From assembly GCA_022360445.1 (NCBI GenBank), contig JAKSCV010000022.1, forward strand, positions 1,868 to 65,867: 64,000 nucleotides of DNA, given 5' to 3'. Below the pieces are notes generated by a model that saw only the letters and a program-made list of their open reading frames with translations, did not search any database and was not told the DNA's origin. Positions 1 to 64,000 of this stretch are shown in pieces (within the stretch, counting starts at the first letter, position 1; every line of letters starts with the position of its first letter). Origin of the DNA: Gammaproteobacteria bacterium (GTDB taxonomy: Bacteria > Pseudomonadota > Gammaproteobacteria > UBA5861). Position numbers and translations under genes: made by a program.

Positions 1-2016
1 TGGTCGCGGCCGGATATTCCGCTGCACGCCCAAGCTATGCTGAAAAACCCCCGCCCTGGTATTACGAACGCGCTTGAGCAGATCGAACAGTTGAAGCAAA
101 AGGGGCACACACTGGCCTATGTTGGAGATGTGGTCGGCACAGGTTCTTCACGTAAATCAGCCACAAACTCTGTTTTATGGCACATGGGTGAAGATATTCC
201 TTTTGCTCCCAATAAACGTTCGGGTGGTGTCTGCTTGGGCAGCAAAATTGCGCCCATTTTCTTTAACACCATGGAAGATGCCGGTGCTATGCCTATTGAG
301 TGCGATGTCACCCAAATGAAGATGGGTGATGTCATTGACATTTATCCTTACGATGGGGTGATCAAAAACCATGAAACAGGCGAGGAGTTGACAAAATTTT
401 CTTTTAAAACAGACGTTTTGTTAGATGAGATCAAAGCAGGCGGCCGGATTCCATTAATTATTGGTCGTGGCCTGACGGATCGTGCGCGTGAGGCGCTCGG
501 ACTTGAGCCTTCAACCGTATTCAAACGTCCGGCAGAAGCAGCAGGTTCCTCAAAAGGCTACACGCTAGCACAGAAAATGGTGGGCAAAGCATGTGGAGTG
601 GAGGGCGTTCGCCCCGGTACTTATTGCGAGCCTAAAATGACAACTGTTGGCTCGCAAGATACCACGGGACCTATGACGCGGGATGAGCTCAAAGACCTGG
701 CTTGCCTCGGATTCTCGGCTGATTTGGTTATGCAGAGCTTTTGCCACACCGCGGCTTACCCCAAGCCGGTCGATGTTGAAACGCACCACACCTTGCCTGA
801 CTTCATTTCCTCTCGGGGAGGTGTGTCACTCCGGCCAGGCGACGGAATCATTCACTCCTGGTTAAATCGCATGTTGCTACCCGACACCGTTGGGACAGGT
901 GGCGATTCACACACACGTTTCCCACTGGGTATCAGTTTCCCGGCCGGTTCTGGTTTAGTGGCTTTTGCCGCTGCAACAGGTGTTATGCCATTGGATATGC
1001 CGGAATCTGTTCTCGTTCGTTTTAAAGGGGAGATGCAGCCGGGTGTTACACTGCGCGACTTGGTCAATGCCATTCCTTACGCAGCGATTCAAAAAGGCCT
1101 GCTCACGGTTGAAAAAGAAGGCAAGAAAAATATTTTTTCTGGCCGTGTTCTTGAAATTGAAGGGCTGCCTGATCTAAAAGTGGAGCAAGCGTTTGAGTTG
1201 TCAGATGCAACGGCTGAACGTTCAGCTGCGGGCTGTACGGTAAAGTTGAACAAAGAGCCGATTATTGAGTACCTGAATTCCAACATCACCCTGTTGAAAT
1301 ACATGATTTCTAATGGTTATGCCGATGCGCGGACCATTGGCCGCCGCATTGAAGCGATGGAAGCCTGGTTGAACAATCCGGTCTTGATGGCGGCGGATAC
1401 TGATGCCGAATACGCTGAAATCATTGAAATTGATCTGGCCGAAATCAAAGAGCCCATCTTGGCATGCCCGAATGATCCTGATGATGTGAAGCTGCTTTCT
1501 GAAGTCAGCGGTGACACCATTGACGAAGTGTTCATTGGTTCTTGTATGACCAATATCGGCCACTACCGCGCCGCAGGTAAAGTACTCGACAACAAACATG
1601 ACCTGCCTACACGATTGTGGATCTGTCCGCCAACGCGTATGGATCAACACCAACTGACCGAAGAAGGTTACTACGCTATTTTTGGCAAAGCCGGTGCCCG
1701 GATGGAAATGCCAGGCTGTTCGCTTTGCATGGGTAACCAGGCGCGCGTGCGGGACAATGCTACGGTTGTGTCAACCTCAACTCGGAACTTTCCCAATCGC
1801 TTGGGACAAGGGGCAGATGTTTACCTCTCTTCGGCAGAGTTAGCGGCGGTAGCCTCGATCCTCGGGCGCCTGCCAAGTGTTGAAGAATACATGGAGCATG
1901 TTGCTGCGATTAATACCATGGCGGACGATGTGTATCGTTACCTCAACTTCCATGAAATTGAAGAATTTCAGAAAATTGCAGAGAGCACGGTTATCCCGAT
2001 TGTTCAAGTCGGATAA
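1..2016 (+). CDS. acnB: Aconitate hydratase B (5'-truncated by window edge)
   Basis: The frame is open from base 1 ([16 protein letters not shown]...). Motifs [34 protein letters not shown] and [11 protein letters not shown] (Fe-S cysteines) are typical of AcnB. Confidence 0.97.
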
Positions 2017-2033
2017 TGCGCACAACCATTAAT

Positions 2034-2071
2034 ACCACAGTCTGTTAGCTTAAATCTCAACAGACTGTGGT
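2034..2071. terminator. Stem-loop after acnB, between convergent genes
   Basis: Perfect 13-bp inverted repeat ACCACAGTCTGTT ... AACAGACTGTGGT, 18 nt after the acnB stop. Confidence 0.7.
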
Positions 2072-2135
2072 TTGGTTACGACTACGCAGTCGCACGTTTC
2101 AAGAAATAACGGCTGCTATCAGCGCAGTTAAGTGC

Positions 2136-2684
2136 CTACATCTTCCACTTAATCGAGCAACCCATACTTGGATTTTGGTCTTTTGGACCTTTTCCTGTCT
2201 CAGCCACTAAGCACATGGCGTTTAGTAATTCCGGGTTTCGATTGTGTGCCTTACCCATCCTGGCATCATCTAAACGGCCACGGTATTGCAGCTGGCCTTG
2301 ATCATTGAGTCCGAAAAAATCAGGTGTACAGACAGCGCCATAAGCCTGTGCTACAGACTGATCCTCATCGACAAGGTAGGGGAAATTGAATCTGTGTCGG
2401 GCTGCAAATTTCAGCATGTTTTGGGGTGAATCTGCAGACACGCTTCTGTAGTCGTTGGACATGATTGCCAATACCTGAATGCCTTGGTCCATTAACTGGT
2501 CGGCATCTGCAGCGAATCGATCAGCAATAGCTTGGACATATGGGCAGTGATTACAAATGAAGGCAAGCAGTAACCCTTTTTTGCCGAGCTGATCACTCAT
2601 CATGAAGGTTTTACCGTGTGGATCTTGGAGGCTGAAGTTAGGTGCTGTCCAGCCGAATTCACATAATGGTGTATCTAATAACAT
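2136..2684 (-). CDS. Thioredoxin-fold AhpC/TSA (peroxiredoxin-like) protein
   Basis: FICNHCPYV, AVCTPDFF, YRGRLDD and C-terminal SMGCSIKW; start taken at MLLDTP after a GAGG ribosome-binding site. Confidence 0.88.
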   Translation of the reverse strand: MLLDTPLCEFGWTAPNFSLQDPHGKTFMMSDQLGKKGLLLAFICNHCPYVQAIADRFAADADQLMDQGIQVLAIMSNDYRSVSADSPQNMLKFAARHRFNFPYLVDEDQSVAQAYGAVCTPDFFGLNDQGQLQYRGRLDDARMGKAHNRNPELLNAMCLVAETGKGPKDQNPSMGCSIKWKM

Positions 2685-3046
2685 ACGATTACCTCGTTCT
2701 CTGCTTATTTTCTTACCCATATGACGATTCCGCTGACAACAATGCGTCGGAACTGATATTCCTTTTTTGGCGATGCTGTGTCAGATATATGTGAGAAGAC
2801 ACTTTCCTGGTTAGATTCATTACTCATCGTGGCGTCATTCTTTGGTTGTCGAGTGTTCTGTCCCCATGTCTGGTAGTCTTAATGCCTGAGTGAGGCAAGT
2901 ACCACGGAGTAGCCCAGCGCAATAAATATACCAACCGTTATTTTGATAGCTCGCTTAATGTAGTGGACTAACAGTCAGGTCTAACATCTATTCTCGTACG
3001 CGGGCAACTCTAGCCTTGAATTAAAGAGTGTCTGTAACCATTGTTT

Positions 3047-3421
3047 TCAGGTTGCATCTGTTTCAGTAATAAGGTGAATAATATTGGATGGGTTGGCGAC
3101 CCAAAAAGCCTTTAAATCTTTTGGTAACGGTTCAATTTCATCACAGCGGATACAGCCTTGTTGTGCAAAGAGGGCTGCTGCCTCATCGATATTATCTGTA
3201 ATCATCTCGAGCCAGATTTCTGCCTGACTGAGGCCTTCAACCCGGTCCAACCAAAGGACTTTTCCGCCAAACTCAAATCGGGGTGCTTCTTCATTGCCTG
3301 GGGGTGACGGTGTGAGTTCTTGCAAGCTGAGTATGTTGCGATAAAACGCTATTGTCTGATCGTATTCGTGAGCAGGGATTTTCATGGCAATATTTCTGCC
3401 CGGTTTAAATATGGATTTCAT
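3047..3421 (-). CDS. VOC/glyoxalase-like small protein
   Basis: GRNIAMKIP...TIAFYRNIL...FWVANPSNIIHL pattern; start MKSIF follows GGGAG. Confidence 0.7.
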   Translation of the reverse strand: MKSIFKPGRNIAMKIPAHEYDQTIAFYRNILSLQELTPSPPGNEEAPRFEFGGKVLWLDRVEGLSQAEIWLEMITDNIDEAAALFAQQGCIRCDEIEPLPKDLKAFWVANPSNIIHLITETDAT

Positions 3422-3728
3422 CACGATCTCCCTAAGGTTTAGGCGTTGCAGAAAAATTGATAAAAGCAGTATCTCAAAAGAAGACTGCAGATTCACCGAT
3501 CTTACACCGTACAAATAATTGTTTTTCAGTACCAGGTGATCATTCGCAGAGTGTATTTTTCATGAAAATAGACCGTCTTGGGAAGCGATCCGCCAGTTGG
3601 CGCAGACATGCTGTTTCAGAGACTGTGTCCAGTTGGGAAGGAATCTCTGATTAAGTCCATAATTTTTATCTAAGCCAAATTATTGTCAGCTAGGTATCGA
3701 ATTGCAGCGCCATCTAGATGCCGAAAAC

Positions 3729-4949
3729 TTAAGGCACACGCTGGTTGATGCTAATTGAGACGGTCTCTTCAAGACCGAGCTGGAGCTCAGCCACTTCACC
3801 GAAGAGGTCTCCGCTAGCAGCGCTTGGTGTACCAGTGGTGGAGATGCGCGCAGTGACTTTAAAGGCATCAACCGATGAAAGCTTCAGAGCGGGCGACATG
3901 GCTTTTGAATCATCAAGTACCAGAGTGAATGGCAGCTCCCCTACAGTTTTCTTGACGGCTGCAAGTGGCATTTTGGGACCATGTTGTGCGGTTGCAAATA
4001 CAAAGACCGTATCCTTGGGATTAACCGTGTCACTTAAGTCTTCTGCTAAGGATATGCGCACGGTGATAGAGGCGTTTTCTGTTGCGGGAATAGTGTTGGC
4101 AGAGGTAGTTTCTCCCAAACGGTTGTTTGCACTTGCGATCATTTGACTTAATTCGGAAGCCGCTCTTGGATCTTCTGCCAAATGTACTTTTGCTTTTTGC
4201 CAATAGTCCACAGCGTTTTTGAGGTTGCCGGCACGTTCTTCTGCGACCCCCATAAGCCACAAAGCTTGAGGTTGTTCGGGCGCGATAGCGAGTGCTTTTT
4301 TGAGTAAATTGACAGGCTCTTCTGAAAATTGTCCGCCTTGCGACATGACGATGGCATCGGCCATGCGGACAAGAACCGTGGGTTCATCACCGACCAATTC
4401 ATGCAATTTTCTCAGCGCATCAACAGACTTTTTGTATTGACCCGACACCATATAAGTCCGTGCAAGCACAAACCACCCAGTGGCATCCTTCGGATCTTCA
4501 GCCAAGCGGCTTTTTATTTGTGCGATGAGTTCATCAATCGTAGGTTGTTCGCTGTTTTGTAAAGCAGCCTGGGTTGATTGCAGTTGAATTGCGCCAGGCG
4601 AGCCCAGGGAAAAATACAGTGCGCCAGCGGAGAGAGGAATAATGAAGAAGATCAATAAGCCAGCCCACCGTCCCTTAGTCGCAGCGGCTTTTTGGGAAGC
4701 TTGTGCTTTAAGGTCAACCGCGAGCGACTGTTCAATTTCTGCCAAGGCGGTTTGATAGCTCGTTTGGCTAATTTCGCCACGATCCAAAGTTATTTTTAAT
4801 TCAGCATGTTTTTGCCGGGCAATGTCGATATTGAGTTGTTCCCGATCATCACTGGGTACAGCGCTGTGTTTTTGTCGAATAAAGGGCCATGCGAGTAAGG
4901 CGGCGGACAACAAAGCGATAGCGCCTGCAATTACATAAAAGGTTGCCAT
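3729..4949 (-). CDS. ccmI: Cytochrome c biogenesis protein CcmI/CycH (TM segments + TPR repeats + C-terminal domain)
   Basis: Two hydrophobic segments, TPR-like DATGWFVLARTY and PQALWLMG, C-terminal GPKMPLAA/ARISTTG domain; follows ccmH. Confidence 0.92.
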   Translation of the reverse strand: MATFYVIAGAIALLSAALLAWPFIRQKHSAVPSDDREQLNIDIARQKHAELKITLDRGEISQTSYQTALAEIEQSLAVDLKAQASQKAAATKGRWAGLLIFFIIPLSAGALYFSLGSPGAIQLQSTQAALQNSEQPTIDELIAQIKSRLAEDPKDATGWFVLARTYMVSGQYKKSVDALRKLHELVGDEPTVLVRMADAIVMSQGGQFSEEPVNLLKKALAIAPEQPQALWLMGVAEERAGNLKNAVDYWQKAKVHLAEDPRAASELSQMIASANNRLGETTSANTIPATENASITVRISLAEDLSDTVNPKDTVFVFATAQHGPKMPLAAVKKTVGELPFTLVLDDSKAMSPALKLSSVDAFKVTARISTTGTPSAASGDLFGEVAELQLGLEETVSISINQRVP

Positions 4950-4963
4950 ATTTTTATATGTGC

Positions 4964-5437
4964 TCAGTGAGGTGTTTTATCATTGATGAGGTTTTTTGCC
5001 CGAGACAGGTCGTGCGGGCTGATGGTGCTCTTTTGCCGGCCGCGACGGCGGAATATGTTAGCGACGACAATGATACCAATAGTGACCATCAGAAAAGGGC
5101 CCGCCCATAATACCAGCGTGCTGGTTTTTAAAGGGGGGCTATAGAGGATGAAATCACCGTATCGGGTGACCATATAGTCGACAATCTGTTCATCAGAATT
5201 GCCCGATTTAAGCATTTTCTCTACTTGATTACGCAGATCCTTTGCAAGATCCGCATCGGAGTCAGAAAGATTTTGGTTTTGGCAGACCAGGCAGCGTAAC
5301 TCAGCAATCATTTTTTTATAGCGTGCTTCTGTTTCCGAGTTCTCGAATTGTTTGGATTCGATCGAAGCCCCTGCCGTTCCGGTGACGAGAAAAACCGCCA
5401 GCATCAGTATCAAAGCCTGGTAACAAGATTGACTCAT
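4964..5437 (-). CDS. ccmH: Cytochrome c biogenesis protein CcmH
   Basis: LRCLVCQNQNLSDS motif, RYGDFILYSPP, signal peptide and C-terminal TM segment. Confidence 0.95.
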   Translation of the reverse strand: MSQSCYQALILMLAVFLVTGTAGASIESKQFENSETEARYKKMIAELRCLVCQNQNLSDSDADLAKDLRNQVEKMLKSGNSDEQIVDYMVTRYGDFILYSPPLKTSTLVLWAGPFLMVTIGIIVVANIFRRRGRQKSTISPHDLSRAKNLINDKTPH

Positions 5438-7413
5438 GACGCTACTCCTTGTTTGACACTGAGCCCGGTTTCAGGCGCGGTGGACGACTGACGAGTCGGG
5501 CGATAGCGCCGATCCATTGCCGCTAAAAGTCCACCGATAGCCATCAAAACACCACCTATCCATAGCCAGCGAACCAAGGGTTTATAGTAAATGCGTACAC
5601 TCCAGGCTCCCTGATTCAGTGGTTCGCCCAAAGCGACGTAAAGATCGCGCGTAAAACCGGGGCTGATGGCGGCTTCTGTCATCACGTTGCCTTGGGCATT
5701 GTACGTCCGCTTTTCCGGGTAAAGATAAAGAGTTTCGTTACCAGATTGGGCTACGACGGTGCCTCGCATTGCTGTGTAATTTTCTCCCCGGACAGGTGAG
5801 GCGCCTTCAAATGTGAACTGATAAGAGCCCATTTCATAAGTGTCTCCGGGCGACATTCGCAAATCTTTTTCAACACTATAAAAAGAGGTTATGCTGATTC
5901 CAATGGTGACGACGGCAACCCCGATGTGAGCTAATGACATGCCCCAAAAAGCGCTGTTGATGCCGCGTAATGCGCGGAGTTTGTCAGGCCGGGTTTTAAT
6001 GCGATCATGTAGACCGCGCAGGGTTGAAAGGGTCATCCAAAGCCCTATCGCAAGGCCCAAAAGGCTTAATGGTTCATACTTTTTCCAAATCAAGGCAATT
6101 AACACTGTGTTCAAAACGGTGACCAGTGCTGTCGTCAAAAGCTGTTTGAGCAAGCGGGAGAATCTATCTTGTCGCCAGCGAACCAGTGGACCTAAGCCCA
6201 TGATTACGAATAGAGGAATAGCCAGCGGGATAAAGACACTGTTGAAATAGGGAGGGCCCACAGAAATTTTGCCGGCGCCCAATGCGTCAATGGCTAAGGG
6301 ATAAAGTGTACCTAGCAGGACAGTGCCGCAGAGCGCAATCAGCAGTACATTATTGGCCAGCAGAGCGGATTCCCTTGAGAACAGTTTGAACTCACCTGTG
6401 CTGACGAGCTTGGGCGCTTTAATGCTGTATAGCAGTAGGGAGCCGCCCACAACCAAGCAAAGAAACAGCAAAATAAATAAGCCGCGCGTAGGGTCTGAGG
6501 CGAAGGCATGAACCGATGTCAGCACGCCTGAGCGCACCAGAAAAGTCCCAAGGAGGCTGAGTGAGAAAGCAAAAATGGCTAAGAGAATGGTCCAGGACTT
6601 GAATACACTGCGCTTTTCGGTAACCGACAGGGTGTGAATCAGAGCTGTCCCGACTAACCAGGGCATAAAGGATGCGTTTTCCACGGGATCCCAAAACCAC
6701 CAGCCGCCCCAACCGAGTTCATAGTAGGCCCACCAGCTACCTAGCGTGATACCGAGTGTCAGGAAAAGCCAAGCGGTGTTGGTCCAGGGCCGCATCCAAC
6801 GGGCCCAGGCCGAATCCAGCCGTCCGCTGAGTAAGGCCGCAATGGCAAAGGCAAAGGCAACGGAGAAGCCCACATAGCCCATGTATAGCATAGGCGGATG
6901 TACGATTAAGCCAAAGTCCTGGAGTAGGGGATTCAAAGAGCGTCCATCCGCAGGGATAGGGAAAATGCGGTCAAAAGGATTGGATGTCAGTAAGATGAAT
7001 AATAAAAAGCCAATATTGACCAGGCCCAATATAGAAAGCACGCGGGCAATCATATCAAGCGGGATGTTCCGGCTAAAGATAGCGGCGGCGGCCGTCCACA
7101 TTGACAAAATGAGCGCCCACATTAAAAGCGAGCCTTCGTGCGCGCCCCAAACACCTGTAATGCGGTAAATCAGGGGCAATTCGGAGTTGGAAGTATTGGC
7201 AACGTAAAGAACAGAAAAATCATGAGTGATGAACGCATAGGTGAGGCAGAGAAATGAAATGCTGATCAGTAGAAACTGAGCCAGTGCGGCAGGCTTGGCT
7301 AAAGACATCCAGGTTACAAGCTGAAAGCGAACACCTATCAGTGGCAGAATGGATAAGATAATTGCAACACATAAAGCCGTGATCAGCGCAAAGTGCCCAA
7401 GTTCTGGAATCAT
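5434..7413 (-). CDS. ccmF: Heme lyase CcmF
   Basis: MIPELGH start, [22 protein letters not shown] (WWD domain), SVHAFASDP. Confidence 0.98.
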
Positions 7414-7877
7414 TTTTCCTCTACCGTTTTTAAGCCATGGGGCATTGCGCCGGACTTTTCCAGTGCCTCGGCAACTTCCGGTGGCATATAGTTTTCATCA
7501 TGTTTGGCAAGCACTTCCGTTGCCGTAAATACCTTACTAGTGGCTTCACCCAGCTTTCCCATCGCGACAATGCCCTGACCTTCGCGGAATAAATCAGGCA
7601 GAATGCCTGTGTATGTAACGTTGACGTCATGACTATAATCCGTCACCACAAAGTTCACGCTCAAGCCATCAGAGGACCGGGTGAGTGAACCTTCTTTGAC
7701 CATACCACCGATTCTGAAAGGGTGGTTAAGCGGAGCTTCACCGGCAATAACTTGAGTTGGTGAGAAAAAAAACAGCAAGTTCTTTTGGAAAGCATTCAAA
7801 ATCAGCGCAACGGCAATGCCAATTGAAACCAGCATCAGTGAAATAAGTGCCAAGCGGCGTTTTCGTTGTGGGGTCAT
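7410..7877 (-). CDS. ccmE: Heme chaperone CcmE
   Basis: [10 protein letters not shown] and [12 protein letters not shown] (heme-binding H-x3-Y). Confidence 0.98.
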
Positions 7878-8029
7878 TGTGAATTCTTCAATCGGCGTTT
7901 GAGTGTTCGTTTAAGTTGTTTATTCTGTTGCCAAGCAATGATTAGGTTCATGGCCAGCACAATCAAGGTCAACCCATAAGATGGCCAAACAAACTGGGCA
8001 TAGCCCCCCATGCTTAAAAACTCGCTCAT
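7874..8029 (-). CDS. ccmD: Heme exporter protein CcmD
   Basis: [19 protein letters not shown], single TM segment then a basic tail; overlaps both ccmC and ccmE by 4 nt. Confidence 0.92.
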
Positions 8030-8769
8030 GACTCTCCATGCTCCAGTAGTTCTTGTACCCACTTTGACTTTTGTTCGCGCATGATCAACAGGGTCCTAAC
8101 TTTGAGTAACAGTGTGAATACGTAGAAGAAGGTAAAGCCCAAAGCCATCAAAAGGAGAGGGATGAGCATATCAAGATGGATGGAAGGTTTATCCATCTTC
8201 GTTACCGTAGCGGGCTGATGCAGTGTATACCACCACTCGACCGAATAGTGAATGATGGGAATGTTAATGACGCCCACAAGTACCAATAAGGCACTGGCGC
8301 GCGTGGCTGTTTTTTTGTTTTCAATGGCTGAGTTCAGTGCAATGTAACCCAGATATAGAAATAACAGGATGAGTTCGGATGTCAGCCGGGCATCCCAAAC
8401 CCACCAGGTACCCCACATCGGTTTGCCCCACAAAGAGCCTGTCGCCAGTGCGAGGAAGGTAAACGAAGCACCGATGGCGGCCGAGGCTTCTGTAATAATT
8501 CCGGCGAGTTTGTATCGCCAAACCAGTGTCATAAACGCCGCGCATGCCATAACCATGTAAACGAACATAGACATCCATGCCGAAGGGACGTGCACGAAAA
8601 TAATTCGGTAGCTTTCGCCCTGCTGGTAGTCAGGGGGTGCTTTAAACAGGCCAAGATACAAACCAGAGAGAATAAGAATAAAACAGAGGGCTCCAATCCA
8701 TGGATTAATTGTGCTTGCAAAACGATAAAAGTTCTTGGGGGCCGTTAATTTATGAAACCAGGCAAACAT
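8026..8769 (-). CDS. ccmC: Heme exporter protein CcmC
   Basis: WGKPMWGTWWVWDARLTS WWD motif and HYSVEWWYTLHQ; start taken at MFAWFHK. Confidence 0.97.
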   Translation of the reverse strand: MFAWFHKLTAPKNFYRFASTINPWIGALCFILILSGLYLGLFKAPPDYQQGESYRIIFVHVPSAWMSMFVYMVMACAAFMTLVWRYKLAGIITEASAAIGASFTFLALATGSLWGKPMWGTWWVWDARLTSELILLFLYLGYIALNSAIENKKTATRASALLVLVGVINIPIIHYSVEWWYTLHQPATVTKMDKPSIHLDMLIPLLLMALGFTFFYVFTLLLKVRTLLIMREQKSKWVQELLEHGES

Positions 8770-8957
8770 TTGGCGTATCGCTATCCCTGAAGCAGGGTCT
8801 TGAATGTAAATAAAGGCATTATATGCCCAGAAGTTTTGTCTGACACTGAGCCAAGTCAAAAGCTGCTACAGGTTATTACAAATTCACAAAATTTAGCAGG
8901 GGAATTACGTAATAGTAAGAAATCTAAAGGGTCATTAATGGCGGCATAGGAGTTAGT

Positions 8958-8997
8958 TTGTAACAAAAGCGTCATGCCGCTGTTACGTGTTTGCCAT
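8958..8997 (+). promoter_or_regulatory. Tandem Pho boxes (PhoB sites) upstream of phnC
   Basis: Four heptamers at exact 11-bp spacing (TTGTAAC 8958, GCGTCAT 8969, CTGTTAC 8980, TTGCCAT 8991) resemble the PhoB consensus CTGTCAT; they end 44 nt before phnC. Confidence 0.8.
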
Positions 8998-9040
8998 ATC
9001 CAACCTCTAGCATTCCACCTGATTGTGAAGAGGACGGACT

Positions 9041-9907
9041 ATGGATACGGTCATCAGTATTAGTAACTTAAATAAGCATTTCAAAGGCAAGCCTGCCTTA
9101 AATGATATTTCCCTGAGTATCTCGCGTGGTGAAACCGTCGCGCTGATCGGGGCGTCTGGGTCCGGTAAATCAACGCTTCTCAGACATATTGCCGGTTTAC
9201 TGACAACGGATAAATCTGGCCAGAAAGCAAGTGGATGCGACTTGCCTGCCTGCTGTGTCTCCGTTTTGGGACAAACCATCCAGGAAGATGGCCAGCTGGC
9301 TAAAAAAGTTCGCCAGCATCGCGCAAGGGTGGGTTTTATCTTCCAGCAATTTAATCTGGTTAACCGTATGTCCGTTTTAAATAACGTCGTGCTGGGGGCG
9401 TTGGCTCGGGTTCCGGGTTGGCGAGGTGCGCTGAACTGGTTTCCTAAAAGCGAACAACTTGTGGCCATGCGTGCACTTCAACGTGTTGGAATGGATAGCT
9501 TTGCCAGTCAACGGGCTTCAACGCTCTCCGGAGGCCAACAGCAGCGCGTAGCAATTGCCCGGGCACTGGTTCAAGGTGCCGAGGTGTTATTAGCGGACGA
9601 GCCGGTTGCCTCATTGGATCCGGAATCCTCACGACGAGTACTGGATACGTTGACCAAAGTGAGTAAACAAGACCAAAAAACTGTTGTCATCTCACTACAC
9701 CAAGTTGAGTACGCCCGGCAGTATTGCACCCGGGTGATCGCATTAAAAAAAGGACGTGTTGTTTTTGATGGCCCCACAGCCGATTTAACACTGGAACTAT
9801 TGAATGAACTCTACGGATCGGAGTCCCTCAACGTTCATGGCCTCACTCCCGATGCCTCTGAACCTAACACCATTAAAAGCTCAAATGAGATGGCAAAGGC
9901 CGTCTGA
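9041..9907 (+). CDS. phnC: Phosphonate ABC transporter ATP-binding protein
   Basis: Walker [49 protein letters not shown]. Confidence 0.96.
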
Positions 9908-9949
9908 GCGAATGATGACAACCCCACCACTTATCTGAGGAGATCTTTT

Positions 9950-10945
9950 ATGTTACGTAGAACATTTATAGGTTCATTGCTGCTCGCGGCGGCCAGTGTT
10001 GTGATAGCACCGGCGGCTAAGGCCGAAATGAACGAATTAAAGTTTGGCATTATTTCAACCGAATCGGCACAAAATTTGAAAAAAATCTGGGTGCCGTTTT
10101 TAGAGGATATGGCCAAGAAAACAGGTATGTCTGTTAAGCCTTTTTTCGCGCCTGACTATGCTGGGGTTATCGAAGCCATGCGTTTTGATAAGGTTGACCT
10201 TGCCTGGTATGGCAATAAATCAGCCATGGTTGCGGTTGATCGATCGGGGGCCGAAATTTTTGCGCAAACGGTGGATGTTTCAGGTAACCCGGGTTACTGG
10301 AGCTTACTGGTCACACATAAAGACAGCCCGCTTAACTCGGTGGAAGATGTTTTGAAAAATGCTAGGGATTTGACTTTCGGCAACGGTGACCCGAACTCAA
10401 CCTCTGGCTTCTTGGTACCGGGATACTATGTTTTTGCCGCCAATAATATCGACCCCAAACGGGCCTTCAAACGCGTGTTGAATGCTAATCACGAAGCGAA
10501 CTTGATGGCTGTTTCGGCCAAACAGGTTGACTTTGCAACCAACAACACGGAAAGCTTGGGCCGTTTACAAACAACAGCACCCGATCATGCTGAAAACATT
10601 AAAATTATCTGGAAGTCGCCACTGATTCCTTCTGACCCGATTGCATGGCGCAAAAACCTGCCTGAAGAAACCAAAGCCAAAATCAAACAGTTTTTTATGA
10701 GCTATGGCAAATCAGGTGACAATGTTGAAAAAGAAAAACAAATCTTGGCTGACTTGCAGTGGGCACCGTTCAGGGATTCAAACAACGACCAGTTACTGCC
10801 CATTCGCCAGCTATCGCTGTTCAAAGATCGCCGTAAAGTCGCTACCGATGAAAAGTTGAGCGAATCAGAAAAAGCAGAAAAGCTTAAAGTCATTGATGCT
10901 CAACTGGCTGAGCTCGATAAGCGCATGGCCGCACTTTCCAAATAA
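9950..10945 (+). CDS. phnD: Phosphonate ABC transporter substrate-binding protein
   Basis: Signal peptide, FGIISTES, FAPDYAG, NGDPNSTSG, WKSPLIPSDP. Confidence 0.97.
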   Translation: MLRRTFIGSLLLAAASVVIAPAAKAEMNELKFGIISTESAQNLKKIWVPFLEDMAKKTGMSVKPFFAPDYAGVIEAMRFDKVDLAWYGNKSAMVAVDRSGAEIFAQTVDVSGNPGYWSLLVTHKDSPLNSVEDVLKNARDLTFGNGDPNSTSGFLVPGYYVFAANNIDPKRAFKRVLNANHEANLMAVSAKQVDFATNNTESLGRLQTTAPDHAENIKIIWKSPLIPSDPIAWRKNLPEETKAKIKQFFMSYGKSGDNVEKEKQILADLQWAPFRDSNNDQLLPIRQLSLFKDRRKVATDEKLSESEKAEKLKVIDAQLAELDKRMAALSK

Positions 10946-10982
10946 GTGTTGCTAAAGTACTCATAGTTTCATTCTTGACTGT

Positions 10983-11007
10983 TCGGCGAGAGGTTTCTTC
11001 TCGCCGA
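10983..11007 (+). promoter_or_regulatory. Intercistronic stem-loop between phnD and phnE
   Basis: TCGGCGAGA ... TCTCGCCGA 9-bp stem with no U-tract; probably an mRNA-stabilising hairpin (inference). Confidence 0.55.
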
Positions 11008-11041
11008 GCCCCGCCATAAGCTCCTCATCAGGTACACGCTC

Positions 11042-11848
11042 ATGCAAAACACTGCTGAAAGTCACCCTGCCGTCGCGTTACCCAAACGCGACACAAAACG
11101 AAGTTTGATGCATGCCTTTGGTTGGGGACTTTTCCTCGCGCTACTCGGGCTGTCTTGGGAGGGGGCGGAAATGAACCCCGGCGTATTGGTTTCAGATTCA
11201 TCCAATATGCTCAAGTTTGCCAGCGATTTCTTTCCACTGGACTTCCATGAGTGGGATTTTTATCTCACAGAAATGGTGATTACATTACAGATTGCCGTCT
11301 GGGGTACGGTGCTCTCAATTGTCGCCGCGATTCCTTTTGGCATTCTGTCATCCGAGAACATCGTTCCCTGGTGGGTTTATCAACCAGTCAGACGTTTAAT
11401 GGATGCCGCCCGCGCGATCAACGAAATGGTTTTTGCCATGTTATTTGTCGTCGTCGTTGGTTTGGGACCGTTTGCCGGTGTGCTGGCCCTATTTGTTCAT
11501 ACAACTGGTATTTTGGCGAAGCTTTTTTCCGAAGCTGTGGAGGCAATTGAGCCCGGTCCCGTAGAAGGCATTCGTTCAACGGGTGCCAGCGCTATCCACG
11601 AGGTGATCTTCGGGGTTATTCCCCAAGTGCTGCCGCATTGGATATCGTTTTCACTCTACCGTTTTGAATCGAATGTGCGCTCGGCAACCGTCATTGGGTT
11701 GGTGGGCGCCGGTGGAATTGGTGTTGTGCTCTGGGAAAGCATTCGTGGGTTCAACTTTCCACAGGCGGGGGCCATTATGGTCATCATCATCATTTCCGTG
11801 ACATTAATTGACCTGTTGTCACAATGGCTTAGAAAACGGGTTATATGA
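11042..11848 (+). CDS. phnE: Phosphonate ABC transporter permease
   Basis: [47 protein letters not shown]. Confidence 0.97.
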
Positions 11849-12333
11849 TGGCAAGCCAGAATTCAGAGACAGAAACACCGGTGACAAATTCAAAGATCCA
11901 AAAACGCCAACATTGGTTATCCGTTTTGGCCAAATCACCGCTGGAGCCGATCGAAAAAGTATGGGCCGAATACAGTGGTTTTGTTCATTACGAACTCATA
12001 CGCCCGCCTGAAATTGGATTAGCCATGGTGCGAGCACGTACCGGTGGGACGGGTTCTTCCTTTAATCTCGGTGAAATCACCGTGACTCGAGCAGCAGCCA
12101 ATGTTCAGGACACAACAGGCTTTGGTTTCATTCGAGGGCGCAACAAGCGCCAGGCAGAATTGATGGCCGTGTTTGATGCCTTACTTCAGCGTGAAGGTAC
12201 AGCAGAGGAGCTGATGAGAAAACTGATTCACCCACTTGACCGTGCGCTTAAAACAGCGGCGGATGAGCGGTCTGCAAAAGCGGCGGCGACAAAAGTGGAA
12301 TTTTTCACCATGGTGCGCGGGGAGGCTGACTGA
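11845..12333 (+). CDS. phnG: C-P lyase complex subunit PhnG
   Basis: [28 protein letters not shown] and [15 protein letters not shown]. Confidence 0.96.
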
Positions 12334-12944
12334 TGAGCCAGGAATCCCGTACTTTTACCCAGGGTTTTAGTCTGCCAGCGATGGACATGCAGTATGTTTT
12401 CAGGGAGATTTTGAAGGCACTCTCATCGCCAGGAACAGAGGTTGCGTTGCGCAAACCGGGTGATGTGCCGTTACTGAATGCAGCCAGCATGGCCGCACTA
12501 CTAACATTAACAGACAGCACAACCCCTCTGTGGCTTGATGAACTCACACAGAACAACGATGACTTGCACAACTACCTTGCGTTTCATTGCGGGGTGCCTG
12601 TGGTGAACGAGCAGAGACGCGCCGAATTTGCGGTCATCACGGCGCAAGAAAAGCGTCCCGCATTGGATACCTTTTCTCTGGGTACTGATGAATACCCGGA
12701 TCAAAGCACCACGGTGATTGTCCAGGTCGACGCGTTCACAGGTGAGCGGTTCCGGTGTACCGGCCCGGGTGTTAAAACAGAAAGAAATTTCATGGTGTCA
12801 GGTCTTGATGCGGACTTCTGGGAAGAAAGAAAAGCCTTGATGCCCTTGTTCCCAAGGGGGGTCGACATCCTTTTGACCTGTGGTCACTGCCTGATTGCGT
12901 TGCCACGCACAAGCTGTGTCGAGGAGATTTCGCGATGTATGTAG
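12333..12944 (+). CDS. phnH: C-P lyase complex subunit PhnH
   Basis: LLTLTDSTTPLWLD, LAFHCG, GTDEYPDQSTT, FPRGVD, ALPRT. Confidence 0.95.
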   Translation: MSQESRTFTQGFSLPAMDMQYVFREILKALSSPGTEVALRKPGDVPLLNAASMAALLTLTDSTTPLWLDELTQNNDDLHNYLAFHCGVPVVNEQRRAEFAVITAQEKRPALDTFSLGTDEYPDQSTTVIVQVDAFTGERFRCTGPGVKTERNFMVSGLDADFWEERKALMPLFPRGVDILLTCGHCLIALPRTSCVEEISRCM

Positions 12945-14032
12945 CCGTCAAAGGGGGTGAAAAGGCAATTGAAAATGCGCATAAGTTACTGGCAGAAGAG
13001 CGCCGGGGTGATGTGTCCATTGCCGAACTGGACGTTAAACAGATTCAACATCAGCTGAAACTGGCCGTTTCTCGTGTGATGACCGAAGGCTCCTGTTACG
13101 ACGAAGAACTGGCCGCGTTGGCCATCAAACAAGCTAGTGGTGACCTGGTTGAAGCCATTTTTCTGCTGCGTGCGTATCGAACAACCTTAACGCGCTTTTT
13201 TACAACCGAGCCCATTAAGACCGAAACCATGCAGCTCTGTCGGCGCATTTCCGCCACGTATAAAGATTTGCCTGGTGGGCAGGTTCTTGGGCCGACTTAT
13301 GACTACACCCTCAGACTGCTCGACTTCAAACTGGCCGCAGAAGGTGGTGAGACAGCAGAGGTAGATGTGGCAAATAATCATAACCTGGAATCCATGCCTC
13401 GCGTTGTAGATGTGCTGAACCATGAGGGCTTAATCGAACCGGCAGAGCCGTCTGCCGTGCCCGAAGAAGCGACTGACTTAACGCGTGAACCACTCAAACT
13501 ACCGGCAAACAGACCCACCCGACTACAAAATCTGGCACGTGCAGACGAGGGGTTTTTGCTGGCACTGGGGTACTCAACACAACGAGGCTATGCAAATTCA
13601 CATCCATTCGCGGGTGAAATACGGATCGGTTGGGTGAGTGTCAGCGTTGTACCGCAAGAGCTGGGTTTTGAGATTGAAATCGGTGAGATAGAAGTCACCG
13701 AGTGTGAAATGATCAATCAATTTCAAGGCAGCAAGGTGGTCCCACCGCAATTTACCCGAGGCTATGGCCTGACCTTCGGACACAGCGAGCGCAAAGCCAT
13801 GGCCATGGCCCTTGTGGATCGAGCTCTCCGCTGCGATGAGTTGGGAGAAGAACGCATCGCCCCTGCGCAAGATGAAGAGTTTGTACTGGCACACAGCGAT
13901 AATGTAGAAGCCTCCGGTTTTGTACAGCACCTTAAATTACCGCATTACGTTGATTTTCAGTCTGAGCTGGAAATGATCCGTAAGCTTCGGGACAAGAGGA
14001 ATCTAAGCGGTGAGGAAAACAGTGATGGCTGA
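12935..14032 (+). CDS. phnI: C-P lyase complex subunit PhnI
   Basis: MYVAVKGGEKAI start, FLLRAYRTTL, GFVQHLKLPHYVDFQSEL. Confidence 0.98.
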   Translation: MYVAVKGGEKAIENAHKLLAEERRGDVSIAELDVKQIQHQLKLAVSRVMTEGSCYDEELAALAIKQASGDLVEAIFLLRAYRTTLTRFFTTEPIKTETMQLCRRISATYKDLPGGQVLGPTYDYTLRLLDFKLAAEGGETAEVDVANNHNLESMPRVVDVLNHEGLIEPAEPSAVPEEATDLTREPLKLPANRPTRLQNLARADEGFLLALGYSTQRGYANSHPFAGEIRIGWVSVSVVPQELGFEIEIGEIEVTECEMINQFQGSKVVPPQFTRGYGLTFGHSERKAMAMALVDRALRCDELGEERIAPAQDEEFVLAHSDNVEASGFVQHLKLPHYVDFQSELEMIRKLRDKRNLSGEENSDG

Positions 14033-14930
14033 ACAGAACCCCCAGAGTGAACTGGAAACGGAATACAATTTTGCTTACCTGGATGAGCAAACCAAGCGGA
14101 TGATCCGGCGAGCTATTCTCAAAGCTGTGGCCATCCCGGGGTACCAGGTGCCATTTGGCAGCCGAGAAATGCCCATGCCCTACGGCTGGGGAACCGGAGG
14201 CATACAGGTGACAGCCAGCATTATCGGGCCCAAAGACGTGCTGAAAGTGATTGATCAAGGCTCGGACGACACCACCAATGCCGTCAGCATCCGCCAATTT
14301 TTCCAGCGCACAACCGGGGGTGAAACCACGGAAAGCACAGCCGCTGCCACACTGATCCAAACGCGCCATCGTATCCCGGAAAAGCCTTTAACTGAGCAAC
14401 AAATTCTGGTTTACCAAGTGCCCATCCCTGAACCTCTTAGGTTTTTAGAACCCCGTGAGACAGAAACCCGCAAAATGCACGCATTGGCTGAATACGGAAT
14501 CATGCATGTCAAATTGTATGAAGACATCGCCCACTACGGCCAAATTGTTCACAGCTACGACTATCCAGTGGTCGTGAATGATCGATATGTCATGCGGCCA
14601 TCGCCCATTCCCAAATTTGATAACCCTAAAATGCACCAAATGCCTGCGCTACAGCTTTTTGGCGCGGGGCGGGAAAAACGCATCTACGCGATTCCACCGT
14701 ATACGGATGTAAAAAGCCTAGACTTTGATGACCACCCTTTTGAGGTGCAGCGATGGGAAGAAGCCTGTGCGCTTTGTGGTGCGACAGACAGCTTTCTGGA
14801 TGAAATTGTTATGGACGATGAGGGACAGCGTATGTTCACGTGTTCAGATACCGATTATTGCCGTGAGCGGCAACAGTCAGCGGGCAACTGTCGCTTAGCG
14901 GGCGATGAACAAACACAGGCAGGAGGCTGA
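14025..14930 (+). CDS. phnJ: C-P lyase PhnJ (radical SAM)
   Basis: YNFAYLDEQTKRMIRRA, MPYGWGTGG, and the C-terminal cysteine cluster CALC...CSDTDYC. Confidence 0.98.
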   Translation: MAEQNPQSELETEYNFAYLDEQTKRMIRRAILKAVAIPGYQVPFGSREMPMPYGWGTGGIQVTASIIGPKDVLKVIDQGSDDTTNAVSIRQFFQRTTGGETTESTAAATLIQTRHRIPEKPLTEQQILVYQVPIPEPLRFLEPRETETRKMHALAEYGIMHVKLYEDIAHYGQIVHSYDYPVVVNDRYVMRPSPIPKFDNPKMHQMPALQLFGAGREKRIYAIPPYTDVKSLDFDDHPFEVQRWEEACALCGATDSFLDEIVMDDEGQRMFTCSDTDYCRERQQSAGNCRLAGDEQTQAGG

Positions 14931-14938
14931 GCCGCTCA

Positions 14939-15730
14939 ATGAACTCACAATCACACCATGAACAACCGTTATTAAGTACAAAAAATGTCACGGTTTATTA
15001 TGGAAACCACATCGGTTGTCGCAATGTCTCGTTTGATTTATGGCCGGGGGAAGTCATTGGTATCGTCGGAGAATCCGGATCTGGCAAAACAACCTTGTTA
15101 AACAGTATTTCGGCGCGGTTAGAACCTGATGAAGGCGTCATCGACTATCAACTTCACACCGGTGACCGGGTCAATCTTTATGAGCTTTCCGAAGCGCGTC
15201 GACGATTCTTGATCCGGACCGAGTGGGGGATTGTGCACCAAAACCCGCGCGATGGACTGCGCATGGGCGTGAGTGCAGGCGCCAATATCAGCGAACGTTT
15301 GATGGCTTTAGGGGGCCGCCACTACGGCACATTACGTGACAGTTCTGAACAGTGGATGACCTCAGTTGAACTGGATACGACTCGTATCGACGACATGCCC
15401 CGAGAATTTTCCGGCGGTATGCTGCAGCGTTTGCAAATTGCCCGTAACCTGGTCACCCAACCTCGCTTGGTTTTTATGGACGAGCCAACAGGCGGGTTGG
15501 ATGTTTCTGTTCAGGCGCGCTTGCTCGACTTGATCCGGCAACTGGTTTCAAAGCTGGATTTAGCCGCAGTTATTGTGACGCACGATCTAGCGGTCGCTCG
15601 GCTTTTATCACAGCGTTTGCTGGTCATGCATCGGGGTGAGGTGGTTGAAAGTGGCCTCACGGATCAGGTTCTGGATGACCCTCAGCATCCGTACACGCAG
15701 TTGCTAGTGTCCTCTGTTTTACAGGTGTAA
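14939..15730 (+). CDS. phnK: C-P lyase ABC-type ATPase PhnK
   Basis: GESGSGKTT, RTEWGIVHQNPRDGLRM, FSGGMLQRLQIARNL, DDPQHPYTQLLVSS. Confidence 0.97.
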   Translation: MNSQSHHEQPLLSTKNVTVYYGNHIGCRNVSFDLWPGEVIGIVGESGSGKTTLLNSISARLEPDEGVIDYQLHTGDRVNLYELSEARRRFLIRTEWGIVHQNPRDGLRMGVSAGANISERLMALGGRHYGTLRDSSEQWMTSVELDTTRIDDMPREFSGGMLQRLQIARNLVTQPRLVFMDEPTGGLDVSVQARLLDLIRQLVSKLDLAAVIVTHDLAVARLLSQRLLVMHRGEVVESGLTDQVLDDPQHPYTQLLVSSVLQV

Positions 15731-15732
15731 AT

Positions 15733-16443
15733 ATGGTGATGGATTCCGTATACCTGAGTGTTGAAAAACTGGATAAAACGTTTCTGTTGCACAACCAGAA
15801 CAAAACTCGCATCAATGCTTTTAAAGACATTGACCTCAAAGCCTATCGCGGAGAGTGTCTGGTGATTCGCGGCGAATCCGGCTCCGGCAAAAGCACGCTT
15901 TTGAAAACCCTTTATGGAAACTACTTGGCTAAGGATGGCCACATTTTTATTCAACATCGTGGTGCTCGTGTAGACCTGGTTCGATCAGAACCCCGAAAAA
16001 TTATGCAAATTCGTAAGGAGACGATAGGTTATGTCAGTCAATTCTTGCGGGTTGTGCCGCGGGTCCCCTGCATAAACATCGTTGCGGAACCCCTGCTTGA
16101 GCGCGGAGTTGATCAGGCGATCGCCCTGGAAAAAGCGCAGACCTTGCTGGAGCGACTGCATATTCCATCCCATCTTTGGAACCTTTCACCCGTTACTTTT
16201 TCCGGCGGTGAGCAGCAGCGGGTTAATCTGGCACATGGTTTTATTGCCGATTACCCCATCTTGTTGCTGGACGAGCCGACCGCATCGCTGGATGCCATGA
16301 ATCGCGATGTTGTGACTGAACTGATTCATGAAAAGAAAGCACAAGGCGTTGCACTGATCGGCATTTTTCATGATGCTCATGTGCGTGAATCCGTCGCAGA
16401 CAGGTATGTTGACATGCATTCGATAGGAACGCTAACTCCATGA
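15733..16443 (+). CDS. phnL: C-P lyase ABC-type ATPase PhnL
   Basis: KTFLLHNQ, GYVSQFLRVVPRV, TFSGGEQQRVN, IGIFHD. Confidence 0.96.
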   Translation: MVMDSVYLSVEKLDKTFLLHNQNKTRINAFKDIDLKAYRGECLVIRGESGSGKSTLLKTLYGNYLAKDGHIFIQHRGARVDLVRSEPRKIMQIRKETIGYVSQFLRVVPRVPCINIVAEPLLERGVDQAIALEKAQTLLERLHIPSHLWNLSPVTFSGGEQQRVNLAHGFIADYPILLLDEPTASLDAMNRDVVTELIHEKKAQGVALIGIFHDAHVRESVADRYVDMHSIGTLTP

Positions 16444-17582
16444 AAAATTTGATATTAACTAATGCGAAAATCGTGACAGAGGATGAAGTCATTAAGGGCA
16501 CGCTGCATATTCAGGGCGGTCAGATTCGTGCGGTTGACACGGGTAATAGCACACTGGCTGCCGCGCAGGATTTACAGGGCGACTACCTGTTGCCCGGGCT
16601 GATCGAGCTGCATACCGATAACTTGGAAAAACACTATAGCCCAAGGCCGGGTGTAATCTGGCCTTCTTTACCGGCGGTGATTTCTCACGACGCGCAAATT
16701 TCAGCCGCGGGGATTACGACAGTTTTTGATGCACTCACGCTGGGAGATGACAATCAAAAAGCGCGCCGGTCCGAAAATATTAGCGCCATGACCGGAGCTG
16801 TGATCGATGCGCAAAACAAAAACCTGCTGCGGGCAGAGCACCTACTGCATATGCGCTGTGAGGTGAGCTGTGAAGAGGTGATTCACTTGTGGGAAGCTTT
16901 TGCAGATGAGCACCTGGTCAGGCTTGTTTCTGTTATGGATCATGCGCCAGGACAACGCCAGTTTGTCAGCTTAGATAAGTATCGCCTGTATTATCAAAAA
17001 AAATACAATCTGAATGACGCGCAAATGCAGATTTTCATTGAAGAGCAAACCGAAGCGGCAAAAAAACACAGCGATCGCAATCGCAAGCATATTGTCGAGA
17101 GCTGTAAAGCACGAAATTTACCCATAGCCAGTCATGATGATGCCACCGAAGAACATGTTGAGGAATCGGCGGGTTATGGGATGGTTGTTGCCGAATTCCC
17201 AACGACAGAAGTCGCAGCAAAAGCTTCGAAAGCACATGGTATGGGGGTTATGGCCGGTGCACCCAATATGGTCAGAGGGCAATCACATTCGGGTAACATT
17301 TCTGCACGTGAATTAGCGTCACTTGGGCTTGTGGATATTCTGTCATCAGACTATGTGCCCGTTAGCTTGCTGCACAGTGCCTTCCTGTTACACGAGTTGA
17401 ACCCGAACATCAGTCTGCCAGGGGCGATTGCCACCGTTTCGTCGACGCCCGCTGAAATCGTCGGTTTGCATGATCGTGGGAAACTGACTGAAGGGCGGCG
17501 AGGGGATGTGATCCACGTACACCCGTCGAATGATTTGCCAGTTGTCCGGGGAGTTTGGCGTGAAGGCATTAAGGTGCAGTGA
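16440..17582 (+). CDS. phnM: Alpha-D-ribose 1-methylphosphonate 5-triphosphate diphosphatase
   Basis: LPGLIELHTDNLE, MDHAPGQRQF, ASHDD, GAPNMVRGQSHSGN, LSSDYVP. Confidence 0.97.
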   Translation: MKNLILTNAKIVTEDEVIKGTLHIQGGQIRAVDTGNSTLAAAQDLQGDYLLPGLIELHTDNLEKHYSPRPGVIWPSLPAVISHDAQISAAGITTVFDALTLGDDNQKARRSENISAMTGAVIDAQNKNLLRAEHLLHMRCEVSCEEVIHLWEAFADEHLVRLVSVMDHAPGQRQFVSLDKYRLYYQKKYNLNDAQMQIFIEEQTEAAKKHSDRNRKHIVESCKARNLPIASHDDATEEHVEESAGYGMVVAEFPTTEVAAKASKAHGMGVMAGAPNMVRGQSHSGNISARELASLGLVDILSSDYVPVSLLHSAFLLHELNPNISLPGAIATVSSTPAEIVGLHDRGKLTEGRRGDVIHVHPSNDLPVVRGVWREGIKVQ

Positions 17583-18337
17583 CGGTGACGTTACCCGCCG
17601 ATGTGGAAGAGATCAGTCGAGCTCGGTTTGCTTTGTATTTCTGCCCAAATCCGGGAACAGCTTTGTGGCATTTTGGCAGCACATGGCTGGGGAGAAATAT
17701 TCAGGAACACACAGATCAAGCTGAGCCGCGGTTTGAGGCACTTAATGAGATTTTGAACACAGGCGAATGTGAAGGGTTTGCGCTGGATGCGATAGTAAAA
17801 CTTCCAAGGTACTATGGGTTTCACGCCACACTCAAGCCGCCTTTTTACCTAAAAAAAAGCAAAACGCTGGATGAACTGATGGCCGCTGTGCAGAATTTTG
17901 CCAGTGAAAGTCGTACATGCGTACTGCCGCCCCTGATCGCCCGCAGTCTGGGGCACTTTGTGGCTCTCGTGCCCGAGACAACAAGCCCCAGGGTTGATGC
18001 CTTCGCACGGAATTGCGTGGTGTATTTTGATGATTTTCGTGCCTTACCCAGCGAAGCAGAAGTGGAGCGGCGATTAAAAACACAATGGACTCCAAGGCAG
18101 CAGGCGCTGCTGGCCCAGTGGGGCTACCCGTTTGTGATGGAAGAATTTCGATTCCATATGACATTAACAGGCAAACTCCCAGCTGACGTGCAGGCCCACC
18201 TGATACATCAACTATCAGAGCCTGTTACGGAGCTTAATCAAGTCCCTCACGTTATTGACACCCTTTGTTTGTGTTATCAGCCCCAGGAAGGGGCTGATTT
18301 CAAAGTATTCGCACGGTTTCAGTTGAACGGCTCTTAG
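17579..18337 (+). CDS. DUF1045 family 2H-phosphoesterase-like phosphonate metabolism protein
   Basis: RFALYFCP, YGFHATLKPPF and WGYPFVMEEFRFHMTLTG (two H-x-T motifs); GTG start overlaps the phnM stop. Confidence 0.9.
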   Translation: MTVTLPADVEEISRARFALYFCPNPGTALWHFGSTWLGRNIQEHTDQAEPRFEALNEILNTGECEGFALDAIVKLPRYYGFHATLKPPFYLKKSKTLDELMAAVQNFASESRTCVLPPLIARSLGHFVALVPETTSPRVDAFARNCVVYFDDFRALPSEAEVERRLKTQWTPRQQALLAQWGYPFVMEEFRFHMTLTGKLPADVQAHLIHQLSEPVTELNQVPHVIDTLCLCYQPQEGADFKVFARFQLNGS

Positions 18338-18356
18338 GACCAATTTTGGCGCGGGA

Positions 18357-20024
18357 CTAGTCTTCTTCCCGGAGTGCTCGACGCAGAATTTTTCCGACAT
18401 TAGTTTTGGGGAGTTCATCCCGGAACTCAAACTTTTTAGGAATTTTATAGGCTGTGAGCGACTGATGCAGGAATGATTTTATTTCGTCTTCCGTAAGGGA
18501 TTTCCCGGCTTCAAAGACGATAAAAGCTTTAACGACTTCACCTGAATTGTCATCATCAACACCGATACAGGCCGCCTCAAGAATGTCTGGGTGTTGGGTT
18601 AAGGCGTCTTCCACTTCGTTGGGGTAAACGTTAAATCCGGAGACGATGACGATGTCTTTTTTCCGGTCAACGAGGTACATAAAGCCAACGTCGTCTATGT
18701 AGCCCATATCACCGGTTTTTAACCAGCCATCCTGAGTGAGTGTGGCTTCGGTTTCGTCTGGCCTTTGCCAATAGCCCCGCATCACTTGCGGCCCTTTGAC
18801 CCATAGTTCACCGATGTCGCCAGCAGGTACTTCGGCTTCTGTCTCATCCCGAAAACTCACATCTGTATTTGGCGCAGGAATACCGATGCTGCCCGTATAA
18901 TCAGTAATATCAATCGGATTCACGGAAACCAAAGGAGATGACTCCGTCAACCCATAGCCTTCAATAATGAAACAACCCGTTGCCTGCTTCCATTGCCGGG
19001 CCACATCTTTTTGCACCGCCATGCCGCCACCAATGCTGAGCTTTACCCCGGAAAAGTCGAGTTTATTAAAACCGGGCTCATGAAGTAAGGCATTGAAAAG
19101 GGTATTTACCCCGGTAATAAAACTGAATCGCCACTGCCCCAGCTCTTTAACAAAAGCGGGAAAATCCCGGGGATTCGTAATGAGCACATTCGTGGCACCC
19201 CGAGAGAAAAAAGACAAGCAGTTCGCCGTTAAACAAAAAATGTGGTAGAGCGGAAGCGCTGTGATTGCGACTTCATCTTGCTCCTGTTTTAACGGTTCTA
19301 AATAAGCTAACACCTGTTCCGTATTCGCCACCATGTTTTGGTGGGTCAAAATTGCGCCCTTGGCGACACCCGTTGTACCTCCGGTGTATTGCAAAAAGGC
19401 GACATCATCGGGCTGCACATCAACCGGTTGAAAGTCATTCGCCGGGCTGTTTTTTAAGGCCTGGCGAAAACTCACGGCTTCGGGTAAACGGTACTTGGGT
19501 ACCATCTTCTTGACATACCGTACAACCCCATTCACCAAAATGGACCGGAAAGAACCCAACATGTCACCAATTTCCGTCACTATAATGTGTCGAATGTTGG
19601 TTTGGTCCACCACTTCTTCCAAAACAGAGGCAAAATTCGCCACCACAACGATTGCGACCGCACCTGAATCATTGAGCTGGTGCTTTAGCTCGGGCGCGGT
19701 GTATAAAGGATTCACGTTCACAACCGTCAATCCTGAACGCAAGGCGGCAAAAAGAGCCACGGGATACTGCAAAAGATTGGGCGACATGATGGCAATACGG
19801 TCACCCTTTTTGAGTTTTAACTCATTTTGGAAATAGCTGGCCAATTGACGCGTCAAAACCTCCAGCTCGGAATAACTGATGTTTTTTCCCATACAGGAAA
19901 AAGCAGGTTTTGATGAAAATGCTTCACAAACGGACTCAAACATAGAAGCCAGTGAAGCATGCTTGCTTGGGTCAATTGTGGAAGGCATGCCTTCCGGGTA
20001 GCGAGTTAACCAGGGCTTATTCAT
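18357..20024 (-). CDS. fadD: Long-chain fatty acid-CoA ligase
   Basis: LQYTGGTTGVAKGA AMP-binding motif, EGYGLTESSP, GWLKTGD, LPKTNVGKILRR. Confidence 0.95.
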   Translation of the reverse strand: MNKPWLTRYPEGMPSTIDPSKHASLASMFESVCEAFSSKPAFSCMGKNISYSELEVLTRQLASYFQNELKLKKGDRIAIMSPNLLQYPVALFAALRSGLTVVNVNPLYTAPELKHQLNDSGAVAIVVVANFASVLEEVVDQTNIRHIIVTEIGDMLGSFRSILVNGVVRYVKKMVPKYRLPEAVSFRQALKNSPANDFQPVDVQPDDVAFLQYTGGTTGVAKGAILTHQNMVANTEQVLAYLEPLKQEQDEVAITALPLYHIFCLTANCLSFFSRGATNVLITNPRDFPAFVKELGQWRFSFITGVNTLFNALLHEPGFNKLDFSGVKLSIGGGMAVQKDVARQWKQATGCFIIEGYGLTESSPLVSVNPIDITDYTGSIGIPAPNTDVSFRDETEAEVPAGDIGELWVKGPQVMRGYWQRPDETEATLTQDGWLKTGDMGYIDDVGFMYLVDRKKDIVIVSGFNVYPNEVEDALTQHPDILEAACIGVDDDNSGEVVKAFIVFEAGKSLTEDEIKSFLHQSLTAYKIPKKFEFRDELPKTNVGKILRRALREED

Positions 20025-20135
20025 ATGAGATTACCTGCGCTGATGTATGTGCGGTAGTTTTTGACAGATTTATGACATAAAAGCAAGTCCCACTCGATTA
20101 TAGTGAGCCGGTAAGCTTAAGTGAGTGGGAGAGTG

Positions 20136-20959
20136 TTACAACAGCCTGTTTAGTGCCAAATCGAGCGAGTCATATTTAAAGGAAAAACCGGCGCTCAGTA
20201 CTTTTTGGGGCATTACTTTTTTTCCCGAAAGCAGTAACTCTTTCCCCATTTGTCCCATTAATAACTTGACTGCAAAGGCGGGGAGAGTAAACCACGTTGG
20301 GCGGTGCAGTGTCCGCCCCAGTGTTTGTGTGAAGACAGTATTCGTCACAGGGTTAGGGGAAACGCCATTCACAGGGCCACTCATCGTGTCGTGATGGAGA
20401 CAATACAATATGATATTAATTAAATCGTCCCGGTGTATCCACGGCATCCACTGGTGGCCATGGCCAATTTTCCCTCCAAGGCCTAATTTAAAAGGAAGCA
20501 ACATCTTCTTCAGGGCTCCACCTTCCTTGCCCAGCACAATGCCTGTGCGTAACAAGCAAGTTCGGATACCCATGGCTTGCGCTTGTAGCGCAGCAGCTTC
20601 CCACTGCTGACACGATTGGCTGGAAAAACTCTCGTTCCCCGGCGCCTCTTCGGTAATCTCATCATTGCCCGTGCCGACGCCATAAAACCCGATGGCAGAT
20701 CCACTGATCATCGTGCTCGGCTTTTGATATGTGGTCTGTAAATAGGTGATCAGATTCTGTGTGGTTTTGAGCCGGCTGGTGCAGATCCTATTTTTTTGTG
20801 CCGTTGTCCAGCGCTTATCTGCAATCGGTTCCCCAGCCAGATTAATCACAGCATCACAGGCGTTCGGCTGAGCACTGTGATGTCATGGCCTTCCGCTAAC
20901 AAATGGGAACAAAGGGCGGACCCAATAAAACCTGTGCCCCCCGTCATTAATACGTTCAT
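20136..20959 (-). pseudogene. TIGR01777/YfcH-like NAD-dependent epimerase, disrupted near the 5' end
   Basis: ATG at 20959 gives MNVLMTGGTGFIGSALCSHLLAEGHDITVLSRTPVML*. A different frame resumes ...CDAVINLAGEPIADKRW...LRTGIVL...WMPWIH. This indicates a frameshift with an apparent internal deletion near 20860. Confidence 0.8.
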
Positions 20960-20978
20960 TGGCTTAACCTTGTCTCTC

Positions 20979-21010
20979 TAGCAAAATCAAAGAGGTCAGA
21001 CTCGACTGAT
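20979..21010 (+). repeat. Repeat copy 1 (left inverted repeat of the RAYT-like gene)
   Basis: TAGCAAAATCAAAGAGGTCAGACTCGACTGAT; 27/32 identical to the reverse complement of 21782-21813; ends 7 nt from the transposase stop codon. Confidence 0.88.
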
Positions 21011-21017
21011 CTATTAA

Positions 21018-21734
21018 TTAGTTGAATCTAGCCTGTTTATACGCTTTCGATCTCCTATCACCACCACGACTAGCAGGACTAACAGGTCGATTTAACTGGT
21101 TCGCAATTTTCTGCTTAAAATGATTGCTACCCAATACCCACGCTTTGTTTGTTGCTGTGCGAATATCGCTGAGTGTTTTCTCACTAATGTGCGCTTGAAA
21201 CAATGATCGATATGCCGCTTGTCTTTCTTCACCCGTTTTGCCTAAACCAGTGTATTCCGAATGCGGCGCTACAAGTGCGTTAACCTGGCCTAACGCATTG
21301 TAACGGTCACTCGACCAGGGATATTCTGATGGGTGCTCAACCATGCCTTCTGCTCTGACAGGGTTCAGTTCGATATAGCGATAACAGGTTAGCAAATAGT
21401 TTTCTGTGTCAATGAGGGTCGCTTTGTAACGCCCTTCCCAAAGGGTGCCTGTACGGTTATAGGAACGATTGAAGTATTGGACATAATACCGCCCCAGCAT
21501 TTGCATAGCTTTGCTAATGCCTTGCTCTGTTTGTGGCGTGAGCAGAAAATGCACATGATTTGTCATTAAGACATAGGCATGAACATCACATTGGTGCTTG
21601 TCGCAGGCCTGCTTTAGCTTTTCCAGATAAAACCGATAGTCTTCATCGGCGTAGAAAATCGGATCACGATTATTACCCCGAACGATGATATGTTGTGGTT
21701 GACCGGGAATAACAAAGCGGGCTTGACGCGGCAT
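21018..21734 (-). mobile_element. HUH/Y1 tyrosine transposase, REP-associated (RAYT/TnpA-REP)-like
   Basis: MPRQAR start, HIIVRGNNRDPIF, HUH motif in AYVLMTNHVHFLL, RTGTLWEGRY, catalytic Tyr in RYIELNPVRA, EYPWSS; no tnpB nearby. Confidence 0.9.
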
Positions 21735-21780
21735 GGATCGATATTCGATAAAAACCAAAAATAACTTAACCAAGCACGTC

Positions 21781-21821
21781 AATCAACCGAGTCTGACCCT
21801 ATTGATTTTGCTATTGATTTT
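21781..21821 (-). repeat. Repeat copy 2 (inverted) with duplicated 5' end
   Basis: The minus strand reads AAAATCAATAG-C-AAAATCAATAGGGTCAGACTCGGTTGATT. Confidence 0.88.
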
Positions 21822-21833
21822 CAGGTCATGGTT

Positions 21834-22070
21834 TTAATTTTGGGGAGAGGTCACTACGATCCTAGATACCAGTTTTTGCGTAATCGGCACGATCACCATG
21901 CTGATCGGAAACGCGACCAGCATGGATATTCCCCAGGCTTTGGGCCATTGCGTTATCACATCAATGAAGGTCGCTAATTCTATCGACAGCATGGCCAGGG
22001 ACATCACGCCCGACATCAACAGCGACATGAAAAAAGAAAAAGTGTGAAACTGGAACTTGTGCGGAATCAT
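21834..22070 (-). CDS. DUF2798-like small membrane protein
   Basis: FSFFMSLLMSGVMS...WPKAWGISMLVAFP; two TM segments. Confidence 0.75.
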   Translation of the reverse strand: MIPHKFQFHTFSFFMSLLMSGVMSLAMLSIELATFIDVITQWPKAWGISMLVAFPISMVIVPITQKLVSRIVVTSPQN

Positions 22071-22097
22071 TCTGGTAATCTCCTGTTTGGCTGTTAT

Positions 22098-22628
22098 TCA
22101 GGCTTGTAACAGCGGTGACAAAGTTTCTTCCAACTTCGCAACCAACTCCGGGTTTGTGAGTACACCCTCATCCCGATCAAAGTTCTTGTAGAACTCAGGG
22201 ATAGACAAAGAGGCCATCACCTTGCCTGCAAAAAAGTGTGCGGATTCAACAGCAAGGGATAACACGCTTTGCGCGCCGCCCGCCCCCGGTGAGGTCGACA
22301 GCATGATGATCGGTTTGCTCTGATAGACTTCCTGGTTCTTTCGTGAAGCCCAGTCAAACAGGTTTTTGTAGGCTACGGTATAGTTGCCGTTGTGTTCCGC
22401 GTAGGAGATCACCAGCGCATCTGCTGCCGCGATTTTATCGAGAAAGCGGGAGGCGGCTTCGGGTATACCATGGGCCTCCTCGAGATCGCTGCTATAGAGG
22501 GGCATTTCATAGTCATTAATATCGATAATTTCCACATCGCTATCGGGCAGCAGTGTAGAGGCATAGCGAATTAAATCCTTGTTGATCGACTTGCGGCTAT
22601 TGCTTGCTGCGAATGCTAAAACTTTCAT
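22098..22628 (-). CDS. NADPH-dependent FMN reductase (flavodoxin-like)
   Basis: MKVLAFAASNSRKSIN, AEHNGNYTVAYKNLFDWASR, STSPGAGGA; AGGAG ribosome-binding site. Confidence 0.9.
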   Translation of the reverse strand: MKVLAFAASNSRKSINKDLIRYASTLLPDSDVEIIDINDYEMPLYSSDLEEAHGIPEAASRFLDKIAAADALVISYAEHNGNYTVAYKNLFDWASRKNQEVYQSKPIIMLSTSPGAGGAQSVLSLAVESAHFFAGKVMASLSIPEFYKNFDRDEGVLTNPELVAKLEETLSPLLQA

Positions 22629-22668
22629 GTTTTTCTCCTGTAATGATCGTATTTCAGATTCGGGGTGG

Positions 22669-23571
22669 TTATTCGAGGTGGCCGAGTTTGCCGGCCGCAT
22701 AGTCCGCTTCGACCTGCGCTATCTCAGTCTCGTTGCTCATCACAAAGGGGCCCTTCTGAACGAAGGCTTCCTTAAGGGGCACGGCGGCAAATAGCGCAAA
22801 GTGTGCGCCTGACGCTGCAACATTCGTAATCTCAATCGTATTGGTAGCGGAATCGGAACTTGCTTCGATAGCGATGGATTCGCCTGCTTGCAGTGTTACT
22901 TTCTCACCCGCAACACTGAGTTCGACCGCGCCTTCTACGGCATATACCCAGCCGTTCTCACCAGCCTGCAAGTCGTGGGCAAAGGTAGATCCGGCAGCAA
23001 TCTTGCCGTCGAGAATGGTCATGGGCAGCGCGGGTGATATCTGGCCCTTAATGCCGTTGCTGGCGCCGAGTACGATGCGAACGCGATGACCATCGGCTTC
23101 CAGAGTGGGCATGTCCTGTGCTTTCACACGCAGTGATTCAGGGGTATTTTGTTTCATCCGCGCGGGCAGGTTCACAAAAACCTGCAAGCCGTGAATGTTT
23201 GAGCCCGCCCTGGGCGCCTCATCGTGAACAGCGCCGGAGCCGGCCTTTAACCAGTACAGATCGCCGGGCATCAAATCGAAATCGTTGCCAAGTGAATCCC
23301 GGTTGTGAAATTTACCCTCGCTATCCTCAAAGAGTACGGACACCGCGGAGAGGCCGGCGTGGGGGTGTGCACCAAAGGTCGATTCGCTCATGCGATAGTG
23401 ATCGACCATTACCAGCGGATCCATCGCGCCTGCGAAATCCCGCTCGCGAAAAGCGTTTGCGGTAAAACCTGAGCCTATCTCAAGTGCGTTGCCACCTTTT
23501 GGGGCAGTGATGGATGCGGATGTAGCGCTATCAAATGTCAGATTTTTTGCAAAAGAAGTTGCTGCGTTCAT
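22669..23571 (-). CDS. Pirin family protein
   Basis: DPLVMVDH, FGAHPHAG, AGSGAVHDE, HGLQVFVNLP, GPFVMS. Confidence 0.93.
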   Translation of the reverse strand: MNAATSFAKNLTFDSATSASITAPKGGNALEIGSGFTANAFRERDFAGAMDPLVMVDHYRMSESTFGAHPHAGLSAVSVLFEDSEGKFHNRDSLGNDFDLMPGDLYWLKAGSGAVHDEAPRAGSNIHGLQVFVNLPARMKQNTPESLRVKAQDMPTLEADGHRVRIVLGASNGIKGQISPALPMTILDGKIAAGSTFAHDLQAGENGWVYAVEGAVELSVAGEKVTLQAGESIAIEASSDSATNTIEITNVAASGAHFALFAAVPLKEAFVQKGPFVMSNETEIAQVEADYAAGKLGHLE

Positions 23572-23664
23572 TGTGCGATCTCCTCGTTAAGTTGTTTCGT
23601 AATCACGGTTTAGATATTAACAATGGAACGATAAGGTCTTGTAGATTCAAAAAATGAAAACTTC

Positions 23665-23680
23665 GTTCTATAATTGGAAC
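23665..23680. promoter_or_regulatory. Possible LysR operator between the divergent pirin and lysR genes
   Basis: GTTC-TATAATTG-GAAC dyad containing T-N11-A just upstream of the LysR start. Confidence 0.45.
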
Positions 23681-23708
23681 AATAGACGAGTTAAATGCGG
23701 CGAACCAA

Positions 23709-24629
23709 ATGGCTATGATCGACCTGAATGACTACTTCTATTTTGTCCACGTGGTGGAAAAACGGGGCTTTTCTCCCGCCGCAAGAGCTCTCAATATGCC
23801 CAAGTCACGCTTGAGTCGGCATGTCTCGCAACTGGAGGAAAGGCTCGATACCCGCTTGATACAAAGAACTTCCCGCCAGTTTAAAGTGACCGAAACAGGC
23901 GAGGTGTTTTACCAGCATGCCCGGGCACTGATTGAGGAAATGGAAGCCGCCGAAGCGGCAATTCAAAGCCGCAAGGAGTCACTAAGCGGGCGCGTCACCA
24001 TGAGTTGCTCGGTAGGTGTTGCCCAGTTTGCCATTAAGGATCTGGTGTTTGAATTTCTGCAGAAGCACCCGAAGGTAAATGTGGTCCAGCAGGTGACGAG
24101 CCAATCGGTCGATCTGGTCTCTACCGGAATAGACATGGCCGTAAGAGGCCATACCGAAGCGCTGCCTGATTCGACTCTTATTCAGCGTCACCTGGCTAAT
24201 GTGTCCTGGCACCTGTTTGCGAGTCCCGAGTACTTGGCTCGAACCGGCACGCCGCAGTCGCCCTATGATTTGTTTAAAAGACAAAGCTTGAAGGTGGGTT
24301 GGCAACCGGCCACCGGGTACTGGAACCTGGAGAACAAGGATGGGCAGAAAACCACGGTGCCGTTTACCCCGCAACTTTGCAGCGATGACATGACAACGTT
24401 GAAACAAGCGGCGGCGAAAGGGCTGGGTATAGTGAGCATGCCAGCTTATACTTGCAGAGATGAACTCAATGATGGATCGCTGGTGCGGGTCCTGCCTGAG
24501 TGGGTAGCCGGGAAAGCGCAATTGAGCCTGGTAACGCCATCTCGCCGTGGACAATCACCCTCCGTTCGCGCACTGCTGGATTACCTGTTAAACAACTTGA
24601 ATGCACGGATCGGTGATCCGCCGGGTTAG
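23709..24629 (+). CDS. LysR family transcriptional regulator (CrgA-like)
   Basis: N-terminal HTH GFSPAARALNMPKSRLSRHVSQLEERL, LIQRTSR; divergent from pirin. Confidence 0.95.
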   Translation: MAMIDLNDYFYFVHVVEKRGFSPAARALNMPKSRLSRHVSQLEERLDTRLIQRTSRQFKVTETGEVFYQHARALIEEMEAAEAAIQSRKESLSGRVTMSCSVGVAQFAIKDLVFEFLQKHPKVNVVQQVTSQSVDLVSTGIDMAVRGHTEALPDSTLIQRHLANVSWHLFASPEYLARTGTPQSPYDLFKRQSLKVGWQPATGYWNLENKDGQKTTVPFTPQLCSDDMTTLKQAAAKGLGIVSMPAYTCRDELNDGSLVRVLPEWVAGKAQLSLVTPSRRGQSPSVRALLDYLLNNLNARIGDPPG

Positions 24630-24661
24630 CATGGGGGTGGATTCAGGAAGGCGCATCGGTT

Positions 24662-24747
24662 AAATCAAAGGGGAAATCAAAGGGGTCAGACTCGATTGAT
24701 CACTGCTGTGGGTCAGAGTCATTGATTTGTGAGTCCATTGATTTTGC
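24662..24747 (+). repeat. Repeat copy 3 with duplicated 5' end, plus degenerate fragments
   Basis: AAATCAAAGGGG-AAATCAAAGGGGTCAGACTCGATTGATC (24674-24701 is 26/28 identical to 20984-21011), then GGGTCAGAGTCATTGATTT (24710-24728) and ATTGATTTTGC (24737-24747). Confidence 0.85.
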
Positions 24748-24935
24748 AATCAGTTTTGTCGGTACTTAATTAACAGGTTTGGATGCTGCATATTTAGTTA
24801 GTAAACGAGCAATAAGGGGGTTAGCACTGGTTTTTTATATGATGACTCTTGTTCCTTTTTAATAATGTGCATGATCTTTAGTTTTTCAGAAAGAGCGATA
24901 GCGTTTTCAATACAGCCTGGCTGTTTGAGTATGTG

Positions 24936-26234
24936 TTATTTTCCTTCTGTTTGTTCCTTGTCATCGCTTTGAAGTGGGCGGGGTTGGGTGGTGAGGGGGT
25001 CGATGTCGTCGATCTGCTTTTTGGGGTGAATGCCCAGTTCTGTGAATTTGCGTGCCCCGGGCAGGAGTTGCCGTTCCAGTGAACCAACGGCTTTGTTGTA
25101 GTGATCAATGCTGCTGTTCAAACTTTTGCCGACTTTGCTGAGGTGTGTGGTAAACGTGGCGATGCGATTGAACAGTTCTTCACCCAGTTGGCGGATGGTT
25201 TCAGCATTTTCGGCAACATGTTGTTGTCGCCAGCCAAAAGCAATCGTTTTCAGCAGTGCGATGATGTTGTTGGGCGTGGCTAAGACTACTTTTTGGCGGA
25301 GTGCGTCTTCTTGCAATTCGGGGCTCAGCTCCAGGGCTGCGGTCAGAAATTGTTCGCCAGGAATAAACAGTACAACAAATTCGGGGGATTGACTGAACTG
25401 CGCCCAGTAGGCTTTGTTGGCCAGTTCTTTGATGCGCTTTCGCAAGTTGCGCGCATGGGCTTCCAGGTGCTGTTTACGTTCAATTTCATCCACACTTTCG
25501 ATGGCGCTCAGGTAAGCGTCCAGCGGGGTTTTGGCATCGACAATAATTTCCCGGGATTCGGGCATGCGGATGAGCATATCAGGCCGCATAAGGCCTTCAG
25601 CCGTTGTTTGGCTGGCTTGTTCGATAAAGTCGCAATGTTCCACCATGCCTGCGAGTTCGACCAGTCTTTTCAAGGTCATCTCGCCCCATTGTCCTCGGAC
25701 TTCGGGCCGCCGGAGTGCTTTCACTAAATTACGGGTTTCTGTTTGCAGGTTGACTTGGGCTTCGGCCATGCCTCGCAGTTGCTGGGTGATGGAGCCAAAA
25801 GATTCTTTGCGTTCCTTTTCTATTTGCTGGATTTGTTTTTCGGCTTTGTCCAGTGCTTTCTGGATGGGTGTTACGAGGTTGGCAACGGCTTGTTCGCGCT
25901 TTTCGAGGTCGGACTCGGCTTTCACCTGCAAGCTTTTGAAGCTTTGAGCTGCCAGTTTTAAAAAGGCGTCGCTGTTGTGTTGCAGGGCGGTTTTGGAGAG
26001 GGAGGCAAAGCGGTCATCCAACTGTTGTTGGTTGTGTTCGTAGAGGGACAGTTTTTCGCTGTGCAGCCTTTTTTCACTTTCCAGTTGGGCATTCAGCAGG
26101 GCAATATTGTGGTGTTGTTGCGTGATTTTTCGCTGCGCAATCAGGTAGCTGATCAGGGCACCAATCAGGCCTGCGAGTACTGCTGTTAACGTAATCAGTA
26201 CAGTGGACAGTGAGTTGTGGGCTAGGAAATCCAA
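24936..26234 (-). CDS. rmuC: DNA recombination protein RmuC
   Basis: N-terminal TM and coiled coil, RGQWGEMTL, RPDMLIRMP, IIVDAKTPL, FVVLFIPGE, VVLATP. Confidence 0.95.
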   Translation of the reverse strand: MDFLAHNSLSTVLITLTAVLAGLIGALISYLIAQRKITQQHHNIALLNAQLESEKRLHSEKLSLYEHNQQQLDDRFASLSKTALQHNSDAFLKLAAQSFKSLQVKAESDLEKREQAVANLVTPIQKALDKAEKQIQQIEKERKESFGSITQQLRGMAEAQVNLQTETRNLVKALRRPEVRGQWGEMTLKRLVELAGMVEHCDFIEQASQTTAEGLMRPDMLIRMPESREIIVDAKTPLDAYLSAIESVDEIERKQHLEAHARNLRKRIKELANKAYWAQFSQSPEFVVLFIPGEQFLTAALELSPELQEDALRQKVVLATPNNIIALLKTIAFGWRQQHVAENAETIRQLGEELFNRIATFTTHLSKVGKSLNSSIDHYNKAVGSLERQLLPGARKFTELGIHPKKQIDDIDPLTTQPRPLQSDDKEQTEGK

Positions 26235-26878
26235 TTTAAAATCTCATTGGGTTGGGTGAGCTGGCCATCCGCTCCCCAGGTGTTGGGGTCTTCATCATCA
26301 GGAATGTAGCCCCAGAGGGCGGCCAGTGTTTTCATGTTGGCTGCTTTACCGGCAATGATGTCCCGTTCGTGGTCACCAATGTAGATGCAGTTTTGGGGGC
26401 TTGCTCCCATCAGATCGCATGCGTGGAGCAGGGGTAGCGGGTGCGGTTTGGCGTAGGCGACGGTGTCGCCGCTGACGACGCAACCTGAGCGTTCATGAAG
26501 CCCCATTTTTTGAAGCAATGGGTCTGTCAGCCAGCCCGGTTTATTGGTGATGATGCCCCACCTTAACTGGCGCGATTCAATGTTGTTGAGCAGTTCGCCC
26601 ATTCCTTCAAACAGTGCAGAGGCTTCCGCCAGCTTTTCACTGTAGTGGTGTAAAAAGCGTTGCCTGAAAAGCTCGTGCTGATCGTGTTCGGTGGTGATCG
26701 CAAAGCCCAGGTTGATCAGCGCGGAACCCCCTTTTGAGACATGGGGGCGTATCGCTTCCAGGGGCATGGCTGCCCGGCCGCTTTCGATCAGTGTGGTATT
26801 GAGGGCATTGCCCATATCCGGCGCGGTATCTACGAGTGTGCCGTCCAGGTCAAAAAGTACGGTTTCAATGGTGGCCAT
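26222..26878 (-). CDS. HAD hydrolase (phosphoglycolate phosphatase / MupP-like)
   Basis: LFDLDGTLVDT, TNKP, KPHPLP, YIGDHERDI; directly downstream of ubiG. Confidence 0.88.
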   Translation of the reverse strand: MATIETVLFDLDGTLVDTAPDMGNALNTTLIESGRAAMPLEAIRPHVSKGGSALINLGFAITTEHDQHELFRQRFLHHYSEKLAEASALFEGMGELLNNIESRQLRWGIITNKPGWLTDPLLQKMGLHERSGCVVSGDTVAYAKPHPLPLLHACDLMGASPQNCIYIGDHERDIIAGKAANMKTLAALWGYIPDDEDPNTWGADGQLTQPNEILNWIS

Positions 26879-27594
26879 CAGTCGGCCTCTTTTGTCAGGT
26901 GCATCAAATAATTAACAGAAACATCGCGGCCTAACGTGTATTTTTGAGTGAGCGGGTTGTACGTCATTCCAATGATGTCCTGTGCGATTAAACCTGCTTG
27001 CCTGGCCCAGCGATTGAGTTCGGAAGGGCGAAGGAATTTTTTGTGTTGATGGGTGCCTTTGGGCAGTAACCGTAAAATGTATTCAGCGCCCACAATCGCA
27101 AACAGGTAAGACTTTGGGTTGCGGTTGATGGTGGAAAGAAATACGTGGCCACCGGGTTTGACGAGATCCGCACAGGCTTGAATGACAGAAGCCGGTTCTG
27201 GCACGTGTTCGAGCATTTCAAGGCAGGTCACTACATCAAAACTGGCGGGTTGCTTTTCTGCAAGCTCCTCAGCGGCGATCATTTCATAGTGAATGTTTGT
27301 CTCTGTTTCCAGTGCGTGTAAGCGTGCGACCTGCAAGGATGCTGCGGCCATGTCAATTCCGCTGACATCAGCGCCCCGGTGTGCCATAGATTCACTGAGT
27401 ATGCCACCGCCACAGCCTACGTCGAGTACCCTTTTCCCCTCCAGGGTGGCCTTTTTGTCAACGTAGTTTAAACGCAGAGGGTTGATGTCATGCAGGGGTT
27501 TGAACTCACTGCGAGGGTCCCACCAGCGGGCTGCCAGTTCTGAAAATTTGGAGATTTCTTCCGGGTCAACATTGGCGTGTGTGTGTGTCATCAA
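26878..27594 (-). CDS. ubiG: Ubiquinone biosynthesis O-methyltransferase
   Basis: [49 protein letters not shown]. Confidence 0.97.
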
Positions 27595-27619
27595 AACGTC
27601 CTGCTGTGGTTAACGGCGT

Positions 27620-28933
27620 TCAAGATTTTATGCGGCTTTGCCACATTGTAACCGCTTCACACAGGTCTGTTTCTGACAGTGTTGTCAGCTGCCGATCCTT
27701 TAACAGCATTTGCCCTGCGACCCACACGTTGGTCACTCGGTCCCGACCAACGGAGTACACAATTTGCGCAACAGGATCGTACAGGGGAAGTGTTTCGATA
27801 CTGTGTAAATCGATTGAGATCAGGTCGGCCGCTTTACCGGTTTCCAGGGAGCCGGTGATGGCATCAATACCCATGGCCTTGGCGTTATTGATCGTTGCCA
27901 TACGCAGTGTTGTTTCAGCCGGAAGGGAAGCTGGGTCACCCACTAAGCCTTTGCTGAGCAATGCTGCGGTTCGCATTTCCCCGAACATGTCCAGGTCATT
28001 ATTGGAGGCTGCGCCATCGGTGCCAAGGCCGACATTGATGTTTTGCTGTAAGAGTTTATGGACCGGGCAAAATCCGCTCGCCAGTTTGAGGTTGGATTCT
28101 GGACAGTGAATGATAGAAACGTCATTTTCAGCCAGCAGCTCGATTTCCCCATCGGTCAGTTGCGTCATATGGATGGCAATGAGCGAGGGGGTTAATAATC
28201 CAAGTTTATTGAGGTGCTGCAAAGGCCGCACGCTGTGCAAGTCCAGGAAGTCATCGACTTCAGCCGCTGTTTCCTGTAGATGAATATTGATTGGGAGTTG
28301 CAATGTTTCCGAGAGTTCTTTTACGCGTAAAAGAGGTGTTTCAGAAACGGTGTAGGGCGCATGTGGCGCGAGCGTCACATGGATGAGTGGGGATTCTTTG
28401 AAGGCTTCGTGCAAAGCCATACCTTTTTCAAAATACATGTCGATGTTTTCGGCCCAGCTTGAGGGGAAGTCGATAATCGTCATGCCAACACCAGCACGAA
28501 AGCCGATGTCATTGGCGACCTTGGCCGTCACTTCCGGGAAAAAGTACATGTCGTTACAGGTTGTCACGCCGCCGCGAATCATTTCTGCAAAAGCGAGGCG
28601 GGAGCCCACTTCGACAAATTCGGCGCTCACCCATTTGGCCTCTGCAGGCCAGATATGATCTTGTAGCCATGTCATAAGCGGTAAGTCATCCGCAAAACCA
28701 CGGAAAAGGTTCATGGGTACATGGGTGTGGCCGTTGATGAGTCCGGGCATCACAGCATGGCCTTTTAAGTCATGTTCCTTGCGCCCCCGGTAGTGTTGTG
28801 ACATTTGTTCGGCTGGTAGAATAGCTTGAATGGTACCCGCATCAATCGCCACACTGTGCGCTTGGTGGACCGTGTTATTGAGATCAGCTGTAATAATCCA
28901 GTCAGCGTGAATAACGGTATCTACGTGCTTCAT
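27620..28933 (-). CDS. TRZ/ATZ family amidohydrolase (MTA/SAH deaminase-like)
   Basis: PGLINGHTH, APHAPYTV, IHLQET, HCPESNLKLASG, GTDGAASNN; typical position upstream of ubiG. Confidence 0.9.
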   Translation of the reverse strand: MKHVDTVIHADWIITADLNNTVHQAHSVAIDAGTIQAILPAEQMSQHYRGRKEHDLKGHAVMPGLINGHTHVPMNLFRGFADDLPLMTWLQDHIWPAEAKWVSAEFVEVGSRLAFAEMIRGGVTTCNDMYFFPEVTAKVANDIGFRAGVGMTIIDFPSSWAENIDMYFEKGMALHEAFKESPLIHVTLAPHAPYTVSETPLLRVKELSETLQLPINIHLQETAAEVDDFLDLHSVRPLQHLNKLGLLTPSLIAIHMTQLTDGEIELLAENDVSIIHCPESNLKLASGFCPVHKLLQQNINVGLGTDGAASNNDLDMFGEMRTAALLSKGLVGDPASLPAETTLRMATINNAKAMGIDAITGSLETGKAADLISIDLHSIETLPLYDPVAQIVYSVGRDRVTNVWVAGQMLLKDRQLTTLSETDLCEAVTMWQSRIKS

Positions 28934-29089
28934 GAAGGCCTCGGTTTTTGATTTGCGATTAAGCGACGGTGCTTATGCTACCACTATCGCGAACCCGCTA
29001 TCATTAAGTGCTGCGGTTCCTTATACTTGAATGGTTGGGCCAATAGCCCATTGGAAATACGCATCAAAAATGTCTGATTAGGAGGATGT

Positions 29090-30256
29090 ATGGATTTTTC
29101 ACTCACAGAAGAACAAATCGCAATTCAAGAAGGCGTTCGCAAGACGCTCGAGCCGTTTACCGATGACTATTGGTTGGAACATGACCGCACGGGCGAATTT
29201 CCTCATGAGTTTTATCAGGCAATGGCCGAGGGTGGTTGGCTGGGCATTACGATGCCTACGGAGTACGGTGGCTCGGGACTGGGGGTTACCGAAGCGGCGT
29301 TGATGATGCACGAAGTGGCAAAAAATGGTGGGATGAGCTCGGCCTCAGCCATTCATATCAATCTTTTTGGTCCGCACCCCATTGTTGTTTACGGAACAGA
29401 CGAGCAGAAAAAGCGCTGGATACCCGATTTGGTCGAAGGTAAAGCCAAAGCTTGCTTTGGTGTCACAGAGCCGGATGCAGGTCTCAACACCACCGGTATC
29501 AAAACCCGAGCAGAAAAAACAGTAAGCGGTGATTTTGTTGTGAACGGCCAGAAAATCTGGACTTCCACAGGACAGGTGGCGGACAAAGTCATGCTGCTCA
29601 CGCGGACAACACCCAAAGAAGAAGGTAAAAAAGCAACCGACGGTATGACGTTGTTCTACACCGATTTCAAAAGCGACCATATTGAAGTGCGTGAAATTGA
29701 AAAAATGGGGCGCAAGTGTGTCGATTCCAATCAAGTTTTTTATGACAATCTGCCTGTTTCCAAAGAAGATATGATTGGAGAGGAAGGTAAAGGTTTTTAT
29801 TACCTGTTGGACAGCCTCAACCCGGAACGAGTATTGATCGCCATGGAGGCGACAGGTATCGCCAAAGATGCCTTACGCAGAGCCAGCACCTATGCGCGTG
29901 AGCGTGTTGTGTTTGATCGCCCAATTGGTATGAACCAAGGCATCCAACACCCCTTGGCCGAATGCTGGTGTGAGATCGAGGCGGCTTATTTAATGGCGAT
30001 GCAAGCCGCCACTTTGTACGATAACGGCGAGCCATGTGGACCTTTCGCAAACGCGGCCAAATATCTGGCAGCTTCTGTCGGATTCAAGACCGCAACACAA
30101 GCCGTTATGACGCACGGTGGCATGGGGTATGCCAAAGAGTTCCATGTTGAACGCTTATTCAGAGAGTCGATTGTTGGACGTATTGCTCCTGTGAGCGAAC
30201 AACTGATTTTGAGCAACATTGCGGAACGCGTGTTAGATTTACCGAAAAGCTACTGA
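29090..30256 (+). CDS. Acyl-CoA dehydrogenase
   Basis: FGVTEPDAG, NGQKIWTS, LNPERVLIA, THGGMGYAKEFHVERLFRE. Confidence 0.95.
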   Translation: MDFSLTEEQIAIQEGVRKTLEPFTDDYWLEHDRTGEFPHEFYQAMAEGGWLGITMPTEYGGSGLGVTEAALMMHEVAKNGGMSSASAIHINLFGPHPIVVYGTDEQKKRWIPDLVEGKAKACFGVTEPDAGLNTTGIKTRAEKTVSGDFVVNGQKIWTSTGQVADKVMLLTRTTPKEEGKKATDGMTLFYTDFKSDHIEVREIEKMGRKCVDSNQVFYDNLPVSKEDMIGEEGKGFYYLLDSLNPERVLIAMEATGIAKDALRRASTYARERVVFDRPIGMNQGIQHPLAECWCEIEAAYLMAMQAATLYDNGEPCGPFANAAKYLAASVGFKTATQAVMTHGGMGYAKEFHVERLFRESIVGRIAPVSEQLILSNIAERVLDLPKSY

Positions 30257-30274
30257 TCAAATATTTCAGGTAAG

Positions 30275-30304
30275 AAAAAAGGTCGAGTTTATTCGGCCTT
30301 TTTT
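30275..30304. terminator. Bidirectional intrinsic terminator
   Basis: AAAAAAGGTCGAG...TTCGGCCTTTTTT between convergent genes. Confidence 0.8.
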
Positions 30305-31277
30305 ATGCGTCTGTTTCAGCCGCTTGAGAACGACTTTTTTGCTCTCTGCGCGCGATATAAAGCGTACTGCCTATAATGATCGCAGCACCGAGTAATCCCA
30401 TAATATCGGGATACTCATGGAAAAACAGGGCGCCAATGATGCCTGCAAAAAGTAAACGTGAATAATCAAAGGGGGCGATTGCGGAGGCAACCCCTACCCG
30501 ATAACCAAGCACGAAGCTCAATTGTCCTAACGACCCAAGCAAGCCACCAATAATCATTAATGTGGATTCCCATAAAGTGGGTGTTTTCCACACCGAGAGG
30601 GTGAAGGGCAATAGAATCAGTGTGGCGATCAGACCAAAATAGAAGAGCATGACATAAGGGCTCTCATTCAATGGCAGTTTTTTAATCAAGATCAATGTGC
30701 TGGCGGCGAGAAATGCGCCGAGTAAAGCAACCAGGGCGACATCACTCAGGCCACTTTCACCTGGCCGCATGACGATAATGACACCGACGAACCCAACACC
30801 CGTGGCCACCCAACGCCACATTTGAACGCTTTCGGACAGAAAAAAAATGGCGAGTACCGTCACAAAAAGAGGGCTTGTAAAGGCAATCGTGGTGGCTTCA
30901 GCCAAGGGCATATGTGTGGCGGCGTAAAAGCCGCAAAACATGGCACTCAGGCCGCTAATACTGCGAAGACCATGCATTTTCAATTGCCGTGTTCTAACAG
31001 CACGAAAACCCTGACGGCTGCAGGTGAAGATGATCAAAACACATAAAAAACCGACAACACTGCGATAAAACGTGATCTGCAGGGTGTCGAACTTACCTTC
31101 AAATGATTTGGCCACCGCGTACATTGAAGTCACACCCAATGCCCCGAGTAGGACCCAAAGTGCCCCGCGAATATTGGGTGGAATATTCAACCAGGCGTGC
31201 TGTAGTGATTGGAGGCGGTATAAAAAATTTTGTTCGGCTGCTGGGCTTTGTTCTACGGGATTCGATGGATTTTTCAC
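30303..31277 (-). CDS. DMT/EamA family transporter
   Basis: About 10 TM segments, FTSPLFVTVLAIFFLSE, IAPFDYSRLLFA. Confidence 0.9.
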   Translation of the reverse strand: MKNPSNPVEQSPAAEQNFLYRLQSLQHAWLNIPPNIRGALWVLLGALGVTSMYAVAKSFEGKFDTLQITFYRSVVGFLCVLIIFTCSRQGFRAVRTRQLKMHGLRSISGLSAMFCGFYAATHMPLAEATTIAFTSPLFVTVLAIFFLSESVQMWRWVATGVGFVGVIIVMRPGESGLSDVALVALLGAFLAASTLILIKKLPLNESPYVMLFYFGLIATLILLPFTLSVWKTPTLWESTLMIIGGLLGSLGQLSFVLGYRVGVASAIAPFDYSRLLFAGIIGALFFHEYPDIMGLLGAAIIIGSTLYIARREQKSRSQAAETDA

Positions 31278-31439
31278 GTTTATTTCGATATTTCGAAGGA
31301 GAAATACTTAATGGTAGAATTTTTAACGTTAACAATACAAGATCTTTTTGCATTGCTTGCGGTGCGCATGTAACTATTGTCAGTTTTTTATGCAAAACGC
31401 AGGTTTGCAGTCAATTATTGAGACTCTATGGGAGAGAAA

Positions 31440-32312
31440 ATGTCATACAAATCAATCTATAACCGAGACCTTTTTAGAAATAAGGTGATCATTGTGACAG
31501 GTGGAGGCAGTGGAATAGGGCGCTGCACGGCGCATGAACTGGGTGCGCTTGGGGCTCACGTTTTATTAGTCGGCCGGACTCAGTCTAAATTGGATACCGT
31601 CAAGCAAGAGATTGAGACGGAAGGAGGAAAAGCTGAAACCTACGCATTTGATATTCGTGACGAAGCCGCTGTTCAAAGCCAGATCTCAGCCATGCTCGAA
31701 GCCAATTCGCGCATTCATGGACTTGTAAATAATGCCGGGGGGCAATTTCCAGCACCAGCCGAAAAAATCAGTGCAAACGGGTTTGAAGCCGTGGTTCGCA
31801 GCAATCTGCTCGGTGGTTTTTTGATGGCACGAGAATTATTCACACAGCACATGGAAGCCCATGGAGGCGCTATCGTGAATATTACTGCTGACATGTGGAA
31901 AGGAATGCCCAATATGATCCACTCGGGTGCAGCACGGGCCGGTATGGATAATGTCACCAAAACACTGGCCGTTGAATGGGGCAGAGCGGGTGTACGCGTC
32001 AATTCGATCGCACCTGGCTATATTGCATCCAATGGGCTCGATACGTATACCGATCCGGCATTTAAGGCACTGATTCCCCGTTTGAAAGATGCTGTTCCAC
32101 TGAAACGAATGGGTACAGAGTCGGAGTGCAGCGCGGCGATTTGTTATCTGCTCTCGGATGCGGCAGCTTATGTCACCGGTGAAGTGGTTCGCGTCGACGG
32201 AGGTTGTTCGCTCACGAGCCCGATCTATGCCATGCAACCGGCTAAGAATAATGAGGCTTTCGACGGCTTCCATTTGGCAGTGGAGCCAGCGGCATTAAAC
32301 AGGAAAGATTAA
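31440..32312 (+). CDS. SDR oxidoreductase (trans-2-enoyl-CoA/dienoyl-CoA reductase-like)
   Basis: TGGGSGIG, NNAGGQF, HSGAARAG, VNSIAPG. Confidence 0.88.
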   Translation: MSYKSIYNRDLFRNKVIIVTGGGSGIGRCTAHELGALGAHVLLVGRTQSKLDTVKQEIETEGGKAETYAFDIRDEAAVQSQISAMLEANSRIHGLVNNAGGQFPAPAEKISANGFEAVVRSNLLGGFLMARELFTQHMEAHGGAIVNITADMWKGMPNMIHSGAARAGMDNVTKTLAVEWGRAGVRVNSIAPGYIASNGLDTYTDPAFKALIPRLKDAVPLKRMGTESECSAAICYLLSDAAAYVTGEVVRVDGGCSLTSPIYAMQPAKNNEAFDGFHLAVEPAALNRKD

Positions 32313-32333
32313 AAGCCGCTCGCGGGGCCTTAG

Positions 32334-32363
32334 CCCACAGATTTAGTCAGTTGATTCTGTGGG
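32334..32363. terminator. Stem-loop after the SDR gene
   Basis: CCCACAGA ... TCTGTGGG followed by a T-rich stretch. Confidence 0.5.
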
Positions 32364-32509
32364 TAATTTTCTTGCTTTATCAAACTGTCATTATTAATTA
32401 ATTGATTGTTAAGAAAAATATTTTAGATTAAAGTAATTCCACGCTTATGCCTAAGCGCAAACCAGCTAAATCAGTAATTAACCTAGCGGAGAATGCAAGG
32501 AGTTGTTTT

Positions 32510-32959
32510 ATGAAAAAGCCAGTTTGGATTTTGAGCACATTGCTTGTTTTAATGCCTGCCTTATCAAATGCTTCTGATAGTATGGCTGACAAAGCCGTCG
32601 ATTACCGACAAGGCGTTTTTAGTATTTTGGGCTGGAATATTGGCCCGATGGTTCAGATGATGAAAAAGGAAAAGCCTTACGACAAAGATATTTTTGCGCG
32701 TAATGCTCAGAGAATGGCAGCCGTTGCACCGATGGCTTTGGAGGGTTTTATCCCTGACTCGGCTACCAAAGACAGCGATGCAAAGCCGAAAATCTGGTCC
32801 AATATGGATGACTTTAAAAGCAAGATGAAGGACTTGGAAACAGCCTCCGCAGAGCTGGCTGCTGTTGCTAAAACGGGTGATATGGCCCAAATTGGTCCGA
32901 AGTTTCAAAACTTGGGCCAAGCGTGTAAAGCTTGCCACGATGAGTACCGTGAAGAGTAA
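32510..32959 (+). CDS. Cytochrome c' (class II c-type cytochrome)
   Basis: Signal peptide, AKPKIW, C-terminal CKACH heme motif; AGGAG ribosome-binding site. Confidence 0.93.
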   Translation: MKKPVWILSTLLVLMPALSNASDSMADKAVDYRQGVFSILGWNIGPMVQMMKKEKPYDKDIFARNAQRMAAVAPMALEGFIPDSATKDSDAKPKIWSNMDDFKSKMKDLETASAELAAVAKTGDMAQIGPKFQNLGQACKACHDEYREE

Positions 32960-32974
32960 ATTTCTCCGAGTCTT

Positions 32975-33667
32975 TTAATAAATTTCCACAATATAAAATA
33001 CAATCAAGGCGCTGATCGTAAAGCAAATTAAAGCCAACCAAACCGGTTTATCTTGCGTTTGCGGGACCCAATCTTCAGCGCCTTTTTTCTCCTTCCTGCC
33101 GTGAATCATCGGCGCAATCAAGTTCTCCTTTTTAAAAAGCCAGTAAGCCAGATTGGCGCATATATGCATAATGATGGCAATAATCAGCAAAATAATATTG
33201 GTGTGGTGGATACCCGTAAAAAAGTCAGAGAGGTCGCTAGAGACTTTTCGTACCAAAGGCCCGTCGGTGAAGATGTCATCGCTGCTGAATAAGCCACTTA
33301 TGGCCTGTATGACAAGCAAGAGCAACATCAAAAAAACCATTAGGGCACCCATGGGATTATGTCCGAGGTAGTGCCGGTCTTTGTGCTTTAAAAAAAGTGA
33401 TTGAGCATACTTTAATACTGTTTTGGGTGAATAGATAAAGTTCTGGAAACGTGCGTAATACGGTCCAATGATCCCCCAAAGCACTCTAAAGATAAGTAAT
33501 GTCAAAATGGCGTAGCCAATTCGCATATGCCATTCCATGTAAGCAATGGGCAAATTCGCGGTGACCACAGCACCAATAACCAGGGAAACCAGCGCCCAGT
33601 GAAACAGACGCACAGGAAGGTCCCATACTTTCAGAGTGTCAGCTTGATTCGTCGTGTTCTTTTGCAT
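32975..33667 (-). CDS. Cytochrome b/b6-domain membrane protein (Ni-hydrogenase b-type family)
   Basis: VWDLPVRLFHW, WHMRIGY, GHNPMGA, ENLIAPMIHGRK. Confidence 0.9.
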   Translation of the reverse strand: MQKNTTNQADTLKVWDLPVRLFHWALVSLVIGAVVTANLPIAYMEWHMRIGYAILTLLIFRVLWGIIGPYYARFQNFIYSPKTVLKYAQSLFLKHKDRHYLGHNPMGALMVFLMLLLLVIQAISGLFSSDDIFTDGPLVRKVSSDLSDFFTGIHHTNIILLIIAIIMHICANLAYWLFKKENLIAPMIHGRKEKKGAEDWVPQTQDKPVWLALICFTISALIVFYIVEIY

Positions 33668-33701
33668 AGGTGACTCCCCACTCGTCATCAATCATTTTCT
33701 A

Positions 33702-34979
33702 TTAAAAGATTTGATCAAGTGCTTGATCGACATCGGCGATAATATCGTCGATATGTTCAATACCGACAGAGATTCTAACCAGATCTTCTGAAACACCCGC
33801 ACTTGCCAGTTCATCCGGGTTAAGTTGGCGGTGAGTTGTTGTTGCTGGGTGGCAAGCCAGGGATTTGGCATCGCCAATATTCACTAAACGCAGGATCATT
33901 TGCAAAGCGTTAATAAATGCTGCGCCAGCTTGTCGGCCGCCTTGTATGCCAAAGCTGAGTATGCCGGAGGCTTTTCCCTGGGTGACTTTCAAGCAGGCAG
34001 GGTGTAGTGGGCTTTCAGGCAATCCCGCGTATTTAACCCAACTGACTTTAGGGTGTGGCTTCAAGTGCTTAGCCAAAGCCAGAGCATTGTCGCAGTGCCT
34101 TTCCATCCGCAAGCCCAGGGTTTCAAGCCCTTGTAAAATCAAAAAAGCACTGTGTGGTGATAGTGCCGCGCCGGTATTGCGCAGAGGCACCACACGACAC
34201 CGGCCGATAAAAGCAGCTTCGCCCAATGCTTCTGTATAAACGACACCGTGATAGGAGGGATCCGGCTCGTTCAAAATGGGGAAACGTTCTTTGTGCTTGG
34301 CCCAGTCGAACTTCCCTGAGTCAATAATGACGCCACCGATTGTTGTCCCGTGCCCGCCAATATATTTTGTCAGTGAGTGGATAACGATATCAGCGCCGAG
34401 CTTGAAAGGCTGGCAAAGATAGGGTGTGGCAACAGTATTATCAACAATGAGTGGCACACCATGTTTATGTGCAATCATGGCCATTTTTTCGAGATCAACA
34501 ACATTGCCGGCGGGGTTGCCGATAGACTCACAAAAAAGTGCCCGTGTTTTACCATCAATGTACTTTTCAATGGCGTCGTAGTCATCGTAGGACGCCATTC
34601 GCACGTCGACACCTTGGCGAGGAAAGGTATGCGCAAACAGATTATAAGTGCCGCCATATAACTGGCTGGTGCTGACAATATTGTCACCGGCTGAGGTAAT
34701 GCACTCGATGGCGTATGTAATAGCCGCCATTCCAGAGGCAACAGCCAACGCACCAATACCGCCTTCCATGGCTGCTAACCGTTGCTCTAAAACCGCTGTG
34801 GTAGGGTTCATGATGCGGGTGTAGATATTCCCCTCAACTTTTAAATCGAAAAGGTCTGCACCGTGCTGTGTGTTATCAAATGTATAGGAAGTGGTTTGGT
34901 AAATAGGGACCGCGGCTGCTTTGGTTGTGCTTTCCGCTTGATAGCCGTGATGCAAAGCCAATGTTTCCAGATTCATCAT
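33702..34979 (-). CDS. metY: O-acetylhomoserine sulfhydrylase (PLP-dependent)
   Basis: VPIYQTTSY, IYTRIMNPT, HSLTKYIGGHG (PLP lysine), NIGDAKSLACHPATTTH. Confidence 0.92.
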   Translation of the reverse strand: MMNLETLALHHGYQAESTTKAAAVPIYQTTSYTFDNTQHGADLFDLKVEGNIYTRIMNPTTAVLEQRLAAMEGGIGALAVASGMAAITYAIECITSAGDNIVSTSQLYGGTYNLFAHTFPRQGVDVRMASYDDYDAIEKYIDGKTRALFCESIGNPAGNVVDLEKMAMIAHKHGVPLIVDNTVATPYLCQPFKLGADIVIHSLTKYIGGHGTTIGGVIIDSGKFDWAKHKERFPILNEPDPSYHGVVYTEALGEAAFIGRCRVVPLRNTGAALSPHSAFLILQGLETLGLRMERHCDNALALAKHLKPHPKVSWVKYAGLPESPLHPACLKVTQGKASGILSFGIQGGRQAGAAFINALQMILRLVNIGDAKSLACHPATTTHRQLNPDELASAGVSEDLVRISVGIEHIDDIIADVDQALDQIF

Positions 34980-35065
34980 TTCCTCCCGTTATGATTAATG
35001 GATAATCTGTACAGATGAAGTCTTGCAGATTGTACATAGCCTGATTGACAGCCGTTTTTTATAGA

Positions 35066-35259
35066 TTATTCGGACTGTAATCAGTTGAAAATAGGCCTCC
35101 ACTGGGTGTGATCTGTTGTAACACGGCTGGCGGCAAATCAAAAATACTAATACCATTTTCCAGTACGTTATTGTAATGCTTACTCTCTCTCAGGCTGGCC
35201 TACACTGGCATGTTGGCGTGCGTTAAGAACGCCGTAAGCGTTTTGTAATAGTTGGAGCA
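35066..35259 (-). pseudogene. Decayed C-terminal fragment of a ParA/MinD-family ATPase (tentative)
   Basis: The minus strand reads YYKTLTAFLTHANMPV*ASLRESKHYNNVLENGISIFDLP, then after a frameshift ASRVTTDHTQWRPIFN*LQSE*. This resembles the C-terminus of short ParA-family proteins (recognised from memory). Confidence 0.5.
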
Positions 35260-35314
35260 TGCTTTTAGATAAAGTTCAAGCAAGCCCGTAGCCTTGTCAG
35301 GTGCCCCGTTACTT

Positions 35315-35857
35315 TTAATTTTTAGACAGTTTGGCGCGGACAATAGGCTCCAGCCGCGTCATCCCCCAGCGCTTGCCGGTGATGATAGCCTGCTCAAGGG
35401 ACTGGTCCTTGTTAATGGCCTCATCCATTGCAATCAGAGCGCCCAAGCGATTGCTGCTGGCGCAATGGATCAAGACCGGCTCGTCACCCATCTTAGCTAA
35501 TAAGTCGGCCAATGCTGTGGCGTTTGCTGCCGTGATGCTATCAACACCTGCAATCGGGAGTGTGTGATACTGCATACCCAGTGATTGAACCCATTGACGC
35601 TCATTCCATTTTAGTTCTTCCGGCATCCGCAAATTGACAATATGTTTAACTCCGGCCTCAGATAAAGTTTTGAGCTGTGCCTGGCTGGGCTGCCCACCCG
35701 AAAAGTGTGTGGCACTTTGTTGGCGAAGGTTAAAAATTTGGGAGGCTATGACGGTATGCGTATCAAATGCGGGTTTATCTTCTGCGATGCCATGGCTCGT
35801 AAAAGACAGTATCAACAATGTGAACAGGGTGATTGGTAAGCGTTGTCGAGTTATCAT
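35315..35857 (-). CDS. Exported PTP-fold protein (DUF442 / beta-lactamase hydrolase-like)
   Basis: Signal peptide, SGGQPS, IVNLRMPEE, and CX5R loop VLIHCASSNR. Confidence 0.82.
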   Translation of the reverse strand: MITRQRLPITLFTLLILSFTSHGIAEDKPAFDTHTVIASQIFNLRQQSATHFSGGQPSQAQLKTLSEAGVKHIVNLRMPEELKWNERQWVQSLGMQYHTLPIAGVDSITAANATALADLLAKMGDEPVLIHCASSNRLGALIAMDEAINKDQSLEQAIITGKRWGMTRLEPIVRAKLSKN

Positions 35858-36002
35858 GAGTAAAGTCCTCGAAATCAATCGGACAAGCCTTTAGGCAACT
35901 GAACCAGAACGGCGTGATGTTATGCGCGCCCACACAGGTTAGAACGAACAGACCTGTATTTGATCCATCATTTTCGCAGCGAGCCATATCGTGAATCAAG
36001 GG

Positions 36003-36935
36003 ATGAAAATCCAGTGGTACCCGGGCCACATGTTCAAAGCCGGAAAAGAAATTAAAAACATCATGTCCAACGTGGATATGGTGATAGAAATTGTCGACGC
36101 GCGGATTCCTTACAGCAGCCAGAACCCGCTATTAAAACAGCTGCGGGCTGAGAAACCTGGTATAACGGTGTTGAACAAAAGTGATCTCGCAGACCCAGAA
36201 ATCACTGCCCTATGGCAACACGACCTGGAAAGCGAGCACGCGGTAAACACACTGGCCATCAGCTGCCTGAACCCTGACGAAGTTAAGCAAATCCCGGCAC
36301 TTTGTCTCGAAGTGGCTCCGCGAAAATCCACTCACCTTAGGCCGATTCATGCGCTGATCATGGGCATTCCCAACGTAGGGAAGTCGACCATCATCAACAT
36401 TCTGGCGGGGAAAACGATTGCAAAAACCGGTAATGAACCGGCGGTTACCCGGCAGCAACAAGTGATTAAAATCAACTCCTTGTTCACATTGCTGGATACG
36501 CCGGGCATGCTGTGGCCCAATATCGAAAACAGAAACAGTGGCTACCGGCTGGCCTGCACCGGTGCCGTAAAAGAAACTGCAATGGAATCAACCGACGTTG
36601 CCTTGTACGCCATCGATTACATGCTAAAGCACTATCCTGATCATTTACGTACACGTTACCTGCTGGAACATTTACCGGACGAAGCTGTGACCTGTCTTGA
36701 GGCGATTGGCACCCAACGCGGCTGCTTGCGCAAGGGTGGACATGTTGATCGGGATAAAGCTGCTCGACTTTTTCTGACAGAGCTGCGTGCGGGCACTTTA
36801 GGTCCAATCACGTTTGAAAAGCCCGATATGATCGCAGCTGAAGAGCAGGAGGTGGAAAACCAGCGTGCACTGAAAACGGCCAGAAAAGCGGAACGAAAAA
36901 AAGCGGTCCGTGCGCGGCGTAGAAAAAATAAATAA
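36003..36935 (+). CDS. ylqF: Ribosome biogenesis GTPase RbgA/YlqF
   Basis: IQWYPGHM, DARIPYSS, NKSDL, GIPNVGKST, DTPG (circularly permuted GTPase). Confidence 0.95.
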   Translation: MKIQWYPGHMFKAGKEIKNIMSNVDMVIEIVDARIPYSSQNPLLKQLRAEKPGITVLNKSDLADPEITALWQHDLESEHAVNTLAISCLNPDEVKQIPALCLEVAPRKSTHLRPIHALIMGIPNVGKSTIINILAGKTIAKTGNEPAVTRQQQVIKINSLFTLLDTPGMLWPNIENRNSGYRLACTGAVKETAMESTDVALYAIDYMLKHYPDHLRTRYLLEHLPDEAVTCLEAIGTQRGCLRKGGHVDRDKAARLFLTELRAGTLGPITFEKPDMIAAEEQEVENQRALKTARKAERKKAVRARRRKNK

Positions 36936-36955
36936 CTCACGAAGGAGGAAGGAAT

Positions 36956-37951
36956 ATGGAAAAAAGACAGATTGGCGGTCTTTCTGTCTCGGCGATTGGC
37001 TTGGGCTGCATGAGTATGTCCCAAGCGTATGGTAAGCCAGATCGCTCCGAGTCTGAGCGCGTTTTGAATCGTGCGCTTGATTGTGGCTACACATTTTTGG
37101 ATACCGCCAGTGTCTATGGCCAGGGCCACAACGAAACCTTAATTGGTGAAGTGCTCAAAGACCGACGCAATGAGTTTGTTCTTGCCAGTAAATGCGGTCT
37201 AAGCGCAAAGCCAGACGGTGGTCGTGCAGTTGACGGTCGGCCAGAGACCATCAAATCGGTGTGTGAACAGAGCTTGAAACGCCTACAAACCGATGTGATT
37301 GACTTGTATTACCTGCACCGAAAAGATCCCGATGTGCCTATTGAAGATAGCATGGGTGCCTTGGCTGACCTCGTTGCCCAAGGGAAAATACGCCATATAG
37401 GTTTGTCTGAAATTTCTGCCACGACATTGGAAAAAGCCCACCGTGTTCATCCTGTGGCGGCAGTTCAGTCCGAGTATTCTTTGTGGACACGAGATCCGGA
37501 GCATAACGGTGTATTGAAAGCTTGCCGCGAATTGCAGGTGGGATTTGTGCCCTTCAGTCCACTGGGACGTGCGTTTCTCTGTGGAACAATTCAGGACATG
37601 GCACAGCTGGAAGGCGACGACATGCGACAGGGCATGCCCCGTTTTCAAGGTGAGCATTTCAATGCTAATTTGAAGTTGATCGAGCCTTTCAAACAGATTG
37701 CGAAAGAGCAGGGGTGCTCGATGGCGCAATTGGCATTAGCCTGGGTTTTGGCGCAGGAGGATGGTACCTTGGTGCCCATCCCTGGCACCAAACATGTGAA
37801 ATACCTTGAGGAAAATGCCGCAGCGGCAGAGGTCGTTTTGCCACCCGATGTGATCGAAGCCTGTAATGAGCTGATCAATGAGAAGACGGTATCAGGCCAT
37901 CGCTATAACGACAAGCAGATGGCTTCGATTGATACGGAACCTGACAATTAA
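36956..37951 (+). CDS. Aldo/keto reductase
   Basis: [39 protein letters not shown]. Confidence 0.95.
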
Positions 37952-40900
37952 AGCAGGTTAGGCGCTAACCAGGTGCGAGCTTTCTCTAAACTGAGATTTC
38001 GGCGCTGTGCATAGTCTTCGAGCTGGTCTTCCCCGATAGTGCCCACGGCGAAGTAACGCGAGTCAGGGTGAGAAAAATACCACCCACTGACGGAGGATGC
38101 CGGCCACATGGCTAGGCTTTCAGTCAGCTGAATGCCGGTGTTTTTCTCCACATCGAGTAATTCCCAAATGATAGGTTTTTGCGTGTGGTCTGGGTTTGCC
38201 GGGTACCCAGGGGCTGGTCGAATGCCCTGATACTTTTCCCGGATGAGCGCATTGTTATCTAACTGCTCATCAGTGGCGTAGGCCCACAGTTGCGTTCGGA
38301 CGCGCTGGTGCAAATATTCAGCAAATGCCTCGGCCAGCCTATCTGCAATGGCCTTGGCCATTATGCTGTTGTAATCATCGTGATTTTTCTCATACGTGTC
38401 GACAAGTGTATCCAGGCCCCTACCGGCGGTGACTGCAAAAGCGCCGATAAAGTCGGTCTTTTGGCTTTCTTTGGGGGCGATAAAGTCAGCCAGACAGAGT
38501 CTGGGTTTTCCCTCTTGCCCAGCCGATTGCTGACGCAGGTTGATAAGGGTGGCTTTGATGTCAGATTGATCTTCGCAGTCGTAGATTTCAATGTCGTCAT
38601 CGTTGACGGTGTTGGCAGGAAAAATACCAACCACACCTTTAAGTTTAACGTGGCCTGTTTTGATGAAGGTATCAATCATGGCATTGGCATCTGCGAACAA
38701 GCGCTGAGCTTCTACACCGTATTTTTCGTGCTCAAGCACCTGCGGATAGCGCCCACTGATTTGCCAAGTGTGGAAAAAGGGCGTCCAGTCGATATAGTCA
38801 CGCAGTTCTGCGATAGACACGTTATCAATTAACTGCACGCCCAATTGTGAAGGGGCGGGCGGGGTGTAATCACGCCAGTTGATCGCAAGTTTACGTGCTC
38901 GGGCGGCTTCGAGTGTTAATTGCGGTTTGGCTTTGTTCCGGCTTTCGAACTGTACCCGCAGCTTTTCAAAGTCACTCTCGTGGCGCTTGAGAAAATCAGC
39001 TTGTAATGTCGTACTCAGCAGTTGATTGGCGACCCCCACTGCGCGGGAGGCATCAACGACGTAAACCACCGGGTGCTGGTAGTGTGGGTCAATTTTGACG
39101 GCTGTATGGATTTTTGATGTCGTGGCCCCCCCAATCATAAGCGGGATGGTAAAGCCTTGACGTTCCAGTTCTTTGGAAACATGCACCATTTCTTCCAGCG
39201 AGGGTGTAATGAGCCCAGAAAGCCCAATGATATCGACATTTTCTGTACGTGCAGTTTCAAGAATTTTCTCTGTCGGCACCATGACGCCTAGGTCAATGAC
39301 TTCATAGCCATTACATTGAAGTACAACCCCGACGATATTTTTGCCAATGTCATGCACGTCTCCTTTCACCGTTGCCATGAGTATTTTGCCGTTGGAACGG
39401 TTTCCGGTATCCGTTTTTTCTGCTTCAATAAAGGGTGTCAGCCAACTCACAGCTTTTTTCATGACGCGGGCAGACTTAACCACCTGGGGGAGAAACATCT
39501 TGCCACTGCCGAAGAGGTCGCCAACAATGTTCATGCCATTCATCAACGGGCCTTCAATGACATCCAATGGCCGTTCGACGTTCAGCCGGGCTTCTTCGGT
39601 ATCGGCTTCAATAAATTCGGTAATGCCTTTTACCAATGCGTGTTCCAGCCGCTTTTCAACCGGCCAGGCACGCCATTCCTGATTGTCTGTTTTTTCAACG
39701 GCCCCTGTTTCCCGATAGTCGTCTGCAATCTCCAGCAGTCGCTCTGTTGCATCGTCCCGGCGATTTAAAATCACATCTTCGGTTCGTTCACGTAAGATTT
39801 TCGGCACTTCATCGTAAACAGCCAGCTGACCGGCATTGACGATTCCCATGTCCAGCCCCGCCTGGATGGCGTGGTATAAGAAGACGGCATGAATCGCTTC
39901 GCGTACCGTGTTGTTTCCGCGAAACGAAAAGCTGACATTGGAAACACCACCGGATGTCAAGGCATACGGCAAGTGGGCTTTAATGTGTTTGATGCCTTCG
40001 ATGAAGTCCAGGCCGTAGCGATTATGTTCTTCGATGCCGGTTGCAACGGCAAAAATGTTGGGGTCAAAAATAATGTCTTCTGGCGGAAATTGGACGTCAT
40101 TGACCAGGAGATGATAAGCCTCTGTACAAATGTCAATCCTGCGCTGTAGATTGTCGGCCTGGCCCGCTTCATCAAAGGCCATGACGACCACAGCGGCACC
40201 GTACCGTTTGCATAATGTGGCTTGTTGCAGAAAAGACTCTCGTCCCTCTTTAAGGGAAATGGAGTTGACAATCGGCTTGCCCTGAACGCATTTCAAACCC
40301 GCTTCGATGATGCTCCACTTTGAGGAGTCGATCATGAACGGGACTTTGCTGATATCCGGTTCGGAAGAACAGAGGTGAATGAATTTCACCATGGCCGCTT
40401 CGCCATCAAGCATGGCCTCGTCCATGTTGATGTCAACAATCAGGGCACCTTCCTCGACCTGAGCGCGACAGACTTCAAGTGCTTCTTCGAATTCTTCATT
40501 GAGGATTAAACGCTTGAATTTTGCAGAGCCGGTGACATTGGCGCGTTCTCCGACATTGATGAACAGTGAGTCGGATCCGATATTGAGCGGTTCCAGTCCT
40601 GAAAGGTGGCAGGCTTTTTCGATATCAGGTAACGTTCTGGGGAGTTTATCGACCACGACCTGTACCATGGCTTCGATATGAGTGGGTGTGGTACCGCAGC
40701 AACCGCCCACAATGTTCAGCAAACCGCTTTGTGCCCATTCGGCGATGTGATCTGCCATATCGGCTGGGCTTAAATCATATTCGCCGAGTTCGTTAGGCAG
40801 ACCAGCATTGGGATGTGCGGATATGGCAACGTCTGAAATGCGAGATAATTCTGCGATGTACTGCCGCAGCATGTCGGGCCCCAGTGCACAGTTGAGGCCA

Positions 40901-41628
40901 AATGAAATGGGTTTAGCGTGTCTGAGTGAATTGTAGAAAGCTTCTGTCGTTTGCCCAGTCAGTGTGCGGCCTGAGGCGTCAGTGATCGTACCCGAAATCA
41001 TCACGGGTAAACGGATCTGTTGATCTTCGAAGTATTTATCGACGGCAAAAACAGCCGCTTTGGCATTGAGTGTGTCAAAAATGGTTTCGATCAGGAGAAT
41101 GTCACTCCCCCCCTGTACGAGCCCGTGTGTTGCTTCGTAGTACGCTTCCACCAGTTCGTCAAACCCGATATTGCGAAAGCCCGGGTCGTTCACATCGGGT
41201 GAAATGGAAGCCGTCCGGTTAGTCGGGCCCAGTACACCGGCCACAAAACGCAGGTGATCTGTTGTGCTGTATTTATCAGCTGCCTGGCGAGCAAGGCGGG
41301 CTGAGGCTTCGTTCAGCTCGTAGGATAATTCTTCCATTTTGTAGTCGGCCATGGCAACACGTGTGCTGTTGAACGTGTTGGTTTCGATGATGTCCGCGCC
41401 AGCTTCTAAATATTGTTCGTGTATATTCTGAATGATGGCTGGTTGAGTGATCGAAAGTAAATCGTTGTTTCCTTTAAGATCGGAAGGCCATTCTTTGAAG
41501 CGTTCACCCCGAAAGTCAGATTCTCCCAAAGCGTGTTTTTGAATCATTGTTCCCATGGCACCATCGAGAATAAGAATACGGTTTTTTAGTGCTTGACTAA
41601 GCAGTTGCTCGGTATTTTTTCGGGTCAC
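37948..41628 (-). CDS. metH: Cobalamin-dependent methionine synthase
   Basis: [19 protein letters not shown]12-binding GDVHDIGKN, reactivation domain GIRPAPGYP. Confidence 0.98.
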
Positions 41629-41679
41629 TCGTTATCCTTGCTTCAAAATTAGGTTGACTCAAATATACAATACATGTAC

Positions 41680-41699
41680 ATATAAATATATGTTTATAT
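41680..41699. promoter_or_regulatory. Palindromic operator, probable SahR site
   Basis: ATATAAATATATGTTTATAT, a 20-bp near-perfect palindrome in the 87-bp gap between divergent metH and sahR-metF. Confidence 0.65.
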
Positions 41700-41715
41700 C
41701 TATGGTTGTTTACTT

Positions 41716-42651
41716 GTGAATCAATTCTTAACAGCCCTACGTGCAGCTGGCGAAAGTACACGCTTACGCTTACTAGTGCTCTGTGCCAAAGGAGAACTGG
41801 CTGTCGCCGAACTGGCACAAGTATTAGGCCACAGCCAGCCCCGGATCTCCCGACATCTCAAGTTGCTTGTTGATGCTGGTCTCTTGAGCCGGTCGCGCGA
41901 AGGTGCTCAGGTGTTTTATCGCCTTGCGGAAAGCGGGCAAAGCTCAGAGCTAGGGCATATTTTGATTCGTCTGGCACCTCAGCAAGACCCTGTGCTGGTG
42001 CGTGATCAAGACCGGTTACAGCAAATTAAAGCACAAAGAACGGAAGTTGCTGAACGTTATTTTAATGCCAACGCACTACAGTGGGAAAAGATACGGGAGC
42101 AATATGTCTCTGACGAGGAATTCGAGCGTACTTTTTTAAGCTTTTTCGCCAAACGAGGGTATAAAAAACTGTTGGATATCGGTACTGGAACAGGGAGGAT
42201 GCTCAAACTACTGGCCAGTTCGGTAGACAAAGCACTTGGTATCGATAAAAGCACAGAAATGCTCGCGGTGGCCCGCGCTGCTCTGGAGCTGGCTGAGTTT
42301 GGTAACATCCACCTCCGCCACGCGGATATGTACGATATCCCGGTGGAAAACAGTTATTTTGATTTAGTCACAATAAATCTGGTGCTGCACTACAGTGATA
42401 ATCCTCAGGCTGTGATTGAGGAAGCTGCACGAGTCATGGCCGACGGCGGTATTCTTTATTTGATCGACTTTGCGCCGCATAGTGATGAACGTCTCCGCGA
42501 GGAACACAATCATAGGCGTCTGGGTTTTTCAGATACAGAAATCAAGAAATTTTTTAGGCATTCTGGATTAACACTGGAACGACGGCATGCTTTTGAAGGC
42601 AACGCTTTAACCCTTGTTATCTGGCAAGCTATCAAGTCATTTGGAGTTTAG
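41716..42651 (+). CDS. sahR: ArsR HTH + methyltransferase-domain regulator (SahR-like)
   Basis: ArsR HTH (GESTRLRLL, SQPRISRHLKLL) fused to a SAM/SAH-binding domain (LLDIGTGTGRML, HRRLGFS); directly upstream of metF. Confidence 0.85.
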   Translation: MNQFLTALRAAGESTRLRLLVLCAKGELAVAELAQVLGHSQPRISRHLKLLVDAGLLSRSREGAQVFYRLAESGQSSELGHILIRLAPQQDPVLVRDQDRLQQIKAQRTEVAERYFNANALQWEKIREQYVSDEEFERTFLSFFAKRGYKKLLDIGTGTGRMLKLLASSVDKALGIDKSTEMLAVARAALELAEFGNIHLRHADMYDIPVENSYFDLVTINLVLHYSDNPQAVIEEAARVMADGGILYLIDFAPHSDERLREEHNHRRLGFSDTEIKKFFRHSGLTLERRHAFEGNALTLVIWQAIKSFGV

Positions 42652-43512
42652 ATGAATCCGTTAGAAACGGCCTTGGGGTCCAAGGAAATACAGTTCTCAT
42701 TTGAGTTTTTTCCACCAGCCAACGCGAAAATTGAACGGATGATGTGGCGTTCAATGGGGCAGTTTATGCTACTCGACCCCGAATTTGTTTCTGTCACTTA
42801 CGGTGCTGGCGGTTCGACACAAGAAAAGAGTGTTCAGATTGTTGAACAAATGCAGACAGAAACTCATGTCCCAACTGCTGCACATCTGACTTGCGTGGGA
42901 GCATCCAAAGCGGAAGTGAATGCCGTTGCTCAAAAGTTTTGGGACTTGGGCATTAACCGTATCGTAGCCCTTCGTGGTGATCCACAGGGGGAGACGCAAG
43001 CGTTTACCGCGCATCCGGATGGTTATACCTGTGCTGCCGAACTGGTGGAAGGACTCCGGCAGCTGGCGGACTTTGATATCAGTGTTGCGGCTTATCCCGA
43101 AATGCACCCTGAAGCTCAATCTCTGCAAGATGATATCGATTATTTAAAGAGAAAATTAGATGCCGGTGCGAATCGAGCAATTACTCAATATTTTTTTGAT
43201 ACAAAGGGTTACGAAGTCTTTTTAAATAAATGCATTCAGTCTGGGATCGAGAAAGACATCGTCCCTGGCATTATGCCGATTCATAACTTTAAAAAAATAG
43301 TCAACTTTAGTCAGCGTTGTGGAGCAGGTATTCCGTGGGAGTATGAACAGGATTTTGCACGTTTTGAAGATGACCCTGTAGGGTACCGTCAATTATCCAT
43401 TGATCTGGCTGTTGAACAATGTCGTCAGTTACAGGGTATCGGTGTTACGCACTTTCATTTTTACACACTTAATCGTTCTGATTTATGTTATGAGATTGCG
43501 AAAGCACTTTGA
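42652..43512 (+). CDS. metF: 5,10-methylenetetrahydrofolate reductase
   Basis: SFEFFPP, VSVTYGAGGST, AHLTC, ALRGDP, AITQYFFD, HFYTLN. Confidence 0.97.
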   Translation: MNPLETALGSKEIQFSFEFFPPANAKIERMMWRSMGQFMLLDPEFVSVTYGAGGSTQEKSVQIVEQMQTETHVPTAAHLTCVGASKAEVNAVAQKFWDLGINRIVALRGDPQGETQAFTAHPDGYTCAAELVEGLRQLADFDISVAAYPEMHPEAQSLQDDIDYLKRKLDAGANRAITQYFFDTKGYEVFLNKCIQSGIEKDIVPGIMPIHNFKKIVNFSQRCGAGIPWEYEQDFARFEDDPVGYRQLSIDLAVEQCRQLQGIGVTHFHFYTLNRSDLCYEIAKAL

Positions 43513-43527
43513 TTTTATTGCTTTCGT

Positions 43528-45822
43528 TTACTGTGTGGCTACTTTCAGGTGGTTGTTAAAAAAAGCGATCAGCTTATCGTGCAGCATGTTTGTATTTTGG
43601 AAGAGAATGCCGTGTGTTTCTGAGGGAATCAGCTCCAGAACTTTATCGTTGACTTGTAATTGATCGTAAATGATCTGAGCACTTTCTGGAGCGACAACAG
43701 GGTCTCTGTCACCCTGAAAAACAGATACAGGTTTTTCTATCAGCTTCAAGCGCGGCTGTAAATCGGCGATGAGCTTGCGTAATTCATTCAAGCCATGCAG
43801 AGGGATACTGCGGTAATTGATGTTGGCATGTTCAGGGACGTTATCTAGATAGGGCTTAACACCTTCCCGAAAGGATAGAAGCTGGGCGATTTGGTTGACC
43901 CCATGAACCAGGGGGACCAGCATCATAGCTTTGTCCTGAAATCGGATAGGTACAGAGACAGCGGCCGTACCGCAAAGACAGCCGGGGTTTTCCGAAGCGA
44001 CATGTAAGGCTAACGCGCCCCCGGTGGAAAAGCCGGTCAAAAACACGTGATCTGCATAACCTTGGGCTATTGTAATGGTTCGACGTACGTCGTCCAGCCA
44101 TTCCTCGTAGTGGCGCTCTCGAAGATCGGCGGGGGAGGTTCCATGCCCAGCCAGCCGAGGACCGATAGCGATATAACCTTGTTGTGTCAGGTATTGGCCA
44201 AAGCCTCTTACTTCAGCCGGTGACGCTAGAAACCCGTGAACTGTCACTATGGCAGCGCCGGTTTCTTTTTGCGGGAAAAGTAAAAAAGGTGCGGGATCTG
44301 CTGTTGCGCTCTCCTTGGCATTGATGTCTAAATATTTGTCTTGTGAAAACTTTGCTTTGTCATTGTGATAGGCCAGAACCTGATCGTCGAAGAAGCAGGT
44401 AGCCAGTTGTTTTTTGTCAATATGACGCCCTTCGGAGAGGGCTGCTTGAATGCATATTTGAAGGTAGCGTAACGGCGCAACTTCATTTGAATAGACGGCC
44501 ACAGGGTTTTCGCGTCTTATTTCGTCAAATGCGTGTTCATCCAGTAATTTGGGTTGGAAGTGGTAACGCGTTTCACTCAGGCGGATCAATTGTGCTAAAC
44601 CGGCAAGCTCCAGAAATTGCTCCAACTCTTTACTGTTTCCCTTAGCCAGATCTTTGTAAAAGATAGGGTTTGCTAGCGTTCGGTGTAAGTGTGCTCCGGG
44701 TTGCTTTTGAATTCTCTTGATGGCGAGATAACACGCATGATGGAAAACATCATGGTCAATATCAAAGACACCTTCTCTCAGAAGTTGCATGATGAGCGCG
44801 GATGCAATATGACTTAAATTGACAGTTGTTGCCTCATACATGCCAACCATGTAGTCATCTCTCACTTTGGCCGCGTGTTGATAGATACTTCGCGAAAATA
44901 ATTTTTTATAAATTGAGTCTGGATGCTCTGTGAAGTAAAAGAAATCCTCCAGCTCATCCATCTTGGGTGAAATATGGCGGCTTAAAACGTGCTCCCACCA
45001 GCGCCAGTAGTCTGCGGGGTGGATTGGGTTTCCCAAGCGTACGTCCATATCGGTATCTTTTAGCAAGATATTGCCTTCAATCAAAAGCTCTTCAGAAGCC
45101 CTCAGACTCAAGCCCTTAGAGAGCAGCTCGGATCCGCGCAGTAGTATGTTGTCATTGATGCGCAGTGGGTAAAAGGTGATATTGGCAGGGACGATTTCAG
45201 TGGGCCGCTGGCAGGCTTCCAGGAGTTGATCCACATGGGCAAAGTCCAGTTGATCGCACCAGTGTTGGAGTTGCTCCCGTTTGCCTTTTTTATCCGCGTG
45301 ATTGACAGCAGACTTGAAAGCATCCAGCCCCATTGCCAAAACAGCCGAGCCTGTATGTTGCTTGCGACGGACGTCGGCCGAGCGAGAATAGACTTTGTAG
45401 TGGCCGTGCTCATCAATGACACTCCGGTCTTTGACCATGCCACCTTCGGGGAAAATGACGACTTTGTGTCCATGCAGAATGGCTTTTGCCAGCAATGAAA
45501 AAAGTTGCGGATGGTTATGAGGAATAACACCCACACTGTTAAGGTAATTGGTAAAGGCACTGTCTTCATTCGCGAAAAAATCGGCATGTGCCACCGAGTA
45601 GCAGTAACTGCCCGTTGCTTCATGGATTAAATATTGAGGGATAAAGGTCTCGAAACGAGAGAAATGGTTGAATAGAAAAATGTCACCACTTTCTACCTGT
45701 CCGGCATCGTGATGAAGTTTGATATTAACGCTCAACAGTTTTTTCAGAATGCGAAAAAGGCGCACCGACCAATCATAAGTAGAGATTTTAAAATCTGAAG
45801 CCGATTCAGGTTTTTCTTCCAT
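43528..45822 (-). CDS. Glycerolipid acyltransferase-like domain fused to an alpha/beta-hydrolase (carboxylesterase)
   Basis: N-terminal LFNHFSRFET, VIFPEGG and IVPANITFYP (PlsB/PlsC-type blocks); C-terminal VHGFLASP, GHGTS, GFSTGG nucleophile elbow, QGDRDPVV and late His (ETHG). Confidence 0.8.
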   Translation of the reverse strand: MEEKPESASDFKISTYDWSVRLFRILKKLLSVNIKLHHDAGQVESGDIFLFNHFSRFETFIPQYLIHEATGSYCYSVAHADFFANEDSAFTNYLNSVGVIPHNHPQLFSLLAKAILHGHKVVIFPEGGMVKDRSVIDEHGHYKVYSRSADVRRKQHTGSAVLAMGLDAFKSAVNHADKKGKREQLQHWCDQLDFAHVDQLLEACQRPTEIVPANITFYPLRINDNILLRGSELLSKGLSLRASEELLIEGNILLKDTDMDVRLGNPIHPADYWRWWEHVLSRHISPKMDELEDFFYFTEHPDSIYKKLFSRSIYQHAAKVRDDYMVGMYEATTVNLSHIASALIMQLLREGVFDIDHDVFHHACYLAIKRIQKQPGAHLHRTLANPIFYKDLAKGNSKELEQFLELAGLAQLIRLSETRYHFQPKLLDEHAFDEIRRENPVAVYSNEVAPLRYLQICIQAALSEGRHIDKKQLATCFFDDQVLAYHNDKAKFSQDKYLDINAKESATADPAPFLLFPQKETGAAIVTVHGFLASPAEVRGFGQYLTQQGYIAIGPRLAGHGTSPADLRERHYEEWLDDVRRTITIAQGYADHVFLTGFSTGGALALHVASENPGCLCGTAAVSVPIRFQDKAMMLVPLVHGVNQIAQLLSFREGVKPYLDNVPEHANINYRSIPLHGLNELRKLIADLQPRLKLIEKPVSVFQGDRDPVVAPESAQIIYDQLQVNDKVLELIPSETHGILFQNTNMLHDKLIAFFNNHLKVATQ

Positions 45823-45935
45823 GCACTGATTTCCCTGTGAACTGTATGCGATAACAGTGTGATTGACAGATGAATCTATTCAAGCAAAAAGGGGGCCTAA
45901 GTCAATAACTCAAGCCCCTAGGGGAGGTGACTTAG

Positions 45936-47252
45936 CTATTCGACAGGTACGGGATGAAATTGACCGTCCAATCCTAAATATTTACTCCCCTCGTTTTGAT
46001 AAAAACTCGAGGCCCCGCTATCTAACAAAATGGAGAGCATTTTGGGTATGGGGCGGCCTTCGGCTTTTAGTTGGTCTGCAAAGGCCAGTGCACCGAGTTC
46101 GTCAATGAGTTCGAAAGGACCCTTAGCCCAGTTATAACCCCAGCGCATGGCGCGGTCTACGTTCACGATATCATCGGCAATCTCAGGAATCAGACTTGCG
46201 GTGTAAGCGAGTGTTTCGCTCATCAGTTTCCACACGAAACGGCCTTCCGGGGTGCTCGCGCTCATCAGTGTTTTATAAGCACTTTCTGCTTCACTGAGGC
46301 TCACTGTTTCAACGGAGCGCCACGCTTTAGTTGGCAGGTCATAGATTAATTTTTCTTTGCTGCCGCCTTCCTTGATATTCATTTTATAGAAACCGGCACC
46401 GGCCTTACGCCCAATCTGGCCTCTTTGAACCATGGCTTGTACTTCAGCAGGTACATCGACATAAGGTTGACAGGCATCATCTGCCGGCAAAGTTTCTTTC
46501 AGATTGACACCAACCAGGCCAATCACGTCAATACCCACTAGATCCATCAGACCGAATAGGCCAGTAGGCGGTAAGCCGATGGGTTTTGAAAGCAGCGCAT
46601 CAATTTTTTCCATGCTCACACCGTCTTCTAGGGCTTGTTCTGCGAGTTTCAGACCGATCAGGAGCCAGAGACAGCCAATGCGGTTGCCAATGAAATTGGG
46701 GGTGTCCTTGGCATAGACCACGCCTTTTTTCAGCGTTTTGCCTAGGTGTGTGGCCAGTGCAGAAATAACATCTGGGTCTGTTTTTTCGCCAGGAACAAGT
46801 TCAACTAGCTTCATAATATGGACTGGGTTAAAGAAGTGTGTGACCGCGATATCCTGACTCAGTGCATCAGAAAAACCTTCTGTCATGTCTTTGATCATGA
46901 TGCCAGAGGTGTTACTGCTATAAATTGAGCCGGGCTTGCGTACGGTCTCCAGCTTGCTGATTAAATCTCGCTTGGCAGCTAAATCTTCGATAATGACCTC
47001 ACAAATCCAATCCACAGACCCCAAAGCCTCCAGATGGTCATCAATGGCGCCCGTTGTAATGCGCGCAGCAATCGCTTTGTCCGGAATAACCGGGTTGCGC
47101 CCTGAGGTGAGGCGCTCAAGCGCTTTGTGAGCAAAATCCGCGTTAAGGTCCAGCAGCAAAACGGGTTTGCCTGCTATCGCATTGACAGCAGCGATGCCAC
47201 TGCCCATTGTGCCAGCGCCAATAACGGCGACAGATTCAATTGTTCTTTCCAT
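45936..47252 (-). CDS. 3-hydroxyacyl-CoA dehydrogenase (no hydratase domain)
   Basis: VIGAGTMGSGIA, SSNTSG, HFFNP, DTPNFIGNRIG, DRAMRWGYNWAKGPFE. Confidence 0.9.
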   Translation of the reverse strand: MERTIESVAVIGAGTMGSGIAAVNAIAGKPVLLLDLNADFAHKALERLTSGRNPVIPDKAIAARITTGAIDDHLEALGSVDWICEVIIEDLAAKRDLISKLETVRKPGSIYSSNTSGIMIKDMTEGFSDALSQDIAVTHFFNPVHIMKLVELVPGEKTDPDVISALATHLGKTLKKGVVYAKDTPNFIGNRIGCLWLLIGLKLAEQALEDGVSMEKIDALLSKPIGLPPTGLFGLMDLVGIDVIGLVGVNLKETLPADDACQPYVDVPAEVQAMVQRGQIGRKAGAGFYKMNIKEGGSKEKLIYDLPTKAWRSVETVSLSEAESAYKTLMSASTPEGRFVWKLMSETLAYTASLIPEIADDIVNVDRAMRWGYNWAKGPFELIDELGALAFADQLKAEGRPIPKMLSILLDSGASSFYQNEGSKYLGLDGQFHPVPVE

Positions 47253-47438
47253 TAAGTACTCCAAAATCGTGATAAAGGGTGTTGTTTTAGCGCATGATTA
47301 CTAAGGCAGTAAGGTCCAACAGTCTAATTTTAACGGTCTGAAGAAGATAATTCAGCTCTGCGGGCAAAACCGTCCTCAGGGTCACAGATCATGATAGGAT
47401 TTGTCTCAAAAATAACTCATGATTTAAGAGGTTAAAAC

Positions 47439-48065
47439 ATGCTGATTCGTAAAACTTTTCCTGTGGGTCCACTGCAATGTAATTGCTCAATCATTGGCGA
47501 TGATGTGACAAAGCAGGCCCTAGTTGTCGACCCAGGCGGGGAAGCACAGATGATTTATGCCGAGTTGCAAACGCTGGGTTTAAAGCTTAAGGCTATTATC
47601 CATACCCACGCTCATCTGGATCATATTCTTGCCGCAGGCGAACTCAAACGTTTAACAGGCGCACCGATCATCTTGCATAAAGACGATAAATTTCTTTGGG
47701 ATAGTCTGGAAATGCAATGCAATATGTTTGGTATTCCTTATGTTGCTCAGCCTGATCCGGATGAATGGGTACACGATGATCAAGACTTGAAATGTTGTGA
47801 TGGCGTCGCGATCCATACGCCTGGGCATACGCCGGGCTCTATTTGTTTTTGGTTTGAATCGCATGATTTGCTAATTGCCGGGGACACATTATTTTTGGGC
47901 TCCATTGGGCGAACTGATATTTGGGGCGGGGATTTTGATGCCATACAAAAATCCATCCGAGAGCGCCTCTATACACTTACGGATGATGCCGTCGTTGTTA
48001 CCGGGCACGGGCCGGATACAACCATCGGGGCAGAAAAGACAGGGAATGCTTTTATACGAGCCTAA
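47439..48065 (+). CDS. MBL-fold metallo-hydrolase (glyoxalase II-like)
   Basis: THAHLDH, TPGHTPGS, GDTLFLGSIGRTD, GHGP. Confidence 0.92.
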   Translation: MLIRKTFPVGPLQCNCSIIGDDVTKQALVVDPGGEAQMIYAELQTLGLKLKAIIHTHAHLDHILAAGELKRLTGAPIILHKDDKFLWDSLEMQCNMFGIPYVAQPDPDEWVHDDQDLKCCDGVAIHTPGHTPGSICFWFESHDLLIAGDTLFLGSIGRTDIWGGDFDAIQKSIRERLYTLTDDAVVVTGHGPDTTIGAEKTGNAFIRA

Positions 48066-48103
48066 AAGACCAAACAGGCTTCGAGATCAGAATATTTAAG
48101 AAA

Positions 48104-48126
48104 AAAAGGCCCATGCGGGGCCTTTT
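48104..48126. terminator. Bidirectional intrinsic terminator
   Basis: AAAAGGCCC-ATGCG-GGGCCTTTT between convergent genes. Confidence 0.8.
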
Positions 48127-48160
48127 GATATCGGTGGATATGGCGGCTGTGCAGCCTGCT

Positions 48161-48946
48161 CTAATAGGGGCTTGGCATCCCGATGATACTGGCGCCACTG
48201 TCAACATAAACCGTTTGCCCGGTAATACCGGAGGCAAGATCAGAGCACAGAAACGCAGCGGCGTTACCCACTTGTTCCGTTGTCACATTTCGCCGTAAGG
48301 GTGAGGTTTCTTCGACATAGCCTAATAACTTTTTGAAGTCGCTGATACCTGCGGCAGCCAATGTTTTAATAGGTCCGGCTGAAATAGCGTTGACACGAAT
48401 ACCTTGAGGGCCAAGTGAGTTCGCAAGATAACGCGTATTGGCTTCCAGACTTGCTTTGGCCAGACCCATGACATTGTAATTAGGTAATACCTGTACCGCG
48501 CCCAAATAGGTCATAGCCAAGAGAGCACCGTCTTCTCTTAGCATAGATTTGGCCGCTTTTGCGAGCGCGGAGAAACTGTACGAGCTCACATCATGTGCAA
48601 TTTTAAAGCCTTCGCGATTAACAACGTCCAAATAGTCGCCTTGCAGTTGATCCTGGGGCGCAAAAGCAACCGAGTGAATCAGAATGTCGAACCCTTCTGT
48701 CCAAGACTTTCCCAATTCGGAGAATAAGGTTTCAATCTCCTCGTCACTCTCTACGTTGCAAGGCAGAACAATGTCAGAGTTACATTCAGCCGCCATTTTG
48801 ACAACGCGGTCTTTAAGACGGTCACCCATGTAAGTAAAGGCCAACTCAGCGCCTTCTCGGTGCATTGCTTGTGCAATACCCCATGCAATGGAACGGTTAC
48901 TGGCGACACCTACAATAAGCGCACGTTTGCCGGAAAGAAATCCCAT
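48161..48946 (-). CDS. fabI: Enoyl-ACP reductase
   Basis: [47 protein letters not shown]. Confidence 0.97.
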
Positions 48947-49235
48947 GAATAAACTCCTGAAGTGGTTTATTTAATTAATATTTATTAATTGGATATGCCG
49001 CAATTTTGGTGACACAGCGGTCAAAATAACCTTGTGCGGCCAATATTTTAACTATCCATTATGCAGATTGGCCATTGAAAAAAGCAACCAAAATGCGACT
49101 TTTAGCCGGTTGTTCGTTTGCAAGTTAGTGACGCGTGCGCCATATTACGCGAAGAGGCTTGTGTTAAAAAGTCAGTCTATGTAACGGGCTTGGCGTGACA
49201 ACTCAGATAACGATGTGAAGTTGATTGGGATCTAT

Positions 49236-51116
49236 ATGGAAAAACGTTTTACTTTCAAGGACTTTCTGTTTTTTGCATCTTTTGCTATCTTGGCTATCCT
49301 CATTCTTCTGGGCATGTACATGGTTGATCGTCAATGGCTTGCCATGTCAGAAATGAAAAATATTCTGCAGGGGCAATCAAAAGACATTCGTCAGTTGAAC
49401 AGCCAGTTGGCTACATTTAAACGCCAAATTGACCAGGCCCAGCAAGCTGATTTTTTGCATAATCTGAAAAACAGTGAGGTTGTAGAAACGGCAGCCGATG
49501 CTTTTTCCCGTGCTAAAGTCGCGGTGAAACAACCGGACTATGCAACCGGCGATTGGTTTGTCCGTGCATTTGGTGTGTCGGTAAAAACAATTACACCATT
49601 TATTTCCCAGGATGCCTATGCCAGCAGAGTCCAAGAATATGTCTTGGAAACATTATTGCAGCGGAATCCGGACACACTGGAATGGCAAGGTTTGATTGCG
49701 CAATCTTGGGACGTGAGTGAAGACGGTAGTGTTTACCGGTTTAAACTCCGAGACGATGTCTTTTTTTCGGATGGAGAGCCGCTGACTGCAGAGGATGTCG
49801 TCTTTACCTTTGACTTTATAATGGACGATAAAATCGCAGCACCCAGGTTGCGTGCATACTACAATAAAATCGCCAAGGTAGAGGCAGAAGGTCAGTACCA
49901 AGTCGTCTTTTACTTTAAAGAGCCTTATTTTAACAGTCTAGCTTTAGCAGGCTCGCTCGAAATCTTACCCAAACACTTCTATGCAGCCTATCTGGAAAAA
50001 CCTGAAACCTATAACCAGTCTCGGGGGCTGTTATTAGGTTCGGGGCCTTACCGTCTTAAAAACCCCAAAACCTGGTCGTCAGATCTGGGATTCATTGAGT
50101 TGGTGAGGAACACACGTTATTGGGGTGATGCCGAACCGAGCTTTGATGGTTTGTTATGGAAAATAATCGAAAATGACAGCGCCCGATTAACCACATTCCG
50201 GAATGGTGAAATTGATGTGTATGGTGCTCAACCGTCTGAGTTTTTACCCTTAAATCAAGAGCCTGACATCAAAGAAACAGCCAATACTTTTGAATATATG
50301 AGCCCGACGGCAGGTTATAGCTACATCGGCTGGAATCAGGAACGTAAAGGGAAACCCACATTATTTGCCGATACGAAAATACGCCAAGCCATGACTTACC
50401 TGACGGACCGGGAAAAAATTATAAAGGAAATTATGCAAGGTTATGCTGAGGTCGCGGTAAGCCCGTTTAGCCCACGGAGCAAACAGCATACACCGGCATT
50501 AGAGCCTCGTCCTTTTAACTTAAACAAGGCAAAAGCGTTGTTGAAAGAGGCCGGGTTTGAACTGAGAGATCAAAGCGGTATCCTGAAAAACAGCGCAGGT
50601 GACCTTTTTGAATTTGAACTCGTTTATTTTCAGGACAGTGACAACACGAAAAAAATTGTCTTATTTTTGAAAGATGCATACGCCCGGGCTGGTATCCGGC
50701 TTATTCCTAAGCCGACCGAGTGGTCGGTCATGATGGAGTTGATGGACCAACGGGATTTCGATGCCATTACATTGGGTTGGACCAGTGGCATCGAAATTGA
50801 TGTTTTTCAGATGTTGCACAGTTCCCAAACAGTTGATAGGGGTGATAATTTTGTTAACTTTAAAAATACTGAGTTTGACGACTTAATAGAGCGTGCCCGC
50901 CACACGGTAATTGAATCCGAGCGGATGCCGCTCTGGCAGGCAGCAGAGAAAGTGCTTTACCGCGAACAACCTTATACTTTTCTCATGCGAGGCCAGTCGC
51001 TAGGATTTATTGATAAGCGGATAAAAAATGTTCAGCAAACTAATATTGGGTTGAATATAGGTTTTACACCTCTGGAAATTTACGTACCTTTGGTTGAGCA
51101 AAAGCGCACTAACTAA
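49236..51116 (+). CDS. Peptide ABC transporter substrate-binding protein (family 5) with N-terminal membrane anchor
   Basis: FSDGEPLTAEDVVFTF, GSGPY, YSYIGWN, EQPYTFL; N-terminal TM segment followed by a coiled-coil-like stretch. Confidence 0.88.
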   Translation: MEKRFTFKDFLFFASFAILAILILLGMYMVDRQWLAMSEMKNILQGQSKDIRQLNSQLATFKRQIDQAQQADFLHNLKNSEVVETAADAFSRAKVAVKQPDYATGDWFVRAFGVSVKTITPFISQDAYASRVQEYVLETLLQRNPDTLEWQGLIAQSWDVSEDGSVYRFKLRDDVFFSDGEPLTAEDVVFTFDFIMDDKIAAPRLRAYYNKIAKVEAEGQYQVVFYFKEPYFNSLALAGSLEILPKHFYAAYLEKPETYNQSRGLLLGSGPYRLKNPKTWSSDLGFIELVRNTRYWGDAEPSFDGLLWKIIENDSARLTTFRNGEIDVYGAQPSEFLPLNQEPDIKETANTFEYMSPTAGYSYIGWNQERKGKPTLFADTKIRQAMTYLTDREKIIKEIMQGYAEVAVSPFSPRSKQHTPALEPRPFNLNKAKALLKEAGFELRDQSGILKNSAGDLFEFELVYFQDSDNTKKIVLFLKDAYARAGIRLIPKPTEWSVMMELMDQRDFDAITLGWTSGIEIDVFQMLHSSQTVDRGDNFVNFKNTEFDDLIERARHTVIESERMPLWQAAEKVLYREQPYTFLMRGQSLGFIDKRIKNVQQTNIGLNIGFTPLEIYVPLVEQKRTN

Positions 51117-51119
51117 CAG

Positions 51120-52496
51120 ATGTATACCTATTTATTGCGCCGATGCTTGTTTATGATCCCAACCTTGCTGGGGATCACGCTGGTGGTTTTTTCTGTAATG
51201 GCATTCTCCCCAGGTGGTCTCTCTGCCCAGAGCCTGGTTGATGATCAAAACCTGGAGCCGCAGGCTAAAAAAGCGTTGCAGGATTATTATAACCGTCGCT
51301 ATGGCCTGGATTTACCCGCGCCACTTCAGTATTTACGTTGGTTGAATAATGTGTCACCCATTGGTTTCGTTATTGACGAAAATGGCCACACACAACAGTT
51401 TTCGCTTTGGAAGGGCTCTGATCTTGGCACTAGCTTTCGCTATGGTCGGCCGGTATCTGAACTCTTAAAAGAGCGCGTACCGATCACTCTATTGCTCAAT
51501 ATCATCACAATTCCGCTCATTTACATTGTCGCGATTGCCATTGGTGTGCGCGCGGCTACTGAGCGAGGTAGCACGTTTGATATGAGCGCCAGCGCCATTA
51601 TGCTGGCTTTGTGGTCAATCCCGACGATGCTCGCAGGTATTTTACTGATTGGTTTTTTTGCCAGTAACCAATATTGGCCTTGGTTCCCCGCTGGGGGGTT
51701 GAGTCAAAGAGAAGCATTGATGATGCCTTTTTTACCTCACTGGGAACACGTGAGTGATGTTGTCGTGCTTGGGCTCTCTGTATTGGCCAGTACAGCTGTG
51801 TTTGTTTTCATTAGCCGACGAGCGAGTCCGTTAATCAGAACATCAATCATGGCGTTCACAGGTGGTTTTTTAGGGGTTGTGATGGCCGCCCAAGTGAGTG
51901 ATGGACTTTTACTGAAAATTATTATGGGCAATACGCTCGCTTTTATCTTTTCGGTTGTAGGGTATACCCGTTATATCGCCTTGAGGGTACTTTTTATGGG
52001 CCTGATTGGCTTATCGTTTGGAATTACAGTAGCGATTTTTTTCCAAACGGGGGAGTTCGTACCAGGCTTCCTACTGGATCGCATCTGGCATTTGGTTTTA
52101 CCAATATTATGTCTTTCGTATAGTGGGTTTGCTTTTTTAGCCAAGTTAACCCGCTCATCAGTATTGGAAAATCTGCAAGCCGATTATGCCCGAACGGCAC
52201 GCGCCAAAGGTGTTTCGGAACACGAAATACTCTGGCGTCATGTCTTTCGAAACAGCCTGCTGCCCTTGATCACCGTATCCGCCACATTGTTGCCTGGGCT
52301 ACTGGGTGGGTCAGTGATTGTTGAGAGCCTGTTTTCTATCGAAGGGATGGGAAAGTTAGCGGTTGAAGCGGTCAAAGGCAGAGATAAGGAATTAGTGCTT
52401 TCGATCACATTGATCAGTGGTTTATTAACATTGGCTGGCTATTTAATTGCTGATATTTGTTACGCCATTGCAGACCCGCGAATAAGTTATGATTAA
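51120..52496 (+). CDS. Peptide ABC transporter permease (OppB-like)
   Basis: YLLRRCLFMIPTLLGI, DLGTSF, EAA loop DYARTARAKG, HVFRNSLLP, DPRISY. Confidence 0.92.
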   Translation: MYTYLLRRCLFMIPTLLGITLVVFSVMAFSPGGLSAQSLVDDQNLEPQAKKALQDYYNRRYGLDLPAPLQYLRWLNNVSPIGFVIDENGHTQQFSLWKGSDLGTSFRYGRPVSELLKERVPITLLLNIITIPLIYIVAIAIGVRAATERGSTFDMSASAIMLALWSIPTMLAGILLIGFFASNQYWPWFPAGGLSQREALMMPFLPHWEHVSDVVVLGLSVLASTAVFVFISRRASPLIRTSIMAFTGGFLGVVMAAQVSDGLLLKIIMGNTLAFIFSVVGYTRYIALRVLFMGLIGLSFGITVAIFFQTGEFVPGFLLDRIWHLVLPILCLSYSGFAFLAKLTRSSVLENLQADYARTARAKGVSEHEILWRHVFRNSLLPLITVSATLLPGLLGGSVIVESLFSIEGMGKLAVEAVKGRDKELVLSITLISGLLTLAGYLIADICYAIADPRISYD

Positions 52497-53670
52497 GTCT
52501 TCGTCTATGCAAAGCAGGTCCCGCTCTTATAGCACTACAGTCCTGAAAGATACGTTTCGCCGCTGGGGCGCGCGGGTTGGTTTGATATGGCTCATTTTTT
52601 TAGTGTGTATCGCCGTATTTGCACCATTTATTGCCAACAGCCATCCCATTCTGGTCAGTCATCAAGGCCAACTCTACAGTCCTTTGATGTCACATTTAAG
52701 CTTTGCAGATATCGGCATTCTTGCAGCTTTTTTTGTATCAATTTTGATTTTCAAAGTAAGATTAAAAATACATTATAAATTTTTGATAGTCATTAGTTTT
52801 TCTTTTTTTTCAGCACTAATTTTTTCTGTGTTTTCAACACCGCCAGCGCTGGTGGTTTACGAGCAATACCGTGAGCGGGAAGTGAAAGCTGAATACGATT
52901 GGGTGATCGATGCCCCAATTCCTTATTCACCCAAAGATTACCTACGAGATGAAGGAGATACGAGTTTTCAAAGCCCACTGACTGGTGAAGCGCGTACCCA
53001 CTTTTTTGGTACCGAGGAAAATGGTGCCGACGTGCTCAGCCGGATGGTGCATGCCTCGCGGATTGCTTTGGCAATCGGCTTTATTGCCACGGGTATTGCC
53101 ATGTTATTGGGGATTATTTTAGGTGGCCTGATGGGATTTTTTTCCGGCATTATTGACCTCATTGGTATGCGTCTGGTCGAAATTTTTGAGGCCATTCCCA
53201 CCTTATTTTTACTTTTGACATTTATTGCTTTTTTTGGGCGAAGTCTTTATATCATGATGATCATCATTGGGCTCACCAGCTGGCCGGGGTATGCGCGTTA
53301 CATCCGCGCCGAATTTTTGCGTCTGCGCCAACAGGACTTTGTGCAAGCGGCTATCGCGAGTGGATTACCTTTGTGGTCAGTTTTGTTCCGTCACATGCTG
53401 CCTAACGGCATCGCGCCGGTGCTCGTTGCGGCCAGCTTTGGCGTAGCTTCCGCCATTCTTGCAGAAGCAACACTCAGCTTTTTGGGTTTGGGCTTGGTGG
53501 ATGATCCTTCCTGGGGGCAGATGCTGAATCAGGCTGTTCGCTCGTCAACCTTTAATTGGTGGATGGCGGTATTCCCTGGTGGTGCTATTTTCCTAACCGT
53601 TTTTGCTTACAACCTGGTCGGTGAAGCGATGCGGGATGCGATTGACCCTTATTTGGAAAAAAATGGATGA
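52489..53670 (+). CDS. Peptide ABC transporter permease (OppC-like)
   Basis: HFFGTEENGADVLSR, RAEFLRLR, FRHMLPN, EATLSFLGLG, GEAMRDAIDP. Confidence 0.92.
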   Translation: MIKSSSMQSRSRSYSTTVLKDTFRRWGARVGLIWLIFLVCIAVFAPFIANSHPILVSHQGQLYSPLMSHLSFADIGILAAFFVSILIFKVRLKIHYKFLIVISFSFFSALIFSVFSTPPALVVYEQYREREVKAEYDWVIDAPIPYSPKDYLRDEGDTSFQSPLTGEARTHFFGTEENGADVLSRMVHASRIALAIGFIATGIAMLLGIILGGLMGFFSGIIDLIGMRLVEIFEAIPTLFLLLTFIAFFGRSLYIMMIIIGLTSWPGYARYIRAEFLRLRQQDFVQAAIASGLPLWSVLFRHMLPNGIAPVLVAASFGVASAILAEATLSFLGLGLVDDPSWGQMLNQAVRSSTFNWWMAVFPGGAIFLTVFAYNLVGEAMRDAIDPYLEKNG

Positions 53671-55319
53671 CGTTACTGGCAGTCGAAAATTTACACGTTC
53701 ATTTAAAGTGCCAAGATGAGGTCGTCAAAGCGGTTAATGGGATAAATTTTCAGATCAGCTCCGGTGAAATATTTTGTCTTGTGGGGGAGTCCGGCAGTGG
53801 GAAATCTGTTTGTGCTTTGTCATTACTCGGTTTATTGCCCAATCAGCTTATTGCTTATCGCAAGGGCAGGGCACATCTGTGTGCTACAGAAAGCTCGGCC
53901 ACAGAAGATTTGCTTGCATTAACGCCTCATCAACTTAATGGAATTCGTGGTAAACGCGTTGCCATGATTTTCCAAGAGCCGATGACGTCCTTAAACCCTG
54001 TTTTTACGATTGGTGACCAACTGACCGAAGCCCTGCAACTGGCCGATCCCGACCTTGATGATGTATCCGCGCGCCAGAGAGCCATTGAGGCTCTTGAAAG
54101 TGTACAGATACCAGAGTCCAATAAACGTATCGATCATTATCCCCACCAGTTGTCAGGCGGCCAAAGGCAACGGGTGATGATTGCCATGGCGCTCGCTTCA
54201 GAGCCGGATTTACTCATTGCTGATGAGCCAACCACGGCGCTTGATGTTACTGTGCAGGCAGGAATCATCCAACTTATGCAAAAGCTGCAAAAGCGAACAG
54301 GGATGAGTATTTTATTCATCACGCATGATTTAGCGCTGGTGTCGCAAATTGCGGATCAAATCGCAGTGATGCGTGCCGGAAAAATTGTTGAACAGGGGAC
54401 TTGTAATGCGGTGTTAATGTGTCCAACACACGAATATACCCGAGCCTTATTACATGCATTGCCTGAGAATTTACCGCGCCTGACCGTAAAAGAAGTACCA
54501 GGTGAAAGTAGAATCAAGAGTGCTCCTCCATTGGTTCAACTGGATAAATTACAAGTGTTTTTTCCAGTCAAGAAAGGGCTGTTTAAAAAAACTGTGGACT
54601 ACATTCGGGCAGTGGACGATATTGATCTTTCGATTAATAAGGGAGATATTTTTGCATTGGTTGGTGAGTCCGGTAGCGGGAAAAGTACGCTAGGCCGGGC
54701 TATTCTCCGATTGATTGAACCGACGGGTGGCAGTATTTACTATCAGCACCAAGCGTTAAATAAGCTGAACCGCCGTGAGATGAAGCCTTTTCGGCAACGG
54801 ATGCAGATTATTTTTCAGGATCCTGCTTCTTCGCTAAATCCGCGCTTAACTGTTGCCACAGCTTTACTTGAGCCAATGAAAATCCATGGCATCGGCAACT
54901 CTCATGACACACGCATCGACAGGGCAAAAAAGTTGCTGGACGATGTTCACATGTCAGCTGATTGTTTATGGCGTTACCCTCATGAATTCTCTGGAGGTCA
55001 GCGCCAGCGCATTGGTATTGCACGGGCACTGGCCATTAATCCCGAATTTATTGTATGCGATGAAGTGACCAGTGCGCTGGATGTTTCGGTGCAAGCGGAT
55101 ATTTTACAAATGCTGATCGAATTACGTGAGCAACATGAGCTGACGCTGCTGTTTATTTCTCACGATATTAGTGTTGTGCAGTATCTGAGTAATAAAGTTG
55201 CCGTCATGCAGAATGGAAACATTGTAGAGCAGGGGAGCACGAATGAGATTTGTAGCCAGCCTCAGTCTGGTTATACACAGTGTTTACTCAACGCCGTACC
55301 CCGGCTGACACTCGGGTAA
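53667..55319 (+). CDS. Peptide ABC transporter fused double ATPase (YejF/GsiA-like)
   Basis: Two GESGSGKS Walker A motifs, [12 protein letters not shown] and [12 protein letters not shown]. Confidence 0.93.
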
Positions 55320-56919
55320 CGATGAATCCGAAAAGTAGGGCGAGGAAGTCGAGTCCCAACGCGCCGCCGCTGGTACTGGTGTCCGAGGTTGTCATCGAGC
55401 CATTGGATTGCCCTGCGTTGGTCGTTTGTTCTACAACCTGGATATCAATTGTTTGTGGATCTGAAGCCAACTCATGATCAAAAACTTGAATAGTTAGGGT
55501 GTGCAGGGATGGGCCAGAGTCCAATAAACTGGCATCTGTGAGTCTCAGTTCTCCTGTTTCACTATTCAGCGTAAAGGCACCTAGTGTGTTGCCCAAAGTA
55601 ATGTCATATTGTGTAATAGCATCTTGATTCGGGTCACTGGCGTTAATTTGTCCCAGTGTTTTGTTGCTTTCTAGCTCACTTAATCCAATGATAAAAACTT
55701 GGTCTGAAGCGACGTAAGGAGGAAAATTTTCTGAATTCACCACAATGTTGGCGACAACCCGTTCCTCATTATCATCCGCATAAAAGTCGGCAATAAACGA
55801 GAGAGGGTTGCCCATTGCAGGTGCTTGAAAGGTGGCTTCAATCACCTGCCCAGTTCCCGCTGTGATATTTGTCTTTGCAACACAATTCAATTCAGATTCA
55901 AACAGCTCACAATTGATATCACCTGTGTCTGATGAGTTATTGAGAAAGGTTACATTGGAAGGGATTTGCAGTACCATCCCACTGGCTGAAAAGTCACTTA
56001 TGCCCTGGTTAGCAAATGAAAAGGTCAGTGAGAATTCACTGTGCGGTTCGACAGCCAGTGTTTCGGTCACCACGGCGGTATTAAGGCTATACCCATACAA
56101 TGTGTTAATGGAGGCAATATCATTGCCGCTCAAAGCGCTTCGCTGTCCCATGTAACCTGAAAATGAGTTCAAGCGCGAAAGCGTTGGATTACCATTTTTA
56201 GAAAATGAATAGGCACCATAGTGCATGATAGAGCCATAGTCGTATTTTCCCCAGGCTGTTGTTGCTGGTTGACTGTTAAAATTATGCTCTCTGCCACTTT
56301 TTATATTTCCCCAGTTGACTGCGACAAAACTATCGCGATCCAAACGAACATGTTCGTGATACAAGCCAACGGCATGGCCAATTTCATGAATTAAATTACC
56401 CGTTGAACAAGCTGACCCAGCCCACAAGTTTTGTTTGCCACCTTGGCGCCCAATGTAAGAAGAACAACCATCGCTTGAAATAAAGGATATGTAGTCTGGA
56501 TAGTCCGCTGCATTTTGACTGCTTCTGTAGATAAATGTTAACGGAGTTTTTTGCTCCCAATGAGAAACCGCGGCAAGAATCCTGTCAATCGTTTGTTGAC
56601 TCGTAATACTGGCACTAATCTCGTAAGGCACAACACCATCAGGCCATAGTGAATAATGGTTAGCTACACTGGTGCCGTTTGGCATGAAAAAGTTCTGAGT
56701 GCTGGAGTGACTTTTTCCGATGACAATGTCGCCTTCGAGTACGGCTAAACCGTCGATATTTTCTAAGGTCACAAGTGCAGATTGATCTGGCGCAACCGAC
56801 ACAATGGCCTGGTGTGTATTACCCTGAGCAGCATTCGGTGCATGAAGCTCATTGGCTTGTGCTGCGTGTGCCAGGAGTATGAGTAAGCAGGAAAATACTG
56901 TTCGCAGAAAATCAGTCAT
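55288..56919 (-). CDS. Secreted astacin (M12A) metalloprotease with Ig-like/cadherin domains and a GlyGly-CTERM anchor
   Basis: Signal peptide, EGDI propeptide, WPDGVVPY, GCSSYIG, HEIGHAVGLYHE zinc motif, SIMHY Met-turn, cadherin-like ASDPNQD, and C-terminal SGGALG + TM + RR. Confidence 0.9.
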   Translation of the reverse strand: MTDFLRTVFSCLLILLAHAAQANELHAPNAAQGNTHQAIVSVAPDQSALVTLENIDGLAVLEGDIVIGKSHSSTQNFFMPNGTSVANHYSLWPDGVVPYEISASITSQQTIDRILAAVSHWEQKTPLTFIYRSSQNAADYPDYISFISSDGCSSYIGRQGGKQNLWAGSACSTGNLIHEIGHAVGLYHEHVRLDRDSFVAVNWGNIKSGREHNFNSQPATTAWGKYDYGSIMHYGAYSFSKNGNPTLSRLNSFSGYMGQRSALSGNDIASINTLYGYSLNTAVVTETLAVEPHSEFSLTFSFANQGISDFSASGMVLQIPSNVTFLNNSSDTGDINCELFESELNCVAKTNITAGTGQVIEATFQAPAMGNPLSFIADFYADDNEERVVANIVVNSENFPPYVASDQVFIIGLSELESNKTLGQINASDPNQDAITQYDITLGNTLGAFTLNSETGELRLTDASLLDSGPSLHTLTIQVFDHELASDPQTIDIQVVEQTTNAGQSNGSMTTSDTSTSGGALGLDFLALLFGFIVTRVSAGVRR

Positions 56920-57107
56920 CTTTAAAGCCGTCAAATTAAGCGTAAATACACTGGCTAAAGATCCCTTTATTTTTTTGCGGAGTCACTGCCGCAGCCAACT
57001 GATCTTTAGAACGGCTTTAATTGATATTTTTTTAGTTACCGAGGGGTGTTCATAGCTAAATTAAAGAGGGTGGTCAGTTCGTTCTTATTGTTTGAGCAAA
57101 TTTCTCA

Positions 57108-57135
57108 ATTTAACATAATATATATTATGCGAAAT
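57108..57135 (-). other. dif site (XerC/XerD recombination site)
   Basis: The minus strand reads ATTTCGCATAA-TATATA-TTATGTTAAAT. The XerD arm is identical to E. coli dif (TTATGTTAAAT), the spacer is 6 bp, and the XerC arm ends in CGCATAA as in E. coli; the site is intergenic. Confidence 0.9.
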
Positions 57136-57440
57136 TATATGTGCTTGTTGGCTATGTCACAAGTTGCTGATAAGCCACCAATAATGTACTCCTTAATGGA
57201 TGAGCAGTGTCATCATAACAACAACAGCTGACGTTGATTGACCGATGAACCTACCTTAGAGATAAATTTTAAGGATTCTATTTTATTTTCAATATAAACA
57301 AATAGTTAACCGTTTGTTCCTATGGAGAAACCGGTTATCATATTTGCCTCGTGAGCGGACTAACGAAAGCAATGAATCCTTTTAATGAATCAGCCGAGCA
57401 TAGCGGAAAGCACAGATCCGAGGGCGATGATGTAAATTAA

Positions 57441-57470
57441 TTGACCCTTGCTACAAACTTTTGATAAAGT
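57441..57470 (+). promoter_or_regulatory. Sigma70-like promoter of tRNA-Val
   Basis: TTGACC-N18-TAAAGT, 13 nt upstream of the tRNA. Confidence 0.5.
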
Positions 57471-57483
57471 TCGTCACTTGCTT

Positions 57484-57560
57484 AGGCGCGTAGCTCAGCT
57501 GGTTAGAGCACCACCTTGACATGGTGGGGGTCGTTGGTTCGAATCCGATCGCGCCTACCA
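57484..57560 (+). tRNA. tRNA-Val (GAC)
   Basis: AGGCGCG/CGCGCCT acceptor stem, D-arm GCTCAGCTGGTTAGAGC, anticodon arm CCACC-TTGACAT-GGTGG, TTCGAAT T-loop, encoded 3' ACCA. Confidence 0.97.
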
Positions 57561-57605
57561 CTAAGAATTCTCTTTACTCCCCTTTTCCTAGGCTTATATC
57601 CGTCT

Positions 57606-58730
57606 TCAACTTTTCGCCCTGAGTATGTTTTTCGGGTCGTTGTAGCGGTAGTCCAAGTTGCTGGCCACGGGCTGGTTGGTCACATGGCCCTGGCAGATGT
57701 TCAAACCCGCCATTAAATGCTCGTCTTCCAGTAATGCTTTTTTCCAGCCATTATCGGCCAATGTCAAAATATGCGGCAGTGTTGCATTATTGAGCGCAAA
57801 GGTAGATGTTCTGGGTACGCCTCCGGGCATATTCGTCACGCAATAATGGACAACATCATCCACAATGTAGGTTGGCTCTGCATGCGTAGTTGGGCGTGAC
57901 GTTTCAAAACAACCACCTTGGTCGATTGCAACGTCAATAATGACTGAACCGGGTTTCATGGCTTTCACCATCTCTTTTGAGACCAGCTTAGGTGCGGCAG
58001 CGCCGGGAATCAGCACACTGCCGATGACAAGATCAGCCTCCAACACGTGTCGCTCTAAGGCCTGTTGCGTTGAAAACACGGTATTGGTGCTGCGGCCAAA
58101 TTGTTGCCAGTGCTTTTCGATAACAGACATACTTCGATCAATGATCCACACATCCGCCCCCATGCCAACAGCGATATGTGTGGCGTGTGTGCCGACGACC
58201 CCTCCTCCAATAATCACCACCTTTGCGGGATCCACACCGGGAACACCGCCGAGTAACATGCCCAGCCCACCGTGAGGGTGTTCCAGGCAATAAGCACCCG
58301 CTTGGACAGCCATTCGTCCAGCCACTTTTGACATCGGTGCTAACAAGGGCAACCCCCCTTCGGGAGATGTAACGGTTTCGTAGGCAATGCAAACGGCTTT
58401 ACTGGCAATGAGGTCACGCGTTTGTTCCGGATCAGGTGCAAGATGGAGGTAAGAAAACAGTATGTGATCTTCTCGTAAGAGCGCACATTCACTGTTCTGA
58501 GGTTCTTTGACTTTTATCACCAGCGTTCCTTCCGCGTAAGTGGTTTCTGCGTCAGGTGTAATGGTTGCTCCAGCTGCAATGTACTCTGTATCCGCTGATC
58601 CAATCCCCTCACCTGCCCCACTTTGAACATAAACCTCATGCCCATGGTGTGTGCATTCCCGAACACTTTCAGGCGTCAAACCCACACGGTATTCATGATT
58701 TTTGATTTCTTTTGGCACGCTGATTTTCAT
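57606..58730 (-). CDS. ald: Alanine dehydrogenase
   Basis: VPKEIKNHEYRVGLTP, KVKEP, LLAPMSKVAGR, GGGVVG, DVAIDQGGC, HYCVTNMPG. Confidence 0.97.
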   Translation of the reverse strand: MKISVPKEIKNHEYRVGLTPESVRECTHHGHEVYVQSGAGEGIGSADTEYIAAGATITPDAETTYAEGTLVIKVKEPQNSECALLREDHILFSYLHLAPDPEQTRDLIASKAVCIAYETVTSPEGGLPLLAPMSKVAGRMAVQAGAYCLEHPHGGLGMLLGGVPGVDPAKVVIIGGGVVGTHATHIAVGMGADVWIIDRSMSVIEKHWQQFGRSTNTVFSTQQALERHVLEADLVIGSVLIPGAAAPKLVSKEMVKAMKPGSVIIDVAIDQGGCFETSRPTTHAEPTYIVDDVVHYCVTNMPGGVPRTSTFALNNATLPHILTLADNGWKKALLEDEHLMAGLNICQGHVTNQPVASNLDYRYNDPKNILRAKS

Positions 58731-58775
58731 TGTTAACCCCTTCTTGCCCATGAGTTACTTGTCGACAGTTGTTAA

Positions 58776-59567
58776 TCAGAGGCTTCTTAAACGATCCAGC
58801 CGAAGCCTTTGCCGGTTATCAAACAGCCGCCTTGCTCCAAACCACACAGCAATTAATGAGCCAAACCCAACACCTGTCGCAATTAACAGCATGATCAAAA
58901 TTTGATATTTCACGGCATCCAGCGGGTCGGCACCGGCCATAATTTGCCCAGTCATCATCCCTGGCAATGCAACAATACCTGAAACAGCCATGGCATTGAT
59001 CGTGGGCGTTAAGGCGCTGCGTAAACTGTCTCTTTCAATGGGCAATATGGCTTCTCTGCTGGTTTTCCCGAGCATTAATTGCCCTTCAATGGCGGCTTGC
59101 TGTTGCCAGGCGTCTTCGGTCAGTCGGTCCAAGGCCAAGGAAATTCCGTTCATGGTATTACCCAGCAGCATACCTAACAAGGGAATGGCATATTGAGGGC
59201 TGTACCAGGGGGCTGGCTCTATTAACACCACCAAAGCAAAAACAGCCAGTGTTAAAGAAGAAACAAACATGGATGTCACACCCAGAGAAAAGCTCCACCC
59301 ATCGACAAATCGCCGATGCTGTCGGGAGACTATTTCATAGCCTGCCACCATAATCATGACGATGGCAATAGCGCTTACAATGAGTATATTTTGATAAGTA
59401 AACAGCGCTTTCAGCATGAACCCTACAAGCGCTAACTGGATAAACATTCGACCGGTACTCACCAATAACTGCCTTGACTGCCCAAGCCGCAAACGCATAT
59501 TTAGAAGTGCTAAAGCGAGGACTAAGGTTGAGGCCGCCGCAAGGTCAACCCACAGCAGGCTAATCAT
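58776..59567 (-). CDS. FetB/YbbM (UPF0014) ABC permease
   Basis: RMFIQLALVG, IPLLGMLLGNTMN, GIVALPGMMTGQIMAGADP, VKYQI. Confidence 0.9.
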   Translation of the reverse strand: MISLLWVDLAAASTLVLALALLNMRLRLGQSRQLLVSTGRMFIQLALVGFMLKALFTYQNILIVSAIAIVMIMVAGYEIVSRQHRRFVDGWSFSLGVTSMFVSSLTLAVFALVVLIEPAPWYSPQYAIPLLGMLLGNTMNGISLALDRLTEDAWQQQAAIEGQLMLGKTSREAILPIERDSLRSALTPTINAMAVSGIVALPGMMTGQIMAGADPLDAVKYQILIMLLIATGVGFGSLIAVWFGARRLFDNRQRLRLDRLRSL

Positions 59568-60169
59568 TTGAATGCCTTTGGCGTTAGGCGCCCTTGATTC
59601 ATAAGTAATGCCCTCCCACCCAAGCGGTTAAGTTGGTCCATATCATGGCTTACCCAAATGCAGGCTGTGTCGTATTGTTGACAATAGTGTGTCATAAAGG
59701 CCTCGATGGCCAAGGTATTGTCAGGGTCAAGATTGGATGTGGGTTCATCCAGCAGCAGAATTTTAGGCTTGAGTACCAATGCACGCATGAGCGCCAAACG
59801 TTGCTTTTCTCCACTGGACAAACGGCTGACGGGCCATTCCAGACACTGCTCCTTCAGGTGAAACGGATCCCACCAGCTGGATTCAGGCGATTGGCTGAAA
59901 TGAAGAGAAACCTCATCCGCCCACCAGGCGCTTTCTGCAGGGATTAATACAACCTCTTGACGCCAAATATGCGCTTTGATTGCGGACGACTTAACCCCTT
60001 CGAGCATGAGTGTGCCGCTGTGTGGGTCCAGGTCAGCCAGAACCCTTAATAAGCGGGACTTTCCGCTCCCTGAGGGCCCGGCAAGTGTGAGACGTTCCCG
60101 GTATTCGAGCGTCAAATCAACCGGGCCAAAATTTTCTGCTCGTAGTTCAAAGGCCTCAAGTAAGGGCAT
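59564..60169 (-). CDS. FetA/YbbL-like ABC ATP-binding protein
   Basis: GPSGSGKS, LSSGEKQR, LLLDEPTSNLD, WVSHD; overlaps the permease gene by 4 nt. Confidence 0.85.
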   Translation of the reverse strand: MPLLEAFELRAENFGPVDLTLEYRERLTLAGPSGSGKSRLLRVLADLDPHSGTLMLEGVKSSAIKAHIWRQEVVLIPAESAWWADEVSLHFSQSPESSWWDPFHLKEQCLEWPVSRLSSGEKQRLALMRALVLKPKILLLDEPTSNLDPDNTLAIEAFMTHYCQQYDTACIWVSHDMDQLNRLGGRALLMNQGRLTPKAFK

Positions 60170-60406
60170 GTGCTTGACTCATAGTAGATAGTGGACAACA
60201 GTGTGACCGACTTCATCCTATGAGAAAACATTTGTCATGCTGCTGGATGGATACCTTGCATTTTAGATCTGTGTGCTTATCGTCAAGGCAATCACAGTCT
60301 CGAGGGTTTTGGGTCTGGTAAAAGGGATAATTAAACTGGTGTCCAACGATAAAATCAAACAGGCCCCCACAATTTTAATTATCACTCGTCAGTATTTTCA
60401 CCGCTC

Positions 60407-61177
60407 TCACCGGTTCGCTTTTCTTCCAATAAATATAAAATACAAGCAGCCGACTGCCGTTAAACACCAAACAATGGTTGCCCCTGCCGGTAGGTTAAGG
60501 AAAGCTGAAACGATTAAGCCGACGATATAACCCGTAATACCGATTAAGTAGGATTTGATTAATGGGTTTTTCTGATGCAACGTGCAGAAGCTGGGAATAA
60601 TTAAGCTTGCGAAGACCAAATAGACACCGACAACTTGAGTAGACAATGTAATGGTGACTGCGAAAAATGGATAAAAAAGCCATTCTCCGACTTTTTCTTG
60701 ATTTAAAAACCACACGACTAAAATGACGACATACACAAAAAAGAGTTGCAACAGGTCGCTTGCTTGTAACCATAGAATTTGACCTGCAAGAATTTCTTTT
60801 AGACGTTCGCCCCCATGGGGGTCTGCCGATAAAATTAAGATGATTCCCGTAGCCATCAGAACAAATAGAATACCGATAAAGGCTTCTTGTACTCGTACTT
60901 GCCGTTTCCGAATGCTGTAAAGTACGATTGATCCTGCAAGCGCTGCCACGACGGCAATTATGGTAGTGGAAAAATGGTGATGGTCGCCATGCCCGTTGAC
61001 CCAGAGTGTGTTGGCCAACATAACACCAAATGCCGCAGTCTGAGCGATGGCCAAGTCCAAAAAAATAATGCCACGGAGTAAGACTTCACGCCCAAGCGGT
61101 ACATGTGTTGATAACACTAATAATCCAGCAAGCAATGCTGGCCAAAGTATTTCAGCGTGAATTAGAAGGTGCTCCAT
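60407..61177 (-). CDS. Metal ABC transporter permease (ZnuB-like)
   Basis: HVPLGREVLLRGIIFLDLAIAQ, His-rich loop GHGDHHH, GVYLVFASLIIP. Confidence 0.88.
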   Translation of the reverse strand: MEHLLIHAEILWPALLAGLLVLSTHVPLGREVLLRGIIFLDLAIAQTAAFGVMLANTLWVNGHGDHHHFSTTIIAVVAALAGSIVLYSIRKRQVRVQEAFIGILFVLMATGIILILSADPHGGERLKEILAGQILWLQASDLLQLFFVYVVILVVWFLNQEKVGEWLFYPFFAVTITLSTQVVGVYLVFASLIIPSFCTLHQKNPLIKSYLIGITGYIVGLIVSAFLNLPAGATIVWCLTAVGCLYFIFIGRKANR

Positions 61178-61188
61178 GGGTTTGGCTG

Positions 61189-62094
61189 CTATCTAATTTG
61201 TTTTAGCTTTGAGAGGGCATCCTCATAAAGTGTAAAGAGACTATCCGCCGATTTACTCCCGCCCACTGTAAAAGGCAACTCTAAAATAGGCACACCACTT
61301 TTCTTGCCGAGCCACTGAGCGCCTTTATCATCTTGATAATTAGCGATTAAAATAACATCGGGTTTCTTATCTTTCGTGCGGCTAAGTAAGCGCGCTAAAT
61401 GAGCACTCGTTGGAGGAATACCAGGTTTTGGTTCCAGGTCACCAGCCACTTCAACTTCCAACCACTTCAACAGATAACTCCAGTTTTTGTGATACACAAT
61501 CACCCTCTTTCCTCGCAGTGGAGCCGCCATGCTTTCCCATTTTTTTATAGAGGAACTCCATCGTGATATGAACTCAGCGTTTCTTTGCTGATAGTATTCA
61601 CTGTTATCAGCATCTATTTTTTTTAAGCGCTCGCTGAATGCTGCTGCTATTTTCAAAACCCGATATGGGTCCCAGTGCACATGGGGATTCCCAGCAGCAT
61701 GTACATCTCCCTGGCTTCGATCCAATGTTGCTGGTTTTTCAATGAGTTCCACTTGGTCGCTCGCTAAAAAATACCCGATCTGATTCTTTTGTATGTGGTA
61801 ATTTGATGATTTTGTTAACAATAACGGTAGCCAACCAATTTCAAGCTCTGCCCCTGTGCAGAAGATCAATTCTGAATTTCGAGCTTTCACGATGAGAGAC
61901 GGGCGAGCTTCGATATGGTGAGGGTCCTGAAAAGCGGTAGTAGCCGATTTAACATCAACTTTATCTCCGCCCAACAGTTCCGCTAACGATTGCCATTCGG
62001 GCTCACAAGCCAGTATGTCGAGTTTTGCAAATGCGACGCTCGGTATTAACCAGCTCAACAGGAATAAAATAGTCTGACATTGCCTAAAACTCAT
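61189..62094 (-). CDS. Zinc/metal ABC transporter substrate-binding protein (ZnuA-like)
   Basis: Signal peptide, QDPHHIEARPS, GAELEIGWLP, GDVHAAGNPHVHWDP, EPKPGIPPT. Confidence 0.9.
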   Translation of the reverse strand: MSFRQCQTILFLLSWLIPSVAFAKLDILACEPEWQSLAELLGGDKVDVKSATTAFQDPHHIEARPSLIVKARNSELIFCTGAELEIGWLPLLLTKSSNYHIQKNQIGYFLASDQVELIEKPATLDRSQGDVHAAGNPHVHWDPYRVLKIAAAFSERLKKIDADNSEYYQQRNAEFISRWSSSIKKWESMAAPLRGKRVIVYHKNWSYLLKWLEVEVAGDLEPKPGIPPTSAHLARLLSRTKDKKPDVILIANYQDDKGAQWLGKKSGVPILELPFTVGGSKSADSLFTLYEDALSKLKQIR

Positions 62095-63193
62095 GGGCAC
62101 CATGCGCTCCTATAGCCATGACATATTGTAACGACACAGCATTATTCACATTTTCAAATCCAGCACCTTGCTGTCGTGAATATTGCAGTCGAATCGTCGA
62201 GAAATGAGAATAAGACCAAGAGATCATCAGATCGGTTTCTTCCAGCTTCTGGTCGTGGAAATGATCTCCGTGGGCTTGTTTGAGTTTGGCTTCGCCTTGA
62301 CGAAGGCCAAGTGCCCATTGCGGGTGAAAACGATAAACTATCGAGGCGTACCAGCCTTCATGGTTATCATCATCAGTTGCGTATTCATTAAGATCATCAG
62401 CATAGATGTACTCGGCCGACAGGGTTAATTGATGATTTTTTGCATTCCCTAGAGGTGCCCACTTCCATACCGCATCCAAAATGTAGAGGTTCTCCGCGCT
62501 GTAGACTGCATTATGGGAGTGGCTATGTCCTTCATGCGTTTCTCCCTCGTGATCGTCTTCTATGGCCTTGAGTTTGTGCCGTATATAAGACGTTCCAAAC
62601 TGCCAACTATTGGATGCAGAAACATCTCCACCTATTTTTGTGCTAACGGTATAAACGCCAACCGATTCATCACCTACCCCACCCGCGAGCCGGTTGCCTT
62701 TAAACGTTTCAACGCCTATTTGCCAAAAGAACGGGGTTGGTATGAGTACATTGAGCCGCATACCGTCGTCAAAGTAATGAGCACCCAGTAATGCTCGATA
62801 AACAACTGGCCGCTCGGAAAACGCATCGCTATGTGTGTGATGGGAGTTTAAATATCCCACCTGCGACAGGAATCGACCAAAACGCATATCCAGCCCCATC
62901 CCCAGCCCTGTTGTGTTGATGAAAGCTTCCTCTATTTCAATTTCTGTTTCTCCATCATGGCTTTCAAAAACAGTTGTAAAGCGGCCCATGAAACGATCAT
63001 CGATGGCACTTTGTAGCGATAATTCCGTATGTCCTAGCCCAAATGAGCTACCGCGCTCTGAGAGAGCGGTAGCTTCTGATTTGTAAAAACCGTCCAGGAT
63101 AAGACTTACATCTGGATTTGCTGGGTTGGCAGAAACCTCCAACACGGGTGTGGAGGCCAATACCAGATAAGACAGTAAGCAAAAGAATCGCAT
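62084..63193 (-). CDS. Outer-membrane beta-barrel of zinc-regulated clusters, His-rich
   Basis: Signal peptide, NPDVSLILDG, EIEEAF, loop DDHEGETHEGHSHSH, and C-terminal IGAHGAHEF; start may be slightly further upstream. Confidence 0.75.
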   Translation of the reverse strand: MRFFCLLSYLVLASTPVLEVSANPANPDVSLILDGFYKSEATALSERGSSFGLGHTELSLQSAIDDRFMGRFTTVFESHDGETEIEIEEAFINTTGLGMGLDMRFGRFLSQVGYLNSHHTHSDAFSERPVVYRALLGAHYFDDGMRLNVLIPTPFFWQIGVETFKGNRLAGGVGDESVGVYTVSTKIGGDVSASNSWQFGTSYIRHKLKAIEDDHEGETHEGHSHSHNAVYSAENLYILDAVWKWAPLGNAKNHQLTLSAEYIYADDLNEYATDDDNHEGWYASIVYRFHPQWALGLRQGEAKLKQAHGDHFHDQKLEETDLMISWSYSHFSTIRLQYSRQQGAGFENVNNAVSLQYVMAIGAHGAHEF

Positions 63194-63212
63194 CTTTGCT
63201 CGATACTGCGTC

Positions 63213-64000
63213 CTAATGATCATGGTCGTGTTCATCACTTTCGACTAACCCCAACCAAACGAGCTTGGACACGGTAAAGTCAAGATTGATCGTTCGTAAT
63301 ACCGCGCCCGTGTTGCTATCAACCGCTACGATCTGCTGACCACTGATGTTTAGAATAAATACAGTATCTTCGGCGCGTGAAATGGTAATAACAGGGTTAA
63401 TGCCGTCTTCTGTCACTGCATCAATGACCTGAGCGGGTTCTGAAGCGGACCAATCAGAGTCGACAGTAAATAAATACAAATTTCCGTCATCACCCAGGAT
63501 ATAGAAAGTTTCTGCATGGGCAGTAAATCCTTGGGTAACACGTGATACACCATCAGGTAAGGATAATTCTCGGTACGGATCTGAAGGATTATTGGGATCG
63601 ATAACAAAAAATTGGTTGCCAGCAACACCCACAAATTCGTCTGTGTCATGATGAGAATAGAGGGTACCGATTCGACTGTCCTCAAGTAATGACGCCGGAT
63701 TGCTCAGTTTTATTGCTGGATCAGCCGGTTTTGTTAAATCAATCGCCAATACCCCATCACTGCATCCAAATGTAATAAATGCGTCGTTTGCCGCACTGCC
63801 ATGAAGCCTTGGGCATGCCTCAGAATAGCGATGTTCGAAAGATAAAATACCGTTAGAAAAGCTATATCGCTCAACGGCTGCTGGGAGCGTTGTATCGGTG
63901 ATGAGAGGGTCACGGTAAGTGACAAACAGGTGATCGTCAATAAGCTTTGCAACGCCATGCATATTGTTCGTTAAGGGCAGTTCAGATACAAGCTGGCCGT
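63213..64000 (-). CDS. Periplasmic beta-propeller metal chaperone, AztD-like (5'-truncated)
   Basis: The frame is open to the window edge; NMHGVA, CPRLHGSA, FGCSDGVL and C-terminal EHDHDH; upstream of the metal ABC genes. Confidence 0.65.
   Translation of the reverse strand, partial: GQLVSELPLTNNMHGVAKLIDDHLFVTYRDPLITDTTLPAAVERYSFSNGILSFEHRYSEACPRLHGSAANDAFITFGCSDGVLAIDLTKPADPAIKLSNPASLLEDSRIGTLYSHHDTDEFVGVAGNQFFVIDPNNPSDPYRELSLPDGVSRVTQGFTAHAETFYILGDDGNLYLFTVDSDWSASEPAQVIDAVTEDGINPVITISRAEDTVFILNISGQQIVAVDSNTGAVLRTINLDFTVSKLVWLGLVESDEHDHDH

What the first reader, a model, noticed from the sequence alone, without database searches (positions are those of the whole stretch)
20979..24747. RAYT-like HUH nuclease with a repeat-bracketed four-gene cargo: candidate gene-capture system
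Seen in sequence: one ~28-32 bp repeat (consensus AAATCAAWRRGGTCAGACTCGRYTGAT) occurs three times in about 3.8 kb, and I did not notice it elsewhere in the window. Copy 1 (forward, 20979) and copy 2 (reverse, 21782) enclose only the Y1/HUH transposase gene. Copy 2 and copy 3 (forward, 24674) enclose a self-contained unit of DUF2798, FMN reductase, pirin and a divergent LysR. The DUF2798 stop is 12 nt from copy 2 and the LysR stop about 30 nt from copy 3, so the boundaries are gene-tight. The cargo looks GC-richer than the transposase by eye. Established: RAYT/TnpA-REP proteins cut single-stranded DNA at hairpin repeats and are generally regarded as domesticated rather than cargo-mobilising. 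Inference: here the repeats act as junctions for HUH-mediated capture or exchange of whole regulated gene modules, like an integron but without a tyrosine recombinase.
Basis: partly seen in the sequence, partly recalled or inferred. Interest (0 to 1): 0.8.

Follow-up and report, generated by a model that had tools for sequence, protein, structure and literature searches.

The report
Small transposon beside a relocated operon
This is a known but little-studied small mobile element, a single-strand-DNA transposase gene between its own inverted hairpin repeats, and a stray third repeat encloses an ordinary stress-response operon that lies elsewhere in the sister species.

Summary
The three repeat copies are real: 20984-21010 (+), 21782-21808 (-) and 24674-24700 (+), against 0 expected by chance. 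Copies 1 and 2 with the Y1/HUH gene form a TIRtron, a TIRYT tyrosine transposase between terminal inverted hairpin repeats (Di Nocera 2013; Quentin 2018 subclass 2.1).

The same 25-27-nt hairpin flanks homologues in Gamma-, Beta- and Zetaproteobacteria and Desulfobulbales: 49 of 71 loci have both flanks. Within-genome copies are 98-99% identical exactly from repeat to repeat, about 825 bp, so the unit behaves like an insertion sequence.

The genome holds only 6 copies. In the one same-genus genome the yfcH-rmuC interval lacks transposase, repeats and operon. The operon sits there beside a tRNA-Met gene, with core-like synonymous divergence.

Capture is not shown either. None of 22 metagenomic homologues of the operon carries the repeat. 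Every mobile unit I could delimit is the transposase unit alone. Repeat-bracketed intervals elsewhere include housekeeping genes.

Verdict: new member of a known kind. Repeat-mediated relocation stays open, at about 0.2. This scan has noted the same pattern in other genomes.

The parts
20984..21010 (+). Repeat copy 1: terminal inverted repeat at the 3' end of the transposase unit, a hairpin
   Evidence: Pattern match with 0 mismatches. It sits where 59 of 77 homologous loci carry the downstream inverted copy. The hairpin is supported by covariation.
21018..21734 (-). TIRYT gene: a Y1/HUH tyrosine transposase of 238 aa, with the HUH motif (H61-V-H63), catalytic Tyr121 and a conserved C-terminal extension of about 95 aa
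   Evidence: Pfam Y1_Tnp, E 3.4e-17. NCBIfam REP-associated tyrosine transposase, 80.8 bits against a cutoff of 80. H61, H63 and Y121 are invariant in 21 homologues. The profile's best PDB hit is 4ER8, and 4er8_A is the Foldseek top hit at E 3.8e-7.
21782..21821 (-). Repeat copy 2 (21782-21808) plus a tandem half-copy (21810-21821): the terminal inverted repeat about 50-70 nt upstream of the transposase start codon
   Evidence: 60 of 74 homologous loci carry the upstream copy, with a modal distance of 66-72 nt.
21834..22070 (-). DUF2798 small membrane protein gene, last gene of the operon
   Evidence: Pfam PF11391, E 3.5e-15.
22098..22631 (-). NADPH-dependent FMN reductase family gene
   Evidence: Pfam PF03358, E 1.3e-31.
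22669..23571 (-). Pirin family (bicupin) gene
   Evidence: Pfam Pirin and Pirin_C.
23709..24629 (+). Divergently transcribed LysR-family regulator gene
   Evidence: Pfam HTH_1 and LysR_substrate.
24662..24746 (+). Repeat copy 3 (24674-24700), with a half-copy before it and two degenerate same-strand fragments after it: a solo or decayed repeat cluster
   Evidence: Copy 3 differs from copy 1 at 2 of 27 positions and from copy 2 at 4 of 27 (read).
20972..24866 (.). The whole block is absent from the syntenic yfcH-rmuC interval of the same-genus genome G001, which holds about 325 bp of unrelated sequence there
   Evidence: The rest of the 64-kb window is collinear with G001:C24 at 86-92% identity.

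Best explanation
Window 20984-21808 is a TIRtron. This is a small autonomous element of about 825 bp, made of one gene for a TIRYT (a RAYT-like HUH/Y1 tyrosine transposase) between two inverted copies of a 25-27-nt hairpin.

By analogy with solved relatives (TnpA-REP, IS608 TnpA), the enzyme would bind the hairpin on single-stranded DNA and cut and rejoin at its foot. No target duplication results. That step is inferred, not shown here.

The element also leaves solo and doublet copies of its end in nearby intergenic spacers. Copy 3, with its degenerate neighbours, is such a stray or decayed end.

The LysR-pirin-FMN reductase-DUF2798 operon between copies 2 and 3 is an ordinary native accessory operon, a likely redox or quinone stress module. 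It is not a dedicated cargo.

The element arrived in this lineage after the split from the sister species. It sits in a variable spot between yfcH and rmuC. The operon has a different chromosomal position in the two species, and whether the element caused that move is not established.
For: Family:
- Pfam Y1_Tnp.
- The NCBIfam REP-associated tyrosine transposase model is just above its cutoff, and the IS200 model is below its own.
- 4ER8 is the best hit both by profile and by fold.
- Di Nocera 2013 (PMC3733652, passages read) defines TIRtrons, and many of their repeats share the motif GGGGWSAS. The consensus here reads GGGGTCAG.
- Quentin 2018 (PMC6006769, passages read) places 20 of 26 TIRYTs in subclass 2.1.

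Cognate ends:
- Among 80 homologous loci at 63-77% aa identity, spanning four proteobacterial or desulfobacterial lineages, 60 of 74 have the upstream copy, 59 of 77 the downstream inverted copy, and 49 of 71 both. Distances are fixed.
- Hairpin: 82.4% of cells pair against 77.0% in shuffles. Covariation is 0.196 against 0.098. No shuffle of 500 reached either value, and all slid registers score lower.

Mobility of the unit alone:
- Three copies in one MAG are 98.4-99.4% identical over 822-826 bp, and two copies in Methylophilus aquaticus are 98.8% identical over 828 bp. Homology stops at the outer repeat ends, and I saw no flanking duplication.
- A 98%-identical unit is shared by two Electrothrix species whose flanks are 84-90% identical.
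- An 88%-identical unit occurs in a congener of G402.
- Distribution is patchy: 52 of 401 genomes of the class, at most 33 copies, and 0 for the reversed control pattern.

Stray ends:
- 18 of 80 loci have extra copies. Their density falls from 0.156 per kb (0.16-1 kb away) to 0.007 per kb (5-10 kb away).
- In other genomes the dispersed copies are mostly inverted doublets 70-100 bp apart.

The operon is native:
- Identity at four-fold sites to the sister species is 0.73-0.87 for the four operon genes and 0.69-0.88 for five flanking core genes.
- Its GC equals that of the flanks.
- The LysR-pirin core recurs in other contexts in 19 of 22 metagenome loci, none with the repeat.
Against: - The block of transposase unit, operon and third repeat is a single indel relative to the sister species, and the operon lies elsewhere there. 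Independent insertions of a unit and a stray end on both sides of a resident operon do not explain why the operon is missing from this site in G001.
- The same architecture (unit, gene, third repeat) is one indel relative to two congeners in G033. It lies inside a 5.15-kb island that is empty in three congeners of G402.
- In G402 and G401 the bracketed gene also has homologues elsewhere in congeners.
- Only one same-genus genome was available, and it is a draft of 60 contigs and 97% completeness, so the ancestral position of the operon cannot be told.
- No biochemistry exists for any TIRYT in the papers I read.
Confidence: 0.7

Rival explanations
1. Passenger-carrying transposition. Copies 1 and 3 lie on the same strand, like the left and right ends of IS608. 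The enzyme used them, or skipped copy 2, to move the transposase gene and the neighbouring operon as one 3.7-kb unit. In this genome's lineage that unit went from the tRNA-Met site to the yfcH-rmuC spacer.
For: - The operon is single-copy and orthologous in age, yet sits at different loci in the two species. Each species has the other's site empty.
- The sister species has no repeat and no orthologous transposase.
- The relocated homology (21854-24618) fills the repeat-bracketed interval to within 46 and 56 nt.
- Copy 3 is closer to copy 1 than to copy 2.
- In G033 the left edge of the indel lies within a few bases of the outer repeat end.
- In G402 a single-copy gene between repeats has homologues at other loci in two congeners, whose syntenic site is empty.
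Against: - In all four comparisons where the moving unit is delimited, it is the transposase unit alone.
- The right edge of the indel lies about 115-165 nt beyond copy 3 here and about 400 nt beyond it in G033, not at the repeat.
- No repeat remnant is seen at the empty tRNA-Met site.
- In the sister species the operon sits at its site without any repeat.
- 0 of 22 operon homologues carry the repeat.
- Variable islands attract both accessory genes and insertion sequences, so co-occurrence is expected anyway.
Confidence: 0.2
2. A classical domesticated REP/RAYT system. A single-copy, vertically inherited host gene maintains a population of REP or REPIN sequences, and the third copy is simply one member of that population.
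For: - There is one intact gene in this genome.
- The NCBIfam RAYT model is matched.
- The repeats are hairpins and form inverted doublets in other genomes.
Against: - This genome has only 6 copies, and no genome among 401 has more than 33.
- The gene and its repeats were not found in the same-genus genome.
- Other genomes hold several 98-99% identical gene copies.
- A 98%-identical unit is shared across species.
- The repeat carries no GTAG-type tag (read). Bertels 2017 (PMC5581495, passages read) reports low flanking-repeat counts and probable horizontal transfer for one RAYT group. That matches this behaviour better than the domesticated groups do.
Confidence: 0.05
3. An integron-like platform. 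The repeats act as recombination junctions at which the HUH enzyme serially captures and exchanges whole regulated gene modules.
For: - All four repeat-bearing loci of this genome lie in DNA not found in the sister species, whereas the other roughly 60 kb of the window is collinear with it.
- Repeat-bracketed intervals next to the gene are common: 25 intervals in 80 loci.
Against: - The bracketed contents are heterogeneous. They include other insertion sequences, toxin-antitoxin genes and a 6-kb amidase-TsaE-Nnr-acyl-CoA synthetase cluster; I recall these genes as core, which no call tested.
- There are no arrays of same-orientation cassettes.
- No module was found with the repeats in two contexts.
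- The operon has its own regulator and promoter region.
Confidence: 0.04

Closest known systems
TIRtrons / TIRYT (TIR-associated tyrosine transposases; Di Nocera, De Gregorio and Rocco 2013, PMC3733652), which largely correspond to TnpA-Y1 subclass 2.1 of Quentin et al. 2018 (PMC6006769)
   Same: A RAYT-like Y1/HUH gene longer than TnpA-REP, flanked at fixed distances by inverted repeats that carry GGGGWSAS. The repeats also occur as low-copy singles, dimers and clusters.
   Different: The papers, as far as I read them (passages only), do not describe three things seen here: near-invariance of one 25-27-nt hairpin across several classes, the IS-like 825-bp multi-copy units, or genes bracketed by a third repeat. 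For subclass 2.1, Quentin et al. state that no REP-like sequences were found near the genes.
REP/REPIN-RAYT systems (E. coli TnpA-REP, PDB 4ER8; Bertels and Rainey)
   Same: The best structural and profile match. The repeats are hairpins, the gene is flanked by inverted copies, and dispersed copies form inverted doublets.
   Different: Copy number is units to tens rather than tens to hundreds. The gene is patchy, multi-copy in some genomes and moves between species. There is no GTAG-type tag.
IS200/IS605 family (IS608, ISDra2)
   Same: A Y1 HUH transposase, hairpin ends, no visible target duplication, and a small size.
   Different: The ends are inverted rather than same-strand subterminal hairpins. 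The NCBIfam IS200 model scores 23.9 against a cutoff of 55. There is no tnpB.
ISCR/IS91 elements and eukaryotic Helitrons (HUH elements known to pick up neighbouring genes; recalled, no call)
   Different: Those enzymes are large two-tyrosine, rolling-circle Rep-like proteins. This one is a 238-aa single-tyrosine enzyme, and end read-through has not been shown for it.

Membership tests
TIRtron / TIRYT | Y1 transposase fold with HUH motif and catalytic tyrosine | tested here: met
   Pfam Y1_Tnp, E 3.4e-17. H61, H63 and Y121 are invariant in 21 homologues. They align to HMH and the Y of YINPV in 4ER8. Fold match to 4er8_A, TM 0.75 normalised to the target.
TIRtron / TIRYT | Closer to RAYT (TnpA-REP) than to IS200 TnpA | tested here: met
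   NF047646 scores 80.8 bits (cutoff 80). NF033573 IS200 scores 23.9 (cutoff 55). 4ER8 ranks first by both sequence profile and fold. The RAYT model is passed only narrowly.
TIRtron / TIRYT | Gene flanked by terminal inverted repeats at conserved distances | tested here: met
   Copies 1 and 2 are inverted around the gene. 49 of 71 homologous loci have both copies, with modal distances of 66-72 nt upstream and 9-33 nt downstream.
TIRtron / TIRYT | Repeat carries the GGGGWSAS motif | tested here: met
   The consensus of 130 copies reads GGGGTCAG. Copy 3 matches exactly; copies 1 (GAGGTCAG) and 2 (AGGGTCAG) each have one mismatch.
TnpA-Y1 subclass 2.1 (Quentin 2018) | C-terminal helix-turn-helix extension (Bac_DnaA_C, HTH_23 or HTH_28-like) | tested here: inconclusive
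   There is a conserved extension of about 95 aa with invariant residues up to position 230. The AlphaFold model shows three helices there, but at pLDDT about 45. None of the 21 members hits a Pfam HTH family at E up to 1.
Classical REP/RAYT (REPtron) | Cognate repeat present at high copy number, tens to hundreds per genome | tested here: not met
   This genome has 6 copies at up to 1 mismatch. The maximum among 401 genomes of the class is 33.
Classical REP/RAYT (REPtron) | Single-copy, vertically inherited gene | tested here: not met
   Not found in the same-genus genome. Other genomes hold 98-99% identical multi-copy units. A 98%-identical unit is shared across species.
IS200/IS605 | Same-strand subterminal hairpins at the left and right ends, without inverted termini | tested here: not met
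   The two ends are inverted copies of one hairpin.
IS200/IS605 | Multiple near-identical copies with sharp ends and no target duplication | tested here: met
   Met in relatives. This genome has one intact copy, plus a repeat at C18:16464 that carries about 25 nt resembling the 5' leader of the unit.
Integron | IntI tyrosine recombinase with an attI site, and promoterless attC cassettes in one orientation | tested here: not met
   No recombinase domain was found among the 8 ORFs scanned between 18357 and 26234. The bracketed unit carries its own divergent LysR regulator.
ISCR / IS91 | Large Rep-like HUH transposase with two catalytic tyrosines, and ori/ter ends | tested here: not met
   The protein is a 238-aa single-domain Y1 enzyme.

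The most novel reading that the evidence does not exclude
TIRYT elements can carry passengers. When a third repeat lies on the same strand as the first, the enzyme would move the transposase gene together with whatever lies between. Under this reading the operon moved from the tRNA-Met site to the yfcH-rmuC spacer in this lineage as part of a 3.7-kb unit. That would make these elements a Y1-type route for moving chromosomal operons within and between genomes.
Probability: 0.2. Interest if true: 0.7.

Novelty: new member of a known kind. Interest (0 to 1): 0.4.

Why it matters
No TIRYT has been studied biochemically in the papers I read. It is still debated whether RAYT-like enzymes are domesticated host genes or working transposases.

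This subfamily gives clean material for that question:
- One nearly invariant 25-27-nt hairpin is conserved across several bacterial classes.
- Multi-copy units of about 825 bp have sharp ends.
- In this window, a sister-species comparison shows a native operon of core-like age in a repeat-bracketed slot, with both alternative sites preserved empty.

If the element moved that operon, Y1 transposons would join ISCR elements as movers of ordinary chromosomal genes. If not, this is a routine insertion sequence in a variable spot.

Tried and rejected
1. Sequencing runs. Four metagenome runs hold the organism only as short contigs at depth 2-4. No joint skips the transposase unit or the operon. Such data cannot show rare excision, so this says nothing either way. 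The one listed joint (23424 to 24381) comes from 22x contigs with a 29-nt side and is probably another organism.

2. Polarising the move with an outgroup.
   - The 22 metagenome loci with operon homologues (51-84% aa identity) have flanks with no close counterpart in this genome.
   - None of the 13 loci I scanned has a tRNA gene.
   - The ancestral site therefore stays unknown.

3. A donor-site scar. The 96-bp spacer at the empty tRNA-Met site has no repeat-like remnant.

4. Foreign origin of the operon. Rejected: four-fold-site identity and GC match the core genes.

5. A single-sequence search of solved structures found nothing at E up to 0.01. Only the profile reached 4ER8.

6. Plasmid carriage. 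32 of 72,556 plasmid records hold relatives, all below 60% identity, so there is no sign that this subfamily rides plasmids.

7. A Y1-like remnant beside a paralogous LysR-pirin pair in G001:C15 has no repeat within 4 mismatches and no convincing inverted repeats. I treat it as coincidence.

8. The G405/G428 comparison was ambiguous because G428 is fragmented.

9. Literature searches for the core motif, for TIRYT, and for passenger genes of Y1 elements found no description of repeat-bracketed genes next to TIRYTs. Supplements of the two key papers were not opened and may list this subfamily.

Full report
**Observation.** None of 100 shuffles gave a match. A fourth hit of the 10-nt core at 24711 belongs to a run of degenerate same-strand fragments behind copy 3, and both copy 2 and copy 3 have a tandem half-copy beside them. 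The genes are as described: Y1_Tnp, DUF2798, FMN_red, pirin and a divergent LysR gene. They lie between a broken yfcH-like gene and rmuC.

**What the first two copies are.** The protein is a 238-aa Y1/HUH enzyme.
- It passes the NCBIfam model for REP-associated tyrosine transposases narrowly (80.8 bits, cutoff 80) and fails the IS200 model (23.9, cutoff 55).
- A profile of 21 homologues has E. coli TnpA-REP (4ER8) as its best solved relative. The HUH histidines and the catalytic tyrosine align.
- An AlphaFold model (mean pLDDT 70) has 4er8_A as its top Foldseek hit at E 3.8e-7, ahead of the IS608 and ISDra2 transposases.
- Passages of Quentin et al. 2018 and Di Nocera et al. 2013 describe exactly this arrangement as a TIRtron: a RAYT-like gene (TIRYT) flanked by terminal inverted repeats, many of which share the motif GGGGWSAS. 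The consensus here is GGGGTCAG.
- The C-terminal helix-turn-helix reported for this subclass could not be confirmed. The extension is conserved, but it is modelled at low confidence and has no Pfam hit.

**The repeat is the element's own end, conserved across distant hosts.**
- A scan of one genome per species found 310 relatives. The best 80 loci (63-77% aa identity) come from Gamma-, Beta- and Zetaproteobacteria and Desulfobulbales.
- Of these, 60 of 74 with enough upstream sequence carry the repeat about 66-72 nt before the start codon. 59 of 77 carry the inverted copy 9-33 nt after, or overlapping, the stop. 49 of 71 carry both.
- Conservation stops at the outer edge of a block of about 27 nt.
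- On 130 distinct copies the proposed hairpin is a 6-8-bp outer stem, a conserved inner GGG/CTC stem and a 5-nt loop. It pairs in 82.4% of cells against 77.0% in shuffles. Covariation is 0.196 against 0.098. No shuffle of 500 reached either value, and every slid register scores lower. Some double changes come from copies with a one-base shift, so the outer-stem pairs are the clean evidence.

**The unit behaves as an insertion sequence.**
- In one MAG, three copies are 98.4-99.4% identical over 822-826 bp. In Methylophilus aquaticus, two copies are 98.8% identical over 828 bp. Homology ends at the outer repeat ends and I saw no flanking duplication.
- Two Electrothrix species whose flanks are 84-90% identical share a unit at 98% identity, again exactly from repeat to repeat.
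- A congener of G402 has the unit at 88%.
- Among 401 genomes of the window's class, 52 have the motif, none has the reversed control, and the largest count is 33. Same-genus genomes often differ in presence.
- This matches the low-copy, horizontally moving RAYT group that Bertels et al. 2017 describe (passages). I did not test membership of their group.

**Stray ends are a normal by-product.**
- In the 80 loci (1.10 Mb), 97 of 130 strict repeat copies lie within 160 bp of the gene.
- 18 of 80 loci have further copies. Their density falls from 0.156 per kb at 0.16-1 kb to 0.065, 0.012 and 0.007 per kb further out.
- Elsewhere in those genomes the dispersed form is mostly an inverted doublet 70-100 bp long.
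- A third copy 2.9 kb from the unit is therefore uncommon but in family.

- First test, not met. The repeat is not an abundant genome-wide REP. The 3.46-Mb draft holds 6 copies at up to one mismatch: three here and one each on contigs C18, C107 and C86. All four loci lie in DNA with no match in the one same-genus genome, G001. The other roughly 60 kb of the window is collinear with G001 at 86-92% identity. G001 has no repeat and only a 47%-identical broken paralogue of the gene. It is a draft (97% complete, 60 contigs), so these are 'not found' statements.
- Second test, not met. The operon is not syntenic with rmuC in G001. There the yfcH-rmuC spacer holds about 325 bp of unrelated sequence. 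The four genes lie on another contig, between a transporter gene of the SBF family and the 3' end of a tRNA-Met gene, with no repeat. In the window's genome that tRNA-Met site is a 96-bp spacer.

**The operon is native, not foreign.** Identity at four-fold degenerate sites between the two species is 0.73-0.87 for the four operon genes and 0.69-0.88 for five flanking core genes. The lower nucleotide identity of the operon comes from faster protein change. Its GC equals that of the neighbours, and the transposase unit is the low-GC part. So one lineage relocated an operon inherited from the common ancestor. With a single relative and no usable outgroup, I cannot say which lineage.

**Evidence against a capture system.**
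- None of 22 metagenome loci holding operon homologues (51-84% aa identity) has the repeat or the transposase. Two weak motif hits there are spurious. The LysR-pirin core is simply a widespread unit found in many contexts.
- The 25 repeat-bracketed intervals without the gene in the 80 loci hold a mixed bag. They include MazF and PIN toxin genes, two other insertion sequences and an ABC transporter. One 6-kb stretch holds amidase, TsaE, Nnr and acyl-CoA synthetase genes, which I recall as core genes. 18 of the 40 ORFs scanned have no Pfam family.
- Wherever the moving unit can be delimited, it carries no passenger.
- Here the right edge of the indel lies about 115-165 nt beyond copy 3, not at it.

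**Evidence that keeps the idea alive.** I repeated the sister-species test on five other loci where a gene sits between the unit and a further repeat.
- G033: the unit, a PEP-CTERM-type gene (named from its C-terminal sequence; no Pfam hit), the third repeat and about 400 bp more form one 2-kb indel against two congeners, which have 100-140 bp there. The left break lies within a few bases of the outer repeat end.
- G402: the unit lies in a 5.15-kb island that is 37-38 bp in three congeners. The single-copy bracketed gene has homologues on other contigs in two of them, at 83% and 76% identity, against 85% and 84% for the flanks.
- G401: flank, bracketed cupredoxin-like gene and other flank lie far apart in the congeners. 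This is a 6.6-kb MAG contig and could be chimeric at repeats. One of the ten congeners is unpublished, and the statement does not rest on it.
- G404: the block is replaced by 6.6 kb of other DNA in the closest congener, and the bracketed gene was not found in 8 congeners.
- G405: ambiguous.

Counting the window, in five of six cases the bracketed gene shares the indel with the unit, and in three of six it has homologues elsewhere in congeners. This fits co-mobilisation. It fits equally well a bias of insertion sequences and accessory genes towards the same permissive, variable spots. The operon's internal spacers are 27-137 nt, so its two outer junctions are almost the only harmless insertion sites between yfcH and rmuC.

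**Assembly.** The copies differ at 2-4 of 27 positions, so a mis-join across them is unlikely. Contigs from runs X2 and X4 bridge copy 2, and a contig from X2 bridges copy 3. These runs may include the source sample and are not independent.

**Verdict.** It is a TIRtron, a known but little-studied kind, and a new member of it that behaves like an insertion sequence. The bracketed operon is a native operon that changed place between sister species. A causal role of the element is possible (about 0.2) but not shown. Earlier notes of this scan report the same combination of TIRtron, gene and third end in other genomes. I reached the classification before reading them and did not test their cases.

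Noticed in passing
window 20136-20959 (-), break at about 20856: The yfcH-like (TIGR01777) oxidoreductase gene next to copy 1 is broken. About 64 bp present in G001 are missing, which shifts the frame, so the N-terminal 35 codons run into a stop. A contig in run X1 carries the undeleted form.
   Followed up: partly
G000:C18:16464-16480 (L097 about 3965-3981): This solo repeat is followed by about 25 nt resembling the 5' leader of the window's transposase unit. It looks like the stump of a second unit whose gene was lost. It lies between a choice-of-anchor I gene and a MarR gene.
   Followed up: partly
G000:C107 (L098 3306-4181 and 6436-6452): A broken 41%-identical Y1 paralogue lies beside a RecQ gene. 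A solo copy of the window's repeat follows RecQ and precedes another FMN reductase gene and redox genes (AhpC/TSA, AraC). The whole 9 kb was not found in G001.
   Followed up: partly
G001:C15 (L105 4918-7613): A truncated TIRYT-like ORF (47% identity to residues 4-98) lies about 470 bp from a paralogous LysR-pirin pair. This is a second adjacency of the two gene types in this genus, with no recognisable repeat.
   Followed up: partly
L013 3522-3845 (G001 yfcH-rmuC spacer): The 325 bp that G001 has in place of the block has no match in the window's genome. By eye it may hold the remains of a small gene. It was not tested.
   Followed up: no
homologous loci, 3' end of the gene: In 10 of the 20 homologues listed, the reading frame ends ...NRV or ...NGV with its stop codon inside the downstream repeat (TGA of GTCTGAC). 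In the window the gene stops 8 nt before copy 1.
   Followed up: no
run X1, loose end at window 24618: A contig continues after the LysR gene with the sequence that follows it in G001 (the tRNA-Met side). So the sister-type arrangement is present in the same coded coral-reef study as contigs matching the window's arrangement.
   Followed up: partly
L015 5900-5981 (G033): A repeat of about 80 bp, unrelated to the TIR, occurs at several places in the congeners G244 and G390 and lies inside the G033 indel.
   Followed up: no
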